Below, one piece after another: positions 1 to 64,000 of a DNA stretch of 64,000 bases. The stretch is taken from assembly GCF_021028975.2 (NCBI RefSeq), contig NC_059430.1, positions 109,058,001 to 109,122,000 of the forward strand. The letters run 5' to 3'. Position 1 is the first letter of the stretch; each line of letters begins with the position of its first letter. Source of the stretch: Sphaerodactylus townsendi (lineage: Eukaryota). The position numbers and the translations under genes were made by a program. The notes under the pieces were generated by a model that was not told the DNA's origin, did no database searches, and saw nothing but the letters and a program-made list of their open reading frames with translations.

Positions 1-1471
1 GTATATTGTGTGTATTTTTATATAGATTTTATCTATTAGTTTTTAGTATGCCAATAAAGGCTAAGAAAGACTCGATCAAGGAAGCCATGCCCCCTCAGTT
101 TGCAAGATCTGAGCAAGGCTGTTTGCAGTAGGACATTTTGGAGGTCATTCGTTCATAGAGTCACCATAAGTTGAAAGAGACTTGATGGCACTTTAAAAAA
201 ACACACATTTAAAAAATAAAAGGACAGTGGGCCCGTCCCCGGGCTGTGAGGTCGCATGGCCTGCAACAGGGAAGGGCGGAGGGTGACATCAGGGGGCCGG
301 CACCTGGCGTCAGCCACTCGGGCCGCCACCTCGCTATTTAAGTCTGCGTCGGGCTGAGCAGGCCCTCTTCCGCCTGCCGCCGAGATCGTCCCACCCACCA
401 CTCCCTTTTTTCTGCTTGAAGGTGTACTAGGGTTCTAAATTTGTTTTTCTCTTGTCATAGCCATGTGGCGGTTTGCGCATGGGGGACTGATCTTGCCTGG
501 GGTAAGCTGCTTGCTAACCCCCTTTGGAACCTCCTTATGAGGTAGGGGTGGAGCAAGCCTGGGGTCTGGCAGCCCAGGCTTGGGCTGAGACCGCTTGCGC
601 CCCCCTCAGCAAATGGGGGATGCTTCAGAATGCGGCCCACCGCCCGTCTGGAATTTCCCCCTTTCATTGCTGTCCTCTTTTAACTCGGAGTGTTGAGTTT
701 TATTTTCCTCAAACAGCGGGCTTGAGGGAAGCGGTTTTTCGGACAGCCTGCTTGGCTGCCCAGCTCTCAGATCAGACCCCCATGCTGCGCCTAACGCTCA
801 TCTGTTCTCTCTTGTCAATAAATTCAAAGGCTATGGCCAGTTTTATTTTACCACAAATAAAGTGTCTGCATATTATTTTCACCCAGTGGGATGTTTCTGT
901 CCAGGTCAGCCTTTCCCTCCCTCCGGCGGCAAAAGGACACTTGTTTCACTAGGATTATGTTATTATTGTTTATATTATTCTCCTGCCCTTCCCAACTAAA
1001 GCTGGACTCAGGGTGGCTAACATTTTAGTATATTAGTTGATGTGTGGGTTGTAGCTCCCATCTACTTCAGTTGTATTTTTCCATATAAGGACCTACAGCT
1101 CAGTTTGCCATCTTTGTATACATTGAGATGGTTGTGCTAAAACACTGATTATCGAAGCCATTTCCTGCAGGGATTTTTCCCTTCATTTGTCTATCTACTA
1201 AAACAGCCTGGGCATATTTGCAAAGGGTTCTGGGAGTTCTTGAGGGCTGTGGTCTTCAGTCCATGGATCAGGAACCTCAAGTAGGTTGTAGAATCCCTCC
1301 TTCTGGGTGGCAAGCTCCTATAGTGCTCCATTTTGTTGCTGCTTTTTTAGAAAGACTTGCTGCAAGTCTGTATGTAAGGCAGCAAGAATTCCTCACTACC
1401 TACCTATTTTTGCACTTGTGCTGAGAGATCAGCAGGACAGCAAAGTGAGGTCACTTGGCTGGGGTGAGGGG

Positions 1472-1607
1472 CAGTGGTGGGATTCAGCGGGTTCGCACCA
1501 CTTTAGCAGAACCGGTTGTTAGAATGGTGCTTGTAAACAACAAGTTGTTAAATTATTTGAATCCCACCACCAGAACCGGTCGTTAAATTATTTGAATCCC
1601 ACCACTG
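1472..1607. mobile_element. hAT MITE
   Basis: 15-bp TIR CAGTGGTGGGATTCA; 8-bp TSD GTGAGGGG; internal duplication of the 3' end. Confidence 0.88.
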
Positions 1608-2136
1608 GTGAGGGGGGTGGGGAGATTGCCTTTAGCATTGGCAGATTCATGGTCTCGGCCTCCTCTTGTTTAGATCACAAGATTGTCACATCACTTTGTC
1701 ATGTGCTTGGCACTCAGTTGATACCAGACTGCTGCCTTGGGCTACAGGCCAGTCCCACGTCTGGAAAGGTTGGACTGTTTTTGGGTGCATGCTGATTGCA
1801 TGCAAGGCCTGGACTGACTGGGCGTCATTATTGCCTTGCATGAACTAAGCACCTAATGTAGAACATCCCCAATTCCTTCTTCTAACTGTATGTACAGAGG
1901 AAGATGTTGGGTGATTACACTGAGGAACCGCTCAGTAAGTTTCTGAGAGACCCTCGAACCAAACTGTTGAGAGAACAACATCTGAATCTTCACTGGTATG
2001 AACAGGATGCCCCTTGCAGCACCATTCTGGCTGTTTGTAACCCAACCAAAGTAGTTCTCAAGGGCAATGATTTGAGGCTGTCTCGGTTTCTCTGACACGT
2101 TTGCTGTTTTCCCCCTAATCGACCTTGGATTTTCAG

Positions 2137-5100
2137 GTTAGAAGGTGACAGTGAAGGGAAGTCTTCTGATCCCAACATCTCAACTCTTCGAATAAAGTCT
2201 GAGAATGGGGAGAAGACATACATCATCAAAATGCCTTTCACAGAGACCATTGGAGACCTGCGCCAGCACCTTGCCCAGAGCAGGTATGGATAGGGGCGTC
2301 CCAGTGGTTTTTGCAACTAGTGTTTGTCAGCGTGCGCTGAAAAAGGATCAACTCTTTGCTGACTTCTGATTCTAAGCTCCAGATTCAGAATTGGGTCTGT
2401 ATTTAGCATTAAGCAAAATTGGAAAGAAACTGCACCTTTGTTAAGTTTTTCCCAGTTTATGCAAGCTATAAAGTCTTGGGGTTTGGTGTTGCGAGTCTGT
2501 TCTGCTAGCAGAGAAGAAGAAGAATTTGGCTTTATACCTCCCCTTTCTGTCCTGTAAGGAGATTCAAGGGAGCTTACAAACTCCTTTCCCTTCCTCTTCC
2601 CACAACAGACACCTTGTGAGGCAGGTGGGGCTGAGAGAGCTCAGAGAGAACTGTGACTAGCCCAAGGTCACCCAGCAGACATGCATAGGAGGGGAGAAAC
2701 AACCAGTTGACAGGTTAAAGTCAGCTGTTCATGTGAGGAGTGGGGATTAGAGTCCACCTCTTCTTAAACACTACACCATGCTGGCTCTCAGTGGTAATTT
2801 CCCCTCATGCAGGACACTTTTCTGAGCACTTTGCATTACAGGCAATCCCCTTCAATCAGGAAAAGACTTCTGAAGTGGATCTGCAAGATCCTTTTTAGAT
2901 TTTGGGGAGGTGTGGAAGAGAATGTGTGTTTGCAAAATATTATGTCATACAGGAGTTGGGCTAAAATAAAGGTCCTAGTGGTTCTGAGATATAACCTAAA
3001 AGTTTAGAGAAGGACATGACATCCTGTGTTGTGTCTGAAATCCTAGGATTTGTGCGGAGTTGATTGACCTACCTAGCCAAGATGGATTTCACCTGCCCCA
3101 TCTCAGTGTTTTCCCTTCTCTCATGTATCCTCCCCCTTTTTAGTTTCTTCCTAGATTTCCTGACTGTATCTTAATCATCTATTTTGAACTTCGCTGATGG
3201 AATGAGGAAGAGGACTATTTGTCATATGCCCAAATTATAGCTCTTTCCCTCCCTCATACTGCCCAGGACCTTTTCATGTTTTCTTAGAACTGCAGTCAGC
3301 TGGGTACAAAACACTCAGGATCCACACGTGTTGAACAGCCCAGCTAGTTCCATGCTCCACAGTTGTGATACAGTGAGCTGGGAAGTAACCCGTCCCAGGG
3401 AATGTCCTGCAAAAGAGCTAACCCTGGTGGGCCATACAGAGGGAAACTGCCTGGTTCAGTTGCAGAAATACTGAAACTACTGCAGATAGACTCTTATGGC
3501 TTACCGCCAGCCACTGTAGGAAACCTTTTCATCTTCTCCTTCCATTTTCTGTTTAACGTTCCTTGGCATTCCTTTTGGTCTGGTGACTTCCTAAAGAATC
3601 ACGCAGGCTATAGATCTCTCTCTATCCATCCTTTCTCTTCGAAATCCAATAATGACATTTAGAGCTGGCCACAAACCAAACAGCTCTGCCCTCCTTCCAA
3701 TTTCAGCTAACTTCTGAATATTTAATTTCATGACTTCGATGCACAGTTGATAAGAATGGTTTTTCCCTGTCATAGCAGAAGATTTGGTAAATGCAAAATG
3801 AGCACTGTGTTAATAAGGGCTGGATTATTTTCAGTGTCGTGAATTTGTTTTTATGGTGTTACAATGATGTACATGGCCACTTTATTGAATGGGCATAGAT
3901 GCAACTTTCCCCCATGAAATTAAAAACAATAGAGATAATCAGTACAGCACTGGTCATGAAGCTCTGCGCTGGCAGTTTTACAACGGGAGAGATGTCATTG
4001 AGCTATAAGAGTACCATTAGGAAATTAATGGGGGAGACTTATGGCAGGTGTCCTCCCTCCCCAGCAATCCTGATTTTCTGGCAACTTCCTGAGTCACTAG
4101 CCCCTAAATCTATGATCTGAAAAACCCAGGTTCAAATCCCCACTCTACCTTTTCTTTAATGATACTTCTTATTTAGCCTACAGGCTTTCCGCAATGTCAC
4201 ACTAAATACAACCAAAAATAATTTAAATAACCAACTAATTACCATTCTTCGGGTACTTTAAATTTAATTGTGAGCAACAAATTTGACTGCCGCCAACATA
4301 ACTCCTAAATCCACATCTGCCAAGAGTTTCTTAACCGTATCTGATGTTAAGCCCCTCATTATGGCAGAGGACAGGAGGGATCCACAAATTTCTATTGCTG
4401 CAAAAGGTACCTTATTCCAATAACTCTGGAGTGTCTATCTGTCCAAAACCACAGTCACAAAGTCAGTGTATGGGGTCCTTTGCCCCTACACTATTTGAGA
4501 AGGGATGGAATTTAACTTTGCAAGCCTAAGTGCTCTCCTGTATTGAGGAACAGTTAAGACGCTATTTTGAGCATTCTTAAGATGGGCCCTCCAGGGCAAA
4601 TTGGAAGTGAACTCCTGAATAACAAAACTGAGTAATTGGTTTCTCATTAACTTTCCAACTATACTTCTTTAGGTAATTAGATTTTGAGCACACCATCACT
4701 TTGATTTCCCTTGGTTGATTGCCAACCTGTCTGTGTTACAATATTTTGAAAAGGCCTACAGCAGTCAATGGAGGCCCACAAGAGATCTAGCTAACAAAAA
4801 TGTATCATCCGTATATAATAACGCTGATAAGAAGGTGGAAGTCAACACTGAAAAGAGGAATTTTGGGTTTCCCAAAAAGGATACCATATCATTTATATAC
4901 AGATTAAACAGTAATGGACATAGCAGGCATCCTTTCCTTCTTTAAAGGAAAGAAACTGCATAAGTGGCCCCCAAACCCGAGCCAGAGGAGATTCATATAA
5001 CTTCTTTAATTGGTCAGTTGAAGATTTTCTTCATTTGTCCCCCAAACTATCTCTTGGGATTGAATCAAAAGTCACCTGGAGATCCATAAGAGCCATTTAT

Positions 5101-6705
5101 AAATTGCTTCCCAGAGCTGGTATAAATTTCCTGGCTGAGTGATACAAAACTAAGCAATGTTCTGTTGTAGACCTCCCAGTAACAAAGTCTGCTTGTTCAG
5201 GACCTAGAATCTTTTCAGAGATCGCCCAGTTCAATAATCTGTGCAATAGCAAAAGGGCATAGTGTTTTCCTAATGAAAACATGAGACTAATTGGACAGTA
5301 ATTAGGAATTATCTTTTATAGTTAAGCATTATAATTGCTTGTATCCACGCACTTGGAATTATACCAGTTTCATTTGTCACCTTAATTGTTGGAGCCAGAA
5401 CAGAGCTCCACCAATCTATGATCCCCAATTATCCCATGGAAGCTCGCTGAGTGATCTTGGCCCAGTCACCCACACTTCCATCCAACCTAAGTCACAGGGT
5501 TGTGGCGAGGATAAAATGGAGAATGTTGTAAACCGCTTCGGGCCTCACTGTAGGAAAATTCTCTTTTGCAAATGTTGACCTCAGATGTTTTCTAAAACAG
5601 GAGTGCTTGCCCGACCATCCCCCCAGGTATACCGACCATCCCCCCAGGTTGATATACAGCGTTAGATATTGTGTTACTTAATACTATGTATTACTCTTAT
5701 TTGATGCCACATTTCTTGATAGATAACAGTTGACTGTCTAGGCCAGGGGTCCCCAAACTACGGCCCAGGGGCCAAATGTGGCCCCCTGAAGGCATTTATC
5801 CGGCCCGCCAGGCATGGCGGCGATGGCTCCATTCATGTGCAGTGGGGGCTCGAGGAAGAGGAGGAACCGGCCCCAACGGCCGTTGATTGCAGTTACATGA
5901 TGTTCCCCCAAATCTCCATGAATTTTCTGATCCAGAGTTGGAAACCTTACATGTGGCAACGCCTGCTCCGCCCTTCCCTCTCGGCTACTCCATGTGTTGC
6001 TCTCAGGCTTTCTGTTCCGCCTCACTCCCATTGGCATCAGCCAGGCTGGCGAATCGCTCGCTGGCTGCTAGGGAGGAAGAACCCAGGAAGATACCTGATC
6101 CTGGGTTAGATGGAATGTGTCTTTGGGAAAGTTCTGCTTTTTTTTTTTTACAGGGGAAGGTATTCCACAGCCCCCCCAACAATATTTGGAGCCCACCCTG
6201 TACTTGACATACTTTGGTCACTGTTCTAAAAATAGACCATGACAGAAAGGCTGAAAGGTGAAATCAAACATTTCACAATCATTTGTGCATAGGAATTTGT
6301 TCATAGTTTTTTTTAGTCTGGCCCTCCAAAAGCCTGAGGGACAGTGAACTGGCCCCCTGTTTAAAAAGTTTGGGGACCCCTGGTCTAGGCAGTTTCATCC
6401 TTGGATGCCTGCTAAGATGCCTGTGGTAATATTTGAGTGTCAAGCAAAATTTCATTCTATATGTGTATTTATATGTTCAAAATCTGAATGACAAACTACT
6501 CTTTTCTGTACTCATTTCACAAGGCCTATTCTGGGTTTCTTCTAGGGGAGGAGACCTGGAGTCATATGAAATCCTCAGTGTTTTCCCCCAGCAGATGTAC
6601 AACGACAACTCTATGACCCTGGAAGAGTGTGGGTTGGTCCCCAATGCCTCCCTTCTTCTGAGGAGGAAGGCCTCCCCAACTAAATCCCAAGGGCAGCAGA
6701 TGTAA
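2137..6705 (+). CDS. UBXN11: UBX domain-containing protein 11, last two coding exons (gene starts upstream of window)
   Basis: Exons 2137-2283 (tttcag|G..AG|gtatgg; LEGDSEGKSSDPNISTLRIKSENGEKTYIIKMPFTETIGDLRQHLAQS) and 6546-6705 (RGGDLESYEILSVFPQQMYNDNSMTLEECGLVPNASLLLRRK..QM*). They join in phase 2 and form the UBX domain (human LRIKSENGEQ...FPP...GLVPKAALLLR). Convergent with SH3BGRL3 as in human. Confidence 0.93.
2512..2790 (-). mobile_element. tRNA-derived SINE (Squam3-like)
   Basis: Reverse-complement copy of the family at 26359-26652. Confidence 0.75.
4170..5380 (-). mobile_element. Degenerate non-LTR retrotransposon RT fragment (RTE/RTE-X-like)
   Basis: YCPISLM.SLGKHYA..LLNWAISEKILGPEQADFVTGRSTTEHCLVL resembles the RT YRPISL..EQAGFR.GRST motif; disrupted. 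Confidence 0.6.
5744..6382. mobile_element. hAT (Charlie-like) non-autonomous transposon
   Basis: TIR CAGGGGTCCCCAAACT; 8-bp TSD GTCTAGGC (5736-5743, 6383-6390). Confidence 0.9.
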
Positions 6706-8174
6706 TGGTTTGCAGCGGATGATTCATCAGGTGTGGCTACTTCATTCGTCAAGGAATTAATGTGCCTCATTCTCCTTCCCTGGATAGCCTCTGCACTCTT
6801 GGCAAGAAGGCTGTTACTTATGGTCAGAGGAAGCCATGATAGGACTGCTGTGTAGCTTACCTAAGAGCCAGTTTTCCTTTACAGAGCAATGTAGGGTGCA
6901 CAGATGCTTTCTTCCATTGCATTACTTTATACCCTACCTTAATAAGCCAAGCATTGTTGCCCCCAATGCAGTGGAAGCTGCCCTGAGTGCCTTTTCCTGT
7001 TACAGCCAGCTGGGGGTGCCCTAGATCCAGATATAAGCCAAAGCTGTGCTCAGTTGGGCCAAGAGGTACAACTGGCTGCGTTCGGCATCATTGCTGAAAT
7101 TCTAAGCCCACTGTCTTATAAAGGGCTTGTACAATATAATGGCTTCCAAGGTTATGTGCAGCTGAAGAAGCCAGTGCATAATAGCTTCCTAGTATATTGT
7201 GGCTTGTTCAGGGTTGGGGCACAGGTACTGTTTAATGTACCTGTGGAAGGCTAAGCAGAAGAAGACATGGAAACCTGGCCAACCATTTGTCCTTCTTGGA
7301 CATGATGTGCCAGGAGGGACAAGCTGGACACTCAGAACAGAGGCTACTTCTCCTTTACAAGAAATGCGCCCATCAGTGGGTTCTAAGTCCTCTTACTTTG
7401 CTCAGCTGAAGACTGTAACTAAGTTCAACCTCATTAATTTGACTTAGTACTGACTTGTTCTCTTCTTACATGGTCAAGGCCTTCGATCATCCCATTCAAC
7501 TTCCCATCCCCAGGCAGATGTTCACTTAACATTCACCTGACCCATGGTAAACTGACTGCTTCTTTTTCAGGGCGAAAAGGAAGACCAAACCAGTTTTCTT
7601 TGCAGGGCTAACTTTTCTCTGCAATGCCCCACTATCTTGGGGAGAGCAACCATAGCATCCAGTTGCTGACCCATCTTCTCCCTTTTAGACAAAGGCCAAT
7701 ATTAGATGGACACCCCTGCTGGGTCTTTGTAGCAGGTCAGCTGCTGCGGGCCATAAGTTGCTTGTTTATTTATAGACTTTACACCTTTTGTACTGCTGGC
7801 AAATGGAGACTGTATATCTGGATATTCCCTTCCATGTAGAAACGTTGAAAAATGTTTTCTTTAAGAACAGAGTGTTCTGCCTAGAGTGACATTTAACACT
7901 GTTTGGGCTTAGTCTTCTTCTTGCTTCACTTACTAGTCAAGAGGCAGGGCACTGTTGACAGAAATGACTCATATGCAAGTGTGTGCCCCCCCATCCCTTT
8001 AAATTGTATTATTCCTGAACACAGATGTAAGTTTGTTCTCTATGCCATGTCATTGAATGCCTCAGCAATAAGTGTGTCATCAGTGTCAGGCAGCCTAAAA
8101 GACATTCAAAGAATCCTCATATGCCAATGTTAGACCCATTCCCTTTGTGTAACGCAGGTCCTTGAACCAGCAAG

Positions 8175-8520
8175 ATAAGAACATAAGAGCCTGCTGGATC
8201 AGACCAGAGTCAATCTAGTCAAGCACTCTGCTGCTAACAGTGGCCAACCAGATGCCTTTGAGAGTTCAAATGCAGGATGTGAAAGCAATGGCCTTCTGCA
8301 GCTGCAGCTGCTCCTGAGCACCTGGTCTGCTAAGGCATTTGCAATCTCGGATCAAGATTGGCAGCCATAGATGGACTTCTCCTCCATCAATCTATCCAAG
8401 CCCCTTTTAAAGCTATCTAGGTTAGTGGCCATCACCACCTCCTGTGGCAGCATATTCCAAACACCAATCACGCGTTGTGTGAAGAAATGTTTCCTTTTAT
8501 TAGTCCCAATTCTTCCCCAC
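8175..8520 (-). mobile_element. CR1 LINE 3' end
   Basis: ORF2 C-terminus RKHFFTQRVIGVWNMLPQEVVMATNLDSFKRGLDRLME followed by CR1 3' UTR and TTCTTAT-type tail. Confidence 0.88.
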
Positions 8521-10074
8521 AAGATTTGCCACACAACTACATTCCCCACCTGCAATAACTCTTCTGCTTCTTGTATTTATACATCAGGAACTTCCTCCTG
8601 TGCAGTTCTAGCACCTTAGAGAAGCCAAGGTCCCCTCTTCCTGACTGCTAACAAATGTTTAACTTCTTACCTTTAGAATGGTTCTTGCCTTTCTTATGGT
8701 AAGCTCATGGATTGACTTAGAGCAACCTAATGTTCTTGCATGAAATACCTCTGTCCATCTGTGTGGCCTTCTAACTCTAGAAAACCCATCAAGATGTTGA
8801 GGCAACAAAGCAATTTTGACTTTCAAGCAAAGATTAAACAAATCTCACACCCCTTTCACTCAACCATGCCTCTAGTAAAGCAGTCAGGGCTTTTCAGTTA
8901 AGGTTTTTAAACTGGACTACTTGCCTTGTTTTGGGTGGCAGCTAATGCTTCCATCTTCATTGGTTTAGCTGCTGCCCTGTATCTTTCCTGCTACTTGCAC
9001 AAACTCCTATTTGAGAAATACGAACGCATTTAAGACAGCTGTGCCAGACCTTTTCTGGCTCTTGAGGAAATGCATCTTTTTTCTGCTGAGCCAAAGCAAA
9101 GAATACACTTAAGCCTACCCGACAGAGTTGGGAAATGGATTTTGGAATCAATAAGAAGGGTGCCACTCAACTTTTCTCTCCCAAGTAAACCCTTTTTTAA
9201 AAACCACAGGAAGCCACAGCAGAGGTTTTTTTAGCAACATTTAATAGCACCTCAGAAGAGAGTGCTTTTTTTTTTACAAACTTTGCTTTTAGCAGGAAAC
9301 AAAAACATCAAAAACAAAAACCAAAAATGCACTTGGTCCGTGTTTGCAAAACACCCACTCCCAAGAGGAAAGAATCAGTTTGGACGCAACAGCTACTGGC
9401 AGGTCAGACCCCAGAATGCTATGGATGCTATCAGGGCCATTGTGTGACTGCCCCAAATGGAATCTGAGGTCTACTCTCACCATTGGCTTAACACTGCTTT
9501 CCTTAAGAGAGGTCTGGGCTATGCGGAAGTAGTTTTAAGACATACACAACCCCTATTCCTCTGACCCAGAAGGATGTTTCAGACCACAACCTGGTGCAGC
9601 GCTTTTGCATTACTGTACAACAGAACAGCAGGCTTTTTTGCCACCCTTGTTTCCTGCAGCAGAACCAAAGAGGACATGAGAAAATGAGCATTGCACTTTG
9701 GAGGCAACACCCAAGCCCACCTTCAGCTTTTATTACAAAATGGGAGAAAGCTCTGATTTCCAATGTCCTTGGACTGGGCAGATTTCTCTATCCAGAGAGG
9801 CACTAGAAACAAGGCCCAGCTGCATACGAGGGAATGTGCACAGTGTCTTTTGGTGGATTCCCTTTCACGGCCATACTGAGTGAAGCAGGCAACAGAAGTC
9901 AGGCAGTTGGAGGGGGGGGAGCGGTTTGGTTGCACAGGGCTGGAATGGATTTGATGCTGATATACAAGGTTAGGTGGTGATCAGTCTGGAATGCAAAGTT
10001 CACGTTTTTTTGGGGGGGGGGGAAGAGAAAGGGGCTGGGGTGGGAGAAGAAAAGGAACACACTCCGGCTAATGC

Positions 10075-12550
10075 TCAGGCTAACTTCAGGAACTCCTGCA
10101 GGGTGTTCTGTTCCACCGCTTCCACAAACAACTCGTAGTCCTGCCAGGTGGGAGAAACAAAAAGGCAAAACTCAAAATTCAAGGACAAGAGGGGGAAAAG
10201 CAAGGGGCTGATTCCCGAGGATCTTATCCACCAGTTAAAACACTTTCCTCCAGCCCAGTTTGCACTTATGCCAGACATGCATCTCCCGTTGGGGACAGTC
10301 CCTTTCTACTGGAGAAAAGTACTAATGCTAGTAGAATAGACACACCAGGCCCAAACCCTGTGGACTAACACACTAGTGTGATAGCTCCAGGCTGTGAGGT
10401 ACTGAGTGAGTTTTTACACCCCAGCAGAGGACTTCTCTGGAGCAGGGGCACTCTTCAAATAACTTCTATCCCCATTTTCATTTCTCTAGTCTCCTACTAT
10501 CATGGTGTTCAGCAGAACCAGCCAGTGAAAGAACAAGGGCCCTGATGGATTATGGGCCCTTCTGTGCCACTTCATTTTAGAATAAATGGGGGCGTGAACA
10601 GTGGCATCGCCTCCTGTATGCAGAAGCAGACAGGGTTTCAAACTCTTCACAAAGAGAACCAGGAAGGATGTGTTAGTCAAAGGCAAAGATTGTGGAATCG
10701 AGATAAGTCTGCTAGACTGGATCCAAAGGTTTTGCCTCCTGGCTGGCAGAAATGCACCGTTTTCTGGAAGTGGCACAAAACAATGCTGACAGCTGCACCT
10801 CCTGTCTCCCCTTTGACTGTGACCCCCACCCCCCAGCCACTGTGCTCATCTGCCTTGTTCAATACATCCCAACCCTCTGCTCTACTAGCTCTGGAACGCT
10901 CTGCAATAAGCAGCCCTGGGCAGAAGGTTAGAAAGGGAGTGAATGGTCTCCCTTCTATATCTCTAATGACTCCCTTGATTTTTAGTGGGAGGGATGACCA
11001 TAGCTTTCAAGGGGCAGCCTTCAATTACTGATATGTTTTTGGAAGTAGACAACACTTATTCAGCACCTGACACACAAACTCCAAAAAAAAAAAAAAACCA
11101 TTTCAACGTCCTGCAAACAGAACCTCAAAGCCAAATTTCACTCAGCGTGCAGTGCTCTTAAAAACACTCACACAGACCATACAGGTATATATGGGTGCCA
11201 TCTTAATTTTGTGCAGATGGTTGTTTATTAGGGGCTGTTTTATGCAGGTAAGTATTATACACACTGTAGGCTGTAAAAACAAGCCTCACCTGCCCCAACC
11301 TTAAGTATGAAGTAAAGTCTATAAAGCTGGGCTTACAGAGGAAAGTTTACAGCAATCAATTTGTGCGGAGAGAATTGACTTGTGCAGATAGCTATACACA
11401 GAGGGGCTTGGTTTACACTGAAGCTTTAATGATACTTTTGCACCTTCATACATATGACAGGCATGCTGGGTCCATGAGTGAAGGTCCTCATAAATCTGCA
11501 AGCCTCCAAAGTAGATCAAGCATCAGAACTGCCCTGTATGCAAAAGCAAATTCTTTTGGCAAACTAAATTGGTTACATCCACCATGAAGTACAAATCAGG
11601 CTTGTCTTTCACCCATGACTCCAAGTGGCCGGTTGCCTTCCACTCACCCCACAGTACTGGTCCCCATTGAAAATCTGAGGAGGAATGGCTTTTGGGTTGC
11701 CCGATTTGGCCCTCATTTCTTCCCGCAAGGCGTTATCCTGGGAAATGTCCACCAGATTGTACTTGATGTTCTTTCCGTCCAGAATCCTGGTCACTTCACT
11801 CTGTTGGGATTTGATCTGCAAAACACACCCCCACAAAAGGAGAGGAGTCGGTTTCCCATATGGGCTTCCGCCTGCACAGCGGAGGTACAGAACACGACAG
11901 CAAAACAAAAGAGCCAGAAACAGGAGTGGCTAATTTCATAGCCACACCTTGTTGGGGATCCTGACACATAGACCTAGCCCAAGAGACACACCTGCCTATG
12001 GCAGACAGGGGAATTCTCGACTTCCATGCAAGGCCCACACCAAGGAATAAAAGTGGATCGGAATCGAATCCGGGAATGAGTGGGTGGGGGAAAGGAGGAT
12101 CTACTCTTGAGGGGGAAGGAACTGTGGGCCTCTTCCTCCGCTTCCCCTGCACAGGGCTGGATTCTTTCCAGTTCAGATTCCGATCCGATTTCTCGGGTGT
12201 CAGATCTAGAGATCTGGGAGAGAAAGCAGAAAAGGTGGTCCCGTCCAGAGAGAACTCCATCCACGCACACGCCCCTTAGAAAGACGAGACGGCACATCTG
12301 GAGCCAAGAGGCGGGGATGCGAAAACACAGCTGGAAGCGGGCAAAAGGAGCCCAGGCAAGCCAGCTCCGGGGAACAAAACAGACACCAATGAAAGGGGCT
12401 TTGCAGAAGGGAGGCGGGAAGCCCCGCGGCGGCGTCGCAAAGGAGTTTGGTTGGGGGAGAGGAGGGGGAGGCCGGAGAGGGAAGGGGCCGGACGCCGCTT
12501 ACCTCCCGAGAGCCGGTTACCGAGGTGCTGTAGACGGTTAGGCAAGCCAT
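10075..12550 (-). CDS. SH3BGRL3: SH3 domain-binding glutamic acid-rich-like protein 3 (93 aa, 3 exons)
   Basis: Exons 12503-12550 (MACLTVYSTSVTGSRE), 11648-11815 (IKSQQSEVTRILDGKNIKYNLVDISQDNALREEMRAKSGNPKAIPPQIFNGDQYCG) and 10075-10140 (DYELFVEAVEQNTLQEFLKLA*). All GT-AG, total 93 aa. Candidate ATTAAA polyA signal at 9240-9245. Confidence 0.97.
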
Positions 12551-13000
12551 GGCGCGGTGCTGGTAGCTGTTCCCTCTCTCCTCCTTTGGCCGCTGGATGT
12601 GTGAGATGGGAGGGGAGGGCAAGGCAAGAAGGAAAGGGGCGGCAGGGAGGGAGGGAGGGAGGGGGCGGCTTCCTTCCCGCCTCGCATGTGATCGCAGAGA
12701 CCAATGGAGCCGGCGGCCGTGGGCATGCGGGGCAGGAGGCGGGAGCCGGCGGCCTTGGCGACCACGGAGCCGGCCAGCGCAGTCCTCGGAGGCCTTTCCC
12801 GCTTGCAGGCTGCGCCCGTGCGGGTTTACTCGGAAGTAAGCCTTCGTCAGGTCAGTGGGCTTCCAAATTGGCGAGGCCGGGATCGCAGCCTTAATTTTTG
12901 AGATTGCTTCCGCACATGTTCCGTCGAGCGACTTCTCGTGGATCAAGCTGCCTTCGCTCCCTGCCCTTCCTTTCCATTTAGGGCGGCCAGCTGGAGAAAA
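12340..13000 (-). promoter_or_regulatory. CpG island / promoter of SH3BGRL3
   Basis: GC- and CpG-rich stretch around the first exon, with GC boxes and a CCAAT at about 12701. Confidence 0.65.
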
Positions 13001-14392
13001 GCGTCCTGTCCCTTTAACAGGGTGCAAATAGGCAGCTTCAGCTTCTCATTGTGTGACGGTAAATAATATCCCATTGAGACTCTGTTAAAGGGACAGGATG
13101 TTTTCTCCAGGCTGTTGGCAGTCCTTCATTAGACGCGAGTTCTTCCTGAAAACTCACCAAGGACTTGACATCATAGACTCTGCCAAAATCTGCTCGCTCC
13201 TGAGGATGCCACAACCCGAAAAGAGAGTCCAAGGCTCACCCTAGCAAAATTCTCTGACAGCCAAGCATGTTTTCTTATTTTTATGTCTTTAAGGGTGCAT
13301 TTTTTAGAGGCTGGTTTTAATGGATTTAAAACGGGGTTTATTTAGGTTTTAATTTGTTAGCCACTATAGGATATAAATTTAGTAAAATTAAATAAACTTG
13401 ATGCACAGCGGCCTAAATGAACACCGACAATGGTGCCAGCATCCATGACTTTCCTGCAAATACACACACTCCAACTCACTGACTTCTTTGCTTGTGCAAA
13501 ATGTTTAGCCCAGAATCTAAATTTCTATCTTTAAAATCTTAGTCTACACTAGCTTTCTGCCCCATTTTTCCTGGTGGTTCCCAACCTGGGGTATGTGAAA
13601 AAAAAATATCTATTTGCTAATATGGGGATACAATTTTAGGGAAATGGGCTGCCAAGGCTTACGTGAGTGAAAAAGAGGTTGGGAACCACTGCTCCAAAGA
13701 GCTCTGGACAGCATGCACAATTCACCCCTTCCCTTTTTAATCCCTAAAACTACCTTGTGGGATAGGTGAAGATGAGAGAAACTGGCTGGTAGGTTGAGCA
13801 AGAATATGAGCATAGTTCCCCAGCACCATCAGATTCATATAACCAGCTCTAAAACTTGGCTTTTCTGATGCCTAATAAATGAAAAACACTCCCCCCCACC
13901 ATTTACCAAGGGCACACTTTAAACAAAACCTCACTGCTGTTTTCCAAGAACAGGCCAGGAGCCTTCACAGCTTCCCCTTAAACCACCGCTGAGCCACTTT
14001 CCACACACTAAAAGCTTAAGACACACAGCAGGTGAAATGGAACAGAGTTTTACTGAGAACACAACACTGTGCAGGTACTTGGACCACATCTTTCATCCAA
14101 GGAGAACAGCTCAGACCCAGGTCTACCTTGTGCACTGAGCAGGGATTTTAACTCGGCTCCCCGGCACATCCTGGAGTAGAAATACTACCAGGGCCACCAA
14201 CACACACAACTATCCATACATGCATACACAGAGAACTGCAAAAATCAACTCACCCCTTCTGTTCCCTTCATGCTGTCTCTCCTGGCATGTTCTTGTATCT
14301 TATTCATCTCCTGCCAAAAGCAACCCAGCTTCTTAAAAAGTCAGAATGCTTCTAGCTTGTATGTTTTGAGTGATAATGGTGTATCATTTTGG

Positions 14393-16114
14393 CAGGGGCG
14401 AACCTAGGCAAACTGGAGCCCGGGGACAAAACCTGAGTTTGGCGCCCCCCGCCCCCCCGGCGAATGGGCAGCCACCCTCCCCCACCATGAACAAACAATT
14501 ATTTTTGCACCAGCTCACAAAACACCTCCCACTCCCAGCAAAACATACATGGCTCTCTCCCCACCAACTCTTTTCCTAATTTCCTAATCACAACAACCCT
14601 ATGAGGTAGGTTGTTAGCCTGAGAAACAACTCCAAGCCAGTGCAAGTGGATATTAAGCATGTAAACCTCTCACAAACCACCCCCAGCAAAACATTTACCA
14701 AACAAATGCCAGCATCATCTCTCACAAAACACCTCCAGTGGAATCCACCCCCAAACAGCATTACTTTCAATGGTGCTTAAACTAGGAGCTCAGATTCTTC
14801 TTTTCCAAATCCACCTTAAAGGGAGAATCTAGGGGGTGCTCCGATTAAACAAATTGGAAAGTGATGCTGTTTTGGGGTGGATTCTCCCCCACCCTTTGAA
14901 ACAACATCACTTTTGATGGTTGGAGATTTAGATGAAACAAAATACCAGATTCAGCCAGAATCTGGGCAAAATTTGGAGCACATTTGGACAAAAAAGTGTC
15001 CAATTATGTCCTGCCCAAATATGAACAAATGTGAATGCAAGGTATTTGGGCTTTTGGGGGGGTATTTTTGGTGCTTTTGGAAGCCTGCAGGGAGGGCATT
15101 TTTTAAAAGCTAGCGGCACCATGATTTCAGGGCATCATCCAGAGACTGCCTTGATGATATCACCCAAGTTTGGTGATGTTTTGGTTCAGGGAAGCAAGTT
15201 ATGGACGCCCAAATGGAATGCCCCCATCCCCCTTGTTTTCAATGGAGCTAACAGGAGATGGGGGCTACCCATTTGAGGGACCATGACTTTGCTCCCTCTG
15301 AACCTAACTGTCAGCAAACTTTGGTGGTGCATCATAAGAATAGTTACCAGATGATACTCCCGAGTTTAGGTGTCACTAGCTTAAAATACACCCCTTAGCA
15401 GAGCACCCCAAGAAATTTGCCCAAGATTCTTTGTTTTGCAGTGACTTTGCTCCATTGTAGCCAATGGGGAATTTCTGAGGCTGGCTGCACATTTCTGAAG
15501 ATAGAGGCACCAGACTTTCAAGGTGGCTCCAGGAAGCTCTCCTGGTAAAAGCATCCAGGCATAGAGACCTTTGCTTCTGAGGGTTCAATTTTATGGGCCC
15601 CCAAAAGGCTACAATGGAGCAAAGTCACTGCAAAACAAAGAATCTTGGGCAACTTTCTTGGGGTGCCTGTAAGGGGTGTATTTTTAAAGCTAGTGACTCC
15701 AAAATTTCAGGGTATCATCTGGTAACTATTCTTATGATGCCACCCAAGTTTGGTGAAGTTAGGTTCATGGGGAGCAAAGTTATGGTCCCTCAAATGGGTA
15801 GCCCCAATCTCCTGTTAGCTCCCATTGAAAACAATGGGGATGGGGGCACCCTCTTTGGGGGTCTATAACTTTGCTTCCTCTGAACCAAACATCACCAAAC
15901 TTGGGTGGTATCATCAGGACAGTCTCTGGATGGTACCCTAAAAATTTGGTGTTGCTAGCCCTAAAAATGCGCCCCCTGTAGGCCAAAACGTAAAAAACAC
16001 TAAAAAATAAAAATCACACAAACGACCCTGAAATGGTGGCACCCCCCCACGTGACCAAATGGGGGGCGCCCGGGGACATAGGGTACCCCCTGTCCCTAGG
16101 CAGAAACGCCACTG
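14393..16114. mobile_element. Non-autonomous hAT-type DNA transposon with internal nested inverted repeats
   Basis: 8-bp TSD CATTTTGG (14385-14392, 16115-16122); termini CAGGGGCG / CGCCACTG; no transposase ORF. Confidence 0.8.
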
Positions 16115-19058
16115 CATTTTGGTTTTCCTACTGCAAAACTTAGCTATTTGGATCAAGAGAACCATTGGGGAGGTATGATCGAGGCTCTAAATTTTAAATG
16201 GACACAGCTTTTTAAAAAACCTGCTGGTTCAACTGTACTTGTCAAAAGTTCCAGGTTAAGAAAGCAAAAGCCACTTGACTGGGGTAGGTGGGGGACTGAT
16301 GAAATAGGAAGCTGGCAGGTCACAAAAAACAGTTGAGCAGGGCAAAGTACAACCGTATAGCAAGGCTCAATAAAGCAATTCCGCCCCAAATGGCACACCT
16401 TTTGAAAACAAGAAAATCCACTTTTATTTAAAAAATACTATATACAAATGCAAGGAAAATATGCTCTCTTTGGATGCAAGCACAACAGTGTTTAAAACTA
16501 TAAACCAGAGAATTTGCATATATATATATAGACAAACTCTGTCAAATATCATTACAACTGAGAAGCAAAGACCCTTGGCTTGCCTATGGTTAAAAAGCCC
16601 TTTCTCACTCAGGAACCAGCCCTGATTTTATTAAAGAATGATGTAGCACATTTTTGAGAACCACTGGGAATTTGGCAACAGTAGTACTGGAAAACAGAGC
16701 CTTCTACAAGTTCATACAATGCAGGTGCTATCCAGACTCACCAAAAAGAAAAGTCTTCAACACTCAGCCACAAACTGAAGGTTAAGCCATACCTCAACTT
16801 AATTTTAAGCAGCTTAAACTGATCTAGAATGTTGCAAATATGTTTGGTGGGATCCTCTGGCTTTTGTTTTGCTCTGGCACAGAAAGGGATATTAAGTAAA
16901 TGAAAGGATCTTAAGAAAGTGACCAGGGCCTGGGAAAGTTCCTTTCTATACTGGCTGTTTAGAAAATCAAAATGGATTTAACCTTCAAGCAGGGTCACAG
17001 GGTCTCACTTTCTAGGGATTTGATACAGGAGGCTTAAAAAGACTGCAGTAACCCAATGACCAAGTTCCCCCTTGTCAACTCTGGTTCTTTCCCCAATAGC
17101 CATGCACCAGACAGTCTCTGAAGCTTAAGCTAGGAGTGTGCATTCAGATATTCCCAAATTGAAATTTCCAGTTTCATTTAGGTTCAGAGACATCCAAAAC
17201 AACCCCAAACACTCTTGGAATTTCGGGAGTGTTCTGGGAAGGAAGTGTGCCTCAGATGGGCCACAGTGTATCGGCCTATTGAAGAGCAAATATTTTAATA
17301 GATGGTAGATCTGGTCTTCAGAGTCTATTACCAATGTATTGAAGACCAGGCTTCTTCTTTCCCTTCCTACTGCTTGGGGGTGGGCAGCCCAGGCATTGAA
17401 AATAATGTTTTAATTTGTCTGTAATTTTCATGTGCCAAAAATTGCAGAAAAGAAAAAGTGTGCCCAAAATTGTTTCCTAAAAGAATATTCCCCCCCCCCA
17501 TTTCAGTGTAATATTAATCTTACCTTTTTAAACAACCCAAAATGAAATTAAGGCAAATAGTTTTGCACTCCCCTCTCTTAAGCACACTGTAAGAAGTTTG
17601 CAGAGATTTAATGCACCCTTTACATTAGACAAGAATACTCAAGCAAAGAGTGGATACTGGCGGGTTACAAGAGTGTTAAGTCACTGCTTTTGCAAAGCAG
17701 TTTTATGCTCCTGAGGATAGCAATGCTGTTGAATGGTGCAGCAGGAACATCTCCCATGAAAGCCCATTAAACTACGTAGGTTCATCTGTAATTTATACAC
17801 CATAGGCAGATGAGACACATTACGGTATGTCTATAATTTCAAAAGGCTGACAGAACTTCTGTATGGCTAAAAGCTCCCCCCCCCCCCAGCTGAGCAACAG
17901 TAGCAGGTCAGGGCAAAAGGGCCTAGCTTAGCTTTCTCTCAGGGAACCAATTTTCTCTAGGCAGCAAGGGGTCATGTAAGGCCACAATGATCCTTCCCAC
18001 CCATATTCTATACCCCTTTATTCATATATCACCTCAGTCAGTGATTCATCAGCAAACCTCCATTAGTCTGTCTTTCATACAAATCAGCGCAAATTTTAGT
18101 CCAGAAGGCAAAATCACATAATGGATTGAAAGTATGCCAGGAGTTACTCAAGAGGGGGAAAGTGGTGGCTATGAAGGTTTCCAGCTCATGCTGCCATGTA
18201 GGCAACTGTATTTGTTGTTGCATTGTGATAGATTTTTTAAAAATCCACTCTAGAATTGGCAAGCTTGTACTTGCATAAAGGGGCACCTGCACAGTCCCTG
18301 TAAAAATGTGCAGCATGACTGGGAACTTGTGCAGCTGCTCAGGCTCTGCAATTATGCAAGTAAAGGCACAGATTCAGTTATAAGGCTATGAATCCATTAA
18401 ACCAGCAGGGAGTTGTACCACTCCATTGTAGTATTAAGGCTTCTGGCTGGTTTCTTTCAAACCTGAGAACTGCAGAACTGAGTGAAATCTTTTCTCTGAA
18501 ATCTCCCAGTAATTCAGTGCTGCTGGCATGCATTTCGCTCAAGTATAAATTATGTGGAGCACCTTTGTAAAAAGGCAGCTAGCCAGACAACCTAATTTAG
18601 TTTTCTGCATAAAGCTACCATGCACCCTTAGCCACATACCTATCCATTACTGGGTAAGGAAACAGAGTATATTGGGTCATACCGCTGGCCCATCTCCACA
18701 CCCACCAATATCTCCCCTATGAGACAACAGAGACATGGCTGAGGAGTGCACATAGCAGTAAGCATATAGAAGAAACCTGCCTTGCAAAGCAGCCCTAGAA
18801 CAGCAGTCAATTAAAGAAAAGGGTAGTAGCTATTGGGCAACTCACCCAGTATCTGAACCATTTATAGTAAAGAAACCTTCTTTCAAGGCTGACAAAGAGA
18901 CCTTGTCAGAGATGAATATTTATAGTATGAGAAATGCTCAGATTTCCAGTTGTGGGAAATATGTTCCACTTGTCACCCAAGCAAAAATAATTTAAGCAGT
19001 TCTTGAGCCCCTCCCACAGCAGCTGCAGTCTTAGTCCCCAAGTCCTATCTTTTTGTCT

Positions 19059-22000
19059 TCACTGTGTGATACAGTAATCCCCCATATCCTGGGCGTATCG
19101 GTCCGAGATAGTGGTCCGTAAATCCTCGATATCCTTGTGCAACTGTCTGACATCATCCAGCTTCTTTGCAAGCATGTCTGGCTTCAATAAGTCACCCTTT
19201 TCTTTAACTGAGCACTGCACAGCTGTGAAGGCAAAAAACACAGACAGACACACACAGAGAGAAAGCCATAGATTAGCTATAGAACTACTTTACAGACTAA
19301 GATCTTTCTGGACTCTATTTAAGGCAGGCACCAGAAATCTAACTGCAGATTCAGGCCCTCACGGTTGTGGACACATTTTGTTCCACAGAAGATCAGAAGC
19401 CAGAAAGAGGCGTACAAAATGTCAGTGGTCAGAGAGTCTTTGACAGTCACTAAGTCCTGCAAAAATTAAAACAGGCAATATTGCAAGCTAACAGCATACT
19501 TGGACTGGTCAAATCTTATTCAGAGCAAGGCCATTTAATAAGTCTTCAAGGAAAAAAAATTCAAAGATATCAAGTTCTCCCAAACCGCCCTGGCCACAAA
19601 AGTCTAAATAGCAACTAACAAAGTGAACAAAGCTCCTGAAAAAGATGTCTTGATCCAGTTTTCTGCTTGCTAGGGACCTCAGAATTACTTACAGGGGATG
19701 CCTAGCAGCAAAGACAAATTGGGATCCTTCCCTTGAGCCCTCTGAGTCACAACACTGTAGACAGACTGCAGGTCTTGCAAGCAGCTGGCCAGCTCCTTAT
19801 GCAGCTCTTCAGCAAGGTGGGCCATCTCACCAGGCAGCTGCTGGCTCGGCTCAATCTGCCGGAGGTGCTCCTGGAGAGTCAAGTTCTTCTCAATCAGTTC
19901 CTGGTTCTGTGCAGACAACTGAAGAGAGGTGGTGCAGAAGTTGGAGCATTGTGGACAAATTGTGTGCTCTCTATCACCCCCTAGTGTGACACTGTTAATT
20001 CACAGCTAAGTTTGAGCAGCAATCATAAGGCAGTGCTAAGTTTCTAATGTTCTCTCCTAAAACATTAGACTGCAAAGCATGTGGTCTCAGTTTAGGCCAT
20101 ATTAAAAGGGGGGGGGGGGTTAGTTACTGATCCTGCATTATGTAGTGATAATTAAAGTCAGCGATTTATCCATCCACCCTATACTGCAACTTTCTGAAAG
20201 CCATTGAGTGAGGATGTGTTATATATAACACATATATAACATATATAATTCCCTAAGCGACAACCAATCGCTGCCTTCCAACGACGAAACCCCTACCAAT
20301 CAGTGCACAGAACATAGAGTGCACCCACTGGTGGGACGTCTGTCCCTCGCTCACCTACCCCCAACTCAGTGCCAGGACATCCCCTTTCTGCCAGGCCCGC
20401 TGCCACTCTCCCCACTTGTGACAACCCTCCTGCCTCCCCCAGCCCCACCCCACAAGCCTCCCTGGCAGCAGCAGAGTGTGTGGTCTGCAGGAGAACACTG
20501 CCGGCCTGGGCAACCCCTGCCTCCCTTCCCTGACCACCGGAAATATTTATGCATGTTTACTTGCAGGAACAGCCAGGCAGCAGAGGCAGATGAGGACTCA
20601 AGAAAAGCCTGTTACAGGGAAAGAGGTTTCCTTGCCCTCCTTTCCTAAAGCCCATTTTCACATGACATGGATTTTGCCGCTAGTTTTGTACATAAATGCA
20701 TGAAAAAGAAACTTGTTTCAAGCAGTTTTCCAGAAATTTGGATGCCAAGAAAGGGGGAAAAAACCACATTTCCCCCAATGATTTTTTTTGGGGGGGAGGG
20801 GGAGGAAATTTTTGTAGCACTTGAAAAGTATTAATACCTAAGTTTTCTATAAACAAAACTGTGTATCTGCCTAAACACCTATACTAGAGAGAATGAGAGC
20901 TGCAAACTGCTCCATCCTATACTACCTAAGCACACACACATCAAGGCCTCCACACAGTAAGACAAGCAGCAATCCATTTGCAAAAAAGGCTGCCGTATAC
21001 TAATTTCATGAAGATAGCAGCATCCTGTGCATTTGGGATTTGAGTGCTGAAGCTGAATATTTCTACAATCTGGCCAGGTATTATTCCCTAATATTGCAGA
21101 TAAAATTTACATAAAAGACTAGTCACTACAAATTTTGAGTAAAAGTTTGTGTGAAAAAGCATTTCACTCATTCCAAAAGAGAAAATATTTCACAAGAAAA
21201 CAGTTATTTTGGTTTTCCAAGTATTTTCTCCACCCCCCAACCCTGGACAGTCACATCTCTTGTTATAAGGGTCCCTCAGAGCAATGACTTGGGTGCTCTA
21301 TACAGCTTTCAATTTATGGAGATTTTTCCCTCTGGGATTATAAAAATGGTTTCTGTGCTTCCCATATAATTTTGTAGGTCAAGCATTTATGAATAGCCAG
21401 GTCTAAAGACATACCAGCTATCAGCTCTATAAAGGGAAAGCAAGATAAGCTGAAATATTCTTGGCTACTGGTCTTCAGATGCTATCTGTAGGGAGATGGA
21501 GGACTGGGAGGACAAATGCATGCAAGGTGTGACTTATTAAGGATTCTAATCAACTGGCCTTTTGGAAAGTTAAGCAGTAAAAGCTCTACCACACCACAGC
21601 CACTCAGTTTGGAAAACCCACAACAGCCAGTTTCAGCTCTGTTGCCTTATGCAGGGAGATTGGTCTTCATCACTCATGTTGTGCTATTTACCTAGACTCG
21701 TTGACTGTATTTGAGCCATTTAATCAACACCACAGTTTCTCAAAGCATAAAGATTAGGTCCACAAAGCAGACTATGGTTTATGGTGCTGGTAATTAGCAC
21801 CAAGCCTGCAGCTTAACAGTCAGCCAGTGGGAGATCCAATGATTCTCCACTCAGCCTCCTTTTATAGCAAAATGGTTCCCGTGCTCCCAATGAAGCAGAA
21901 TGGAAAACCAATTTGCAACAGATATAGTGTGCCACAATGTAGATACCCTACCTCATCCTGCTAAAAGGATTATGGGACCAAGAAACTGAAAGCACACAAA

Positions 22001-25000
22001 CCACAATTTATTAGAATAATAAAATATCTGAACAAATCAGTAGGCTGAGGCATTCAAATTCTGCACTGGACTAAAGCACTGATCAATGTGGCATGATTAG
22101 AGAAGTTGTGAAAAGGGACTTTACCTCTTTCACTGCCAAGCGCAGCTGTTGCAGCGCACTCTCCTGCCTCATGGCTTCCATTCTTAGCGCCTGGCCTGTG
22201 CCCTCTTCTTGAGCAAGCTGTTCCTCCAGGCCCTGATGTATCATGGAGACACTAGTTCAGCTTATTGTACAGGTGAAGCTGAAACATACAAACCAAACAT
22301 CTGATCTGCCAACGAGGACCTCTCACCTTCATCTGTGAGGACAACTGATCCATTTTCTTCTTTTGCTTGTCGACAATCTGAAATAAAGCGAGATTTGTGA
22401 AAAATTCACTCCCTACTATTGACCAGATGTACACTGGTTTTTAAAAAATTAAAAATACTCGAATTAGATGAAGAGAGATAACCTAGATGTTTTCAGTAAT
22501 GGGCATGATCCAGTGCCAAAGGCAAGAGAAATGGTGTGATGCTCTCTTTTACAATGTCCTAGGGGACTCAACAAGATTATTATTTTTTGAAATCTAATTG
22601 GCCACAGAAATGCAGAACTGGCATACTTTTAGGAATTGCTCAGGTATGGAGCATGGAGATGTGCACAGTTGAGAGATTTTAGCTGCAATGCTTGAAGCAG
22701 AGCGGGGAAAGAAGGAAGACACTGGAGGGCGATAGTCCTCTGACATCCTCCAATTTTCACACTAGCCTGATCTTGTCAGATTCCAGAAGCTAAGCAGGGT
22801 TGACCCTGGCAACTGTGGATGGGAGACCTTCAAAGAATACTAGGGTTGTGATGTGGAGGCAGGCAGTGGCAAACCAGCTCTGAACATCTTGCCTTGAAAA
22901 TCCCACCAGGGGTCACCATAAGTCAGATGTGACTTGACAGCAAAAAAAAGTACAGCTACCTTCCTGAGGAGATCACATTCTTTTTGCAGAGACTCCTTCT
23001 TTCCTTTCATTTTCTCCATCTCTTGGGCGTATCCTTCTGCTGACAACATCTTCCCACACTGCATCTTATCTTGTAAACTGAGAAAACAGGGTACAGCTAC
23101 TAAACTGAGATACCTCAATAATCTTACCATTTCGAGGGTAGATTCTGTGATAGCCATTCCTGAGAGAACAATAATCATTCCCAATAATCCTTCAGTCCAA
23201 AAACACACAAAAAATGTCAACCGTTACTGCATGTTTAGCTGAGCAATTCAGTTTTCTCACTGGTGCCAAGCACTTCCCCCTGCAGTAACATGCTGCCTGA
23301 ACTGTGCTTCCTGCCAGTTTTCCTGTCAGCTCAGGATCCCCTCCCCAAGGCTGCCCTGGGCTACAGGCAGGCCACTTCCTCTCAGCCAGGGGTGGGGCTG
23401 TCTCAGTGGGTCCTAGTGTGCTCAGTAGCACGTGGCACTCTTCCCTGCCATCTTGGCCTCCCAGCTTGTTTACCTCTTCTGGTCTCCTTGTGGCTGCCTC
23501 ATGTTACTGCCTTGCTGATTCATAAGTGGAGTGGTGGGAAGTGCCAACCTCTGCCACAGCAGGTATCACTGGTCTATGCATGCCTTCCTAGGGGTTGTTG
23601 GTTGGGAGAAACACCAGGCCATCTTTTGTTTATCTTTTCCTCTGCTATTATCATGATCTGAACCCTGAATTCCATTCTTTTCCCCTCCCTACAACCTCCC
23701 ATTAGGTTATGCTCTTTACTAATCCCCTTTCTCCATCTCTCTCCCCCTCCCTGGCTCCTGAACTATCTTGCTATTGCTGAGAACATGAGGTTGCCTTCTG
23801 CTGAATCACACCATCTGTCTATTGAAATCAATACTGCCAACTCTGACTAGCAACTGCTCTCCAGGGTCTCAGGGAGAGGTATTTCCCATCACCTAATTCC
23901 TGATCCTTTTAACTGGAGATGCTGGAGATTGAACCTGGGAGCTTCTGCATGCCAAGCAAATCTTCTACCACTGAGCCACAGCGCCCCCCCCCCCCCCCAA
24001 ATCATTGCTGCCTGTGGTAAGGCTTCACTGCCAAAAGTGCAACACAACTGAAGATGTCTCAATGGCACTGCAAGGCAGTATTCCCTCATTTCACTCAGAT
24101 TCTCATTGCTTGGTCCCAGGAAATGTTACCTGTGCACAGTGGAAAGCAGTTCCATTTCTTTGTGTTTCTGTGTTTCCAGCTGTAATTCCTTCTCTCTGCA
24201 ACTGGCACGGATACCATTAAGGTCCTTCTCAAGGGCAGTCACGGTTTCCTGTAAGACTGCAATTGTCTGCTGGGCTTCTTTTAACTAGGAAAAGGGAGAG
24301 AATGTTCCAGAACCAATCAGGGTATGATGGGAAGTACTGCAGAAGACGCTGCATCTACAAATAACCTAGATCAGGACGTTTTCCTGCAGGTCAGACTACC
24401 AATCGAGGTAGCCACACCCACTCAAGAGTCATACCACATGCCTTTCCATAGATTCAGGAGATCCCATTCTACCTGTTGACTTTGTTTCTGGTGATCCTCC
24501 AACACGGGAAGGTCAGCGAGGTAGCGCTCCAAGGTCTCTATTCGCTGCTGTTTCTCCCGATTCTGCTCAGATTCCTTTTGGCATTTTTTCTTCAGATGTT
24601 CAATGTGTTTGTCTCTTGTATTAACCTGAACCAACAAAATAGAATAATAGCAGTTCTCCACCTCAGCAGCACACAAATCAGGTTGAGATTTCCAAATGAT
24701 TTAGGGGCCTTCCTCCAGCACCAAAATAAGTATACATTTGGACCTTCATTTGAGGCCAGCAAGACAGAAAAAAGAGACATCAATAAGTACTTTAATTCTA
24801 CTCTACACTAATCCTGCTTTGAGCAGGGGGTTGGACAAGATGGCCTGCATGGGCCCTTCCAACTCTATACTCTAAGCTTCTTATGAGGAACAGTTTTGCT
24901 TGAGAGTGCACGCTACATCAACCAAGTCAAGTGAAAATCTACTCCTCTTGAGATGTAGCAATGAGGACCACTACACTAATCACACCCAGAATAGCCTGCT

Positions 25001-28000
25001 TTATGTTGAGAAGGGTTTCATTATTTCCAGTAGTTTTGATGTTCTCCGTATCTCTTCCTGACTCCTCAGTTTCCCATTCAAACCTCCCACACAGAAAACA
25101 TTCCCATTTTCCACACCAACAAACAGTTCATGACATGCATCAACATGTGCTTTGAGGCTCTTGTAGACACAGAGGCCAGAGCACCAAGTATATTTTTGGC
25201 TCTCAGATAAATACAAAATGAAGCACCTGAAGTGGGTGCCCCCTCTTTCCCATCCAAAAGATGGGGATTAATTTAGTCAGAATCTGAATTATGTGGCAGT
25301 TTCTACTACCATGCATTAAAACAGTGTCCACTCACTATGGGTGAGAAGGTTAGTGAACATACATTTTCTTTCCTTTGGCAAGGATTTTAAATTGAAACAA
25401 GAAGAGTCCTCTGACACTGTTAGTTTACACAGCCTACCCTCTCTTCCTGCTTCTTCAGCACTGCTTCATACTTCTGTACTGTCTTCTTGTGGAACTCCTG
25501 GATCTGCTTTTCACCTGCTTCTGCAGCGGCCAGTTTCCTCTCCAGTTCAATCTTTTCCTTACTCAGCAATTCTGTCTTTTCAGTAAACTGAGCACGCAAG
25601 AATACATTCTCCTGTTGCAACTCCTGCAAAATGCATATAGTGAAACACAACAGTTCACAAGTGTCCTCTCCTCCCAAACAAGTACAGCCCCACAGAAAGG
25701 GCCACATTGCTGTGCTCAAACACAGTGAATGTGCACAAACCATATGGAGCGCTGGTGCCATCAACACTGTTGCCTTAGAAATCTTTGCTTGTGTTTACCT
25801 GCATTCTGAGCAAATAGATGTCTCCATAAGGGACAGGAGGGCCAAAAAAAGCACTGTGGACCTGCAGCTCACTTTCTTGTACCTTCTGCTCCAGCTGTGA
25901 AATGTGCTGCCTCTGTCTTCAAAACAGAAGGGCCCCAACAAAAAATTTACAAAATTTAGACTCTAATACATCTAAACTGATAAAATGTCAGAAAACAGGT
26001 CACAAAGTTGCCTTTAGCAAATGGAATTTTCAGTAGAGCACTTTAAATTGTGTTTATAACCTAAACAATGGGAACCACGGGTTGTGCATGGGGATAATGG
26101 GAGGTAAGAAAAGTGATCACAAGCCCAAGGTATCCAGAATAGGCAAAACAGCTCCCCGTTATGCATTTTTCTGACCTTGATTAAGGAAGAATCACCCCTT
26201 TTGAAAAGGATAGCTGTTTTCTCCCCCATTCTGTACCAAAGGAAATTACAGACACCTGTCACTTGCCCTAGCTGGTCAATGATTTAGTAACATAATTAAA
26301 CTCATTAAAATAAAACATAATTTTATGTTTACTATGTATGATTTAGTGAACTCCAGGAGAGCAGCAGTGGTGTAGTGGTTAAGAACAGGTGTACTCTAAT
26401 CTGGAGGAACCAGGTTTGATTCCTAGCTCTGTCACTTGAGTTGTGGAGGCTTATCTGGGGAAATCAGATTAGCCTGTGCACTCCAACACACACCAGCTGG
26501 GTGACCTTGGGCTAGTCACAGTTCTTCTGAGCTCTCTCAGCCCCGCTTATCTCACAGGGTGTTTGTTGTGAGGGGGGGAAGAGAAACGAGTTTGTAAGTC
26601 CCTTTGAGTCTCCTTACAGGAGAGAAAAAGGGGATATAAATCCCTCTTCTTCTGAATATAATTTTATGTTCTTTGGAAGAAACATTTTATCCAGACATGA
26701 AATGGAATGTGCTTTCTTGATCACAGCATCAAAACTTTGGAACTCCCTCCCTAGGGGGTTATACTGGTGTCCCTCTATGGGTATCTTCCATCAGCAGGTG
26801 AAGACTTTTTTATTTCATCCAGCATACCCCAAAAACCATTCTTGACCCTCCTCCCTGGTTCCAGGGTTGTACATATATGCATTTTTATTGAATTATTTAA
26901 TCATTTAAATTTTTTAAACTGTTCAACTATTTTAATGTTTTCATGTTCACCACTTTAGAAATCCTGATACAGTGAAAAGATAGCATAAAATATTTTAAAT
27001 ACATAAATAAAACAATGGGAATATATTGTATGTTTGTTTTCCCACCTGTCAATTAGTATTTCCTTCTCCCTGAGTAGATTCTCATTTGCGTTCACAACTC
27101 CAACCCACTGAGTCGGATCAACAGAGGGCAATGAAGTGCTGTTCACCAGGGGATGGTAGTAAGCAGCTTTGCTTTGCAGCTGGAATAATGAAATTCAGAC
27201 AGACGAGACAGGAGTTCAGTTCTCAAAGGCAGCTGCAATAGCACTGAGGCTATAATTGTTCTCAGCATTCTTCTCAACTTACCAATAAACAGAAGGCTCA
27301 TCCCATAAACAACTATTTCAAATTCACATCCAAGTACTCTGTGTACTGCTACTATGTACTAATAATTTTAGATCACTGTGTATTACATGAAACTCATAAG
27401 AACCTTTGCCTGATATCACCAAACAAAAACTGTTTCCTACTAGAAAGGATATGTGGATCTTATGGCATGATGATTTAAACAGAACAAGGAAAATGAGTCA
27501 CACTCACTGTGCTAATTCATATACTTGTATTTTTTTCCTATTCAGCGTCCAAGACAACTATTGCCAACACACCAGAAACACTTAGTGCAATAGTATGCAG
27601 AGTTACTCTAGTCCAAATCAGTTGAATTCACTGAGTTTAGTTCAGGGTTAACTCTGTACAGGACTGCTGTGCCTGTTCATGTCTTGCAAGGACTCTCCTT
27701 CCAAAGTGCTTAATTCAGGATTCCCCAAAATTTAGCTTACAAACGTACACTCAGAAACTACTAAGTATCTGGTTGTGAACTTGGTTCCACTAGGCAGATC
27801 AAGTAGTGAGCACAGTGGGGCATGGTATAGAAAAGTTTTGTAGATTAGGCATTCCCTCAGTTCTGGGGGGGAAAAGTAGTTTGTGTATAGGTATACCCAC
27901 AAGAACTCTGAAAATAATATCAAATAAGATGTCACAATATTATAGTTGTGTTACTGGGTGGAGAGAGAAAGTAGTAGAAGGATGCCAAGGGAAGAAACAT

Positions 28001-31000
28001 CATTAATGGAGAGGAAGCAAGAGGGGAGGAAGTTGGGTCAGCAGGAGGTGACATCTTCTCTCCTCATAGCCTAGTCTCCCTTGCTGCCCATAATGCCTGG
28101 AAATTAAATATCTGTAAGAGTATCAGTGTAGTCTTCCTCAGATCTCCCCTCAAAATCCAGTAAAGCATAACATGCACAGTTAGCACTCTCACCCTCCTCA
28201 CTAAGCATTAACAGGCACAACATAATGTAATAATGTTATGGTCTCTCAACACACATACTAAGAGTGAACAGGTGTAAAGAATATGCAACAGTTTCAGCAA
28301 TGACAACCATATGTACATTTCCTTTTTTTAACCTGCAGTCCCCGGAAGGGTTCAGGACAGACAGTGGAAAAAGAACTGCAATAAAAAAATAGGATACCCT
28401 AGTTGTACACAAGTTATATTTAAAGCAACTAAAGTCAAAGCCAAATACCCAAACTAACGTACAACTTGGGATAACAAAGTTGGATAAACCTTATTCGGAT
28501 GTAAGCAGCTATTTATAAATATAGGCAAGATTTAGCAAACATAGATGGTTTTAACGGGGTCTTCTACCTGTATTTGATCTAGTTGCTGTCGCACCCGGTC
28601 CAAGTGCTGTTTCCATGCACTGCACACACAGTCATCATGTGAATGCTGTGTACAGGTTTGCTGTGTCCACACTTGCGACTGAGCAGCTACTGAGTTGGAA
28701 TATGTCATGGCAGGATTAGGGCCCAAGGAAAGCTGCTTTTCACAGATTTTGCTGGCTTCGGCTGTTGGCTTAGAACTGAGCTGCACTCTGCATGGTTCTT
28801 TTTCTAGGTCAGCAGGCCCGATGATTGAATTGCAAATTTGGAGCTGGGTCCAAGGACCATCAGACTCTAAAAAAGCAGAATGGTTAAAAGTGTATTCTGC
28901 GGCAAGCCTGCCATATTTCTGAGCATCTTGCATGCTTTCTTGATCAGCTGAAGGGAACAGGGATCGATCAAAATCATTTTCCAGTGAAGCCTGGTACATA
29001 GGAAGATAGTCCCTGGGAAATGCCTGGTTGTGCCTCGAAGCTTTACAGTTTGTCACCAGCCCTGCCGTGTCATCTGAAGGGCAAGGCAGGAAGGAGGTCC
29101 TGCCAGCCAGAGATGTGCTTGATTTGCCCACTGTGCAGGGCTTGCAGGGAGGGCTCTCCAGCATGGAAGGCATGACATGAGCAGTAGGAATGGCCACCTG
29201 GGTTTTGATGGGCTGAAAAGAAGAACCGTCACTGGAATTGCAGAATGCTGTGGAAATGAAGAAAGAGTGTTAGAATGAAGACTGCTTTCTTTCTGCACAA
29301 GCCTATCTTGTTTTGCCACAATTCTTCTGTATATTTAGTGAACTGGAAGACTCACATATCCTAGTAATACTTTCAAAAAGGAAAGGCCATGTCCCCACGA
29401 AGCTTTCTGTGTCGTAACATAAAATGTCTTTTCTGATCACAACTGAATTAAAACATACAACCAAATTATTTTCATTTTATCAAATTAGATAATAAAATAA
29501 AGTGTATCTTTCTAGTTATTCACACACAAGTCTTAAAACTGGCTTTAAAAATAATTAATAAGACTTACTCAAGAAACAGGAGTTGAGGTCTTGGTTATAT
29601 ACCCAATCCTGAGCTTTATAACTCACTCGCTGCCAGATTTGTAAATGAAGTTGGATGCAGCTCCAAGAAGCAAAAGAATGGTATGCTTCTAGGAAAATGA
29701 AGCAATTGCTGTTCTATATGCCATGAAACTTCTTTCAAAATCAGCTTCAGTTCTCTCCCAACAAGCATACAGAATACAGCAGAGCAGAATACTGAAAATC
29801 CTGACGCTGAAACACTGGATTAGACTAGATGGAAGTGTGAAGCTATTCTTAGCAACTCTCAGGTTTCAATACACAGAAAACAACAACAGCTTAACCAAGA
29901 ATTAGGGCACCTTCTTTTTAAAATGAATTTTCCTTCCTTTATGACTACATGAATTTCTGATTCTTGTGCAAAAGAAAGACAATGTTAAGTCGATGTAAAG
30001 TTTGAGGTATCACTTCTCTTTTATTATAGGGTAATGAGCTTGTACCACCAGATGTCAGTTATAGCCATTTGCCAACAGAAGAAGGAACACAGGACTCAAA
30101 TTTGATTATCACAGGAATATGGCTGCTTAGTAACATACAGCTGGTCTAAATATCTGCAGACAAGATAACAACATATGGTAAAAATATTCAAAGAGCCAGT
30201 GAATCTAAAACTTCTTTAAGAACACATAATTTACATGGGATGGCACTATTTATAGTTTCATCTGCAAGCTACACAAAGAAGCAAAAGGTATTTCCTGTGT
30301 GGGTAGGAAACAAGAGACTTGGCAAAGCTCTATCTAAAGAAAGGCTGCACTACAACAGCAGAGTGCACGTCTCCATAGGTGAAGCCCCACCTCTGGTGCC
30401 TACTTAATTATTATGACAAAAGGGCTAGGAAAAACTTGATACATTCTAAAGAACCAGACAAAAACACTCTGCCCCCTAATCAAAGCCACTAGAACATATG
30501 TGTGTAAAGTGCTGTCAAGTCACTTATGATGACCCTATAAATTAATGACCTCCAAAATGTCCTAGAGTTAACTTGCTCAACTCTTGCAAACTGAGGGCCA
30601 TGGTTTCCTTGACTGAATCGATCCAGCTCATGTTGGATCTTCCTCTTTTCCTGCCACCTTCAACTTTTCTTAGCATTACTGTCTTTTCCAGTGACTCTCG
30701 TCTTCTCATAATTTAGTCAAAGTACAATAATCTTAGTTTAGTTATTTTAGCTTCTACAGAGAGTTCAGCCTTGGTTTGATCTAGAACTCAATGATTTGTC
30801 TCTTTGGTGGTCCACAGTATCCATAAAACTCTCCTCCAACACTACATTTCAAATGAATCAATAGTCCTCCTGTCAGCTTTCTTCACTGTCCAACTTTCAC
30901 CTATACATAATGATGGGGAACGCTATGGCACAAATTACCTTGATCTTGGTTGCCAAGTGACACACCCTTACACTTAAGAATCTTTTCTAGCTCCTTCATG

Positions 31001-32418
31001 GCTGTCCTTCCCAGTCTCAATCTCCTTCTGATTGGTTCTGGTGGGTTTTCCAGGCTGTATGGCCGTGGTCTGGTGGATCTTGTTCCTAACGTTTTGCCTC
31101 CATCTGTGGCTGGCATCTTCAGAGGTGTATCACAGAGGGAAGTCTGTTACACACTGTGTCCCTTTGTGATATACCTCTGAAGATGCCAGCCACAGATGCA
31201 GGCGAAATGTTAGGAACAAGATCCACCAGATCACGGCCACACAGTCCAGAAAACCCACCAGAACCAGTTGAATCCGACCGTGAAAGTCTTCGACAATACT
31301 CCTTCTGATTGCTTGATTTCAGTCTTTCTCTTGGTTGATGATGGAGTCAAGGAACAGAAAATCTTGAAAGGTTTCAATTTTTTCATCGCCAACCTTAAAG
31401 TTGTGTAAACCCCCAGTAGTCATTGTCCTCTTGATGTTCAGCTGTCATCCCGCTTTGGTACCTTCTGCTTTATCCTTCAAGAGTCGTCGTTTCAAGTCTT
31501 TACTATTTTCTGCCAGTAATGTCTGTCATCTGCATATGTCAAATTGTTAATGTTCCTTCCACCAATTTTCACTCCATCTTCATCTAAATTTAATCCAGCT
31601 TTCCATGTACGTTCTGCATGTAGATTGAACTGACAGGGAGATAAAACACATCCTCGTCCGACACCTTTGCCAACTGTAAACCATTCATTTCTCCATATTC
31701 TGTCCTAACAGAAGCCTTTTGTCCAGAGTTCATTTCTTTCCATTTCTTTTCAAAACCAATCATAGTTTTTCAAGATCCACACAGTCAAAAGCTTTGCTAT
31801 AATCTATGAAACACACACTGATTTTCTTCTGAAATTTTCTTCTATTCTCCAGTAATTTCGTACACTGCTTTCCCTGCCAGTGTAAGTATACTGCACTAGA
31901 GTATGCCTGCACAGGAAAACATAAGCAGAGCAGCTCTACACTGACATGGCATATCCAGTTCCTTAATCTGCAAGAGTTACCCCAAGGATGAGTTTTCTAC
32001 TGTGAGGTATACTAAATGCAATTAACTCACTAGCCAAGTGAACACCTAGCAACATCAAGAAAGAACTTAAGCTCAGCTAAAATAAACTCAAGGACTGCAT
32101 GTAACAAGAATGAATTGATCACTACCTGCAGTATTAAAAGCTCAGAAAGTTGAAGACACTTGAAGTTATCAATTTGTTGCAGAATCTTACAGTATAATCC
32201 TATGCAGAACTATTCCAAGACCTACTCCAAAGTTACTCACTGAAATCACTGGGTGGCATAACTTGCAATAAAGTTGTGCTGTAAGACATCCATATTGGGA
32301 GTCAGCAACAGAAGAGGACTGTCAACTGTAGTAAAGGATGAAGGGATCAAAAGAAAAACTTACCTTCTGCATTAGTAGAGCTAGAAGTCCCATTTAACGT
32401 GCCCCCACAGGCAGCCAT
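19059..32418 (-). CDS. CEP85: Centrosomal protein of 85 kDa (about 715 aa, 12 coding exons recognised)
   Basis: Coding exons 32364-32418, 28568-29247, 27046-27179, 25799-25916, 25438-25623, 24473-24625, 24130-24284, 22960-23077, 22327-22377, 22125-22232, 19693-19918, 19059-19222. All GT-AG and phase-compatible. Motifs [57 protein letters not shown] and [21 protein letters not shown] match CEP85. Likely non-coding exon 1 ends at donor 34657; AATAAA at 16423-16428. Confidence 0.95.
20220..20683 (+). mobile_element. Degenerate non-autonomous Helitron-like element
   Basis: TATATATAA-rich start and a 3' decayed hairpin followed by CTAG|T (..cccattttcacatgacatggattttgccgCTAGt). Confidence 0.4.
22762..22949 (+). 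mobile_element. 5S rRNA-derived SINE with RTE-type tail
   Basis: GCCTGATCTTGTCAGATTCCAGAAGCTAAGCAGGGT..GGATGGGAGACC resembles the 5S rRNA internal promoter; tail GGGGTCACCATAAGTCAG..GACTTGACAGCA. Other copies at about 39650-39770, 40895-41075, 44690-44845 and 59888-60420 (-). Confidence 0.75.
23790..23985 (-). mobile_element. tRNA-derived SINE (Squam2-like)
   Basis: GGCTCAGTGGTAGA..GGTTCAATCTCCAGCATCTCCAGTT head with CR1-like tail; second copy at 63507-63720 (+). Confidence 0.7.
26359..26652 (+). mobile_element. tRNA-derived SINE (Squam3-like)
   Basis: A/B boxes GTGGTGTAGTGG..GGTTTGATTCC, GGGTGACCTTGGGCTAGTCACAG core, L2-type tail ending (TCT)n. Related copies at 2512-2790 (-) and 37643-37783. 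Confidence 0.8.
30497..31850 (-). mobile_element. RTE/BovB-type LINE 3' fragment
   Basis: Degenerate RT C-terminus ([26 protein letters not shown]; [12 protein letters not shown]) and RTE tail ATAGGGTCATCATAAGTGACTTGACAGCACTT. Confidence 0.8.
31035..31298 (+). mobile_element. Penelope-like (PLE) fold-back element with hammerhead motifs
   Basis: About 105-bp inverted arms containing CTCTGAAGATGCCAGCCACAGATGCAGGCGAAA, plus tail ..GTGAAAGTCTTCGACAATA. 13-bp duplication CTCCTTCTGATTG (31022-31034, 31299-31311). Inserted in a BovB/RTE fragment. Confidence 0.75.
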
Positions 32419-34399
32419 AGTTAGATTACAATCAGAATGTTTCCAGACTTTCAGATAGGACTTTCAAGACTGTCTCTTCTGCGCTGAACTGGAACTGGGG
32501 GAGGGGAAGAGAGAGACATGTTGTGAAATTTACATGGGAATTCATAAGTCAATTTGACACTATCAGACCAGGACTCAGTAGAGACTGGAAGTGGTTCTGT
32601 TCACAACAGCTCTGTCCCTCTCCAGTCATTTTACTTTAACAATTTGTCACACCTATTTGATCAGACTGTTTGCTCTGGATCTTGTTTTCATTTGTGCTCT
32701 GAAGCGCAGTGCAATATACCTATATTTTGGAATCTTGACCCTCTTTGTAACAACTTTTCAAACCTGTCCTCAGCAGCATTTGTGTGCACACCTAAGAATG
32801 CTAATGCACGCATGATATAGATGCACAATTGTGTGTATGTATCTACAAGTACAGTGTTGAATGTATTTTGATATGATCCATGTATCCTGCCTCCGACAGT
32901 AGTTCAACTGTTGTGTTTTGGGTCAGCTGAAGTTTACAAAACCAACCCTGCCTACAGCATGTTGTAGTAACCTAACCTGGATGTGATAAGTGCATGGATC
33001 ACTGTGGCCAGATCATACTTTTCAAGCAACAGCTGTAGCTGGTGCATCAGTCACAGCTAGTAAAATGCGCTTGTACCTTCAACTACAGGCCAGTGGCACC
33101 TTGAGCTATGAACCTGCTGCTGGAGTGTGGCTCCCTCTGGGGCAGCCCTCTTCCCTAGTTACAGTGCTGTTTATGTGTGATTTATTGAGAAGAGAAGTGC
33201 AAGCTTTGGATTCCCAAAGGGGACAAAAGCGGGTTCCAAACGAATAAAATAAATAATAAGTAAAAACAGAAAGACCAGTTTTTGCAAAAAGTTGGAAATA
33301 TTTTATCGACTTTTAGAAGCTAACACTTTGTATAGGCATCGATGTTTCTAAAATATAATACAAATACATCTGAGGCGATTATTCATGGAAGTAATTTTCC
33401 ATTTGTCTGAGTGACGTTGTGTATAAAAAAGCCCCAAATGGCAACTTGTTCTGTTGTTACATTTCAAAGTCTTTTGGTGCCTACACATAGATAGGTGGGT
33501 AGATAAAAAATCAAGCTTCTCTTTGCATGCACATGTGTGTGCACAAATAAAGTAAAAATATATAGATTTTATTCACTTCATTAACAAATATCTTTCTTCT
33601 CTTTCTCCCCAGTTGGGGGCCCAAAGAGGCTTACACTGTTCTCCTCTCCATCTTATTCTCATAACAAACCTGTGGGGAAGGCCAGAATGAGAAAGACTTG
33701 CCCCACATCAGCCATGGGGGGGGGGGGGAATGCAAACACCTCTCAGATCCTAACCCAACACTGCAACCTAATTACTGCAACCTAAATGACCATTGGGTCT
33801 GACAGACAGACCGCTCATCCATGTCACTTCTATTTATGGTATCTAAAGCCCTCTCTTTGCTTTCAATCTAATTAAGTGGCTTGTTTTCAAAAAGCTGTTC
33901 AGAATCCTCAGATCTCTGCTTTTGATACGCGTATAAAAGTAAATTTCACTCTTTTAAGATGAAAAGGCGTGGGAAATTTGGCAGTGCTTGAGCTTTGCAT
34001 GATGAGTTCATCACTTCATCAATAATATTCGGCAATAACAGTCTAGAATACTTACAGACCATTGCGGCAGGGGGAGGCAAGCTCATCCCAGTCTTCCATC
34101 TGGGCCATAAATAATTCTTGGCCATGATGTCAGAGAATGCATCAGGCTGGATCACCCCCAACACACTTTTCTCCCTAACGGGGACCCAAAGTAACTTATA
34201 ACATTCTCCTCTTCTTCGTTTTACCCCCAAAACAACCCTGTGAGGTAGGTTAGTGTGCAACTAACTGGCTGAAGGTCACGCAGAAAGTTTCCCTGGCAGA
34301 TTAGGGACTGAGCCTTTATCTTGTTTCAGGCTAAGCAGACGAGCCTCAGAAAAACTCCCTCTCCCACTCGAGTCTCAGTGAGGAACACGCGGAGGATCT

Positions 34400-35850
34400 T
34401 TTAAGCAAAGGTTGCAAAGGGGTGGGGGCTTTTAAATAGTAAAATTTTGAGGGCCACAATGTGGGTTATTTTTCCTCCAACGCGCATGCGCCCAAAGCTG
34501 CCCCCCCCCGCCCCGCCCCGCCCCGCCCCGAGTTTGCGCCGCGGACCAAACTCCGGAGCACAAAAGCAGGCTAGAACAAGGGGAAGGGAGAAAAGAGGCG
34601 GGTATGAGTCCGACGAGAAAACTCCCAACCCCACAGGCGGCAAAAAGTGGGTTTACCTCGGGAAGGACAAACGGGCAGCCTCCAAACGAGAGCTCCTCCG
34701 CGTGAGGCAGACTTGGGTCAAGGCGGTTAAATCTCCACAGGCAAAACCGACTGCCGACCGTTGGACACGCCCCCTGCTCCAGCTGCACGTCTCGAGCAGC
34801 GGCGGTTGGAGGCGGGGAAACCAGACTAGCCTTCCAATGTTCGTGCCACGCCCACCCGCCCTGGTCATCAACTAAGGCGGTTGGAGGGGCGCGAGGCTCC
34901 TCCACTGTCAGCCCCTCCCCGTCCATCAGACCCAGCGAGCTGGGAGGGCGGCCAGAGTTCCCCCCACGACGCCGACGAACCTCCAGCTGGAGCAGCAGCG
35001 GCAGAAGCAGCCCCTGCCGAAGGACCCCCTCCTCCTTCTCCCCGCCGGCCGATTCCGCCACCGGTGCCGTTTTGGAAACGGCGGAGGGCATCCCCCTCAA
35101 GCCAATGAGGGGGGACCGTCCCCGGCGCCCCCTGCCCAACGGCCGCGCCTTTCGCCAGACACAGCGCGCCGATTGGGCCGGCGCCCTTCCTCCTTTTCCT
35201 CCTCCCGCTTGATTGGCCTGCGGGGCCCTAGAGGCAGAAGCGGCCGGCGGGAAGAAGGAGCAGGGGGTCCTTCGGCAGGGGCTGCTGCTGCCGCTGCTGT
35301 TCCCGCTGGAGGTTCGTCGTCGTCGCTGAGGGGACTCTGGCCGCCCTCTCTCCGCCCTCCCTCGTTGGGCCTGATGGACAGGGAGGGGCTGGCAGTGGAG
35401 GAGCACTCTGCTGGGAGGTCTGGAATGGGGGTGGGGGGGCGGTGCGCCCGTCGCTTGGAAGGGGGCAGGAGTTCCTGCTGCAGCAAAGCCCCCCCAAAAG
35501 ACCCCTTTCCCGCCCCCCCAGGCCACCCTGAGCCTGCCATCATTAGAAGTCCATTGCCTTTGCATCGATCGTTATAGCAATCGGTATATCGATCGATACA
35601 ACGATCGTTATAGCGATCGCTATAACGATCGATGCAAAGGCAATGGAAGCCTCGGGGTGCGGGGGGGGGGGGAAGGGGTCCCCTCTCCTGACCACTGTGG
35701 TTGATCAGGACAAGGGAGGGTCCCCAGCCAGGGCAGTTTGGGAGTGAAAAGCAGCGTCTTGTCCCTGAGTCCAGCCCCCCAAGCAGCAGCAGCAGCCACA
35801 GCCCTGTTCTGGAGGGGAGGAGTCTCAGCCGGGGCTTCTAGCAATCGTAG
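34400..35850 (-). promoter_or_regulatory. CpG island / promoter and non-coding first exon of CEP85
   Basis: Very GC-rich. Donor GAG|gtaaac at 34657/34656, NRF1-type palindrome GCGCATGCGC 34482-34491, CCAAT boxes at 35102, 35172 and 35212. Confidence 0.7.
35550..35647. repeat. CGATCG-rich palindrome
   Basis: Perfect 29-bp inverted arms 35550-35578 / 35619-35647 and an overlapping perfect 30-bp palindrome 35602-35631. Confidence 0.9.
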
Positions 35851-36846
35851 CAGATGAATTGTGGCTTGAAATGGTTTGAAGGGGGTGGGGGAGAAACGGG
35901 CCCTCGTGCAGGTCCAGAAATGTACGCCAATGAGGCTGTTCTCTCCTTGTCAGAAATAAATCACAGCCTGGAAGAGTTCCCCAAATTCAGGGACTGGCTC
36001 CTCGAGGTGAAGATGCCAGAGCAGAGCAGGTGGGCCACAAGCCACACAAATCTTTTCGGGGATCCCTTTGCTGTAGGGCTTGTTGGAACATGAGACCCAT
36101 TAGGAATGAGGAGGAGGTGGCGTCTGAGCATGGGCAGAGGACCTTTCCCTCTTACACATGTAACCTCACTCATCTGGGAGAGCCGGTGGGTGTTGTGGAG
36201 GAACAGTCAGCCTGGCCCCTCTGTGGAAATTTGCCGCTAAAGGGGCCCTAAATTTAGAATGCTTCTTTCTTTGGGGAAGGGGCAGGAACTGTTCTCCTGA
36301 AACTGTCTTAAAGAAACCTTTGCCAATTGCCTGGGGCGGGGGTGTCCCATTTTCACAATAGCCCTCCCCTGGCCTCTAAGGGCACTCTGGTAAAGAATGC
36401 CAGCTGTACCTGTGTAAATAAAGGGCGTCATTTTCGCCTCCTCTCCCAGCTTTTGTGCTCCCTCCAGCTTGCCCGTGAAGTCGGGGAGGGATGGGATGGG
36501 ATCCCAGAGCAGGGAATGTTCTCAGTTGGTTGCGGACGGCTCTTGTTCTGTTCCCTTTGCTTTCTCCATTCACCTTGCCCTGCAGGTTTCACTCTGGCGG
36601 AGGACGGAGGGCGGGGAGTTCTGTCCCGGGAAAGGGAGGCATGCACGGGGCTGATCTTGTCTGCTCCTTGGTTCATTCCACAGGAGGAGGACTGGAGGAA
36701 GGCTGGAGGAAAACGACAGGAGGAGGACTGGAGGAAACTACAATTGCTTCGAGCTTTGTCCTGCAGGGTTTGGCATTTTTGTTTCAGCCAGAGACCACCA
36801 TCTGGAGGCCTGAGGCTGGGAAAGAATATGGGAGGTGAGGCTATTG

Positions 36847-38131
36847 CAGGGACGTAGGTATAGTTTTTTTTATGGGGCAGGGTTCGGGGATGGGGCCACA
36901 CCCCCACCTGCCCCTAGGGCATGGCCACGCCTCCCCAAGCCCTGCTCCTGGCCTACCGTTTATAAAAGCAGTTCTCCGAGGTCGGGGATGGCAGACCCTC
37001 CTGTCCTGCCCTCACCTGCCCCTCCCCTCTGGGCAGAGGCATAGAGGGAAAATGGAGCCTGGTGCTAAATCTGAGTTTTGCGGGGGGGGGGGGCAGGCAG
37101 CTGCTGTGATACTGGAATCCACCCCCAAACAGCATCACTGTAAGGAACCTGAAAGGACCAGACTTAAAGTAACTGTAACAGTTCTTTATTTCTTAAACTT
37201 CCAAGATGCACAATACAGGAAATGCAGACTCTGACCTTCCCCCACCAGATTGCTGCTTTTACGAGCTTTTCTGGCCCCCGCCCACAGCACACAGTAAAGT
37301 CCCCCAAAACTCCAGCCTCCAAAATAGGTTCTCACGCGAACAGAAAGTAAGGCTCCACACGCATACAGTAAGTACAGATAGGCAGCAAGGTTAACGATAA
37401 CAGCGATCCTGGGCACGCAGCCCAGTACGAGGAATGTTACCAAGGCCAGGCTGGAGAACAGAAAACAGAAATCAACCCCCAACCTTACAATCACTTTCAA
37501 TGGTGTTTAAACTAGAGAGCCCAAATTCTCCTTTTAAATCCACCTTAAAGGGAGAATCTGGGGTCCCTAGTTAAACAACATTGAAAGTGATGCTGTTTTG
37601 GGGTGGATTATCCCCCACCCTGAAACAGCATCACTTTCAATGTGGCGTAGTGGTTAAGAGCAGGTGCATTCTAATCTGGAGGAACCGGGTTTGATTCCCT
37701 GCTCTGCCACTTGAGCTGTGGAGGCTTATCTGGGGAATTCAGATTAGCCTGTGCACTCCCACACATGCCAGCTTGGGTGACCTTTGAGTCTCCTGCAGGA
37801 TTTATATCCCAGGTTTGGTGAAGTTTGGTTCAGGGGGTCCAAAGTTATGGACCCTCAAAGATGTAGCCCCCATCTTCTATTGGCTCCCATTGGAAACAAT
37901 GGAGGATGGGGGCACCCCCTTTGGGAGTCCATAACTTTGGACCCCCTGAACCAAACCTCACCAAACCCGGGTAGTATCAGGAGAGTCCCCCAAACAATGC
38001 GCCCCCTGCAGGCTAAAAACCGAAAAAGCACTAAAATGTTTTAAAAACCCACAAACGGGTGGGCGGAGCTTCGGACATGAATGGGGGGGGTTTCAAACCC
38101 GAGAACCCCCACCCCCTTACCTTCGTCCATG
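36847..38131. mobile_element. Related non-autonomous hAT-like element hosting a solo LTR and a SINE
   Basis: Termini CAGGGACGTAGGT / ACCTTCGTCCATG. Shares internal palindromic modules (ggaatccacccccaaacagcatcactttcaatgg; ccaagtttggtga..) with 14393-16114. TSD not clearly preserved. Confidence 0.55.
37139..37489 (-). mobile_element. Solo LTR
   Basis: Begins TGTAAGG, ends CCTTACA, flanked by 5-bp TSD ATCAC (37134-37138, 37490-37494); AATAAA on the - strand near 37175-37180. Confidence 0.82.
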
Positions 38132-38495
38132 GTGAAGATCAAGTGGAAATAGTGAAACAAAAGCACTTGCTGGGGCAGGGAATGAAGCAACACCTCTGTG
38201 CTCATGACTGCATCTGACAAGGATGGGAATGTCCTTGGCCTTTGCAGAATGGGCCCAGAGAAAACAGAAACAGAGTGAGGACAGCAGGAAACAGCCTCCC
38301 TGTAAACTGGCTGGAGGCGAGAATCTCCCTTTATTTTCTCAGGTACAACATATTGAACGTTCAGTGCACCTGAGGGTCGCCTCTTGGGGATCCATGATTC
38401 CACAAGATAGCGTAAATATCCTGGTATCCTGGTACAAGGAATTGTGGAGGAGCAGAGAAGAGCCCATCTGGATCAAACCAATGTTCCATCTAGTC

Positions 38496-38624
38496 CAGGG
38501 GTCTGCAACCTGCGGCTCTCCAGATGTTCATGGACTACAATTCCCACCAATTGGCCATGCTGACAGGGGCTGATGGGAATTGTAGTCCATGAACATCTGG
38601 AGAGCCGCAGGTTGCAGACCCCTG
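38496..38624. mobile_element. hAT MITE
   Basis: Long TIRs CAGGGGTCTGCAACCTGCGGCTCTCCAGATGTTCATGGACTACAATTCCCA; TSD ATCTAGTC. Confidence 0.9.
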
Positions 38625-39301
38625 ATCTAGTCCATCATCCTGTCTCACACACTAGCCGACCAGTTATTCAGGAGGACCAACTGATGGGGTACAAAGGCCA
38701 AGGCATTCTCCAGATGCTGACTCCTGACATCAGAATTTAAAGGCTGACTGCCTCTGAATATGAAGGTTCCCTTTAGTCACCATGCATTTGGCACCATACC
38801 CCCACTCTCCCATAAAGTACAGTGGTTAAAGGAGAGGCAATACCATACTGTTTGTGTCTGGGAACAGCCCCAAGGAGGCCAAATACACTCAGGGCCTTTG
38901 AGCCTCAAGGTTAGTGGAAGAGGAAGTGCTCCTGCGTGGGGGTTCTCTATTATTCAGTCCCTTGCTGTGACGGCCATTCCTATCAAGCTGTTCCTCTACA
39001 TCCACCAAGTGGCTTTTGGTCACTTCAAGAAATCACAGAGAGAGGACTAGTTGAACTGGAAGTCATATCTGGGGAAGAAATACTTCAGCATTTCGGAGCA
39101 CAGCATCCATTTTTATTTTTGCAGAGATCCTCCCCGTCCCAAACAATGGTGGAGAGCCCAAGCATAGCAGCCTACAATTGACGCTGCTTTCACAGGCTGT
39201 TCATTCCCAGCCACACCATCTGCCTACGAATCCACGCTTGTTCATCTTCCGACTGCAGGACAGGAGATCCTGGCACAAAGGAAAGCTCTGATCATACAGT
39301 C

Positions 39302-41843
39302 TCACCCAGCTTCCATGAAGAAGGAGACTTTCAGCAGTGCATCTGAGAAAAAAGAGCAGATGAAAGTCCTAGCAAGCTCCAGCAGATGCAGAGCCCCTCC
39401 CTGAGTGAGGGCCAAGCAAATAAAGCCAAATCAACTCAGAAAGGATCCAATGGCTAATACCCAGAAAGCTGATACAAGGTAGTGATTAAGAGGCTGGATC
39501 AGATGTCTGACCTCTGCAGTGAACTCTTAGCCCCCCTCCCCACCACTAAATGGAGATTATCCTGCCTTACAGGACTGTTAACATATACTAAGTACTCGAA
39601 ACATTCTAAATTGCTGTACAGTTTGCTATATAGTTATAGCAGCCTTAATAGCCCTGACCAGCCTGAAGTTGCCAGAGCTTAGAGGCTAAACAGGATTGGC
39701 CCTGGGTAGTACTTGAAATAGAAACTACCAAGGAACATCAGGGATGCTATGCTGAGGAAGACAATGGCAAAATAGTAATTGATCACAATAGGCAGGAGTC
39801 TTTCAATTTCTCTCTAATGCTCAGATTCTGGGGTCTCACACTGGCCTCCACACCCGTGAAGGCGAACTCCCCCTCATGGCTATGGTTACCTTCTACCACA
39901 GAGTGGCGGCTGTGCTGCAACACCTGCTCCCAGGCCGCTGGAAGAGTCTGCATCTTGGTCAAGTCTTCGTACTTGACCTGGAGGAGGAGCATCTTTACCT
40001 CCAGGTAGCTTTTCCAAGAGTTAAGGATGGCATAGAAGGAAGGGCCTAGGGAAGCTGGGACATAGGAAATATTGAACTCATGCCCTGTACAAATCAGAAC
40101 GGCAAACAGAGGAAGAGATGGGTGGAGCCATCAAGAAATGCTGAATCCTGCTACTGCTGAAGGGTAGGTTATTTTGAAAGCACTGCAAGCCTGCCCCCCT
40201 GCCCCAGCTTTCTCAACTTATGAAGGGTGAACAGTGGAGAAAGGGCACAACACATATATTGCATGCCGATGGCTCCAGTTTCAAACATCTCTGTAACAAG
40301 CCCAGGACCCTGGCATACTGCAGCCATTCAGAGCGGAAGATACTGGGTTAGAATCGCCATTTCAAACAGTTAAAGATATTCCAACTGGGAAGGGCTTGAG
40401 GGCCTGCAGCGCTCTCCAGCACTGCACATAATCTACAGTCTGTCAGCACAGGACAAATGTTGTTTCCTTTTCCCTCCGTTGTCTGGCTCCAGAAAACATC
40501 AGGGGCATAACTCTTCCAAAGGATGCATGCCATGATAAAACCCTTCCACATCCAGCAGCCACTCCAACATATCTGCCAATGACGGGCAAAGCACCGAGCG
40601 CTGGAAAGCCCTCTCCTGACACAGGTCTTCTTGCTGCTCATAGAGCTGGAAAATAGACGCCACGTGAACACCAACGGCATCCCGCACGTGTTGCAGCTCA
40701 AGTCTGTATACAAAACAGAGAACACATCATGAAAATGCAGCTATATAGAGCAACTCTGGACATCATAGGAAGTTCCTACAGATTTGTTCCCCAAATCTGT
40801 ATGTGCAAGCTCATTTGGAGATAAGGTGACTGCCACTTCCAGGGCAAGTCCAGCTGAATCTCTGTGGGTAATCCTTTCCTCAAGGACATTCCATGTCAGA
40901 ACATGGAAGCTAAGCAATGCTGGCTATGGTTAATATCTGGACAGGAAACCAGCAAGCAAGTCCAAGGTTGTTACACTGAATAAGGAAAAGGCAAGCTACT
41001 TCTGCTCCTCTCTTGCCTTGAAAAAACCCATGAGGGGTTGCCAGGGGTTAGATGCACCTTGGAAGGACTTTCCCCCACTACAATGAATTTGTGTTGATTC
41101 ACTGTGCTTCCCCACTTCCAGCAAATGGGACTCAGATTAACATTGTATGTCCAGCCTCAGTGATTTTGGACCGGAATGCCCTATGGATGGGGGCACCATG
41201 AGTCAGTTGTGCCTCAAAGGCACATTCTTCTTCAAGAAAAAATAGCACTTTTGAAATAACACAGTACATTGCAATGGGCTTGGATTGCTCATGTATGACA
41301 TACTAAACCCTTGTTCATAGGGTGGACCTTGCTCACTAAATTGCTGTGATGAGATTTCTAAGCATGCTGAGAACTGCTCTACAAAAATTAGTCAGATTTA
41401 TTTTAGTACTACCACAGTGATTTACACTGACAAAAGAAACAGCAACTACGTAGTTTATGATCATAGTAAAATTGGTGACTTTCAGTAGTCGCCTAATTCT
41501 TCTGATTAGCGTGCACAATTCCCCTCCTTGCACACCACATCACACCACACCACAGGTAGTCTTACAGTTTCCCCCATAGCTCCTCCAGCAAAGCTTCTGC
41601 TGCACATTGCTGGCGGCATCTGAGTCTCTCTGGTAGGCTTGAGAAGTCTCGCAGTGGGGTGTTGGCAAAGACCACTTTCTGGGATGCCTGCATCTGTTCT
41701 GCCAGATTGCTCAGCGAACCCAGAAGAGATGCACACGCAGCCAGGGCACTCTTCCAGGTCTCATGCTGTTCCTGGAGGGCACGAAAACACTTCTGCAGAG
41801 AACAGCGTAGGGGGTGAGGGAGAGAAGAGTCTTCTGAGGCCAT
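39302..41843 (-). CDS. AIRIM: AFG2-interacting ribosome maturation factor (C1orf109 orthologue), about 204 aa, 4 coding exons
   Basis: Exons 41566-41843 (MASEDSS..LQKCFRALQEQHETWKSAL..LLGSLSNLAEQMQA), 40527-40703 (..VRDAVGVHVASIFQLYEQ..PSLADMLEWLLDVE), 39890-40008 (YLEVK..QTLPAAWEQV) and 39302-39342 (DALLKVSFFMEAG*). Matches human C1orf109 motifs LSNLAEQ, PSVADMLEWL, LLNVSFFLEE. Intron 40009-40526 is U12-type GC-AG. Probable non-coding exon 1 donor at 43818/43817. Confidence 0.92.
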
Positions 41844-43729
41844 CCTAGGAGCAAACAAATGGAACTGAGCTGAAATGAGCCATGCTCAGGAAGCTCCATA
41901 GTCTCTGGTATTCTCAAACCCCATCCAAAGAGGCAACATGTTAGGTTGTTCTGCCCATCTCTCCCAGTTTACAGGTTCTTTGCCTCTAGCTCCTCCCTCA
42001 CCTAAAATTAGATAATGCAGCTGCCCTTCGTAGGGAACAGTTTATCCCATTTGTTTGATGCACTCCAGGCACATTTAGAGGGCTTGTACAGTGGAAGTTA
42101 TGACTAAGCTGCTGGTTATGATAGCAGAGGGAATGTGCAAGTTGAGTTTTTTTCTAGATTTAGGTTGATATTAACCCCATTTTCTTCTGCATTTTATTTC
42201 TGCTTCCACCAATTTCTATGAGGAACATTTCCACGCTGGACTTTGTTGCCTCCCTGGCTGGGAGTTCGTTTGTTTTTTTCAGAGATGGAATCCCTGACTG
42301 GCATATGCTGCCCATCAAATATTAGACAAATAGCACAAAGTGCTACACTTTTAAATCAAAATTATAAGTCTGATTTACAAGGCAGGCACAGAAAGGCATT
42401 TGGCAATCCAAGAAATCAACTGAAACTGACCATTGGAAGCCACAAGACAAAGCATGCATAGGCACTGTTTGCCTGTGGGGAAAAGTAAGCAGCCTTATAG
42501 AGCTGGTGTTTGGGCACCCACAAGGGGAAAGGCAGCATTGGAAGACATGGCAGCACAGCAGGCTCATTAAATTCTGCTTTACAGACAGAGGAAACTCATC
42601 TTGCTTGCACTGACAAACAGAAAACAGCACCAACTCATCTTTATGATTCTCCAAATTAACATATAAATTTAAATCAATTGCCTTAAGTAAAAACTAAGAA
42701 CCAAGAAGTGAGAAGGCAAAGGCTGGCACATGGGACTCTTCTGTGATTTTAACATGACACATAAACCTGACTTATTGCAAGTCAAACCCCTGGTACATCA
42801 AGGTCTTCACAGGAGAGTCTGATGATTATTCCAGTATATAATGTAATATACACATAACATATTTTCAGAGATGCATTAGTTGGTTAAATGTGACATCTTT
42901 TGTCCACAATTAATATATAAAATATTTTTATTGTTATGAAGTTTTATTCAATATCCAGATAGATTGCTAGTACTATTAAAACTGCATGAGACAGTTTGTC
43001 TACATAATGCATCTTCTGTTTACAAAAAGCAGCAGCCTGGCCAAGGTAACTGCTACAGCAACTCAGACAATTTCCTTGAACACCATGGACTCCTAGTGTG
43101 GAGAACACCGTGGTCAAGGTCTAGCATATTCTACCCCTTCTGCTCCCTGAATACCAACAATTCATTGTAGGGGACTGATTCAAGAGCACTTTAGTGGGGT
43201 TGCGGCATCGCCCAACTTGCCTGCATTAAAGGGCAGCTCTGCTCATCGCTGTTGCTGTAACGGCCTCTATATAAACAGATCGCTATCCTGCGGGAAACCC
43301 AGTACTAGCTGGGGCGGGGGCTGAGTGCTGCAATATTTGCTGCTAAGAGAGCCGGCGGATTCCTCTCCGTTCTGTGCCCATTGGCTGACGAAGTGCAACC
43401 CCAGGCAGGAAGTCATTGCAGGACGATGTCCACTTGGAGGGAATGAGGGGTGGGATGCAAGGGAAGGGAGGGAAGGGGACCCACCATCTGGACATGGCCC
43501 ACCCACCCTAGCAGGGGGAGGGGAGGGAAGGGTGGCGTGCAAGGGAGGGGAGGGAAGGGGACCCGGCATCTGGACATGGCCCACCCACCCTAGCAGGGGG
43601 AGGGAGGGGTGGCATTCAAGGGAGGGTTGCGCTTTTGTGCTGAACAGTGAAAATACCGGAGTCTTCAGCGGTGCATCAGATGCCGATCAGGAACGGAGGT
43701 CTCCAGTTAAAGGTTGAGTGAGTCATTCC

Positions 43730-44100
43730 TCCCAGCCCCGCCGCTGCAGGGACATGCAGCACGGGCGCGAAGAGGCGAATATCCCACGACTAGTCTGGAA
43801 AAACCCCTGAGTCTCACCTTAGGACCCCGCGAGGTCCAACATTCGTACACTACTTTCGGCGCCGCAGTCATGACACACTTCCGGAGAGACTAGAGAGAGG
43901 CTTAGGCCTAGAGCGCTCTCCCGCTGCCTCTTCTTGGCCGCCGAACGAGACACCGGCAAACCTAGACTTAATCCTTCCGCCGGGCAGCTCTCTTTTCAAA
44001 CTTTGGGAGGATGACACGCAGCCTGATGAAGAGTTCTGGCAAACCCGCCCCGTTTTGGGTTGTTTGGTTGAGGCAGCGACGGGGCTTCTATCATTTGCCC
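43730..44100 (-). promoter_or_regulatory. CpG-rich promoter / exon 1 of AIRIM
   Basis: CpG-rich. ETS/GABP motif CCGGAAGTG (43876-43884, - strand) and donor AAG|gtgaga at 43818. Confidence 0.6.
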
Positions 44101-45132
44101 CCCTCTCCCACCTTATTTCGTGTTGGTAATAAACATGATTCTGATCACTTGTCGCCATCAGGTGTTAGATTGTTTTTAGTACTGAAATTTAATTTATTAC
44201 GAATTGCTGAAGGCCGCCCTGAGCCCGTAAAGGGAAGGGCAGCATATACAACAAATAATAAATAATATAAACACATAGCATTACCGATAACTGGGCTGGG
44301 CGGCCCTCGGTATTCCTTGGAGGCCTCCTATGCAAATACTAGCCAGGGGTGAGACGGAGACAGTGTGACTATGATCATGATCAGTCAACAAGTTTCCATG
44401 GCAGAGTGGGGATTTCAACCAGAATTTACCAGATCCCAGTCCAACATCCCATTTGGCATCTCTGGAAGGTGCAGAGCTTCCTCCCACAGTTGTTGGCACC
44501 TGGTGGCCTCCTTAGTGGTAAAATGTCTGCTTTTCAAGTAACAGTAACGCATTGGTTGTATTGTGTTTATTATGAAATGTTGAAGGCCACCCTGAGCCCG
44601 TGAAGGGAAGGGCGGCATACACAACAAATAATAAATAATATAAACACATAGCATTGCCGATAACTGGGCTGTAGAAGGAAATAGTACGATATAGCCTGAT
44701 CTTGGAAGCCAAGCATGGTTGGTACTTGGATGGGATACCACTAAGGGGGAAGGCAGCAACATGAATCACCTCTGCTTCTCACTTGCCTTAAAAGCCCTTT
44801 ACTGGGGTCACCAACAGTCAGTGTCGACTTAAGGACACACATACATAACAAGTATGTGAATGGTGTCCTGATTTTTGGGTTCGGGACCACTGCTCCTGAC
44901 TCTTACACAGCACTGCACAGGCAGCTTGGCTGAGTGTACTTTGTGCCCACTGGGCATTTGCTTTGTGGACCAGCTTTTAGAAATACTCATTTAAGTCAGA
45001 GCCCCTCATCTATCTCTTGTGCTCATAACAAAGTGAAGAAGGAAGAAATGGTGATTACACTGAAGAGAACACTGGTGTTTTGAGAGACCAAGCTTGTAAG
45101 CCACTGAGGTACCTATGCAACTAATATGCCTT

Positions 45133-45431
45133 TATATTGTCAAAGGCTTTCACGGCTGGACTCAACTAGTTGTGGTGGGCTTTCCGGGCTGTGTGGCTGT
45201 GGTCTGGTAGATCTTGTTCCTAATGTTTCGCCTGTATCTGTGGCTGGCATCTTCAGAGGTATATTACAGAGAGAGGTCTGTTATACACTGTGTCCGGTAA
45301 CTGGACACAGTGTATAACAGACTTCTCTCTGTGATACCCCTCTGAAGATGCCAGCCACAGATACAGGCGAAACATTAGGAACAAGATCTACCAGACCACG
45401 GCCACATGGCCCGGAAAACCCACAACAACCG
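45133..45431 (-). mobile_element. Penelope-like (PLE) fold-back element with hammerhead motifs, second copy
   Basis: Same family in the opposite orientation; near-perfect palindrome centred at about 45298; imperfect flanking duplication AATATGC(C/T)TT. Confidence 0.75.
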
Positions 45432-45799
45432 AATATGCTTTTGCTTACTGTGACTTCCTCATAGGAGACAAAAAGAGTTGCCCCCTCCTTATAACTGGCA
45501 AACTAGATAGCTGCTGGTACAAACACACACAAAAGACCAGGAGCACCATAAAGACTCACTAATACTCATTGCAGGGTGAGCTTTCATGAGTCAGAGCTAT
45601 TTCCTCAGATACAGTGGGTAGAACAAAAATAATTTCCTTCATTTTTGCACAGAAAAGAACAGAAGGGGGAAAGAGAAAGGAATTAAGCAGAGAGGCCTGG
45701 TTTGTGAAACTGCAGGGTTTGATTTTTATCCCCCCCCCCCCCAAACACACACACACACACGCTTTAATATATCTGTGAAGTCACTGGGAGAGGTCCTTA

Positions 45800-46715
45800 G
45801 GAGGTTTGGTTTGCAGTGTGGATGACACCCAGCAAATTCCCGCCCTACCACTTCATTCTCAGAAAGCTGATGGTTTAAACCGGTGTTTGAAGTCTGTAAT
45901 GGGTTGGACAAAAGTAAACAAACTCAAACTTAATTCTGTTAAGGCAGAGGTGCTCTGGGTGGGGAGAAAAGCAGATCAGGGACTTCTGATCTCTCCCCTT
46001 GAAAAGCAGCTGGGAGTGCTCCAGTGGTTAGGATTGCTTTTGCCCAGCTCAAGTGGGTATGCTGCCTGCACTCATATCTGGCTATAATTACATTCATTTA
46101 TTTTGACATGTTTTAGTTACATCTAGACTGGCCTGTTGCAATGTGCTCTACTTGGAGCTACCCTTAAAAAGTGTTCAGAAGCTGCAGCTTGTGCAGAGTG
46201 CTATGGATAGACTGCTGGTTGGAGCCAGTAACCGGGATCATGTGACTCTAATACTATAGCGATTACATTGGCTTCTGATCTGTTCCCCGGACCAATTCAA
46301 AGTGTTGATTTTGACCTTTAAAGCCCTATATGACTTGGGACTGGGACAGCTGAAGGACCGTCTTCTTCCATAAGCTCTTACCTGGGAAATACAATCACAG
46401 GGAAAAGCCCTCTTGACAATTCCATTGACCAAAGAAGCTCATCTCATAGGTGCATGAAACAGGGCCTTTCGGTGGCAGCCTCATGATTATGGAACAAACT
46501 CCCCAGGGATCTTTAGAAGGCAGCTGAAGATGGTCTTATTTGTGACTGCATTTGATTAGTTTCAGCTCTTCTGCTTAATGGCGCTTTTCAATTGTTGATT
46601 TTAAATTGGTGGGTTTTATGTATTTTACTACGTTCTGTTGTTTGCACTGTAAACCACCTTGAGTTCCTGCAAAGTAGACAAGCAACTAATAGACATTTCA
46701 AACAAATAATAGATA
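45800..46715 (+). mobile_element. L2 LINE 3' fragment
   Basis: Degenerate DDTQ..NKLKLN..RL.CCNVLYL.LPLKSVQKLQLVQ..LHWL..QFKVLILTFKAL and L2-type tail. Confidence 0.75.
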
Positions 46716-46884
46716 AATTAGGTGCCATGCTATATGCTGGGGGATTGATCCACTTGAATAGCTTATGAATAATGAGAGGGGCCAGAAGTTCTTGTCGAAG
46801 CAGCGGCTTACACACGAGTAGGACACCTTGAAGGGTGCAATGCAAACAAGAACCGAAAGACACACAGTCACCATGCAGTTCTGT

Positions 46885-48219
46885 TTATTTGCTAACTACC
46901 ATCAAAGTGCGCCGCCAGACACAGGTGTTTCCGAGCTCCTTTATTAGGTTGGCTAGTGCTCTGAAGTTCATATGGCCAAACACACGATGGTAATAATGTA
47001 TGCATTGGTCATGAGGAGGAACATTTGATACTGACACATTTGCTACCTTCTCAGACATACAGACAGTACTCATACCACTGTGTTCTAAGTAATACAAGCC
47101 ATTTAACAGTTTCCCTTGCGCATACACAACACCATTCTTAGATATGGTACATGCTTGTTCAGCAAAAGTAACAACATACCCATCTGTCGTCATTTTAGCG
47201 ACGCTAAGCAAACAGTATTCAAACAGGGGCGCATAGAGGACGTTTTTAATATGTCCATGCAAAGCAGGTACGTAAGCTGTTCCTTGCTTCTCCACAGAGG
47301 CTGGAGTCCCGTTTGCCAAACACACATGTTTGATGTCTGCGGTACGTTGATCCTCTGTCAGCAAATGCTCACGGTTCACAATGTGCATAGAACAGGCAGA
47401 GTCAATGAGCCAAGTTCCATCTCTGTCCTTGTCGTTGCACGTGACCAAAAAAGCAGACGAAGAAGAGGCAGAGTCCCCTCTCCCAGGACCCTTCTTCTGT
47501 CTCTGTTTGGGCTTACGTCGGTCCAGCACTTTCACGCATGCTCTTGCCAGGTGGCCAGGAGCTCCACACCGGTAGCAACGCCTGGTCGCACAAACAGCAG
47601 GCAAGACGGACGAACTCTCAGGAGTTGGTTCCCTCTGAGGCTCGGCAACGCTCTTCTGGAATTCCCTCTGTCGCTCGCAATCCAGCAGCTTCGAGGTGAC
47701 GTAGTCCAGAGTTAAGACGGCATCCGCAACCGTCTGGAGGCTGCTGACCAACGACTCCCATGATTCGTCCAGCGACGAAATCAGCAGGTAGGCTTTATGT
47801 GAGTCCTCATAACGCAGCCCACGGTCAGCCAGCTCAGAAAATAAAGACCTCATTTTCTGTAGGTGCTCAGAGACGGAGTCACCTTTCCGTAGCCTGAGGT
47901 GATGCAACTGTCTTGTTAGTAAGACTTTCACTCCGACAGACTCACGCTGGTAGACGTCCCTGAGCAAGTTCCAGCATTCCGATGCAGACGCTGCGTCCTT
48001 GATATACAGCAGCTGGGAGCTCTCCACTGCCAGGATGATGGATGCTCTCGCCCGCTCCTCAGCTCTAATCTGAAAAGCGGAGGGCTGCGCGGGGAGTGGC
48101 GTCTCAACAAATGTCCACAAATCCTCACACAGAAGATAAGCTTTCATCTTCAAACACCAGGTCACATAGTTGTGCTCTGTCAGCCGCTCGAAAGGCAAGC
48201 CAGCAAAAGACGCAGCCAT
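46885..48219 (-). CDS. Copia Gag-protease polyprotein (truncated in the GAG-pre-integrase region), 444 aa
   Basis: Uninterrupted ORF: N-terminal LTEHNYVTWCLKMKAYL..DLW (copia gag), UBN2-type gag core, zinc knuckle CYRCGAPGHLARAC, protease WLIDSACSMH, pre-integrase NGLYYL..YHRVFGHMN. It reads into the LTR and stops inside AATAAA. Confidence 0.88.
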   Translation of the reverse strand: MAASFAGLPFERLTEHNYVTWCLKMKAYLLCEDLWTFVETPLPAQPSAFQIRAEERARASIILAVESSQLLYIKDAASASECWNLLRDVYQRESVGVKVLLTRQLHHLRLRKGDSVSEHLQKMRSLFSELADRGLRYEDSHKAYLLISSLDESWESLVSSLQTVADAVLTLDYVTSKLLDCERQREFQKSVAEPQREPTPESSSVLPAVCATRRCYRCGAPGHLARACVKVLDRRKPKQRQKKGPGRGDSASSSSAFLVTCNDKDRDGTWLIDSACSMHIVNREHLLTEDQRTADIKHVCLANGTPASVEKQGTAYVPALHGHIKNVLYAPLFEYCLLSVAKMTTDGYVVTFAEQACTISKNGVVYAQGKLLNGLYYLEHSGMSTVCMSEKVANVSVSNVPPHDQCIHYYHRVFGHMNFRALANLIKELGNTCVWRRTLMVVSK

Positions 48220-48468
48220 AGTGCAGCCGTAAACTGTTTCGCACACAGCAACAAAAACAGTTACTCGCGTGTAAGGGCAGAATCTGGGCCCATAACCTGT
48301 CGAAGCAGCGGCTTACACGCGAGTAGGACACCTTGAAGGGTGCAATGCAAACAAGAACCGAAAGACACACAGTCACCGTGCAGTTCTGTTTATTTGCTAA
48401 CTACCATCAAAGTGCTCCGCCAGACACAGGTGTTTCCGAGCTCTTTTCACTCAGTGGTCTGTGCCAAC

Positions 48469-48564
48469 TAATATACAAAACAGGTGCCAATCCGATGCCC
48501 ATGCCTTCTCAGTGTTTGCACACGTTACCCAGTTATGCACACAGCCCTGATATGCACACGGCAC
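48469..48564 (-). promoter_or_regulatory. LTR U3 promoter with three metal response elements, CCAAT and TATA
   Basis: TGCACAC at 48517-48523, 48536-48542 (TGCACACAGCCC) and 48553-48559 (TGCACACGGCAC); CCAAT 48487-48491; TATATTA 48475-48469 on the - strand. Confidence 0.6.
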
Positions 48565-50007
48565 TTGCAGGAGGGAGTGTCCACCTGTCATTTAGATCAT
48601 GTCCCATCTAAACACATGTTCTGACAGTTCTCTCACAATGTGGTAAAGATAAAAGTGCAATAAATTTAGATTACATAAACTAATTAGGGAGACAGTGTGA
48701 AGATTTAAACATTCCCATATCCTGGAAAAGTACATACCTTAAGAAGAGATTTAGTCAGATGAAAGTCTCTATCTGTGCTTAAAGGAGAAATGAGGCAAGG
48801 CTTTCGAATGCCAAGCCAGCTTCCAGCATGAAAATCTGCGATATCTCAAACTTCTGTACTTTCCAAAACTTGGTCTCCTGACCTAGATCCAAGTATGCAG
48901 TCCAGGATGAATACTGTGCAGCTGTTAGGCACATACAGTCAGGTGTGCTTGCTTTATCAATAATTTCTAAGAATCATCCTAGAACCTCATCACTGAAGGG
49001 CCAGTGTTTTATGCCAGATCAAATTTCAGCACAGTTTAGTCCAGGACAGCATCTCTTTCTACAAAATCCTTTTCTCATCTGCCCAGATCAGAGAGGTTTC
49101 ATCTGTGATTTCACAGGCAGGAAGTGAACCATGAGGACAGCAATGGAAATCTTGGGCATTAAGGAAACCAAGCAGGAAAGAGTAACCAATTATATCTGAG
49201 GCAGTAGGAGAGGCCAGGAGGATGGAGTAGAGTCCTGATTTGTCAGGGATTTTGGTTAAAGCAGTATCAGTGCAGTGAAGGGGATGAAAGTCAGTTTCTA
49301 AAGACCTGAGACGAAACAAAGAATAACCAATATGCCCTAAGATATTGTACAGGAAATGAACAGGGAGGATAGATTAAAGGATGGCTTTTAGAGAATTAAG
49401 GAAATGAGTGAACATGGGAAGGAAGGACCCAGAGGAGACAGTCAGGAGGATTGAAGGAAATATATGGAAGAGAGGGATGCGGGCAACAGGAGAGTCTGCT
49501 GACTGACTGAGAAGAGGGAACCACCTTAACTGTGGATTTCTGGCATTCAGCTCCAACCTGGTGAAGCTGATTAATAGCAAAGGGGGGGAAAGATCTGCAG
49601 GAGCAGCACATCACACCTCCTTTGATCCAGGGCTTTAACTCCTCTTCCCAGGGGGAGGTCACATGGCAGGAAGAATGCAGGCAGAGGCAACTTTTCACAC
49701 AGTTTCCGTTTTAATTACACTTGGCCAAGTGCAGCCTGTTACATGCTATGGGCCACGTCTGCTCAGCAGAGGTGGCTTAAAAACAGATTGGTCCCTAACT
49801 AAGGGGTATATTCCCAAATACATTTTTCAGTTCCTGGTATCCAGGTTGCCCTTGCTGTCTCCCCACCCCACCCCTGGGCCTTCCAATCCACATCCATGGC
49901 CAAGGACCAGAGCAAACATTTGTCCCTTTGCTCCTTCATAAACAAGTCCACTGACAGCAGTTTCCTGGAGAGCCACCAAACACTCAGTTGCACAAACAGG
50001 ATGAATT

Positions 50008-52635
50008 TTATAAACCAGATGACTCAGCTGTCAAACCATGCTTCTTTACCAGGACTTCAACAGTCTGGGTAAGTGCACTATGAAAAAATAGCAAGAGAGA
50101 GAGAAAGGAGTGAGAATAGAATAACCTGTTTCATGTCAGTATTCTTTCTTACTTTAAATATTTATTAGTGCCTCAAAATCTTTCCGACACCAGAAATGCA
50201 CACAAAGGACAAAAATAATCAAATTACAAAATACTTATTCTACAGAGACTTCCAGTTTCTTTTGTACCCAATATTAACTCTAAAAGCAATTTTAGAACTC
50301 ATTAAACCACCTAAATAAAATTAGATCTCTAGTCCCGTTACTGATAAAAGTCTCACTTTTATCTATTTTTTTACAATCCTTAACCTTCAAAACCACTAAC
50401 CATCAATTTATTTTTTCAGTTTTATCTAAATATTCTACCAATAGGGTTTCCAACTGTCAAAAAACTTAGTCCTGTGCTTTGAGTAACAAAGCTATCTCTG
50501 CCAACTCTAATACCTTCACCCATAATTCTTCAACTGTGGGAATAACTGGAATTTTCCATTTCTGTGTACATAATATATTCTTGCTGCTGCTGTCATATAT
50601 AAAAATAAAGTTCCATATTTTCTTTCCAGAGATCTATCCATAAGTGCCTTAAACCTTAGGTTTCATTTGTATATTTGGCTTTAAAATATTTTGAATTATG
50701 CTATGTATTGAGCTCCAAAATTCCTTAGCTTTTCCACAAGTCCACCATAAGTGACGAGAAGTTCCTTTTTGGTGTTTGCATGTCCAGCAATTATTTGAAA
50801 ATTTTTATACATCCTTGCCAGTTTGTCCAGTGCCATATGCCAATGTTACATCATTGTATAAATGACATAAGAGAGAGGAGTGAGTGAGAAGTGAATAATC
50901 TCAATTTTCAGTATTAGTTCTTAATGTAGACAGCACCAATATTGTGCTAAATTCTGATCTCTGGAAATCTGAACCCAGGTCTCCCAAGTCTAAGCCGATG
51001 AGCAGGTTAGAAAGGAGGATGCCACATGTGCCTCAGTTGAGCGAGCAAGCAAGAGCAAACACAGTGGTTTGTGAGCAGTCATTTCAGAGTGCTCACTTGG
51101 GCTCCCAATATTGCAGAAGGTTGCATAATCCCACCCGCTTTGATTGCAGTGCAAGGAGCCAGAAAGCAGTCTGAAAAGCCTCTAAAAAGCAAAACAGGAG
51201 AAAAAGTTGATACCAAAGAAGCAGCAAAGATCGATCAATCAATAAAGCACTGGGGAAAAGGACTGCATTTTTTTCCTTCAAAAGGCAAGTTCTGAGCATA
51301 CACTTTGGGAGGCCTTACCAGCCTGGACGAATAACCTTGAACTTGCCAGGGACAGAGAGGTCGACCACTGTGGAGCCCAGACGGCACTCTGGTCTCTGCA
51401 AGTCCCCAATCGGGCCTCCATCCACCACCAGTGCTAGATGAGGCCAAAGCTCTTTGAATTCCTGGAAGGAAGAGGGACAGAAGCATCTACACATTAAATG
51501 TACAGGTTGAGAATAAAGAAATGGCTAAGGGAACAGAAATATTAACTTTGAAAAGTACCCATCCAAAGGTACCAAATGACAGAAATAGTTTTATTGCAGT
51601 GAAATGGCTTTACTGTAAGTCTTAAAGGGAATGCTTGCCCCTCTCAGTGGCTCAACATGGGATGGAAGAGAGACCCATCCTGCACCTAGTGACACAACCT
51701 TTTTAGAAATTTTGAAGCCATGAGAAAAAGGCAAGATTCTCCCTATGGAAATGTACAGAAAAACTGAAATACATGCAATACTGACTTTACCAAACCTACC
51801 TTTACAATACTGCTTTAACGTAACACACATCACTTATTTCCAGCTCAACAAATATAACTGTGTTCCCAATTACTTGAGAGTAAATATGTTTTCCATAACT
51901 AAAATTATCACCAGTAAAGAGAGTGTCTGCACTGCATACAGATTCTAGTTTCTGCAGTCTAAGTGGTATGAAAAAATAGAAGCTGAAACCAGAAAAACCC
52001 AATTACTTAGAAAATGAAAAAGCTTAATATACAGAATTCTAGCCAAACTTAGGCCCCTTCCGCACACATAAAATGATGCGTTTTCAAACCTCTTTCACAA
52101 CTGTTTGCAAGTGGATTTTGCTATTCCGCACAGCTTCAAAGAGCACTGAAAGCAGTTTGAAAGTGCATTATTCTGCATGTGCGGAATGAGCCTCAGTCAC
52201 AGATAAACAATAAGTTTTGTAAATATGTTGTGTGTCTACAACACTTGGGAATTAATATTCTAGGATGTACATTTTGATACATATCTTTACCCTACACTTT
52301 ATGAGAAAATGCTTGCTTGTTCCAAAAGAAAAAAAGTGTTGGAGTGGTTTTTTGGGGGGTTAACTTCTGGAAACTCCCCCTCACTCTTCTCCGGGTCTTC
52401 TCTTTTCTCTTCACACTCTCAGTTCCTCCCTAGGACTTCAGAAGGCCCTTACCGTGACTGTCAGGCTGCTTTTCTGGGAGCTGATGTTTGCACTTGTTAA
52501 AGCCAAGGGGGTGGCACATACTCTGGCCAGCTCCTTGATGAACCAGTGATCAGGGACACGAACACCAACTAGCTGTGAGGGAAAAGGAAGGGGCAGTCAC
52601 AGTCAAGTCTACCAAAAGCATCTGCACATGATAAT

Positions 52636-52667
<32 letters not shown>

Positions 52668-53542
52668 GTCATTATCCCACCCTGCCAGGCAGTATAATTT
52701 GCTATTTCACCTACTAATCCCACATCAATTATTATTTGTCTCAGCCAGATCTGAAGGAGGACTCCTTCCAAAAGCAAACTCAGACTCACAGATGTGAAGG
52801 GGTTGAGGTCTGGGTTGAGAGCTTGGGAACGCTCTAGAACCAGCGTAACGGGCCCTGGCAGAAGATCATGAAGGAGCTGGTCAGGTACAGCCAGCTTACA
52901 GTACCTGCCAGGGAGGAAGAAAGAAGGGCTCAGAGAAAAAGGAATGCATTTAGGAACAGCAGCCTCCCAGAATTGCAACAGCCTCCAGCCTGGGGTCAGT
53001 TTATTTCCGGAGGCAAAGGCAGTTTTAGAAGTCGCACTCCAGGGAAGGTATCTCTGCTGAGGTCTTTCCCCAGGAGTTGGCAACCCCATCCGCGGGCCGC
53101 GCGTCCCCACCTGTGCACCTGGTCCACGTCGGCTAGGCAGATAGCCAGCGGCTTCGCGCCGTCGCGCCCCTTCAGCTGGTAGACTGCCCGCAGGGCGCGC
53201 GAGTCCTCCGCCAGGCAGGCGATGCCGTAGAGGGTGTCGGTGGGCACGGCCACCAGGCCCCCCTCGCGCAGAGCGGCGACGGCCGAAGACAAGGCGCGCT
53301 CTCGGCCTGGCGGGGACACAACAGGAGAGGGAGCCAGACAGCGCCGGTCGGACCCCGGACCCACCCGCCCGGGAGGAAGAGGGGAGCCCGCCTGCATGGC
53401 CCTCTCACTAACCTTGCGCGCTCGGCCCGACCAGCGGAAGGAGGGGAATGGCGGCTGCTGCAGAGCCGCTCCAGGCGGCCCCTTCACCGCTCACCGCACC
53501 TGCCAGCGCCCACACCGCCCGGCGCCTTACCCTGCCCAGCAT
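50008..53542 (-). CDS. YRDC: Threonylcarbamoyl-AMP synthase (YrdC/Sua5 family), about 257 aa, 6 exons
   Basis: Exons 53413-53542 (MLGRVRRRAVWALAG.., presequence-like), 53111-53306 (VAVPTDTLYGIACLA..LKGRDGAKPLAIC), 52790-52904 (DLLPGPVTLVLERS..LNPDLNPFTS), 52453-52572 (LVGVRVPDH..PLALTSANISSQ), 51319-51461 (LVVDGGPIGD..CRLGSTVVDLSVPGKFKVIRPG) and 50008-50077 (CALTQTVEVLVKKHGL..*). All GT-AG and in frame. Confidence 0.95.
50150..50860 (-). mobile_element. L1-clade LINE 3' fragment in YRDC last intron
   Basis: Degenerate CCHC-domain-like CW.C..KGTSRHLWWTCGKAKEFW; A-rich tail on the - strand. Confidence 0.6.
52052..52192. mobile_element. PIF/Harbinger-like MITE
   Basis: Imperfect long TIRs GGCCCCTTCCGCACA..ATGCGTTTTCAAAC / GTTTGAAAGTGCATT..TGTGCGGAATGAGCC; TWA-like flanks. 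Confidence 0.6.
52637..52663. repeat. (TG)n microsatellite
   Basis: About 13 TG units in YRDC intron 3. Confidence 0.9.
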
Positions 53543-53740
53543 GCGGAAGCCGCTTCCGGCGCAAACAACAGATACGCTTCCGGTAGAACCAACAATAGAC
53601 GCTAGCCTAGAGTGGTTCCTTGGCATGTTCCAAACCAGCGTAAAATGATTCCCCTCCCCCCCCCCGCCTTGGACGTCGGCCTAGACTCGGTCGATTCACC
53701 AAAACCCGCTTAGCTAGAAATAATTTCCCAACGCCGCCAG
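53543..53740 (-). promoter_or_regulatory. Compact YRDC promoter
   Basis: Two CCGGAAGCG ETS motifs (about 53551-53559 and 53576-53583) in a CpG island immediately downstream of the inferred MTF1 3' end. Confidence 0.55.
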
Positions 53741-56700
53741 GTTTAAATAAGCGTTTAATTAAGATTCCATTCGTATTAATATTGCTTTCAATTAAAAAAA
53801 TTAATTTTCACTTCCTTGCAGGTATTTCAAAGTACAGTATTAATGTTTCATACAAAATCGAGTAGTTGTTAAGCAAACACTGTTATTTCACATTGTACAT
53901 TCTTCAAAAATACAAATTCATGTTTACACCTCTGGGGGATTTGGGAGAGACTCTTCCTTTGGAAGTACTGTACCTGTAACTAACATCTTCACATCACTCA
54001 ATGCAAGGACATTTGTTCCCATGTTCAGAGTTAAATTAAGTTTGTTTAAACACAATACACACAACTCCTGAGAGAAGCTGACCTCAAACCATCTCCGGTT
54101 CTCAAGAGTGTCTGGAGATGCAGGCAGCAGGAGACTAAATTCTGGGCCTCTTTGTCAGGGAGGAAGCCAGAGATGTGCTCAGTTTGCAGGCCACCCACTT
54201 AAATCCAGGCTGTAATGGTACGACCAAAGTCCCTTTGCAAGTGAGTTATCTGATGAACTTTGGAAGTCCCCATTTTCCCCACTCTAGTGTGACAGCAACA
54301 AATGATTTTCTTCCCCAACTTTGCCCTCCATCTCACACTTCCATGAGGTGGGCATAACAACCAGTCATATCCCTGCTCAACAGAAACAGACAAATCCATG
54401 ACTGTTTTCCAAAGACAAAGCAGCCTCTTTCTCTTCTGGTGCGCCCCTAGCTATGCAAAAGGGGGAAAAAAATCAAAATCCTCTCTAAGGCACCACATCA
54501 GGCCTTAGCACCACTCTCCAAATTTTCTAGTTGGTGCTGGAGAGAACGGCAGTTCCTCTTTCACTGCATAAAGAGTTTCAGTATCTCAGCAGATGGGAAG
54601 AGACAACAGGGCAGAGCAAAGAAAGCAGCCATTTCAGTTAATAGACAGCCCCTTTCCTGGGGAAGACTGAAGGAGGGGAGCAGATAGCAAAACGGGGTGG
54701 GGGGGGGGGGGAAGAGTGGTAAATAGAAACTTGAAAGTGTCTCCTGCACAGAAACCTTTCCTTCTTTCTATTTTGGCCAGTGTGCATACCACTAAAATAG
54801 TTTTCACAAATGAGCACATGTTGACCCACATGCCCCACGTAACTATCCAGTTTCCTTGGCATTTCGCAGTGTGGAACCAACCCTAGAAAGAAAGCAGGAT
54901 GAGATGCAAAAGTTTAAAGGTTAGCCCTGTCCCCAACAAGAGAGGATACTTGTGAAAAATCTGGAAAGACCACTTGCAAAACTGGTTACAAAAAATACCC
55001 CCGCTGAACACCTGTGACCCAGAGAAAGGAGTATCTATTTCCTAGCCCAATTAACCCCAGTCACCAAGAGGGTCTTGTGGAGGGTTGCAAAGAGGAAGCC
55101 GTCAGTGAAGCGGCCGATATCTCCTCTACATCTGTCAAACCGAACTTCTTTCGTTGGGTTTCTTTCAGTCCTTTATGGATCATGTTTGTGAGAAAGCTTC
55201 AGAAGGGACTGCAAGCTCCTTGAAGGATTTTGCCACTTTGGATGGCGAATACCTCGCAGTGAAGTAATGCCGAAATAGGACACCCAGAAGAGCTAAAGGT
55301 GATACAAACCCAATGAAAGACAGACTTCTCCCTCTCCCGTGGTCCCTTCCTTTCTGGGAGGCCTTTAAAAGAGGAAGGCAGATGCATCAAGCCAGATTCT
55401 GTCATCTCAGCAGTGGCCAGAATCACCTCGGAAAACATGAGTGATCCCGATTGTGTACAGTCTGATTCTGCACCACCTTTTTTTTTTTTGCATAGACTGG
55501 TCATTTTTTAAAGAATGCATAAATTAGAAGGGGGTGAAGCACACGTCACTGAGCTGGTTCCTACACCAATTCCATACAGACACATACACCCCCAGACTGC
55601 ATGTAGATGCTGCTTCTAGATACACGTATTGCACTGAGGTTAAGTGCTCTTCTTTTTGCACAACCACATTAATTTTTAGTCAGACCAAAAAAAAAAAGAG
55701 GGGAAAAACTTTCTGAAAAACACTTATAAATGAAAATTGCAGCAGTCTTAAAGAGAACTAAAGTGCATTATATAGCCCAGCATGTTTGTGTAAATGGAGC
55801 AGCCCTAGCAAAGTAACTTTTCTTCTCTAGATTCCCATTAGCAGCCTTTAGCAAATGCAGCAGATTCCAGACATTCCCTTCCGTCCCCGAGCATGATGTT
55901 CTTCCTGCCCGGGATCCTTAGCACAACCAAATCACCCTGCCCAGCAGAGAAGCAAGATTAGTCGGGCCCTAAATGTAGGAGCAGCATCCATGCTCATTAG
56001 CACCTCCTCAACAGCCATTCCAAACAGACAAACCTACCAAAGGTGGTGTCCTGGTGCAAATCCCAATCCTTTGGAAGTCCAGAATGGGGGCCTCTCCATC
56101 TCCAACCAAGGAACTCCCCCACCCCAGCTATACTCCCATTCATGGGAAGGAGATGGCCATTGTCAAAAGGTTACGGTTTGAGTTCAATTTAATAATAAGC
56201 TCAAAGGAGTCGAAAAGAGAGAATATCCAAAAAAGGAATTCCCCTGACAGCTGCTCTGCTCCCCAGAGCCTGTGTGTGAATGTCTGCTGCTCCAAGCCTC
56301 TGACTAATTGCTGAAGTGGCCTGCTTTAGTGGTATGTGCTGCGTGTCGTACCACGGGGGCAACTGAAAGGTGAACCAAATCCTGCTGCAGTCAGAGGACC
56401 AGACAGGCCCCTCGAAAAACCAACAGCAGATTGCAAGAAGGCCAGACAAGACACCTCCTCCTGTGCACTGTGCTGCTTGGGACTCCAAGCCAACCACTGC
56501 AGCCCAACAATCTCCAGGCCCAAGACTGTCCTCTCTGCTCTCTACCATGCTCGAACTGAGACTGTTAGGCAGCACCTCCAGACAGCCCTGCACAATTCAG
56601 GCTATCCCTCTTTACGGAGCAAGAATCCACTGTTCCCATGTAGACAACCTTTCCCCCTTCCCAAGGATGGCCCAGACCTACCAAAATGCTTCAGCCCCTT

Positions 56701-57889
56701 ATTAGCTGGCTCTAATGCTTTCTGAACACCCCTCCCTGGGGTGCTAGGCTGGGAGTTACTGGCCTCATCGTTCCTACACCAGGGGAAATTCCAGAGAAGG
56801 AAGTCCCAAGTCTGCCCCCAGCAGCCCATTTCATTTATTCCCTGGTATGTAAGAAGTTTCCTGATAGCTCCCTGCCATGAGACAAACTATTCTGCATACA
56901 AAATACAGAAAGGACAGGTCAGAAATTCAGACATGTGGGCAGAACCCTCAAAGCAGTACGGTTAGAAAAGAGGATGCTTCCCAAAACACTACAGGCATTA
57001 GTGTGAAGGGAGTCTGTGTTACACTTTTACCCTGAGTAAGTTAGAAGGAGGCTGTAATTTGCGCAGCAGCAGGCAGAGGGCAGAATTGGGCAGGAATGGA
57101 ACTGCTTGACAGCCAAGAGGAAGAATCTGGGAAGCAAACCATGAGTACTCCTTGCAAGGGAAGGAGCTGTTCTGGAGAGACTTTTGCTAAGCTCCTATTG
57201 CTGTGTCTGCTACATCGCAAAGCGGCAGTGCTGGGCAAGTGGTTCTGGTAAAGCTGAAACAGTGCAAATGAGCCACCGACATCTCTGTAAACACCCAGGC
57301 CGCTGCTCCTGAGAGTGGTATTCAGCTACCAAGTAGGACAGAAAGAGAGAGAGAAAGTCTGACAACTTGGCTGCCTCTACAGAGCAAGAGCATTTTACTC
57401 CAGTGCAAACTCTGAGATGTGCCTCGCTTAGACTTCCAGAGCTTCCAAGCAGCGGGGAAACCCTCCCTTGGGGAAGGCGCGCAAACTCTCTTCCTCCCTG
57501 GCCCTGAAGTTGGTGGCACCATCTTGAAAAGTGCAGTTGCCTCTCCAATGGGAGCCCGGCTCACCGTCCCTCTCCCCACCTCATAATAGTGCACACTCTA
57601 GTGCAGACTGTAACAAGGACTTCAACATGCTGCCCACACCATTTCCTAACCTCCACCAAGCTATGTGCAAGCAGGCAGCAGCTGGCCCCTACAGCCCCCT
57701 CCACGTGACTCTGATTCCCCCATTCATTCACAAGAAGTTGAAAGGGGAGAGACGAAAGAGAGCGGCCCAGTAGTTCAGGCGCATCTTTGCCTTTCCTCTC
57801 CGGACAAGCCGCTTCTCCTAAGGACAGGATTCCAGGGCCAGGGAGCACAGCAGGCTCTTGTTGAACCTTCCCTCGGGAGCAGGAGGGCA

Positions 57890-60800
57890 TCACTTGGGGA
57901 AGCTGCTGCCAAGCTCTTCATCCCTCTGCAGCAGGGCTTCAATGGGGCTGAGTGGAGAGGGGGCCTCGCGGTTCTGTAGGGAAAGGAAGTCGGAAACGTC
58001 CATGGCACTTAGGGATTGGGTCTGCGTATCTGACGGTTTCCCCGCCAGAGCGCTCTGCTCGCAGGAAGGAGGCAACGTGGAAGAGAGGGCAGCAGTGGAG
58101 GAGGCCGCAGCAATGGCAACAGGGAAGGACTGAGGTTGAAGCCCTGGTGGAGGAGGTTCCCCTGGGGGTTTGGAGTCAGATGTGGAACAGCTCTTCCCGC
58201 TGCTGGCTTTTTCTTTGACCAAGTCCCGGCAGGCACACTGGCACTGACAGGCTTCCTCTTGCTTGATGATGATCACGGGTAAGCTTAGGCCAATTTGCTG
58301 CACGGAGCTCCCTGAAGATAAAACACAGACATGTCAATCCAGGTTGTTTCTAGTCCTCAGAGTCATGGATGCAAAGATGTGGCTGCAGCGTTTTGGATAG
58401 TAAAAGGTAAAGTTTCCCCTTCAGTCGGATCCAACCCTGGGTTACCACTGCAAGCAGATTTTATAGGCAAGCCATTTTTGTGGGGTAGTTTGCCATTGCT
58501 TTCCCTGGCTATTCTTTACCCCTTAGCTATGAGCTAGGTACTCATTTACCGACCAAGGAATGGCTGGCTGGCTGAGTTGACCATGAGCCAGCTGCCAGGA
58601 TATCTGACCCACAGGGGGCTCGAACTCCTGACCGTGTGAGTGGCAGTGCAAACCTTTAACCACTATGCCACGCAGCTCTTGTTTTGGACAGACTCAGTAG
58701 CAAAGAAGCTTCTAGCAGCATGGCAAGGGTGGGCAACTTCCAACAACTGTTGCTGCTACCCACCTGTACAAACAGGACATGTACCACCCCCCCCCCCTCA
58801 GTATGCCTGATGGCACAGAGAGAGCCAGGATTCTGCTGGAGCAGAACACAGCCCTGGGAGTGTATGACTGATCAGGAAGCAGCAAGAGGCAGATAGCCAA
58901 GTACTACAGCACGGGTGCAGTGATTTGAATGTCAGACCAGAATCCAGATGACCCAAATTGGAATCCCCATGCTGCCTGCTGGGTGGACTTTGGGCCAGCC
59001 ACATACACATGCAGCCTGATACCTCACAGGGTGATTGTGATGACGGAATGGAAGACAGAAAAACAGCAGAAGATCTTTCGGTCCCCACTGGAAACAAAAG
59101 TGTGGCATAAATGAAGCATACAGATTACACTGGACCCAGGGCATTAATGCTCGAAAACAAACTAAGACAGCTGCAAAGAGATGCTTTCTTTCAACTTCAT
59201 TCGGCCCTCTACCTTGACTTGGCAGATCTGCCCACCTGCATCCATGCCACATTGGTACTAGACTATTGTAATGCACTCTACCTGTGTCTGCCCTTGAAAT
59301 CAACTCAGAGACTGCAGTTGGTACAGAATGCTCACAATCGACCATTATGAGGAGCTAGGTGGAGTATGCCCATTACTCCCATTCAGAACTCACTTCACCG
59401 GCTGCCCATCAGTTACTGCGTTCAATTTTAGATACTGCCTGTCACGTGGAAAGCCCCTCATAGCCTTGGACCCTCACATCTTCATGACCACTTCTCCTTT
59501 ATGCCACTACAACAGCTTCAATCATCTAATTAGGGCCTTCAACAAGTGCAACCAGGCAACTGGACAAGTTCAGCAACCGCCTGGGCATGTGCAGTCTCTG
59601 TTGTGGCCTTGTGCAATGGCCTGTCTGAGGAGGCACCCACTCTTCTGGCGTTCTGCAAACTACACAAAACAATTATTCAGGAGGACATTTTAATACAGAA
59701 AATAAGGCAAATAAGGTGATGGATTGCACCTGATCTCACTGAAAAAGGAGATTCCTGACGTGGTGATTAGCGGGACACCAGAAGAAAAACAATGGGATGC
59801 AATCCTCCCAAACAAGTCCTTTCCTTCCTCATGCCAGCCTCAGTGTGAGAACAGGCTGATTTGATGAGACCATCCCCTTTGGCGGAGGTGAAAAGTGCTA
59901 TCAAGTCACAGTTGACTCATGGTGATCCTATAGCAGTGGTGGCGAACCTTTGGCACTCCAGATGTTATGGACTACAATTCCCATCAGCCCCTGCCAGCAT
60001 GGCCACTTGGGCATGCTGGCAGGGGCTGATGGGAATTGTAGTCCATAACATCTGGAGTGCCAAAGGTTCGCCACCACGGTCCTATAGGGTCGTGGTGGTG
60101 AACCTATGGCACTCCAGATGTTCATGGACTACAATTCCCATCAGCCCCTGATGGGAATTGTAGTCCATGAACATCTGGAGTGCCATGTAGTCCATGAACT
60201 GATGGGAATTGTAGTCCATGAACATCTGGAGTGCCATAGGTTCACCACCACTGCTATAGGGTTTTCCAGGCAACATTCAGCGGTGACTTGCCATGTCTCT
60301 GGCTTGCCATGTCTCTGGATTTCCTTGCTGGTTTTCCAACCAGGTACTAGCCAAGGGGACCCTGCTTAGCTTCCAAGATCTGCTGAGATCAGGCTAGCCT
60401 GGGCCATCCAGGTCAGGGCGCATCCCCTTTTGCATGCTTTTTTTCAGTGTCAGGAAGCATGAATAAAGCACAGGACTCAAGCATCTTAATGCTACTTACC
60501 TGCATTACCAGCAACAGGCAAGGTAGTAGTAAAGAAGACATTCTCCACCACCGGGGCCTGCGACTTTTAAAGAAGAGAAAAGATACATTTCAGTGACTGA
60601 GCCATCTGGTCAGCAAGAATGCAGAAAAGACCCCAGGAAGTGGAGTCAGGCATGATCCTCCCACACTGGCCATGAGCCTTGAGGTCCCCAACAGGGAAAT
60701 ACAAGGGTGGACTGTTCCCCCTCCCTCAGCATATTCTCTGCTGGAACACCGAGTTGATATGCACCATTTGCTCCTGATTTTGGGGCATCCTGCTGGCACC

Positions 60801-63800
60801 GTTGAGAAGCCACTGGAGGTTCTGTTCCCCCATGACGATGCTGGACTGCAGAATGGCTGCGCTTTGCGAAGGGGTGATGGTGATGGTTGGACTGCCAGAC
60901 AGCACAGAGCTCCCTCCGAGGGGCACCGTTTGAACTCCACTGGACAGCACCTCTGGAGCACTGGCCATGGCTTGTGCGGGAGCACCCTGGACCACAGGCG
61001 GTCCAGCCCCAAGGGGCTGCAGAGGCGGCTGAACAGGCTGCAGAATGTTCTGAGGATTCGCTGCAAAGAATGTGCTGTTAGAAGCAGGCACTTCTGGGGT
61101 CTGTAAGAGAGCAGCTGGGGTTTCATACGCTTCTCGCAGAGGACTGGCGGGGGCAGGAGGTGGTACGGGGTGGGCGGGCTCAGAAATACCGAGCTGCAGA
61201 ACGAGCGGCAGGGATAACGGTCTGGCCTCTCCCGCAGATGGCTGGCTGGCAGGGGCTGAGTCCGCATCGCCACTGACACCTTCGATCAAGGCGGCTGTCA
61301 AAAGAGAAATAGAATGAGAAAAGCTCTGCGGGATCTGGAGATGCTCTTCACGTACCACCTCCAGCTATTCAGTCTCTAGTGCAGGGGTCTGCAACTTGTG
61401 GCTCTCCAGATGTTCATGGACTACAATTCCCATCAGCCCCTGCTCTAGTGGCTCAGTGGCTTGGGCTTTGTAGCAGCCACAGCGGAAAGGACTCTCTTAA
61501 CTCCAGTTTGTTTCTCCACTGACTTCAGTGGGCATGTTCCGTATGATGTCTGGGCTGAAGTGCTTCAGGAATTTGAGGGAAAGGGGGGAGCAATCAAAAC
61601 ATCACACCAGGAAAGAATTTTTCTTCAGTCTTATGGAGCCCTGGTTTCCTGGAACCAGCCAAGGCAACCAGTCTACTGTACTGAACGTTAAACAGGAGCT
61701 TATTACTTCACTGACTAGTAACAGCATCATGAGGCACACAAGGCAAGATGTGGGGAAAAGGCCACTAAGTCGGGAACTGATCAATGGTCTCCCCTACGCA
61801 TTGCTAGACCTGGAGCCCCTTTAGCCACACATTTTTGCAGAAGCCTGATGGGGATCTCTCTTGCCCAAGCTGCCGTGGGCAGTGTGGCTGCCATTCTTCA
61901 GGAGACACTGCAGCCATCCATGTGGGAAAGGAAGAAGGGATGCAGACTGGGGGCCAGACCTGTTTGCTGAGAGTCTTCCTGAGTGGCAGGAGGTTCTGGG
62001 CTCTGGAATATGGACTCGAAAATGCAGGCTGGTGAGATGGTGTTCAGGTCCTGTCCATGTATCTGGAGAAAGGAGGGAGCACAGTTAGGCAACCAGCAGT
62101 GTACCTGGACCCAATTTCAGTGGCAATGCCAGCCACTTGCTCGGACTCACAGAGCTGGCATCTACTCTCAAATATCCATTTCCTGATGCAATCAGCTCGC
62201 AGAGATGTAAAGGGTTGCTTTCACCTGCATCAGAGAAGTCCATCTCTGAAAGTTTGAAGTCCGTATCCAACAAAACTGGCTGGGGACTCACTCTCCCACC
62301 GTGCTGTCAACAACCGACCACAAGGAATACTTACTGGATTAGAATTATCCCGCAAATCTGAATCTGTGGACATGAGGCTCAAGTCGCTCAGGCAGAGCGA
62401 TTGGTTCGTATCCTGGGGAAAAGGAGAGGGGCCTTCTTTTAATCAGTGGAGCATTTAAAATTATAAGGGTGGTTTGTCTCACCCTTTCCTCGTGTCGCAA
62501 GAAGGATGGAGTAAGGGGGACCCAAGACATTTGCTGGGCCCTTTAAAACAAAAGTACGAAGCACCATTGAATGGGAGGATTGCCAGCAACTGAAGGACAG
62601 CAGTGGAGTACTCAAAGGGCACTTGAAGGCACCTCTAATTGCATTATCAGCTTAAATGGCACTAGAATGAGTGTCCAGGGAGTCAAATAGTATGAATAAT
62701 ACCACTGTGAACACAGATAATGCAAGCCAAGTGAATACAATAAACCCTGAGAAATATTATTCCCACAAGGGAGAAAAGAAGACAGGCCACACCTTAGATG
62801 TCTTTACTAAGAAGCAAGTCTCCTTTCTTTCATGCTGGAAAAAATGCTGTTTGCCTTTGGACTCCTGTTTGAGATTGCTGCCAAGGGTGCTCAAAACTAG
62901 GCATCGGTTTTTAATGGTAGGAAATCTTCCTGACCACCATACTATGTGCAAAAATGCACATCTTTGTTCATATTCCCCACTGTGCAATTTCATCTGCAAA
63001 AAGCTCCTAAGAAGTTGGACTTCTACAAGAGTCTCAGCCTTGGATATCCTAGATCAGGGGTCTCCAACCTGCTACCTTCCAAATGTTCATGGACTACAAC
63101 TCCCATCAGCTCTGCCGATTGGTCATGTTGGCAGGGGATGATGGTAATCATAGTCCATGGATATCTGGAGGGCTGCACGTTGAAGTCCCCTATCCTAGAT
63201 ACTGACAGATAAAGAACAGTGTGTTGCCAAAAGAAACCTGCATTTCCACCTTAAGGATGAAGCCACCCACCTCAGAGATGTTGCTGTTGGAGAGAACAGT
63301 GTAGGAGGGCCCTTTGTCGTGCCCCTTCATGTGACTCTTGAGACTGTATTGTGTGCTGAAGGTCTTCTCGCAACCATTGCTGGGGCAGAAGAAGGGTCTC
63401 TCACCTGCAACAGCACAAATCAGTGAGAATTTGTGCATGGCCAGCTGCTTTTATGTTGCTGCTGGCCCAAGAATTCTTTACTGCTCGGCAGACCTGGGAT
63501 TTCCTAGGGAAGGGGCCTTGGCTCAGTGGTGGAATATTTACTTAGCCTACAGAAAATCCCAGGTTCAATCTTTGGCACCTCCAGTTGAAAGATCTGGCGG
63601 TAGATGGTAAGAAAGACCACTGACTGAGGCCCAGGAGCGCCAATGTTGGTCTGAGTTGACAATATTGACTTTGATGGAGTGAGAGTCTGATTCAGCATCA
63701 AGCATCTTCATGGGTTCATACGATTTCAAATGCTCGAACAGGATTCAGACGCTAATTGGGCAAGAGTGAGCACTGCTAACAGGTTTCAGTGGAAAACCAT

Positions 63801-64000
63801 TTTGGCATGACTGCTTGTTCCATTAGGCCAGGCTGCTTTTGAGTTGATTCTTAGTTTTCACTCATTAATACCGAGCCACTGGCCACCCCATGGCTACATC
63901 ATTACAAGTGACACAGCATTACAAAGGTGACTCCAGACCTGCCTGTCCCAACTGTCTTACCTGTATGTGTCCTGACATGCGTTTTCAGGTGGTGACTTGC
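57890..64000 (-). CDS. MTF1: Metal regulatory transcription factor 1, 3' coding exons (gene continues beyond window end)
   Basis: Exons 63961-64000 (partial, [14 protein letters not shown]), 63271-63404 ([28 protein letters not shown], zinc finger 6), 62335-62412, 61960-62062, 60765-61294, 60500-60563 and 57890-58311 ([29 protein letters not shown], diagnostic cysteine cluster). Long 3' UTR to a candidate ATTAAA at about 53754-53759. Confidence 0.97.
58398..58678 (-). mobile_element. Sauria-like SINE
   Basis: tRNA head (GTGGCATAGTGGTTAA..GGAGTTCGAGCC), CGGTAAATGAGTACC core, ACCTTT-type tail. Confidence 0.7.
59130..59700 (+). mobile_element. L2 LINE fragment
   Basis: [31 protein letters not shown] is typical of the L2 ORF2 C-terminus. 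Confidence 0.75.
59934..60253. mobile_element. Two adjacent hAT MITEs inserted in a 5S-derived SINE
   Basis: 59934-60079 (TSD TCCTATAG) and 60090-60253 (TSD CTATAGGG); same ggactacaattcccatcagcccctg core. Confidence 0.85.
61382..61442. mobile_element. Half-length hAT MITE
   Basis: Left arm only, ends at an internal CCCCTG; TSD CTCTAGTG on both sides. Confidence 0.8.
63055..63192. mobile_element. Older hAT MITE
   Basis: Degenerate copy of the same family; TSD TCCTAGAT. Confidence 0.75.

What the first reader, a model, noticed from the sequence alone, without database searches (positions are those of the whole stretch)
46793..48626. Self-contained Gag-protease mini-provirus: intact 444-aa ORF terminating inside the LTR polyA signal
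Seen: integrase core, RT, RNase H, PPT and 3' U3 are missing, yet the promoter LTR, PBS, a stop-free gag-zinc knuckle-protease ORF and a polyA signal remain. The TAA (46887-46885) lies within AATAAA (46889-46884). The LTR copies differ at 3/146 sites and CpGs are abundant, so the insertion is young. Inference: it could express capsid plus protease, giving empty virus-like particles, a dominant-negative copy-number-control factor, or a starting point for gag domestication. The well-known vertebrate domesticated gag genes (ARC, PEG10, PNMA) are gypsy-derived, not copia-derived.
Basis: partly seen in the sequence, partly recalled or inferred. Interest (0 to 1): 0.7.

Follow-up and report, generated by a model that had tools for sequence, protein, structure and literature searches.

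The report
Truncated copia retrotransposon copy behind YRDC
This is a single copy of a recently active copia jumping gene that has lost about 2.8 kb of its middle; its capsid-protease frame is still open, likely because the copy is young, and the same shape arose separately in at least one other copy, so it is likely ordinary debris rather than a host gene.

Summary
The anatomy is real: 5-bp target duplication, full 329-bp 5' LTR, primer site, open 444-aa frame (copia Gag, zinc knuckle, protease, half an integrase zinc finger, 17 LTR-encoded residues) and a 146-bp LTR remnant. It lacks about 2.84 kb against full-length (4.67 kb) family copies. The junction occurs once in the genome. Four other copies have independent deletions into the 3' LTR; one (L043) keeps an open 537-aa frame stopping in the LTR. 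All three frames stop at or within 15 nt of AATAAA, so that overlap is about a 1-in-3 accident. 6 of 27 other copies are also open over the same 427 codons. Private changes (4 nonsynonymous, 3 synonymous) show no selection, at low power. A relative with 2.4% flank divergence has the empty site. The copy lies 1.07 kb past the YRDC poly(A) site, same strand; one likely-RNA assembly shows read-through up to the 5' LTR, but nothing tested expression of the frame. Verdict: likely a dead-end deleted copy; a Gag-protease restriction factor or young domestication is not excluded (about 5%). The scan's notes held nothing on it.

The parts
48627..48631 (-). Target-site duplication AGAAC, upstream copy
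   Evidence: empty site in organism C skips 1839 = element + one copy
48298..48626 (-). Complete 5' LTR, 329 bp, TG...CA; TATA-like motif at LTR position 152 (48475), AATAAA at 233 (48394)
   Evidence: differs at 1 of 329 sites from solo LTR L069
48284..48297 (-). Primer-binding site GGTTATGGGCCCAG (match to the inner part of initiator tRNA-Met is recalled, not shown here)
   Evidence: tRNA test inconclusive
46885..48219 (-). Open 444-aa frame: 427 family codons plus 17 codons read from the LTR remnant
47656..48183 (-). Copia Gag capsid region (DUF4219 + Retrotran_gag_2, residues 13-188)
   Evidence: Pfam E 3.7e-29; Drosophila copia capsid 8vvw E 2.1e-13
47536..47577 (-). CCHC zinc knuckle, residues 215-228, identical to open family copies
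47176..47412 (-). Protease region (Pol_BBD, residues 270-348), DS motif as in L035, L038, L042
46939..47100 (-). First part of the gag-pre-integrase / integrase zinc-finger region; the two His are kept, the two Cys lie in the deleted part
46938..46943 (-). Deletion junction (about 2.84 kb missing); imperfect 5-nt microhomology, 4 of 5 letters alike; single-copy in the genome
46940..46945 (-). Second AATAAA inside the ORF, just before the junction; would give a stop-less RNA if used (untested)
46793..46938 (-). 3' LTR remnant (LTR positions 184-329), holds the stop TAA 46887-46885 inside AATAAA 46889-46884; 3 private changes, 2 of them CpG transitions
46788..46792 (-). Target-site duplication AGAAC, downstream copy
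49692..50077 (-). Host context: last exon of YRDC with poly(A) site at 49692, 1.07 kb upstream of the 5' LTR, same strand
   Evidence: Pfam PF01300 exons; splice joint 50077/51319 in 4 of 4 runs and T19 tail in X5
48597..49652 (.). Contig in run X5 (likely RNA) covering the gap between the YRDC poly(A) site and the first 30 nt of the 5' LTR: likely read-through
   Evidence: record 4: 1056 bp, depth 12.9, 0 differences; strand not shown by contigs

Best explanation
This is one copy of a recently active single-frame Ty1/copia family that lost about 2.84 kb, from the integrase zinc finger to LTR position 183, likely by microhomology-guided DNA break repair after insertion, and its frame is likely open through youth and chance rather than selection. 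Shown: the family, the size and ends of the deletion, the single-copy junction, the empty site in a relative, the open frame. Inferred: the copy cannot be recopied in this form, because its RNA would carry no purine tract and almost no 3' U3, the parts from which reverse transcription rebuilds both LTRs (established LTR-retroelement mechanism); since its 5' LTR is whole, the loss arose at the DNA stage. Inferred: about 11 (3-28) substitutions have hit the frame since insertion, which leaves it open with probability of roughly 0.2-0.5. Any fusion of an open frame to LTR position 184 stops at or just before AATAAA. Untested: the 5' LTR is likely silenced or occluded by YRDC read-through, and its own AATAAA may end that read-through before the ORF.
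For: Family: 45 matches from 40 scored of 830 candidates; 112 candidates for a gag piece, 802 for the LTR; full length 4672-4675 bp, two copies with 1297-1298-aa frames. Junction 33-mer: 1 match at up to 2 mismatches. Of 36 fetched stretches, 14 other elements carry large deletions, no two with the same ends; 4 of them (L039, L043, L048, L059) end in the 3' LTR with target duplications intact. Their junctions show a 4-nt exact microhomology (L059), a templated repeat of about 20 nt (L043) and a C run (L048), typical of end-joining repair (interpretation from knowledge). L043 is a twin: 537-aa open frame, stop in the LTR, AATAAA downstream. 6 of 27 other copies spanning the region are open over the 427 codons; 6 of 13 among those with 7 or fewer indels. 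Strict private changes 4 N: 3 S against 22 N: 10 S pooled in 11 clean copies, Fisher p 0.67; against nearest sister L062 (795 bp) the branch has 2 N, 2 multi-change codons, 0-1 S. Empty site in organism C, flanks 29 differences in 1189 bases. Private LTR changes 4 of 475.
Against: Selection tests have very low power (7 sites). Against L032/L033 the branch to this copy has 8 N: 17 S (strict set 7 N: 11 S, pN/pS 0.19-0.25, p 0.0007-0.003); the sister branches show the same (9:16, 8:19), which I read as selection while the lineage was transposing, but the total of 8 N leaves room for only about 11 neutral changes, and 4 N: 3 S is if anything on the conserved side. The insertion ends are seen in 3 samples of 2 studies with no empty-site joint, so it may be fixed. 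The 5' LTR has 1 private change in 329 against 3 in 146 for the remnant (Fisher p 0.087), and the ORF shows at most 4 CpG-type changes, which would fit a less methylated 5' part. RNA reaches the 5' LTR in X5. The junction lies about 32 nt after the TATA-like motif, near the predicted start of R, as a reverse-transcription error would place it.
Confidence: 0.82

Rival explanations
1. Same defective status, other origin: the copy was born deleted. During reverse transcription the minus-strand strong-stop DNA (R-U5) would have jumped to an internal site of the RNA, and a normal plus-strand strong-stop from a second template would have supplied the whole 5' LTR. (Alternative for the origin step only; confidence is for that step.)
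For: Junction at LTR position 184, 32 nt after the TATA-like motif at 152, close to where R should start (spacing from knowledge). All 5 LTR-reaching breakpoints lie at positions 166-277, none in the first half (chance 0.03), and 4 of 14 other deletions end in the 3' LTR (p 0.045 against a uniform 10%). Ends and target duplications are intact in all five.
Against: Transcription start not mapped. L039 and L043 break at 166 and 168, before the predicted start. Search by the whole element favours copies with gag next to an LTR. A pattern search for LTR position 185 with any upstream letters (it excluded matches ending in T, so most normal LTRs) gave 7 places: this junction, 3 normal LTRs and 3 that proved unrelated to the family (2.5 expected by chance). 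Remnant differences are private, not borrowed from another subfamily (0 of the LTRs listed share them). Intermolecular plus-strand transfer is recalled for Ty1; search listed 1 paper, not read.
Confidence: 0.3
2. The copy is expressed from its 5' LTR and makes Gag-protease that forms empty particles or joins family particles and lowers transposition: a young restriction factor or a first step of domestication.
For: Capsid, knuckle and protease motifs match open family copies; homologue of Drosophila copia capsid, whose Gag+PR form self-processes and assembles (bioRxiv 10.1101/2023.12.20.572708, passages). Precedent: yeast DRT2, a Ty1' gag relic that restricts Ty1' (PMC10951436, abstract and section 5). 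Sits between two housekeeping genes; insertion seen in 3 samples; 5' LTR nearly unchanged.
Against: No selection signal, absent from a close relative, twin layout in L043, open frames common. DRT2 and p22 are truncated capsid C-terminal pieces, whereas this is whole Gag plus protease, which resembles the normal structural product. Rival AATAAA inside the ORF; upstream YRDC read-through may occlude the promoter.
Confidence: 0.05
3. The element matters in cis, not as a protein gene: its 5' LTR AATAAA would act as a back-up poly(A) site for YRDC read-through, giving a longer YRDC 3' end and shielding the downstream C1orf109-like gene.
For: YRDC poly(A) site at 49692 uses ATTAAA. X5 holds a 1056-bp contig from 49652 into the LTR (depth 12.9; YRDC mRNA contig 44.8) and no depth in bins 45500-46111 and 46520-46723 beyond the element; three RNA runs of organism C, which lacks the insertion, have no reads in 48764-49579.
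Against: X5's kind is not on record; one sample; contigs show neither strand nor ends; the contig enters the LTR by 30 nt, one short of the tool's bridging rule; intron 4 contigs have depth 4-9, so this may be unprocessed RNA. Organism C depth is low (about 1-17 reads per bin in the YRDC 3' exon).
Confidence: 0.12
4. An amplified gag-only non-autonomous subfamily, or a retro-copy of a spliced gag-protease message like that of Drosophila copia.
For: Relatives carry a donor-like AAG|GT at the left breakpoint; copia elements do make spliced gag messages (bioRxiv 10.1101/2023.12.20.572708, passages; PMC5580714, listing only).
Against: Junction single-copy; all other deletions have different ends. 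The LTR side is purine-rich with no pyrimidine tract, and a GT-AG join would give one G fewer than observed. A spliced RNA lacking U3 could not rebuild the whole 5' LTR.
Confidence: 0.02

Closest known systems
Internally deleted LTR-retrotransposon copies (decay by small-homology deletion; knowledge recalled, search listed 4 papers, none read)
   Same: Single-copy junction, short microhomology, intact outer ends and target duplication, many unrelated deletions in one family
   Different: The deletion fuses an open gag-protease frame to R-U5 and so leaves a promoter-ORF-poly(A) layout; seen again in L043
Drosophila copia (Ty1/copia; capsid PDB 8vvw, 8s41) and its spliced Copia-gag message (bioRxiv 10.1101/2023.12.20.572708, passages)
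   Same: Capsid homology E 2e-13; single gag-pol frame; product of similar content (Gag + protease, 444 aa against a reported 50 kDa isoform)
   Different: Copia-gag is made by splicing from full-length elements and is shown to be expressed; this is a DNA deletion at one locus with no expression shown
Yeast DRT2 (domesticated Ty1' gag relic) and Ty1 p22 restriction factor (PMC10951436 abstract and section 5; PMC4599808 listing only)
   Same: Copia-type gag relic at one locus with an open frame
   Different: DRT2 is a capsid C-terminal fragment, widespread in strains, transcribed and shown to restrict; here whole Gag-protease, young, no function shown
Co-opted gag genes Crtg1-14, including Arc, RTL/PEG10, PNMA, SCAN (PMC8321522, passages)
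   Same: Gag frame without reverse transcriptase
   Different: Those are shared across deep clades and under purifying selection; all 7 animal cases are Ty3/gypsy, the 4 copia cases are in plants and fungi. This copy keeps LTRs and is absent from a relative 2.4% away
Active copia family of corn snakes (PMC11948899, passages)
   Same: Recently amplified copia LTR elements in a squamate-type genome, inserting in or near genes
   Different: 5832 bp there against 4.67 kb here; no sequence comparison was made

Membership tests
Ty1/copia LTR retrotransposon (derived copy) | Copia-type Gag with CCHC knuckle | tested here: met
   Retrotran_gag_2 E 3.7e-29, zf-CCHC over cut-off; PDB copia capsid
Ty1/copia LTR retrotransposon (derived copy) | Order protease-integrase-reverse transcriptase in the parent family | tested here: met
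   L035: Pol_BBD 270-348, rve 465-563, RVT_2 818-1058
Ty1/copia LTR retrotransposon (derived copy) | LTRs with TG...CA ends and 5-bp target duplication | tested here: met
   empty site in organism C
Ty1/copia LTR retrotransposon (derived copy) | Primer site complementary to the inner part of initiator tRNA-Met (copia-like priming) | tested here: inconclusive
   220 genome matches to the complement; 0 tRNA genes in 24 loci scanned, no tRNA family match in 20. The assignment is recalled
Autonomous copia element | Integrase core, reverse transcriptase, purine tract, full 3' LTR | tested here: not met
Non-autonomous amplified subfamily (TRIM/LARD-like) | Several copies sharing the deletion junction | tested here: not met
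   1 match; other deletions differ
Non-autonomous amplified subfamily (TRIM/LARD-like) | Primer site, purine tract and two full LTRs kept in cis | tested here: not met
   purine tract and LTR positions 1-183 of the 3' LTR absent
Domesticated gag gene (Crtg/Arc/RTL/PNMA type) | Present at the orthologous site across species | tested here: not met
   empty site in 1 of 1 clearly distinct relative laid (X7)
Domesticated gag gene (Crtg/Arc/RTL/PNMA type) | Purifying selection since insertion | tested here: inconclusive
   4 N: 3 S private, not different from sister copies, low power
Domesticated gag gene (Crtg/Arc/RTL/PNMA type) | Locus-specific transcript and protein | tested here: inconclusive
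   X5 contig reaches only the LTR edge; short private-variant contigs are not shown even for DNA runs that carry the copy
Gag-derived restriction factor (DRT2/p22 type) | Lowers transposition of its family in trans | not testable with these tools
   needs a bench assay
Gag-derived restriction factor (DRT2/p22 type) | Truncated capsid lacking the N-terminal part | tested here: not met
   capsid region complete from residue 13; feature taken from PMC10951436 section 5

The most novel reading that the evidence does not exclude
Deletions that fuse gag-protease to R-U5 repeatedly create ready-made Gag-protease genes in this copia family, and this one, parked behind a housekeeping gene, is expressed, fixed and damps its own family: the first copia-derived gag caught at the start of domestication in a vertebrate.
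Probability: 0.05. Interest if true: 0.72.

Novelty: new member of a known kind. Interest (0 to 1): 0.13.

Why it matters
As read here it is an ordinary broken copy and matters little; its use is as a worked control showing that a promoter-open frame-poly(A) layout arises by accident in young copia families (2 such copies among 37 stretches examined). If it were expressed and selected it would matter: the survey in PMC8321522 (passages) found all 7 deep animal gag co-options to be Ty3/gypsy, and searches listed no title on a copia-derived gag gene in a vertebrate (listings only; the library lacks most subscription papers), so a young copia case beside an active family would make early domestication testable. 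The YRDC read-through into the LTR is a small, testable cis effect.

Tried and rejected
No RNA holder was listed for the stretch; this is no evidence on expression. Raw RNA reads exist only for organism C, which lacks the insertion; they show low-level family LTR and gag reads and gave no usable start or end of R. Absence of contigs with this copy's private letters inside the element in X5 is uninformative, as DNA runs carrying the copy behave alike; no listed contig bridged the deletion junction in any run. Splice origin and amplified subfamily rejected. Two-template origin of the LTR differences not supported. Primer tRNA not found by ARAGORN or Rfam. Pattern search for other junctions at LTR position 185 found none. 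Earlier scan notes: 0 near, 3 unrelated in the genome, 0 by sequence. Only 40 of 830 candidates were scored per search, so copy counts are lower bounds. Many copies have 14-50 indels in gag but identical LTRs (for example L040, L044, L053); I read these as assembly errors, which makes 6 of 27 a floor. L066 was left out of the codon comparison as part of the same array as L065; L048, L059, L062, L063, L064 were left out of the singleton count for covering under 1000 bases. No fold, complex or large protein-database search was run; the domains were clear from Pfam and PDB sequence search. No supplements were read.
Full report
Observation. On the minus strand, 48626-46793 (1834 bp) is bounded by TG...CA and by AGAAC on both sides. 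It holds a 329-bp LTR, the primer site GGTTATGGGCCCAG, a 444-aa frame and the last 146 bp of a second LTR with 3 mismatches. Pfam finds copia Gag, a CCHC knuckle, the protease region and a sub-threshold piece of the gag-pre-integrase domain; the best solved relative is the Drosophila copia capsid (E 2.1e-13). The stop lies inside AATAAA as stated, and a second AATAAA lies in the frame just before the junction.

The family. The own genome (1.81 Gb; lizard-like is my inference from size and gene context) gave 45 matches from 40 scored of 830 candidates. I fetched 36 stretches and later 5 more, which held no closer gag sister. Full-length copies are 4672-4675 bp and two have frames of 1297-1298 aa with protease, integrase and reverse transcriptase in copia order. 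This copy lacks 2838-2841 bp, from the middle of the integrase zinc finger to LTR position 183, including the purine tract. Of 23 copies with two near-full LTRs, 13 differ at 2 or fewer sites: the family is recent and this copy is older than most.

Is the layout special? The junction 33-mer occurs once. Fourteen other elements among the 36 stretches carry large deletions with different ends; four end in the 3' LTR, at positions 166, 168, 227 and 277. L043 keeps an open 537-aa frame that stops inside the LTR ahead of AATAAA, so the layout arose at least twice. After position 184 the three frames first stop at 218, 228 and 235, and AATAAA starts at 233: the overlap is about one chance in three. 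Six of 27 other copies are open over the same 427 codons, 6 of 13 among those with few indels.

Age and selection. A solo LTR differs from the 5' LTR at 1 of 329 sites, a change private to this copy; the 3 LTR-pair differences are all private to the remnant, 2 at CpG. Four changes in 475 bases (0.84%, interval 0.23-2.2%) predict about 11 (3-28) changes in the frame and a chance of staying open of 0.20-0.46 at the point estimate (0.02-0.81 across the interval) for assumed indel shares of 5-15%. Strict private changes are 4 nonsynonymous and 3 synonymous; 11 clean copies pool to 22 and 10; Fisher p 0.67. Against the nearest sister over 795 bp the branch holds 2 nonsynonymous, 2 multi-change codons and 0-1 synonymous. 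Against more distant sisters the branch looks conserved (8:17; strict set pN/pS 0.19-0.25, p under 0.004), but so do the sister branches (9:16, 8:19); I read this as selection during transposition. Power is low, and weak selection since insertion is not excluded.

Other individuals and species. In one search, run X7 (organism C) has one contig joining 46786 to 48626, skipping the element and one target copy; its flanks differ at 29 of 1189 bases (2.4%). X1 and X2 (organism A, one study, perhaps the source of the assembly) and X3 (another study, flanks without differences) have flank contigs that run 26-32 nt into the element and show no empty-site joint; only X3's meets the tool's 31-letter bridging rule. 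So the insertion is younger than, or was unfixed at, the split from organism C, and is present in 3 samples. No rate was measured; with recalled squamate rates this is a few million years.

Host context. YRDC lies upstream on the same strand. The splice 50077/51319 appears in 4 of 4 runs and X5 has a T19 tail at 49692, 1.07 kb before the 5' LTR; the signal is ATTAAA. X5, likely RNA though not on record, has a 1056-bp contig without differences from 49652 to 30 nt inside the LTR (depth 12.9; mRNA contig 44.8; intron contigs 4-9) and no depth in the unique bins beyond the element. Three RNA runs of organism C have no reads in 48764-49579, at low depth. This fits read-through that ends within the element, or unprocessed RNA; strand and ends are not shown. 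A C1orf109-like gene follows. Nothing here tests transcription or translation of the frame.

Mechanism. Shown: a deleted, single-copy, lineage-restricted member of a recent family. Inferred from the known LTR replication scheme: both LTRs take U3 from the 3' end of the RNA and the plus strand needs the purine tract, so this form is a dead end, and the whole 5' LTR means that the loss arose at the DNA stage. The junction has an imperfect 5-nt microhomology and sister junctions show a 4-nt microhomology, a templated repeat and a C run, which points to end-joining repair after insertion (about 0.65-0.7 for this step). The rival is a faulty minus-strand jump completed by a second template (about 0.3): the junction is 32 nt after the TATA-like motif, and all five LTR breakpoints lie in the second half of the LTR, but two lie before the predicted start and no second junction at that position was found. 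A spliced-message origin fails on the acceptor side.

Comparison. It works, if expressed, like the spliced Copia-gag product of Drosophila, which self-processes and forms capsids (bioRxiv 10.1101/2023.12.20.572708, passages). It is not shown to be a member of the domesticated gag genes (PMC8321522, passages): orthology fails and selection is inconclusive. It differs from yeast DRT2 (PMC10951436, abstract and section 5), a truncated capsid fragment with shown activity. Recent copia activity in squamates is in print (PMC11948899, passages). Other papers were seen as search listings only; listings 27 and 56 showed no title on a vertebrate copia-derived gag gene. No supplements were read; those of PMC8321522 could list shallower co-option candidates.

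Verdict. Observation confirmed; interpretation partly supported as capacity, unsupported as function. New member of a known kind. Confidence 0.82 for ordinary debris; 0.12 for a cis effect on YRDC 3' ends; 0.05 for an expressed restriction or domestication role, which would deserve about 0.72. Interest 0.13.

Noticed in passing
L065/L066 (G000:C1267, 13 kb unplaced contig): Head-to-tail array of at least 5 units of 2584 bp, each an internally deleted copy of this copia family sharing LTRs, with open frames of 349 and 373 aa. May be a true tandem amplification or an assembly artefact.
   Followed up: partly
L043 (G000:C9:51585885-51588055): Independent twin: 5' LTR, open 537-aa gag-protease-partial integrase frame, stop at LTR position 177, AATAAA at 232, target duplication intact, junction with a templated repeat of about 20 nt.
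   Followed up: partly
window 48597-49692: Likely YRDC read-through past an ATTAAA poly(A) site up to the 5' LTR in run X5; no reads there in three RNA runs of organism C.
   Followed up: partly
L069 (G000:C8:60658636-60658964): Solo LTR with target duplication, 1 difference in 329 from this 5' LTR: the closest sister insertion found.
   Followed up: yes
family LTRs: Among close LTRs, positions 1-184 differ far more (6-17 sites) than positions 185-329 (0-5 sites); the boundary is near the predicted start of R.
   Followed up: no
L055 (G000:C1:44013250-44020250): Tandem arrangement: a deleted copy whose 3' LTR is followed by a primer site and a second gag frame of at least 825 aa.
   Followed up: no
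window 45169-45429: Inverted repeat with 130-nt arms, 92% complementary, 1 nt apart; possibly a miniature DNA transposon.
   Followed up: no
L137, L139 (G000:C1:12.52-12.54 Mb): Long hairpins built from inverted pieces that resemble initiator tRNA-Met (resemblance recalled); no tRNA call, only sub-threshold microRNA-type hairpin matches. Also, most of the 100 listed matches end in A, likely the primer sites of other copia families.
   Followed up: no
window 41565-41885 and 57893-58333 (-): Neighbours: C1orf109-like exon downstream (Pfam CA109-like); an exon upstream that I recall as MTF1 (no Pfam hit, label recalled).
   Followed up: partly

Follow-up and report, generated by a model that had tools for sequence, protein, structure and literature searches.

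Stress-responsive promoters of copia retrotransposons are known from plants, where the LTR of ONSEN carries heat-shock elements and that of Tnt1 carries tandem boxes in its U3 region. More generally, the use of host stress factors by LTR promoters is well known in plants and flies. Here, we describe a Ty1/copia element in a 64-kb window (the whole stretch of DNA that was analysed) whose U3 region carries three candidate binding sites for the metal-responsive factor MTF-1, known as metal response elements (MREs). As in ONSEN and Tnt1, a Ty1/copia U3 holds repeated candidate sites for a host stress factor, an arrangement that, if the prediction is true, would tie transposition to stress. In contrast to these plant elements, the host is a vertebrate, the candidate factor is MTF-1, and the stress response is a prediction from sequence.

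Target genes of MTF-1 often have multiple MRE copies in their enhancer-promoter region (PMC4879176). The U3 resembles metallothionein-type promoters in having, within about 120 nt upstream of a TATA box, several TGCRCNC cores, of which at least one has the extended flank. Unlike in those promoters, however, the copia sites all point the same way and go back to a single duplicated unit, and these predicted sites stand in a retrotransposon LTR and in no host gene. Predicted MREs inside transposable elements have a precedent in Drosophila: the MTF-1 motif is 1.4-fold enriched in transposable elements (PMC6649756), and the F-element insertion FBti0019170 in kuzbanian adds a predicted MTF-1 site near a zinc-related gene (PMC5316978). 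Those are mostly single in-silico sites in insects, whereas the copia U3 holds a proximal promoter cluster. A search of the literature found no published case of a vertebrate LTR with a proximal MRE cluster.

If the prediction holds for the family of this element, no retrotransposon switched by metal or oxidative stress would have been described in a vertebrate before it. Bursts of transposition in the vertebrate germline or soma would then be linked to oxidative stress and to the metal load of the environment, and the family would be a natural source of new MTF-1-responsive enhancers. The principle itself would not be new; what would be new are the factor and the host. As it stands, the case is one defective copy with a well-formed promoter prediction that is partly supported.

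Table 1. Positions of the copia element, its parts and neighbouring features in the window
Feature	Position	Strand	Remarks
AIRIM exon	41562-41858	-	PDB 9gwj_A match, 5.9e-16
AIRIM-side CpG island	43601-44000		
Target-site duplication GTTCT	46788..46792	.	Downstream side of element; same 5 bases at 48627-48631
Partial 3' LTR (R-U5 without U3, AATAAA kept)	46793..46938	-	143/146 bases identical to 48298-48443
444-aa open frame	46885..48219	-	Copia-type gag, CCHC knuckle, protease-region beta-barrel, integrase start (Pfam)
Leader arm of perfect 14-bp stem	48262..48275	-	Reverse complement of 48312-48325; paired in minimum-energy fold
Primer-binding site GGTTATGGGCCCAG	48284..48297	-	Adjoins LTR end; identical 14-mer in L002:328 and L005:32
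Complete 5' LTR, 329 bp	48298..48626	-	Repeat boundary, TGTC...GACA termini, flanking duplication
U5 arm of 14-bp stem	48312..48325	-	Pairs with 48262-48275
AATAAA, putative polyadenylation signal, then GT-rich stretch	48389..48394	-	Read directly; function by inference
Predicted transcription start, U3/R border	48443	-	32 nt downstream of first T of TATATTA
TATA box TATATTA	48469..48475	-	Read from sequence
CCAAT	48487..48491	+	Within ATTGGCA on transcribed strand
Site 1	48515..48528 (core 48517-48523)	+	About -74 to -80 from predicted start; 2 mismatches to 14-base motif
Site 2	48534..48547 (core 48536-48542)	+	About -93 to -99; 1 mismatch to TGCRCNCGGCCC
Site 3	48551..48564 (core 48553-48559)	+	About -110 to -116; 13/14 to extended motif, best match in window
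Target-site duplication GTTCT	48627..48631	.	Upstream side of element
YRDC exon 1	~53090-53400	-	Pfam Sua5_yciO_yrdC, 2.4e-16; inside CpG island 53001-53800
MTF1 exon	near 58249	-	Encodes CQCQCAC cysteine cluster

Candidate MTF-1 sites in the U3 region

All three sites have the core TGCACAC and lie inside the U3 of a 329-bp LTR that is transcribed on the - strand (Table 1). An earlier note on this DNA had described three same-strand TGCACAC cores within 43 bp, quoted a flanking string for each and placed a TATATTA downstream of them on the - strand, all of which we find as described. It had also placed a CCAAT on the transcribed strand; its position is right but its orientation is not, as CCAAT reads on the + strand and the transcribed strand therefore carries an inverted CCAAT (ATTGG). 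Along the - strand, the promoter thus runs from the repeated sites through the inverted CCAAT and the TATA box to the predicted start, with spacings like those in metallothionein promoters. Such a layout is typical of a proximal promoter that depends on MTF-1.

Sites were scored by mismatch counts to consensus strings, and the 14-base extended MTF-1 motif was taken from the earlier note. The three best matches to this motif in the 64-kb window are precisely these sites, whose mismatches number 1 (site 3), 2 (site 1) and 3. The string TGCRCNCGGCCC is matched with one mismatch at three places in the window, two of which are among the three sites. The flank of site 1, GTTAC, is not GC-rich. Sites 1 and 3 contain one CpG each; both are intact. 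A fourth, weaker MRE-like string with 3 mismatches is found in the part of the leader that separates gag from the primer-binding site (48238-48251, + strand); its core reads CGCACAC and lacks the first T.

How unusual is such a cluster? The core TGCRCNC occurs 53 times on both strands of the 64 kb, or about 0.83 times per kb, in agreement with the chance rate of roughly once per kb proposed earlier; shuffles gave 43 +/- 8. Nowhere else in the window do three cores fall within 43 bp on one strand, and only one of 2000 dinucleotide-preserving shuffles produced such a triple. Counting any exact heptamer that occurs three times within 43 bp, we find only three places in the 64 kb, the U3 cluster among them; the remaining two consist of low-complexity sequence, simple runs rich in A and T or in purines. 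The earlier note's argument from chance, that three cores in 43 bp are unlikely, is weakened by the origin of the sites in tandem duplication.

Sites 1 and 2 are separated by a spacer with the end CCCAGTTA, sites 2 and 3 by one with the end CCCTGATA, and the two are related, which implies that the triple arose by tandem duplication of one unit and not by three independent events. Arithmetic of the kind "three by chance" therefore overstates the case. Judged by its spacers, the array is made of about 2.5 diverged tandem copies of a 17-19-bp unit with one perfect MRE core each. Tandem Repeats Finder scored no repeat on the LTR, because the array is too short and too diverged, and the duplication was seen by eye from the shared spacers. 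A microsatellite or low-complexity origin of the array was considered and rejected, since the spacers are complex sequence. Since the duplication, no difference has arisen among the three 7-base cores, whereas the spacers have come to differ at 2 of 8 bases and, in length, by 2 bases; this contrast is a weak internal sign that the core is the constrained part.

The same duplication invites a plainer account, in which the array is an ordinary U3 enhancer unit, tandemly duplicated and bound by some other factor or by no factor at all, the heptamer was copied twice and its resemblance to an MRE is coincidental. The related spacers fit this account, and so does a core that by itself turns up about 0.8 times per kb. 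Site 1 is overlapped by a forkhead-like TGTTTGC and has ACGTG within its reverse complement, and the cluster is found in none of the five related copia LTR regions discussed below. However, the agreement of site 3 with the extended motif at 13 of 14 bases, flank included, and of site 2 with the classical consensus at 11 of 12 bases reaches beyond the 7-base core, and the cores have stayed identical while the spacers diverged. We regard coincidental resemblance as quite possible, though short of probable.

In the reading that we prefer, zinc-loaded MTF-1 would bind the three U3 sites under metal or oxidative stress, site 3 best, and the bound factor would raise LTR transcription from near 48443 towards gag. 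Binding of MTF-1 to site 3 in vitro is likely, judging from its motif. Metal induction of the copia LTR by MTF-1 is a more tentative proposal, which we place a little below an even chance. It is partly supported by how rare the cluster is, how well the sites match the extended motif, the spacing at -74 to -116, the identical cores and the youth of the element; against it count the chance that a single fortuitous core was duplicated, the flank of site 1, the CpGs in sites 1 and 3 and the five distant relatives, described below, that have 0-1 cores. Only 32-38% of MTF1 ChIP peaks hold the consensus site (bioRxiv 10.1101/534271), so that the presence of a motif predicts occupancy poorly. What the DNA shows directly is the sites and their positions, the anatomy of the LTR and the rarity of the cluster; MTF-1 binding, inducibility and the standing of the cluster as a family trait, as opposed to a feature of this single copy, are what we infer.

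A recently inserted, internally deleted copia element

The element at 46793-48626 is a recently inserted, internally deleted Ty1/copia copy. That the LTR belongs to the Ty1/copia group, as first proposed in the earlier note, is borne out by the copia-type gag with its CCHC knuckle, the TG...CA ends, the 5-bp target duplication and the primer-binding site. The 444-aa open frame continues into the R sequence and stops there. In Pfam it matches Retrotran_gag_2 (copia-type gag, E 3.9e-29), Pol_BBD (Pol beta-barrel domain, E 2.3e-12), DUF4219 (E 3.8e-07) and zf-CCHC (the CCHC knuckle, E 2e-05), all above the curated cut-off, and gag_pre-integrs (pre-integrase domain, E 6e-04) below it. The protease-region barrel is followed by the pre-integrase domain, after which the frame is cut off with no reverse transcriptase left; in relatives at 36% identity, the order is rve and then RVT_2. 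Missing from the element are most of the integrase, the reverse transcriptase, the polypurine tract and the U3 of the 3' LTR.

Drosophila copia is primed by an internal part of the initiator tRNA-Met. Similarly, the primer-binding site that adjoins the LTR here presumably pairs with the anticodon arm of initiator tRNA-Met and not with the 3' end of the tRNA. No tRNA gene was found in the 64-kb window. The same 14-mer stands upstream of gag in two contigs of relatives, L002 (328-341) and L005 (32-45), at a protein identity of only 34-36%. In the predicted fold, the perfect 14-bp stem between U5 and the leader encloses the primer-binding site.

At the other end of the LTR, the 5' end of U3 (48595-48621, - strand) contains two 9/10 matches, 7 nt apart, to RRRCATGYYY, which is the pattern of a p53 half-site. 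Both lie within a palindromic stretch (TTTAGAT/ATCTAAA, TGTCA/TGACA).

The AATAAA and the GT-rich run after it would place the R/U5 border near 48370 and make R roughly 70 nt long. The fragment of the 3' LTR begins at the base equivalent to 48443, and this edge lends modest independent support to a U3/R border, and with it a presumed start site, at that position. At the junction itself (46930-46950), R-U5 joins the start of the integrase, and the joint coincides to the base with the predicted start site and has a brief AAA(G) overlap; such a junction would fit an aberrant first-strand transfer in reverse transcription, or a later deletion whose end coincides with the start site. Because the 3' LTR has no U3, this copy cannot pass on its promoter. 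It is a dead end, as its RNA would carry no U3.

The two LTR parts differ at 3 of 146 bases, two of these differences being CpG to CpA changes in the 3' fragment, and the 5' LTR has lost no CpG in the 146 comparable bases. For CpG, the element has an observed/expected ratio of 0.57-0.86, compared with 0.1-0.2 for 2 kb of flank on each side and 0.29 for the window as a whole. The few LTR differences together with the high ratio relative to the flanks indicate that the insertion is recent, and the strong depletion in the window suggests that the host genome probably methylates its DNA heavily.

Could methylation make the sites irrelevant in the animal? They might bind MTF-1 in vitro while the LTR is methylated and silent, with no effect on the element or its neighbours. 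Sites 1 and 3 hold two of the three CpGs of U3, in a window with a ratio of 0.29, and the 3' LTR fragment already has two CpGs fewer. Yet the element retains its high ratio and the 5' LTR its CpGs, which in turn could simply reflect youth. We consider a silent LTR improbable, and keep induction by MTF-1 as the working proposal for the promoter.

Relatives of the element

Does the cluster belong to a family? A broader version of our proposal holds that MTF-1 is the chief activator of the promoters of a whole squamate Ty1/copia family, whose solo LTRs would scatter metal-response cassettes near host genes; we regard this as somewhat unlikely. The earlier note had likewise proposed a metal- or oxidative-stress-inducible family that may spread such cassettes, which the searches described here do not support. 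A self-search of the 64-kb window found no second family copy and matched just the two LTR parts of the element to each other. A word-indexed protein search with a 453-aa frame returned no scored match, as it was probably swamped by low-complexity candidates, and with a 140-aa gag query one protein of the gecko Sphaerodactylus townsendi was retrieved, at 53% identity. A full HMMER scan of 1.84 billion representative proteins gave one close relative, an 85%-identical fragment of 121 aa from S. townsendi, and the other matches are at or below 37% identity, except for one that is confined to the repeated zinc knuckle. The host is accordingly a squamate-like vertebrate, and nothing in the DNA looked human. 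When the window protein and the 121-aa S. townsendi fragment were looked up by exact match, no contig was found. Neither searches of metagenome contigs with LTR patterns nor pattern and protein scans of viral contigs found further family copies.

Five contigs hold distant copia relatives (34-37% identity). They have 0-1 cores outside their open frames, the region upstream of gag included, and no MRE cluster was found in any of the five. From this it follows that the cluster is no general trait of the related copia lineages. In the two relatives compared, L001 and L002, no similarity to the LTR at 48298-48626 was found. The ends of contig L001 (1-141 and 4487-4627) are identical over 141 bases, which is the k-mer size of the assembler (k141 in the contig name); its LTR has been collapsed, and LTR boundaries in such metagenome contigs are therefore untrustworthy.

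Neighbouring genes

MTF1, YRDC, the copia element and AIRIM all lie on the - strand. The element stands between the 3' end of YRDC and the promoter of AIRIM and is transcribed towards AIRIM, which is 2.8 kb downstream of its 3' end. The three genes were identified by reference, from exons searched singly. Both statements of the earlier note about this neighbourhood agree with our mapping: it had put the AIRIM and YRDC promoters about 4.5-5 kb from the LTR, and CpG islands lie some 4.6-5 kb away on either side; it had also named the MTF1 gene as a neighbour, and the exon near 58249 encodes the CQCQCAC cysteine cluster that has been described for MTF1 (bioRxiv 10.1101/534271).

This setting raises the idea that the LTR now serves the host, either as an alternative promoter or as a metal-responsive enhancer of AIRIM, YRDC or MTF1. 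The shared - strand of the three genes and the element and the CpG islands at 43601-44000 and 53001-53800 are in its favour. Nonetheless, the insertion is young and the polyadenylation signal of the R-U5 fragment stands between the LTR and AIRIM, so we judge a host function to be very unlikely.

Several further features of the region were observed. Within 41500-58300, nothing but the copia element lies between YRDC and AIRIM; in human, the order presumably has CDCA8, EPHA10 and MANEAL between the genes MTF1, YRDC and AIRIM. A 377-aa ATG-started open frame with no Pfam or PDB match lies inside a CpG island (34432-35565, - strand); it could be a first exon, or a frame that is open by chance because the DNA is GC-rich. 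Adjoining the AIRIM CpG island are two tandem copies, 90% identical, of an 82-bp G-rich unit (43439-43602). Upstream of the same island, a 106-bp direct repeat (44193-44298 and 44566-44671; 92% identical, 373 bp apart) is probably an interspersed repeat.
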